This document shows, piece after piece, positions 1-10,722 of a stretch of DNA of 10,722 nucleotides. This stretch comes from an uncultured Deinococcales bacterium. Its GTDB lineage: Bacteria > Deinococcota > Deinococci > Deinococcales > JAAFIG01. Where the stretch lies: contig CAXTKV010000180.1 of NCBI GenBank assembly GCA_964244895.1, positions 1 to 10,722 of the forward strand. Direction: 5' to 3'. Within the stretch, counting starts at the first letter, position 1; each line of letters starts with the position of its first letter. Both the position numbers and the translations under genes were made by a program. Below the pieces are notes generated by a model. It was not told where the DNA came from and did no database searches. It saw nothing but the letters and a program-made list of their open reading frames with translations.

Positions 1-375
1 TTTTTGATGCGCCAGTTTTTTCTTTCGTTGCCGGTTGAACTTGAGGAGGCCGCCACCCTGGACGGCGCGAGCACGCTGGGAACCTTCACCCGCGTGATGC
101 TGCCGCTGTGCGGCCCGGCGCTCGCAACGCTCGGCGTGCTGTCGTTCATGGCGTCGTGGAACAACTTCTTGTGGCCGCTGTTGATCGTCAGCGACCGCAA
201 TTTGATGACCCTGCCGCTGGCGCTGTCCACGCTTCAGAGCGTGTACCCCGGTCAGACGCAATGGAACCTGATCATGGCGGGCAGCGTGATCACGGTCGCG
301 CCGATGGTGCTGGTTTTCCTGCTCGCGCAGCGCTGGGTCGTGGAAGGTGTGGCGACCAGCGGGTTGAAGGGGTGA
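1..375 (+). CDS. Carbohydrate ABC transporter permease (MalG-like), C-terminal part; 5'-truncated by the window edge
   Basis: Frame is open from base 1 ([23 protein letters not shown] = EAA loop). Hydrophobic segments, SWNNFLWP motif and typical C-terminus '[16 protein letters not shown]'. Stop TGA at 373-375. Confidence 0.95.
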
Positions 376-404
376 TGCGCGTGCCGTGACCCCAAACCGG
401 ATGG

Positions 405-535
405 CTCGAGGAACACCGTCCCAGACGCGATTCTTGTGATTCAAAAAACGCCGTCCCAGACGGTCTTCCCAAAAAGCTCAGCTCGAGAAACCCCGCACCA
501 GCCGACCGACACGAGATCCGTCCAGCCCGTTTTTC
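405..535. repeat. Cluster of REP-like imperfect palindromic repeats
   Basis: CTCGAGGAACACCGTCCCAGACG (405-427), AAACGCCGTCCCAGACGGTCTT (446-467) and CGAGATCCGTCCAGCCCGTTTTTC (512-535). Same core as the copies at 4813-4935 and 7788-7848. Confidence 0.7.
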
Positions 536-546
536 AGGAGGTTCGT

Positions 547-1779
547 ATGAAACGATTCGCACTCGTCCTCGCCCTGTTCGCCGCCCTCGGTCTGGCGCTC
601 GCGCAGCAGACCGTGACGCTGAACTTCTTTTCGTTCACCACGGATGCCGGTCACGTCAAGGCGCTCGATTCGATCATCGCGGCCTTCCAGAAAGAAAACC
701 CCGGTATCACCGTCAAGTACACGACCGCGCCGTTCGACACGTACTTCACCAAGCTTCAGACGGACGTGGCCGCCGGGCAGGCACCGGACGTGTTTGAACT
801 GAACTACGAGAACTTCGTGACTTTCGCCTCGAAGGGCACGCTGCGCGAACTGGGCTCGTTAATGCGCAAGGACAGCTCGCTGGCGCCCGACACCTTCTAC
901 CCGGCGGCGCAGAACGCCTTCAAGTACCGCAGCGTCCAGTACGGCCTGCCGATGACCTTCTCGACGGTGGTGCTGTTCTACAACAAGGATCTGTTCGACA
1001 AAGCGGGCGTCGCCTATCCGACAAAAGCCTGGACCTGGAAAGAGGAACTCGAGGCCGCCAAGAAACTGACCGACACATCCAAGAAAGTCTGGGGCGATTT
1101 CCAGCCCGTGCAGTTCTGGGAGTTCTACAAGGTCGCGGCCCAGGCCGGTGGCGGCCTGCGGGTCAGCCCGAGCGTGCAGATCGACACGCCCAAGAACCGC
1201 GAGGCGCTGCACTGGCTGGTGGACAAGGTGCTGGTCAGCAAGGTCGTTCCCAGCGCCGCCGAGATGAGCGGCGTGGGTGACGGCGACATGTTCGTGAACG
1301 GGCAACTCGCCATGATCCACACGGGCATCTGGATGTTCGATACCTTCTCCAAGGCGAACTTCAAATGGGACATCGCGCTCGAACCCGGCGGCGCCAAAAA
1401 GGGCACGCACTTCTTCTCGAACGCCGCCGTCATCAGTAAAACCAGCAAGAACGCCGACGCCGCCTACAAATGGGTCAAGTACCTGGCCGCCAGCCCCGTG
1501 ACCGCCAGGACGCGCATCGATACGTCCTGGGAACTGCCCGCGTTTTCGCTCAGCCAGCGCGCCAACGTCGCGGCCTACCTGGAAAAGCCGATGCCCGCCA
1601 ACCGCGAGGCGGTCTTTGAATCCCTCCAGTACGCGGTCACACCCCCGGTGATCGAGAACCAGTCGCAGCTTCAGGACATCATCAATCAGGAACTCGAGGC
1701 CGCCAAGCTGGGCACCAAGACCGTCGAGCAGGCCCTTGGGAGCGCGCAGCAGCGCGTCGCGGCCCTCCTGGGAAAGTAG
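547..1779 (+). CDS. Sugar ABC transporter solute-binding protein (family 1), cycloalternan-binding-protein-like, 410 aa
   Basis: AGGAGG RBS at 536-541 precedes ATG 547. Sec signal peptide MKRFALVLALFAALGLALA-Q with no lipobox. Motifs YFTKLQT..A.G.APD.FELNYE, YNKDLFDKAG, TGIWMFD, THFF and NREAVFESLQY. Confidence 0.93.
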   Translation: MKRFALVLALFAALGLALAQQTVTLNFFSFTTDAGHVKALDSIIAAFQKENPGITVKYTTAPFDTYFTKLQTDVAAGQAPDVFELNYENFVTFASKGTLRELGSLMRKDSSLAPDTFYPAAQNAFKYRSVQYGLPMTFSTVVLFYNKDLFDKAGVAYPTKAWTWKEELEAAKKLTDTSKKVWGDFQPVQFWEFYKVAAQAGGGLRVSPSVQIDTPKNREALHWLVDKVLVSKVVPSAAEMSGVGDGDMFVNGQLAMIHTGIWMFDTFSKANFKWDIALEPGGAKKGTHFFSNAAVISKTSKNADAAYKWVKYLAASPVTARTRIDTSWELPAFSLSQRANVAAYLEKPMPANREAVFESLQYAVTPPVIENQSQLQDIINQELEAAKLGTKTVEQALGSAQQRVAALLGK

Positions 1780-1787
1780 GGGACGGA

Positions 1788-2852
1788 ATGAACGCGCCCA
1801 CCACCCGTTCCAATTCGTCACTCCCTTTGCGTCTCCTTCAGATCGGAATGGGTGGCTGGGGTCGCAGCTGGGCCGCCACGGTCGTTCCCGGCCTCGAGGC
1901 CGTGCAGGCCGTCGGATGGGTGGACGCGACCCCCCAGGCGCTCGAGGAGGCCCGAGGGGCGCTCGGGCTGCCGGAGGCGCTCTGTTTCAACAGTCTGCAC
2001 GATGCGCTCGAGAAGGTTCAGGCGGACGCCGTGCTGATCACCGCTCCGGCCATCGTGCACGCCCCGATCGCGATTCAGGCACTCGAGGCCGGACTGCACG
2101 TGCTGGTCGAGAAACCCTTCGCACCCACCCTTCAGGACGCGCGCCGGGTGGTCGAGGTGGCTCACGCACAAAAACGCAGGCTGATGGTCAGCCAGAATTA
2201 CCGCTTTCATCCCGCCCCGCAGCTCGCGGCGCAGCTGATTCGGGATCAGCGGCTGGGTCGGGTCGGGGGGGTTCACGTGGACTTCCGGCGCGACAACGTT
2301 CGGGCCTCACCGACCTCGCCGCACCTGCTCTGGCCGCAACCGTTGCTGCTCGACATGGCGATTCACCACTTCGACCTGATGCGTTTTGTCCTCGGTCGGG
2401 AAGTGCGCGAGATGCATTGCCGCGCCTGGAATCCGGCCTGGAGCCTCTACCGCGACCCCGCCAGCGCCGTGGCGACCATCGACTTCGGCGAGGGTGCCGT
2501 GGTCAGTTACAGCGGAAGCTGGGTCAGTCCGGGTAAGGTCACGCCCTGGGCGGGCGAGTGGCGCATCGAATGCGAGGACGGCGAGATCAGTTTCGTCAGT
2601 CGCGGCGACGTGGGCGTGCCGGACGCGGTTCGCGTGCGCCGCATCGGGAAGCGCCCACAACGGCTCCAGTTACCCGTCATGGCGCACACGGATCGGCTGG
2701 GAAGCCTGAACGCTTTCGTCGAGGCCGTCCAAACGGGCATCGAACCGATGAGTTCTGGACGAGACAACCTTCAGAGCCTCGAGATGTCCCTGGCCGCGAT
2801 CCGTTCAGCCCAAGAGGAACGCGCCGTGCGCCCCGAAGCTGAGCTGGTCTGA
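1788..2852 (+). CDS. Gfo/Idh/MocA family NAD(P)-dependent oxidoreductase
   Basis: Rossmann motif IGMGGWG, HVLVEKP, QNYRF and LLDMAIHHFD. Starts 8 nt after the SBP stop. Confidence 0.93.
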   Translation: MNAPTTRSNSSLPLRLLQIGMGGWGRSWAATVVPGLEAVQAVGWVDATPQALEEARGALGLPEALCFNSLHDALEKVQADAVLITAPAIVHAPIAIQALEAGLHVLVEKPFAPTLQDARRVVEVAHAQKRRLMVSQNYRFHPAPQLAAQLIRDQRLGRVGGVHVDFRRDNVRASPTSPHLLWPQPLLLDMAIHHFDLMRFVLGREVREMHCRAWNPAWSLYRDPASAVATIDFGEGAVVSYSGSWVSPGKVTPWAGEWRIECEDGEISFVSRGDVGVPDAVRVRRIGKRPQRLQLPVMAHTDRLGSLNAFVEAVQTGIEPMSSGRDNLQSLEMSLAAIRSAQEERAVRPEAELV

Positions 2853-2983
2853 ACCTCAATGACTCGAGAAGCCGGTTCTTCCTTCAAGATTCTGAAAGGT
2901 AAACGCCAGGGCTGGCGCGAGTTGATCGCCCGGTCACACCACCGAGCGGCCCGTCAGGGTCGTGGTGGCCCACCTCGAGACCT

Positions 2984-2998
2984 GGACGATGATCGTCC
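2984..2998. promoter_or_regulatory. Perfect 7-1-7 palindrome directly upstream of the GH15 ribosome-binding site
   Basis: GGACGAT-G-ATCGTCC, followed by GGAG at 3000-3003 and ATG at 3012. Function unknown. Confidence 0.3.
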
Positions 2999-3011
2999 TG
3001 GAGACAACGTG

Positions 3012-4091
3012 ATGTCGATGAAAAACGCCCATCTGGATATCCAGCTCATCCGGCAGTTTCAACACGCCTCGGGCGCGTACCCGGCCAGCCCGAGCTTCTC
3101 GCAGTACCCGCACTCGTGGTTGCGGGATGGTTCGTTCATCGCGCACGCGATGGATCGCGCGGGCTCGCACGCGAGCGCTCGAGCCTTTCACGGCTGGATC
3201 GCGCGCACGCTCGAGCCGCACGTCGATCACGCCGAATGGTTGATCCGCCAGGCGAGGGTGGGCGAACCCGTCCGACCCGCCGAAATGCTGCCCGCGCGCT
3301 TCAGCCTGAACGGGGAATGGTTGCGCGACGACGGCTGGCCGAACTACCAGCTCGACGGTTACGGTCAATGGCTGTGGTCGCTGACGGAGCACCTGGGGCG
3401 CACCGGAGAGGACAGGCTGCCCGCAGCGCTCGAGGACGCCGTCAGGATCGTTGGACGGTACGTACAGACCTTCTGGCGCGAGCCGTGCTCGGATTGCTGG
3501 GAGGAAAAACCCGATCTGGTTCACACCTCGACGCTGGCATCGATTCACGGCGGGTTGAAGGCGATCTCTCGGTTCCTGCCGGAATTCGCCGCATCCGCCG
3601 AGGAGGTGCGCGCGTTCATCCTTAAAAATTGCGTGCAGGACGGTCATTTCATCAAATCCATCGGTGATGGCAGCGTGGACGCGAACCTGATCTGGGTCTC
3701 GACGCCGTTCGAGGTCGTGCCCGCCTCCGACCCGTTGATGCGCGCCACCATCGCCGAGATCGAGCGCACACTGGTGCGCGACGGCGGCGTTATCCGCTAC
3801 GCCAGGGACGAATATTACGGCGCGGGCGCGTGGCTGTTGCTGACCGATTTTTTGGCCTGGCACCTGGCCATAGACGGAAACCTCGAGCGGGCGAGCGCGT
3901 ATCACGCCTGGGTCGAATCGATGCGCGAGTCCGCCGGTTATCTACCCGAGCAAGTCCCCATCTCGAGCACCGACCCGGCGCGGCTCGAGCACTGGATCGC
4001 AGAGTGGGGAACGTCAGCATCGCCGCTCTTGTGGTCGCACGCCATGCACCTGATCGCCGCATCTGAGCTGCGTTCGCCTGAGCGTTCCTGA
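3012..4091 (+). CDS. Glycoside hydrolase family 15, isomaltose glucohydrolase-like, catalytic domain only (about 359 aa, no signal peptide)
   Basis: GH15 motifs SWLRDG, QLDGYG, DCWEE (general acid), LPEQ (general base) and PLLWSHAM. GGAG at 3000-3003 favours ATG 3012 (GTG 3009 and ATG 3018 are alternatives) over the ORF-track start at 2859. Confidence 0.9.
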   Translation: MSMKNAHLDIQLIRQFQHASGAYPASPSFSQYPHSWLRDGSFIAHAMDRAGSHASARAFHGWIARTLEPHVDHAEWLIRQARVGEPVRPAEMLPARFSLNGEWLRDDGWPNYQLDGYGQWLWSLTEHLGRTGEDRLPAALEDAVRIVGRYVQTFWREPCSDCWEEKPDLVHTSTLASIHGGLKAISRFLPEFAASAEEVRAFILKNCVQDGHFIKSIGDGSVDANLIWVSTPFEVVPASDPLMRATIAEIERTLVRDGGVIRYARDEYYGAGAWLLLTDFLAWHLAIDGNLERASAYHAWVESMRESAGYLPEQVPISSTDPARLEHWIAEWGTSASPLLWSHAMHLIAASELRSPERS

Positions 4092-4170
4092 GCGCCATCT
4101 CTCGAGAGGATTCGAGATCGCTTCCGAGTGCTGAGCCAGGATTCAGTTCAGGTTCGCGGCGCGCTGAAGC

Positions 4171-4374
4171 TCATCTCTTGGTCAAAACTGCGATCACGAG
4201 GATGACCAGGAAAAACGCGCCGCCGACGATCATCAGCCAGGCGGAACCCGTGCGGCTCCGGTGCGGAATGATCGGTTCGACCAGCCCAAATTCGACCGTC
4301 GCGCGCGGGTCGTGCGCCTGCGCTGCTTCTGCTTGAATGCGGGCTTGATCCGCTTGGTTGAGTTTCTCGAGCAT
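4171..4374 (-). CDS. Small hypothetical membrane protein (67 aa) with one C-terminal transmembrane helix
   Basis: GGGGAG RBS 6 nt before ATG. Hydrophobic tail AWLMIVGGAFFLVILVIAVL followed by TKR. Fills an otherwise empty gap. Confidence 0.75.
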   Translation of the reverse strand: MLEKLNQADQARIQAEAAQAHDPRATVEFGLVEPIIPHRSRTGSAWLMIVGGAFFLVILVIAVLTKR

Positions 4375-4451
4375 CGTTCACTCCCCAATGTGGTTTGAGA
4401 CCAGACGTTATCACGCTCCGTGTTCCCTCGCCACCCCGAGATCGGATGCGT

Positions 4452-4784
4452 TCAATCCGACATCATCAGCACGTTGTCGCTCGCGCCAACGATCTTGTAG
4501 GCGATCACTTCGCCTTCGGCCACGACCTTGATCGGGGCGCTCATCAGGGCCGCGTAATTGTCCTGCGTCCACTCTCTGGCCAGGCTGGTGGATTCCTTGG
4601 CATTTTCCGCGTCCTCGAAGATGCTGACGGTGTAGCCGTGTTCGTCGTCCGCGACGATAGCGAACCAGCCCACGAAACCGGGCGCGGCGCTGACCACAGG
4701 CAGGAATTGATCGTAGAGCCGTTCAGCGGTCTCACTGATCGGGTAGCTCGGGTCGAGCGTAATCTTGCGAATCACGAGGTGCAT
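4452..4784 (-). CDS. Hypothetical protein, probable ABM-like (dimeric alpha+beta barrel) domain
   Basis: AGGGGA RBS-like sequence before ATG. 110 aa with pattern 'FLPVVSAAPGFVGW...TVSIFED.E.A..S' typical of antibiotic biosynthesis monooxygenase-like folds. Confidence 0.72.
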   Translation of the reverse strand: MHLVIRKITLDPSYPISETAERLYDQFLPVVSAAPGFVGWFAIVADDEHGYTVSIFEDAENAKESTSLAREWTQDNYAALMSAPIKVVAEGEVIAYKIVGASDNVLMMSD

Positions 4785-4796
4785 ATTTCCCCTGTT

Positions 4797-4935
4797 CTCG
4801 AGCTTTTAGGTGCGTTCCAGACGGTGTTTTCTCGAGTTTGAAAGCGCTGAACAGTCTTCTCCTCTATTCGAGAGCACCGTCCAGTACGATCAAAACTCGA
4901 TTCTCGAGAACACCGTCCAGGACGGTGTTTCTAGA
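4797..4935. repeat. Cluster of REP-like palindromic repeats downstream of the oxidoreductase beta gene
   Basis: CCAGACGGTGTTTTCTCGAG (4817-4836), TCGAGAGCACCGTCCAGTACG (4868-4888) and CTCGAGAACACCGTCCAGGACGGTGTTTCTAGA (4903-4935), which contains the perfect palindrome AACACCGTCC-A-GGACGGTGTT (4909-4929). Confidence 0.8.
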
Positions 4936-5818
4936 TCAGTGCCCGTTTGAGCGCCTCGAATCGCGCGGCGTCCACAGCCGTCCCGCGCAGGGCTATGGGC
5001 GTCCCTGGGTTCATCCTGATGCTGTGCGATTGCGCATCGAAGGGCTCGCGGTCGGTGGATTCGTAGAAAATACCCATCGGAATCTTATCGCCCCACTCGA
5101 GGCAGCGCGCGAAGGCCGCCGCGCGGTCGTCCGGCGCGTGCCCAACGGCGTTGACATCGTAAATGCGTTCGCGGAACCACTCGTAGGTGTACTCCTTGCG
5201 GTTCCAGGTGACGCACGGTTGCAGGATGTCCACCAGCGCGTAACCGGGGTGCGCGATGGCGCGCTGGATCACGCTGACCATGTTTTTCAGGTCGCCGGAA
5301 AAGGTGCGCGCCACGAAGCCCGCGCCGGAGGCAATCGCCATCGCCAGGGGGTTGATCGCGTATTCCAGAAGCCCTTCGGGCGTGGTCGAGGAGATGTAAC
5401 CGTGGTCGCTGGTCGGGCTGGCCTGACCCTTCGTTAAACCGTAGGTCTGGTTGTTCTGCAGGATGTGCGTGAAGTTGATGTTGCGCCGCATGGCGTGAAT
5501 CCAGTGGTTGCCGCCCTCGCCCAGACCGTCGCCATCGCCGGTCACGGCCAGCACGGTCATGGTGTGGTTGGCGAGCTTGAAGCCCTGAGCGGCGGGCAGG
5601 GATCGCCCGTGCAGCGTCTGCCAGCCATTCGTGCGGATGTAATCGGGCAGTTTGGAACCGCAGCCGATACCCGAGAAGATCATCACGCGGTGCGGTTCGA
5701 TCTCGGATTTCACCAGGGCTTGCTGCAAACCAGCCAGGATGCCGTAATCGCCGCACCCGGCGCACCAGGTCACGTCTTCGGAATAGATCGGTCGGTAATC
5801 CTTGACGGCGACGGTCAC
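4931..5818 (-). CDS. korB: 2-oxoacid:ferredoxin oxidoreductase subunit beta (TPP-binding); 2-oxoacid specificity not determinable
   Basis: WCAGCGD, SGIGC, LHGR, TPP motif GDGD...NN, YGLTKGQASPT and LQPCVTWN. GTG start overlaps the alpha-subunit stop (GTGA) with a GGAGGT RBS. Confidence 0.95.
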   Translation of the reverse strand: MTVAVKDYRPIYSEDVTWCAGCGDYGILAGLQQALVKSEIEPHRVMIFSGIGCGSKLPDYIRTNGWQTLHGRSLPAAQGFKLANHTMTVLAVTGDGDGLGEGGNHWIHAMRRNINFTHILQNNQTYGLTKGQASPTSDHGYISSTTPEGLLEYAINPLAMAIASGAGFVARTFSGDLKNMVSVIQRAIAHPGYALVDILQPCVTWNRKEYTYEWFRERIYDVNAVGHAPDDRAAAFARCLEWGDKIPMGIFYESTDREPFDAQSHSIRMNPGTPIALRGTAVDAARFEALKRALI

Positions 5819-7635
5819 GAGCGCACCTCCCCTTGCGGTGCAGGGTTCGCCCGCACCTCTTCCGGCTCGAGGCGAGCCTGTAGTTTGCTTTCACCGAAGA
5901 CCCGCTCGAGCACCTGATCCACAATCCACTGCGGCGTGAACGGTCGCCCGTCGTACTTGGTGATGTGGTGGTGCATGGCGATTCCCGTCTCCATACGGAT
6001 CATCAGCGCGAGTTGTGAGGTGTAATTCTGTTCGACGCTGACGAGCTTCTTGGCCTTCTCGAGCATGGCTTGCGCGGAGGTCGGGAAGGGTTGAAGATCG
6101 CCGAACTGCAACAGGTTGGCGCGCCCGCCGAGCCGATCTACGGCCTCGCGCAGGCTCTGGTAGGTGCTGCCCCAACCGACCAGCGTGACCTCGGCATCGG
6201 CTGCACCGTAGAGTTCCGGCGCGCGCATCTCGAGTCGCGCGCCCTGGAGCTTCTTCATGCGCTTTTTCATCATGCGGTTGCGGTTCTCCGGGTCTTCCGT
6301 GATGCCGCCGTGCTCGGTGTGCTCGTCGCTCATGCCGTGGACGAAGGCTTTCGGGTGACCGACGATGGCGCGCGGGCTGATGCCATCGTCGGTCAGCTGG
6401 TAGCGCCCGTAAGAGTCGTCCGGCAGCTCGTCCAGCGCGGCGTAATCGAGCGTCTTGGCGCGGTCAACTTCCGACTGCACCTTCTCGAGGCTGAACGCAT
6501 CCGGCTCCACGTCGTAGACCAGGTGCGAGAGGTGCAAGCTCGAGAGCACGATCACCGGCGTCTGGTATTTTTCGGCCAGATTGAAGGCTCGCGCTGCCGT
6601 CTGGAACGCGTCCTCGAGATCCTTGACGGCCAGAATGATGCGCGGGAACTCGCCGTGGCCCGCGCCCAGCATGGTCGTCAGGTCGGATTGCTCGTCGCGG
6701 GTCGGCATTCCGGTGCCGGGGCCACCGCGCTGCACGACCAGCACGACGATGGGAACCTCGTTGATGCCCGCCAGGGACAGGTGCTCGACCATCAGGTCGA
6801 AACCGCCGCCGGATGATCCGGTCATGGCCCGCAAGCCCGACCACGACGCACCCAGAGCCGCACTGATGGCCGCGATCTCGTCCTCGACCTGGTGCGCGAC
6901 GATGCCTAAACCCTCCTTGGAGGCGTTGATCAAGTATTCAAAGGCGCTCGACCACGGCGTCATCGGGTAGCCCGAGATGAACTTGCAGCCCGCTGCCAGC
7001 GCCCCCAGCGCGAACGCCTGGTTGCCGTGAACCAGCATTCTGGGCGGCAGCGTCAGCGGCTTCGGCAGCTTGTACGGGAAGGCGGGCGCGGCGGATTTGG
7101 CCCACTCCAGCCCGGCCAGGCCGACTTCGATATTTTTTTCGGCCAGGTCGGCGCTTTTCTTGCCGAAGTTGCGGCGCATGATCTCCGCCATCGGCGTGAA
7201 ATCCATGCCGGACAATCCCGCCGCCACGCCGAGCGCGGCGGTGTTGGCCATGATCTTGTTGCCGCCCACGTCCACGGCGAGCTTTTCCAGCGGTGCAGCC
7301 AGAGGCAGGTGCCCGCCCGCGATGACCTGGTTCTCGTCCACGTCGCTGCGGTTGGCGTCGTAGACGTAGGCCGCACCCGGAGCCAATTCGTGTTTGTGGT
7401 GGCGGTAACTGGGTTTGTCCAGACCGATCAGAACGTGCGTCTGGTGCGCGTGGGTTCGCACGATCTGGTCGCTGGCCCGGATGTGGTACGAGTTGTGCCC
7501 GCCCCTGATGCGCGATTCGTAATCCGCCACGCCGAAAACGTGATACTCGCGGGACAGGGCTCTGGCGAAGCCCGCACCGGAGCTTTCCACGCCCTGCCCG
7601 GCCTCGCCACCGATCGTGAAGACGACATCATTCAT
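5815..7635 (-). CDS. korA: 2-oxoacid:ferredoxin (acceptor) oxidoreductase subunit alpha with N-terminal gamma-like domain
   Basis: IGGEAGQGV, YESRIRGG, GNQA, SGYPMTP, EDEIAA, QRGGPGTGMPT..EQ, VGWGST and VEQNY. Strong AAGGAGG RBS. Confidence 0.95.
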   Translation of the reverse strand: MNDVVFTIGGEAGQGVESSGAGFARALSREYHVFGVADYESRIRGGHNSYHIRASDQIVRTHAHQTHVLIGLDKPSYRHHKHELAPGAAYVYDANRSDVDENQVIAGGHLPLAAPLEKLAVDVGGNKIMANTAALGVAAGLSGMDFTPMAEIMRRNFGKKSADLAEKNIEVGLAGLEWAKSAAPAFPYKLPKPLTLPPRMLVHGNQAFALGALAAGCKFISGYPMTPWSSAFEYLINASKEGLGIVAHQVEDEIAAISAALGASWSGLRAMTGSSGGGFDLMVEHLSLAGINEVPIVVLVVQRGGPGTGMPTRDEQSDLTTMLGAGHGEFPRIILAVKDLEDAFQTAARAFNLAEKYQTPVIVLSSLHLSHLVYDVEPDAFSLEKVQSEVDRAKTLDYAALDELPDDSYGRYQLTDDGISPRAIVGHPKAFVHGMSDEHTEHGGITEDPENRNRMMKKRMKKLQGARLEMRAPELYGAADAEVTLVGWGSTYQSLREAVDRLGGRANLLQFGDLQPFPTSAQAMLEKAKKLVSVEQNYTSQLALMIRMETGIAMHHHITKYDGRPFTPQWIVDQVLERVFGESKLQARLEPEEVRANPAPQGEVRS

Positions 7636-7744
7636 TCACGCCCTCCTTTTTCGACGGGTGGGCGCTTCAGCGACCCATCCTGGGTGCAGGGAAGACGATG
7701 CGAGGGCGATGCCTGCACGAATTGTCGAATCAGGGATCAGCTTA
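7636..7744 (-). promoter_or_regulatory. Putative -10 element (TAAGCT, 7744-7739) and structured 5' leader of the korA-korB operon
   Basis: Nested inverted repeats: 7650-7655/7724-7729, 7684-7690/7712-7718 and 7656-7665/7670-7680. Segment 7702-7708 is complementary to 7639-7645, which overlaps the SD. No convincing -35. Confidence 0.4.
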
Positions 7745-7787
7745 CGCCTCGGGCCTGAGAAGGGGCTCCGGCTTGGCTGCTCGAGCG

Positions 7788-7848
7788 CGAGAAGACCGTC
7801 CAGCACGCGTTTTCTCAGATATCAAGATTCGCGTGCTGGACGGTCTCA
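7788..7848. repeat. Inverted pair of REP-like repeats (REPIN/BIME-like)
   Basis: Perfect 17-bp inverted repeat AGACCGTCCAGCACGCG (7793-7809) / CGCGTGCTGGACGGTCT (7830-7846) with a 20-nt spacer, flanked by CTCGAG at 7780 and 7863. Confidence 0.8.
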
Positions 7849-7878
7849 CCTGGACGTTGAGCCTCGAGCATCACCGCG

Positions 7879-8973
7879 TCAATCGAGCGATTCGAGCGAT
7901 CCAAAATCGGGTTCCTGGAGCGGTGCGCGGGTCGGCTCACTGGAGCGCATCATCACGATCTGCTCGAGGTCTTGAAAGCTTCGGGTGGTCTGGAGGCTCA
8001 TCGCACCGACCGGGCACGAAACCACGCAGGCATTGCAGCCGTTGCAGGCGGCAACCTCGAGATTCAAGCGAATCGTACCGTCGAGATGGGTTTTGCGGGT
8101 GATCGCGTCCGTTGGGCAAAGAACCTCGCAGACCTGGCAGAAGCTGCAGGATTCGTCGACTGCGGGCGCTGGCCAGTACTGGGGCGCGCCATCCGCAGGG
8201 CGGGGCTTGAGCGCGCGCCTGCGCCAGACCCATTCATCGCCGATGCGGCCCGGTTCGGGCAGCCCGTCCACGCCGGGTAAAGGCCGGTCGGGGATTACCT
8301 GCGCCAGACCCCGCCTGGCGCTGCCCCACAACGCGCCGAGTGCGCCGCGCCGCGAGACTGGCTTGGGCGCTGGAGCGCTCAATTTTGGAGCGGAGCCGGG
8401 TTCGAGATCATTCCAGGAGACCATCTGAACGCGATGGCGCCGCGCTGTCGGCGCGGCGTTGGGCAGGTTCTGGCGGTAGCTTTCGGCGGTCTTGCGGTTG
8501 GCGCGCACCGCGTCGGGAACGTCGGCGCTGCCAATTTTGCAGGCGCTGCACGATCCGTGAATCAGATCGAGATTCTGGCCCCAGGCGGCGCTGGCGAGCA
8601 GGTGCGCCGGGGTGATGCGCGCCAGGCACGCGACCTCCGGGCCATCGCCGGGAACCTCCGCGCAGCGCAAACTCGCCGGGACGGAGTTGCAGTCGGGGTT
8701 GGCCGTACCCTGATCCTTGAGCTTCCCCAAGACGGGCAAGAGGTCGTACTCGAGCGCTCCGCTCGGGCAGGCTTGCACGCACAACCCGCATCCCGTGCAG
8801 GCATCGCTGAGAATTTCGACGCGATCGGTTAACCGCACCGCGTCGTGCGGGCAGGCCCGCTCGCAGAGGTCGCAACCGCCGACCGCGTGCCGCTCGAGCA
8901 AGCAGCGCTCGCCCGTGTAACGCGGTCGAAGGTCGGAAAGTTGCAGTCCCGCATCCAGTAAAACCTTCAGCAT
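7879..8973 (-). CDS. Multi-[4Fe-4S] ferredoxin-like (polyferredoxin) protein
   Basis: Four cluster motifs: C-x9-CDLCERACP, CTGCGLCVQACP, CSFCQVCEVLCP and CNGCNACVVSCP. Additional central cysteines (LRC, VACL, CSAC). GAGG upstream of ATG. Confidence 0.9.
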   Translation of the reverse strand: MLKVLLDAGLQLSDLRPRYTGERCLLERHAVGGCDLCERACPHDAVRLTDRVEILSDACTGCGLCVQACPSGALEYDLLPVLGKLKDQGTANPDCNSVPASLRCAEVPGDGPEVACLARITPAHLLASAAWGQNLDLIHGSCSACKIGSADVPDAVRANRKTAESYRQNLPNAAPTARRHRVQMVSWNDLEPGSAPKLSAPAPKPVSRRGALGALWGSARRGLAQVIPDRPLPGVDGLPEPGRIGDEWVWRRRALKPRPADGAPQYWPAPAVDESCSFCQVCEVLCPTDAITRKTHLDGTIRLNLEVAACNGCNACVVSCPVGAMSLQTTRSFQDLEQIVMMRSSEPTRAPLQEPDFGSLESLD

Positions 8974-9020
8974 AGAACGGGCCTCACGGACATTTCAGGC
9001 CCGAGGATTCGAGCGGGGCA

Positions 9021-9263
9021 TCAGCTCGAAGGCTCAGAGGTCGACTCGAGCGCTTTTTTGGCCTCGAGCTTGCGGTTGGGTTTGGGCGGTTCCCGGTCCT
9101 GAAGGCCGAGATCCAGGTCGCCTTTGAGTTCGCTGACGCCCTTCTTGAATTCGCCGATGCTCTGCCCGAGACCCCGCCCGAGTTCGGGCAAACGCTTGGC
9201 TCCAAACAGCACGACGGCCAGCAAAACGATGATGGCAATTTCGGTGACTCCGAGTCCGAACAT
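9021..9263 (-). CDS. tatA: Twin-arginine translocase TatA/TatE subunit (80 aa)
   Basis: MFGLGVTEIAIIVLLAVVLFGAKRLPELGRGLGQSIGEFKKG: TM helix, FG hinge, amphipathic helix. AAGGAG RBS places the start at 9263, not 9299. Confidence 0.95.
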   Translation of the reverse strand: MFGLGVTEIAIIVLLAVVLFGAKRLPELGRGLGQSIGEFKKGVSELKGDLDLGLQDREPPKPNRKLEAKKALESTSEPSS

Positions 9264-9332
9264 GGCGGTCTCCTTGTGATTCTGAAGATATCGGTGCAAC
9301 TCTGCGCGAATGATCCGGGTTTTCTCGCGGCT

Positions 9333-9366
9333 CCAGGGGGTGTCATCCGTCGATCACACCCCCTGG
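9333..9366. other. Strong intergenic stem-loop between the Rieske-fusion gene and tatA
   Basis: CCAGGGGGTGT (9333-9343) / ACACCCCCTGG (9356-9366), perfect 11 bp with a 12-nt loop. No U-tract on the transcribed (minus) strand. Confidence 0.6.
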
Positions 9367-9388
9367 GCTGGTTTTCTCAGACTTCAGG

Positions 9389-10722
9389 TCACTGCAAGTA
9401 GATGCCGTCCGTGAACGCCTTGATGACCAGTGCCGCCAGGGCGGTCTTGGCCGGGGCGGTCGGAGCCGCGCCGGACTCGAGGTTAAAGGTCGCCTGGTGG
9501 CACGGGCAGGTCAGCAGGTGGTTGGCATCCGGCCCGACATCGAGGACATCGCAGCCCTGATGGGTGCAATGGCGGCTGAACGCGATCAGGTTCATACCGT
9601 TGACCGCGATTCCACCGGTTTGCAGGGCACTCGAACGGTAGATGATCCCGCCGCGGTCGCTGCCGAGCGGTGCGGCAAAATCTTTCCACGAACCGACGCT
9701 CGGAAAGTCCGTCAGGAGCGCGACTTTCGTGCCCGTGGTCGCGGCGGGAATGTTGACCACGACGCTGGTGGCGGGCGTGCTGGCGCGGGTGTTCCCGGCG
9801 GCATCGTAGGCTTTGGCGGTGTAGGCGTGCGTGCCGTTGTCGGCGTTGGTCAACGCGACGCTCTGGGTGTACGGGGCGGCGGTCTTCGAGCCGAGCAGGG
9901 TCGCGCCGTCGTAGAACTCGACTTTCGTGACGCCGACGTTATCGCTGGCGGTCGCGGTCAGCGTGATCGAACCCGCCGCCGTGACATTCAAGCTCGAGCT
10001 CGAGAGGCTGACCGTCGGTGGCGTGGTATCGGCGGGCTGACCGATGTTGACCACGACCGCGACCGCCGGAGAACTGCTGGCGCTGTTGTTGGCGGCGTCA
10101 AAGGCTTTGGCGATGTAGTTGTGCGTGCCGTTGTTGGCGTTGGTGAAACTGACGGCCTGCGTGTAAGGCGCGCTGGTCTTGGTTCCGAGCAGGCTTCCGC
10201 CTTCGTAGAATTCAACTTTGGTCACGCCGACGTTGTCGCTGGCGGTGGCAGTCAGCGTGATCGTTGCGGCTGCCGTGACATTCAGGCTCGAACTCGAGAG
10301 ACCGATGGTCGGGGCGGTCGTGTCCGCCGGATTGCCAGTGATGTTGACGACCACCGTCACAGACGGGGAACTCACGGCGCTGTTGTTGGCGGCGTCAAAA
10401 GCTTTGGCGATGTAATTGTGCGTACCGTTGTTGGCGGCAACAAAATTCAGATCGAAGCTGTACGGTGCGGCTGTCTTGGCTCCGAGCAGCGTGGCGCCTT
10501 CGTAGAACTCAACCTTGCTGACACCGACGTTGTCCGCAGCGGTCGCGGTCAACGTGACCTTCCCAGCGGCGGTCAGGTTGGCGCTCGAGGCCACCAGGCT
10601 GACCGTCGGCGGCGGGGTATCGGCGGTTGTGCAGTCTTTTTTGATCTTAACCATAATCTGTTCGGTGGACAATACCTTGCCGCTTTTGAGGTAGATCTTG
10701 GCGGTGAAATCCCGCTCGGATT
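9389..10722 (-). CDS. Tandem bacterial Ig-like domain protein with C-terminal Rieske [2Fe-2S] domain; 5'-truncated
   Basis: Frame stays open to the window edge (...SERDFTAKIYLKSGKVLSTEQ...). Three ~98-aa repeats DTxxPT...ATAxDNVGVxKVEFY...NGTHxYxAKAxDAAxN, then Rieske boxes CTHQGC (9551-9568) and CPCH (9497-9508). Confidence 0.9.
   Translation of the reverse strand, partial: SERDFTAKIYLKSGKVLSTEQIMVKIKKDCTTADTPPPTVSLVASSANLTAAGKVTLTATAADNVGVSKVEFYEGATLLGAKTAAPYSFDLNFVAANNGTHNYIAKAFDAANNSAVSSPSVTVVVNITGNPADTTAPTIGLSSSSLNVTAAATITLTATASDNVGVTKVEFYEGGSLLGTKTSAPYTQAVSFTNANNGTHNYIAKAFDAANNSASSSPAVAVVVNIGQPADTTPPTVSLSSSSLNVTAAGSITLTATASDNVGVTKVEFYDGATLLGSKTAAPYTQSVALTNADNGTHAYTAKAYDAAGNTRASTPATSVVVNIPAATTGTKVALLTDFPSVGSWKDFAAPLGSDRGGIIYRSSALQTGGIAVNGMNLIAFSRHCTHQGCDVLDVGPDANHLLTCPCHQATFNLESGAAPTAPAKTALAALVIKAFTDGIYLQ
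9749..10621 (-). repeat. Three tandem intragenic repeats of about 295 nt encoding Ig-like domains
   Basis: Units begin at 10621, 10324 and 10030 (periods 297 and 294 nt). About 60 nt at 10081-10139 matches 10378-10436 with three synonymous differences. Confidence 0.92.

Follow-up and report, generated by a model that had tools for sequence, protein, structure and literature searches.

A predicted Rieske lipoprotein on a stalk of Ig-like domains, encoded with redox and Tat genes in uncultured Deinococcales

We describe a gene from an uncultured Deinococcales bacterium whose full-length product carries a twin-arginine signal, a lipobox, four Ig-like domains and a C-terminal Rieske domain, and which lies in a conserved cluster with genes for electron-transfer and envelope proteins. 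With moderate confidence, we read this Ig-Rieske protein as an electron carrier that is exported by Tat, anchored by lipid and holds its [2Fe-2S] head on a long tether, within a redox module of the cell envelope. Rieske proteins are best known from the respiratory and photosynthetic complexes, where a short hinge keeps them next to cytochrome b or a catalytic subunit. If the carrier reading is true, a lipoprotein Rieske head borne on 3 to 8 folded domains in a row would represent a different use of the fold, with its reach set by repeat number. It could explain how electrons move between the membranes of bacteria with very thick, layered envelopes, and may hint at redox chemistry of metals or oxidants so far unrecognised among Deinococcales and their thermophilic relatives.

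The stretch of DNA analysed here (the window, 10,722 nucleotides) is an entire contig, C180, and the gene is cut within its Ig repeats by the assembly break rather than by the choice of window. ORF calling on the window gave a minus-strand ORF at 9389-10720 encoding 443 aa and open at the contig end. We located the 5' end of the gene on contig C167, which overlaps C180 by 128 nt with 6 mismatches. A homologue from another assembly, P0001 (551 aa), covers both pieces, matching the window ORF at 423/442 positions and the C167 N-terminus at 148/150. The gene is laid out as follows.

9389..10722, minus strand: Ig-stalked Rieske lipoprotein gene, 3' part (443 codons and stop; open ORF with three Pfam Big_7 stretches and Rieske)
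C167:1-450, minus strand: the same gene, 5' part, with ~108 more codons including the signal
10637..10720, minus strand: tail of the N-terminal divergent Ig-like domain, the rest of which lies on C167 (Big_7 E 1.9e-8 there)
10343..10636, minus strand: Big_7 Ig repeat 1 (Pfam; motifs from DTPPPTVSL to VVVNI; DNA tandem repeat)
10046..10342, minus strand: Big_7 Ig repeat 2 (Pfam; repeat motifs; DNA tandem repeat)
9749..10045, minus strand: Big_7 Ig repeat 3 (Pfam; repeat motifs; DNA tandem repeat)
9392..9748, minus strand: short linker and predicted [2Fe-2S] Rieske head (Pfam Rieske)
9551-9568, minus strand: Rieske box I, CTHQGC, intact
9497-9508, minus strand: Rieske box II, CPCH, intact

Pfam Big_7 matched three stretches of the 443-aa ORF (E 5.2e-46), and the repeats are visible in the DNA itself as a tandem repeat with a period of 294-297 nt and 77-80% matches. 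The Rieske family PF00355 scored 36.4 bits, above its gathering threshold of 20.3 (E 5.1e-9), and the ligand motifs C-x-H and C-x-x-H are present, the former as CTHQGC (residue 385) and the latter as CPCH (residue 405). None of the 22 aligned relatives has lost any of the four cluster ligands, and the head is predicted to bind a [2Fe-2S] cluster. A first-pass annotation made from the window alone had reported at least three Ig-like domains fused to a C-terminal Rieske domain, which these results bear out. That annotation also supposed a Tat-type export signal, and the upstream sequence on C167 supplies one: read as motifs on both C167 and P0001, the N-terminus comprises a twin-arginine motif, a hydrophobic stretch and a lipobox cysteine (MHMNRRQAVQALGWGGATLLVGC), and an RR motif with a lipobox signal recurs in 16/16 long homologues. 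With signal classes as defined in PMC13673990, these are the motifs of a class II Tat substrate, that is, a Tat-exported lipoprotein; cleavage and lipidation are predicted at the lipobox LLVGC that ends the signal.

The head is closest in sequence to the extracytoplasmic high-potential Rieske proteins AioB and QcrA, its best solved relatives being AioB (8r3a_B, E 4.8e-6) and actinobacterial QcrA. It also contains the extra pair of cysteines known from bc-type Rieske proteins, one in each ligand box; one sub-lineage of the Ig-Rieske family has lost them. In a tree of Rieske heads, nine of the ten Ig-fused heads form a single clade with support 100/100, nested among small Tat-lipoprotein Rieske proteins (~145-157 aa, named 'Rieske Fe-S protein' by their sources). 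These share the RR motif, the lipobox and the type of head (35-40% identical across the whole domain), yet have no stalk, with ~30-50 residues between anchor and head where Ig-Rieske has a rod. One such gene in the source genome stands alone at C18:27468-27980, outside any cytochrome/barrel cluster, and we know of no function for these proteins. QcrA/PetA/PetC and AioB have a Tat-exported extracytoplasmic Rieske fold, as predicted for Ig-Rieske, and share with it ligand boxes with the extra cysteine pair; they differ in that, according to PMC13673990, they are held next to cytochrome b or AioA by a short tether with an uncleaved signal helix, whereas Ig-Rieske has a lipobox, a four-domain rod and no cytochrome b or AioA gene nearby. 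A literature search of main texts gave no description of an Ig-fused or lipoprotein Rieske protein, and none of the source names of homologues records one, in keeping with the suggestion that the architecture is undescribed.

The predicted structure of P0001 (pLDDT 83.4) has four beta-sandwich domains and a head. Tandem-Ig rods fill the Foldseek list for this full-length model (best matches titin I65-I70 and the adhesin extenders 4p99 and 6xi1), a comparison that speaks to the rod and not to the fold of the head. The adhesin extenders are likewise tandem-Ig rods holding a functional domain off the cell; Ig-Rieske differs in its redox-domain cargo and N-terminal lipid anchor. Stalk length varies among homologues of 451-917 aa, which have ~3 to 8 Ig repeats by a crude motif count, with the signal and head constant. 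An Ig domain is ~4 nm long, and a rigid rod of four would put the Rieske head roughly 15 nm from its anchor. Electrons cannot travel along Ig domains, and the carrier model needs a swinging or docking head. This demand weighs against the carrier reading, and so do two relatives, P0011 and P0019, which have two Rieske heads, one at either end of the rod, and are unexpected under a simple anchor-to-target picture. The protein search gave 77 loci, the majority of them matching the Ig repeats only, and one fragment carries the source name 'chitinase'.

Joining C167 to the window placed the gene in a conserved order: a second tethered Rieske lipoprotein (not always present), a predicted outer-membrane barrel, a YceI-like protein, a secreted pentahaem cytochrome c, Ig-Rieske, an extra tatA and, in some clusters, a paralogous polyferredoxin. 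Four further genomes of this uncultured Deinococcales family show the same order, as does one from another family. A two-component system of heavy-metal type adjoins the cluster. The run from barrel through YceI and cytochrome to one or two copies of Ig-Rieske is found in the source genome (G000, on C167 and C180) and in G143, G141, G140 and G187; in G137, only Ig-Rieske and tatA are seen, on a short contig. The first-pass annotation had noted no cytochrome b or AioA partner downstream, which holds; the conserved partners, namely the cytochrome, the YceI-like protein, the barrel and the second Rieske lipoprotein, are encoded upstream, beyond the end of the window. That second protein has a 91-residue tether of 71% proline, and may be a second answer to the same distance problem. 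From the 33 genomes that have the cytochrome, we examined eight cytochrome loci with flanks: six have the barrel, each with at least one adjoining Rieske lipoprotein gene, and the two lacking a barrel have none.

The cytochrome has five CXXCH motifs and matches Pfam Cytochrome_C7 and the MtrC/MtrF domain II/IV family. Its N-terminus is hydrophobic with A-x-A at the end of the segment and looks like a cleavable signal, and we therefore do not call it membrane-anchored; a NapC/NrfH-type quinol dehydrogenase was considered and rejected, as no such family matched in Pfam or NCBIfam. The barrel matched no Pfam or NCBIfam family. Its model, built from nine sequences (pLDDT 74.2, pTM 0.49), has 26 strands and an N-terminal Ig-like domain, and all 50 VIA-align matches listed for it are membrane beta-barrels, most of them from bacterial outer membranes, including OccAB1 (Z 15.3), PapC (Z 15.2) and MtrB (Z 14.9, with the longest alignment at 344 residues), so that the match to MtrB ties with those to ordinary porins and usher pores. 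Foldseek also returned barrel proteins, at low TM-scores (0.14-0.31), and the best ESM Atlas matches, to a hypothetical cluster and to inverse-autotransporter barrels, reached 0.84, below the 0.9 lead level and a hint only. The few sequences behind the barrel model, its pTM, the low TM-scores and the lack of a family match weigh against the carrier reading. Also counting against it, the cluster contains no inner-membrane quinol dehydrogenase or cytochrome b gene. The genome's only two Cytochrome_B matches lie on contig C64, with none on C167, C180 or the five related clusters, and any link of the cluster to the respiratory chain is therefore hypothetical.

Downstream of Ig-Rieske, minus-strand ORFs and their Pfam families agree with the gene series read at first pass (tatA, a four-cluster Fe-S protein, then korAB, all on the same strand):

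9021..9263, minus strand: tatA paralogue, 80 aa, 125 nt downstream of the Rieske gene (Pfam TatA_B_E, E 9.8e-18, 63.6 bits vs 21)
7879..8973, minus strand: polyferredoxin-like protein, 364 aa, with two 2x[4Fe-4S]-type domains and no N-terminal signal
5815-7635, minus strand: korA (Pfam POR_N/POR)
4931-5818, minus strand: korB (Pfam TPP_enzyme_C/PFO_beta_C)

The linkage proposed for these genes stood for tatA, in part for the polyferredoxin and not for korAB. The source genome has three tatA-family genes, of which the copy on C111 adjoins tatC, making the window's tatA a third, extra one. It is linked in 5/6 clusters (G187 lacks it) and follows Ig-Rieske in all five genomes of the family that carry Ig-Rieske. 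Operon-linked extra TatA proteins encoded away from tatC, such as Campylobacter jejuni tatA2, Bacillus TatAd/TatAy and E. coli TatE, are thought to favour particular substrates, as described in PMC4148689 and PMC13673990; the window's tatA differs from these in sitting directly after the Rieske lipoprotein gene, and its substrate specificity is putative. The 364-aa protein has Fer4 in three stretches, dicluster families at residues 33-73 and 273-328 (Pfam, NCBIfam) and the four motifs of a polyferredoxin, three of them canonical CxxCxxCxxxCP and one a variant, as read from the sequence; its best solved relatives are the polyferredoxins MvhB (E 1.5e-21) and FwdF. The family occurs in 348/363 genomes of the order, where it normally stands alone, and is linked in 3/6 clusters, being missing from G187, G140 and G137. 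The three linked copies group together on long branches (UFboot 94 / SH-aLRT 91), and the linked polyferredoxin appears to be a fast-evolving paralogue of the order-wide cytoplasmic protein. Those long branches, and the clusters that lack tatA or the polyferredoxin, weigh against the carrier reading. A housekeeping linkage of polyferredoxin and tatA was rejected, as 0/24 stand-alone polyferredoxin loci have tatA or kor within ~1.5 kb. We also rejected korAB as a member of the module: it is linked only in the window (1/6 clusters), and loci L006, L104, L105, L106 and L148 have no kor matches. A scan of positions 7400-9600 found no promoters or terminators, a result neutral on co-transcription.

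Taken as a carrier, Ig-Rieske would fold and gain its cluster in the cytoplasm, where the polyferredoxin paralogue might conceivably serve maturation or export proofreading. The folded protein would then be exported by Tat, aided by the dedicated TatA paralogue, and held by a lipid anchor at Cys23. Across the thick envelope of Deinococcales, electrons would then pass between its head and both the pentahaem cytochrome and a partner at, or within, the predicted outer-membrane barrel; we infer that the stalk bridges this envelope. Candidate activities are the oxidation or reduction of metals and the detoxification of oxidants. The arrangement recalls cytochrome c_y of Rhodobacter, a c-type haem head on a long, flexible, membrane-fixed linker whose partners are bc1 and the oxidases: both would pair an electron-carrying head with a long linker and tethered diffusion, although in Ig-Rieske the linker is a rod of folded domains.

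The same neighbourhood could instead suggest a sensor, a role that we think unlikely, in which the head would report the redox or metal state of the envelope, at a set distance, to a neighbouring histidine kinase, much as envelope lipoproteins elsewhere activate stress kinases. Genes for an OmpR-type regulator and a histidine kinase adjoin the cluster in the source genome (C167:4889-6990), G187, G146 and G209, with a kinase fragment upstream in G143, and the best NCBIfam models for the pair are a heavy-metal regulator and sensor, both below cut-off (227.5 vs 279.2 and 207.9 vs 292.55 bits). A fixed stalk length would also suit the ruler-like signalling role known from work on envelope lipoproteins; however, the stalk varies from ~3 to 8 repeats among close relatives, and the partners are electron-transfer proteins. 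In G146 and G209, moreover, the two-component system lies beside a YceI-cytochrome pair with no Rieske gene in the cluster, and it therefore has no need of the Rieske protein. A purely adhesive or structural envelope role with a vestigial Rieske domain seems hardly credible: Big_7 repeats are common in surface proteins, and the many repeat-only loci and the 'chitinase' fragment fit such a role, but the invariant cluster ligands, the single well-supported clade of Ig-fused heads and the redox neighbours all argue against it.

Two further alternatives would place the head within a known type of complex. In the first, Ig-Rieske would be the small subunit of an oxidoreductase in the periplasm or at the surface and, in the manner of AioB, take through Tat a catalytic partner that has no signal of its own and keep it on the stalk. 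The rank of AioB among the solved relatives of the head speaks for this, as does PMC13673990, in which the Tat signal of Aio is borne by the Rieske subunit; we nevertheless judge it quite improbable, given that the NCBIfam AioB model TIGR02694 reached 22.5 bits against a cut-off of 95.65 and that the six clusters examined contain no molybdopterin subunit or other catalytic gene. Service as an alternative Rieske subunit for a cytochrome b complex encoded elsewhere in the genome is very improbable, even though the head keeps the two extra bc-type cysteines and has actinobacterial QcrA among its best relatives. Both cytochrome b genes are unlinked; the curated QcrA/bc-type NCBIfam models are missed by far (NF050121, 44.1 vs 275 bits; TIGR01416, 16.3 vs 97.4); the extra cysteines can be lost; and a rod of such length is hard to fit with docking at a quinol site. 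The lipobox anchor likewise contrasts with the uncleaved transmembrane signal given for bc-type Rieske proteins in PMC13673990.

Extending the carrier reading to the whole cluster, we entertain as a fairly unlikely proposal that the Deinococcota own a trans-envelope conduit of new design. Rieske heads on rigid rods of tandem Ig domains, or of polyproline in the neighbouring gene, would replace the Mtr multihaem 'wire', spanning the thick periplasm and cell wall from the membrane to a 26-strand outer-membrane barrel whose partners would be the pentahaem cytochrome and a YceI-like carrier of lipid or quinone; export of the heads would fall to the dedicated TatA paralogue, and control of the module to a metal-sensing two-component system. 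MtrB has 26 strands, as does the barrel model. In the MtrCAB and Geobacter ext conduits a large outer-membrane barrel gene lies beside multihaem cytochrome genes, in ext also with a Rieske gene, an arrangement that the predicted barrel gene here resembles. As described in PMC5877670, the Geobacter extHIJKLMNOPQS genes encode a porin-like protein, multihaem cytochromes, the 14-kDa Rieske protein ExtO and a cytochrome b. Compared with an Mtr-type conduit, the cluster here has a cytochrome of five haems rather than ten, no outer-surface cytochrome and no cytochrome b, its Rieske proteins are long-tethered lipoproteins, and its barrel has no sequence-family match. In the source genome's cluster, no second cytochrome gene was found, nor either the deca-/octahaem periplasmic cytochrome or the surface multihaem lipoprotein by which Mtr/Pcc systems are recognised. 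One carrier of the cluster is represented by a near-complete genome in three contigs, and a cultivable host may exist.

The source genome (G000; 5.1 Mb, 328 contigs, 91% complete) contributes the window as one complete contig, C180, whose minus strand carries a fusion of Ig-like and Rieske domains (Ig-Rieske) and three further sets of genes.

Minus-strand genes of contig C180
9389-10720 (-): Ig-Rieske ORF, 443 codons, open at the contig end; Pfam Big_7 three times (E = 5.2e-46) and Rieske (36.4 bits, cut-off 20.3)
9021-9263 (-): tatA ORF, 80 codons; Pfam TatA_B_E (E = 9.8e-18)
7879-8973 (-): polyferredoxin ORF, 364 codons; Pfam 4Fe-4S ferredoxin families at both ends
5815-7635 and 4931-5818 (-): korA and korB ORFs; Pfam 2-oxoacid:ferredoxin oxidoreductase alpha and beta subunits

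The first-pass annotation had reported at least three Ig-like domains and a Rieske domain, followed on one strand by tatA, a ferredoxin-like protein and kor. These ORFs and Pfam matches, together with complete Rieske ligand boxes (CTHQGC and CPCH) in the window ORF and Ig repeats visible in the DNA as a tandem repeat (period 294-297 nt, 77-80% alike), therefore bear that observation out. The successive gaps between Ig-Rieske, tatA, polyferredoxin and kor measure 125, 47 and 243 nt, and a scan found no promoter-like or terminator-like sites between the window genes. On the plus strand, positions 436-4091 hold a sugar-use cluster of an extracellular solute-binding protein, a Gfo/Idh/MocA oxidoreductase and a family 15 glycoside hydrolase.

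The missing 5' end of Ig-Rieske lies on a second contig of the same genome, C167. Window positions 10595-10722 overlap C167:1-128 (128 nt, six mismatches), and the same strand of C167 encodes MHMNRRQAVQALGWGGATLLVGC, in which a twin-arginine motif is followed by a hydrophobic segment and a lipobox; a divergent Big_7-like domain (E = 1.9e-8) comes next. Because P0001, a 551-aa homologue from another assembly, colinearly matches both the C167 piece (148 of 150 residues) and the window ORF (423 of 442), the complete protein reads, at sequence level, as a signal leading into four Ig-like domains, with the Rieske head behind them. The break in the assembly falls within the Ig repeats; the overlap mismatches suggest strain variation, with two strains probably mixed in the assembly. 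In an AlphaFold2 model of P0001 (18 sequences, pLDDT 83.4), the head and four beta-sandwich domains are seen and the signal is disordered; the model's structural neighbours are tandem-Ig rods, for example titin and adhesin extenders.

Judged by its sequence, the head belongs to the Rieske domain family. Searching 1.84 billion representative proteins with a 134-residue head query returned 616 matches at E ≤ 1e-3 and just 14 at E ≤ 1e-10. The top full-domain matches were all long (492-917 aa) with a C-terminal head, followed by proteins of 145-157 aa at 35-40% identity. An RR motif and lipobox occur in all 16 long forms; among six small forms, four matched the signal pattern, one had a lipobox outside the pattern and one was cut at the N-terminus. 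One subtype of head, to which the window's protein belongs, has the additional cysteine pair seen in bc-type Rieske proteins; another has lost it (CTHAGT...CQDH). The number of Ig repeats per protein ranges from about three to eight by a crude motif count, and head number also varies: P0011 and P0019 carry Rieske heads at both rod ends, and P0021 and P0023 carry three in tandem. In the N-terminal head of P0011, box II reads C-x-x-x-H instead of C-x-x-H. Phylogenetically, nine of ten Ig-fused heads formed a single clade (100/100) and second-type heads another (100/99), both nested among lipoprotein Rieske proteins of the small type and separate from the oxygenase-type Rieske domains of G000. 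Names in the source records are missing or uninformative, such as 'chitinase' (for a fragment) or 'Rieske Fe-S protein' (for small forms).

A protein search returned 77 loci, ten of which were examined; two of the loci match the protein over its full length, and most match the Ig repeats alone. Across 363 genomes of the order Deinococcales, a head-like match (E ≤ 1e-8) was present in 45, including 17 of the 18 other genomes of the window's family, and long fused forms were confined to G000, four further members of this family (G137, G140, G141, G143) and G187, a near-complete genome from another family. G000 itself encodes one stand-alone small Rieske form and 12 Rieske-domain ORFs altogether.

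Upstream of Ig-Rieske, C167 carries four further genes on the same strand.

Cluster genes on contig C167
3839-4651 (-): Rieske lipoprotein 2, carrying an RR motif and lipobox of its own; tether of 91 residues (71% proline, PPPPPPGPT repeats)
2311-3837 (-): 508-aa secreted protein, a predicted barrel, matching no Pfam or NCBIfam family; 'hypothetical protein' in the sources
Upstream of Ig-Rieske (-): YceI-like protein
Upstream of Ig-Rieske (-): cytochrome, 273 aa, five CXXCH motifs; Cytochrome_C7 and MtrC/MtrF domain II/IV family

The stop of Rieske lipoprotein 2 lies directly at the start of the barrel gene, and the cytochrome N-terminus reads as a signal peptide ending A-x-A. In G143, G141, G140 and G187 the genes again run barrel, YceI, cytochrome, Ig-Rieske, with two Ig-Rieske genes in G141 and G140; G137 has a 3.8-kb contig with Ig-Rieske and tatA only. 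The cytochrome is found in 33 of the 363 genomes, distributed by family as 3/18 (other genomes of the window's family), 12/23, 17/68, 0/125 and 0/128. Eight of these 33 loci were examined with their flanks: YceI adjoins the cytochrome in all eight, and the 508-aa protein is present in six, each with at least one adjacent Rieske lipoprotein gene. Relatives of Rieske lipoprotein 2 in G187 and G183 have two tandem heads. In G143, a Dps-like (ferritin-like) protein with a signal-like N-terminal segment (L006:11577-12371, plus strand) follows the cluster-linked polyferredoxin, which hints at a link with iron.

A model of the 508-aa protein (nine sequences; pLDDT 74.2, pTM 0.49) has 26 antiparallel strands in addition to an Ig-like domain at the N-terminus. 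The top Foldseek matches were outer-membrane barrels (FimD pore, AlgE, porins), with E values down to 2.3e-6 and TM-scores of only 0.14-0.31. In VIA-align comparison with 48,161 chains, the best 50 rows were all beta-barrel membrane proteins, chiefly bacterial outer-membrane ones. On this modelling, the protein is likely to be a large outer-membrane barrel. MtrB gave the longest alignment among the matches listed (344 residues), but its Z score of 14.9 only ties with those of OccAB1 (15.3) and PapC (15.2) and is no proof of kinship.

We propose that the Rieske cluster of Ig-Rieske would be inserted in the cytoplasm, with Tat export, lipidation and anchoring to follow. Since an Ig domain is about 4 nm long, four of them would place the head roughly 15 nm away from its anchor, where electrons would pass between the head and both the pentahaem cytochrome and a partner at the predicted barrel. 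At about 0.3 nm per residue, the 91-residue polyproline tether of Rieske lipoprotein 2 would have similar or greater reach, and the presence of this second tethered Rieske protein next door suggests that distance is a selected feature. Counting against this scheme, the cluster genes include no membrane quinol-oxidising component, cytochrome b being encoded elsewhere in the genome, and confidence in the barrel model is moderate. The double-headed relatives are left unexplained by it.

Four less likely readings compete with this scheme. Ig-Rieske might be a redox sensor for the neighbouring kinase: genes for an OmpR-type regulator and a histidine kinase adjoin it in G000, G187, G146 and G209 and score best, though below cut-off, with models of heavy-metal sensor families. 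Against this reading, the regulator and kinase also accompany the cytochrome in G146 and G209, whose loci have neither the 508-aa protein nor a Rieske gene. On C167 the pair lies divergent from the cluster (4889-7938, plus strand) with a 314-aa protein that has a region of K/E/P/D-rich repeats and whose C-terminal domain is found again upstream of the G143 cluster. An AioB-like carrier subunit or an alternative bc-complex subunit would each accord with the nearest solved proteins by sequence, AioB (E = 4.8e-6) and actinobacterial QcrA; the head scores far below the cut-offs of the curated AioB and QcrA models, and Ig-Rieske lacks the defining features tested for AioB and for bc-type Rieske subunits. 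The last reading, an adhesin with a vestigial head, has against it that the ligand residues C-x-H and C-x-x-H are kept in all 22 relatives (16 long and 6 small).

Neither the Rieske domain nor the principle of a tethered carrier is new; a Rieske lipoprotein on a stalk and the gene cluster around it appear undescribed in the literature covered. A recent review of Tat transport places Rieske proteins among uncleaved-signal and internal-signal substrates, treats lipoproteins as a separate class and, in the sections covered, makes no mention of a Rieske lipoprotein (PMC13673990). The closest described gene-cluster analogue is the Geobacter ext cluster, in which cytochrome b and a small Rieske protein are encoded together with multihaem cytochromes and a porin-like protein; every component differs in detail (PMC5877670). 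Full-text searches of openly available articles returned nothing on an Ig-fused or lipoprotein Rieske protein or such a cluster.

Linkage of Ig-Rieske to the downstream genes, proposed from the window alone, held to differing degrees. G000 has three tatA-family genes and one tatC, and because the tatC-adjacent tatA lies on contig C111, the copy in the window is an additional paralogue. It comes after Ig-Rieske in all five genomes of the window's family that carry Ig-Rieske but is absent after it in G187. Members of the polyferredoxin family occur in 348 of 363 genomes, a tally counting one genome flagged unpublished (G324), and is normally stand-alone: it has no constant neighbours, and tatA or kor lay within ~1.5 kb in none of 24 stand-alone loci. 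Cluster genomes have a second copy, placed after tatA in G000, G143 and G141 but not in the other three of six clusters. In a tree the linked copies, three in all, form one group (UFboot 94, SH-aLRT 91), which is only moderately secure because of its long branches. The kor association did not generalize, korA/korB being found beside the cluster in the window (one of six) and absent there in the five other genomes examined.

As the polyferredoxin carries no N-terminal signal, a cytoplasmic location is predicted; that it helps mature or proofread the Tat substrate is a guess. Ahead of the second ferredoxin domain, the family keeps an internal SRRxAL-like motif (VSRRGALGAL in the window's protein and SRREALQHL in that of G143), which is reminiscent of the N-terminus of NapF-type proteins. 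In G140, the place after tatA where other genomes have the polyferredoxin is taken by a 741-aa protein containing a CSECH haem motif (L009:10120-12342, plus strand).
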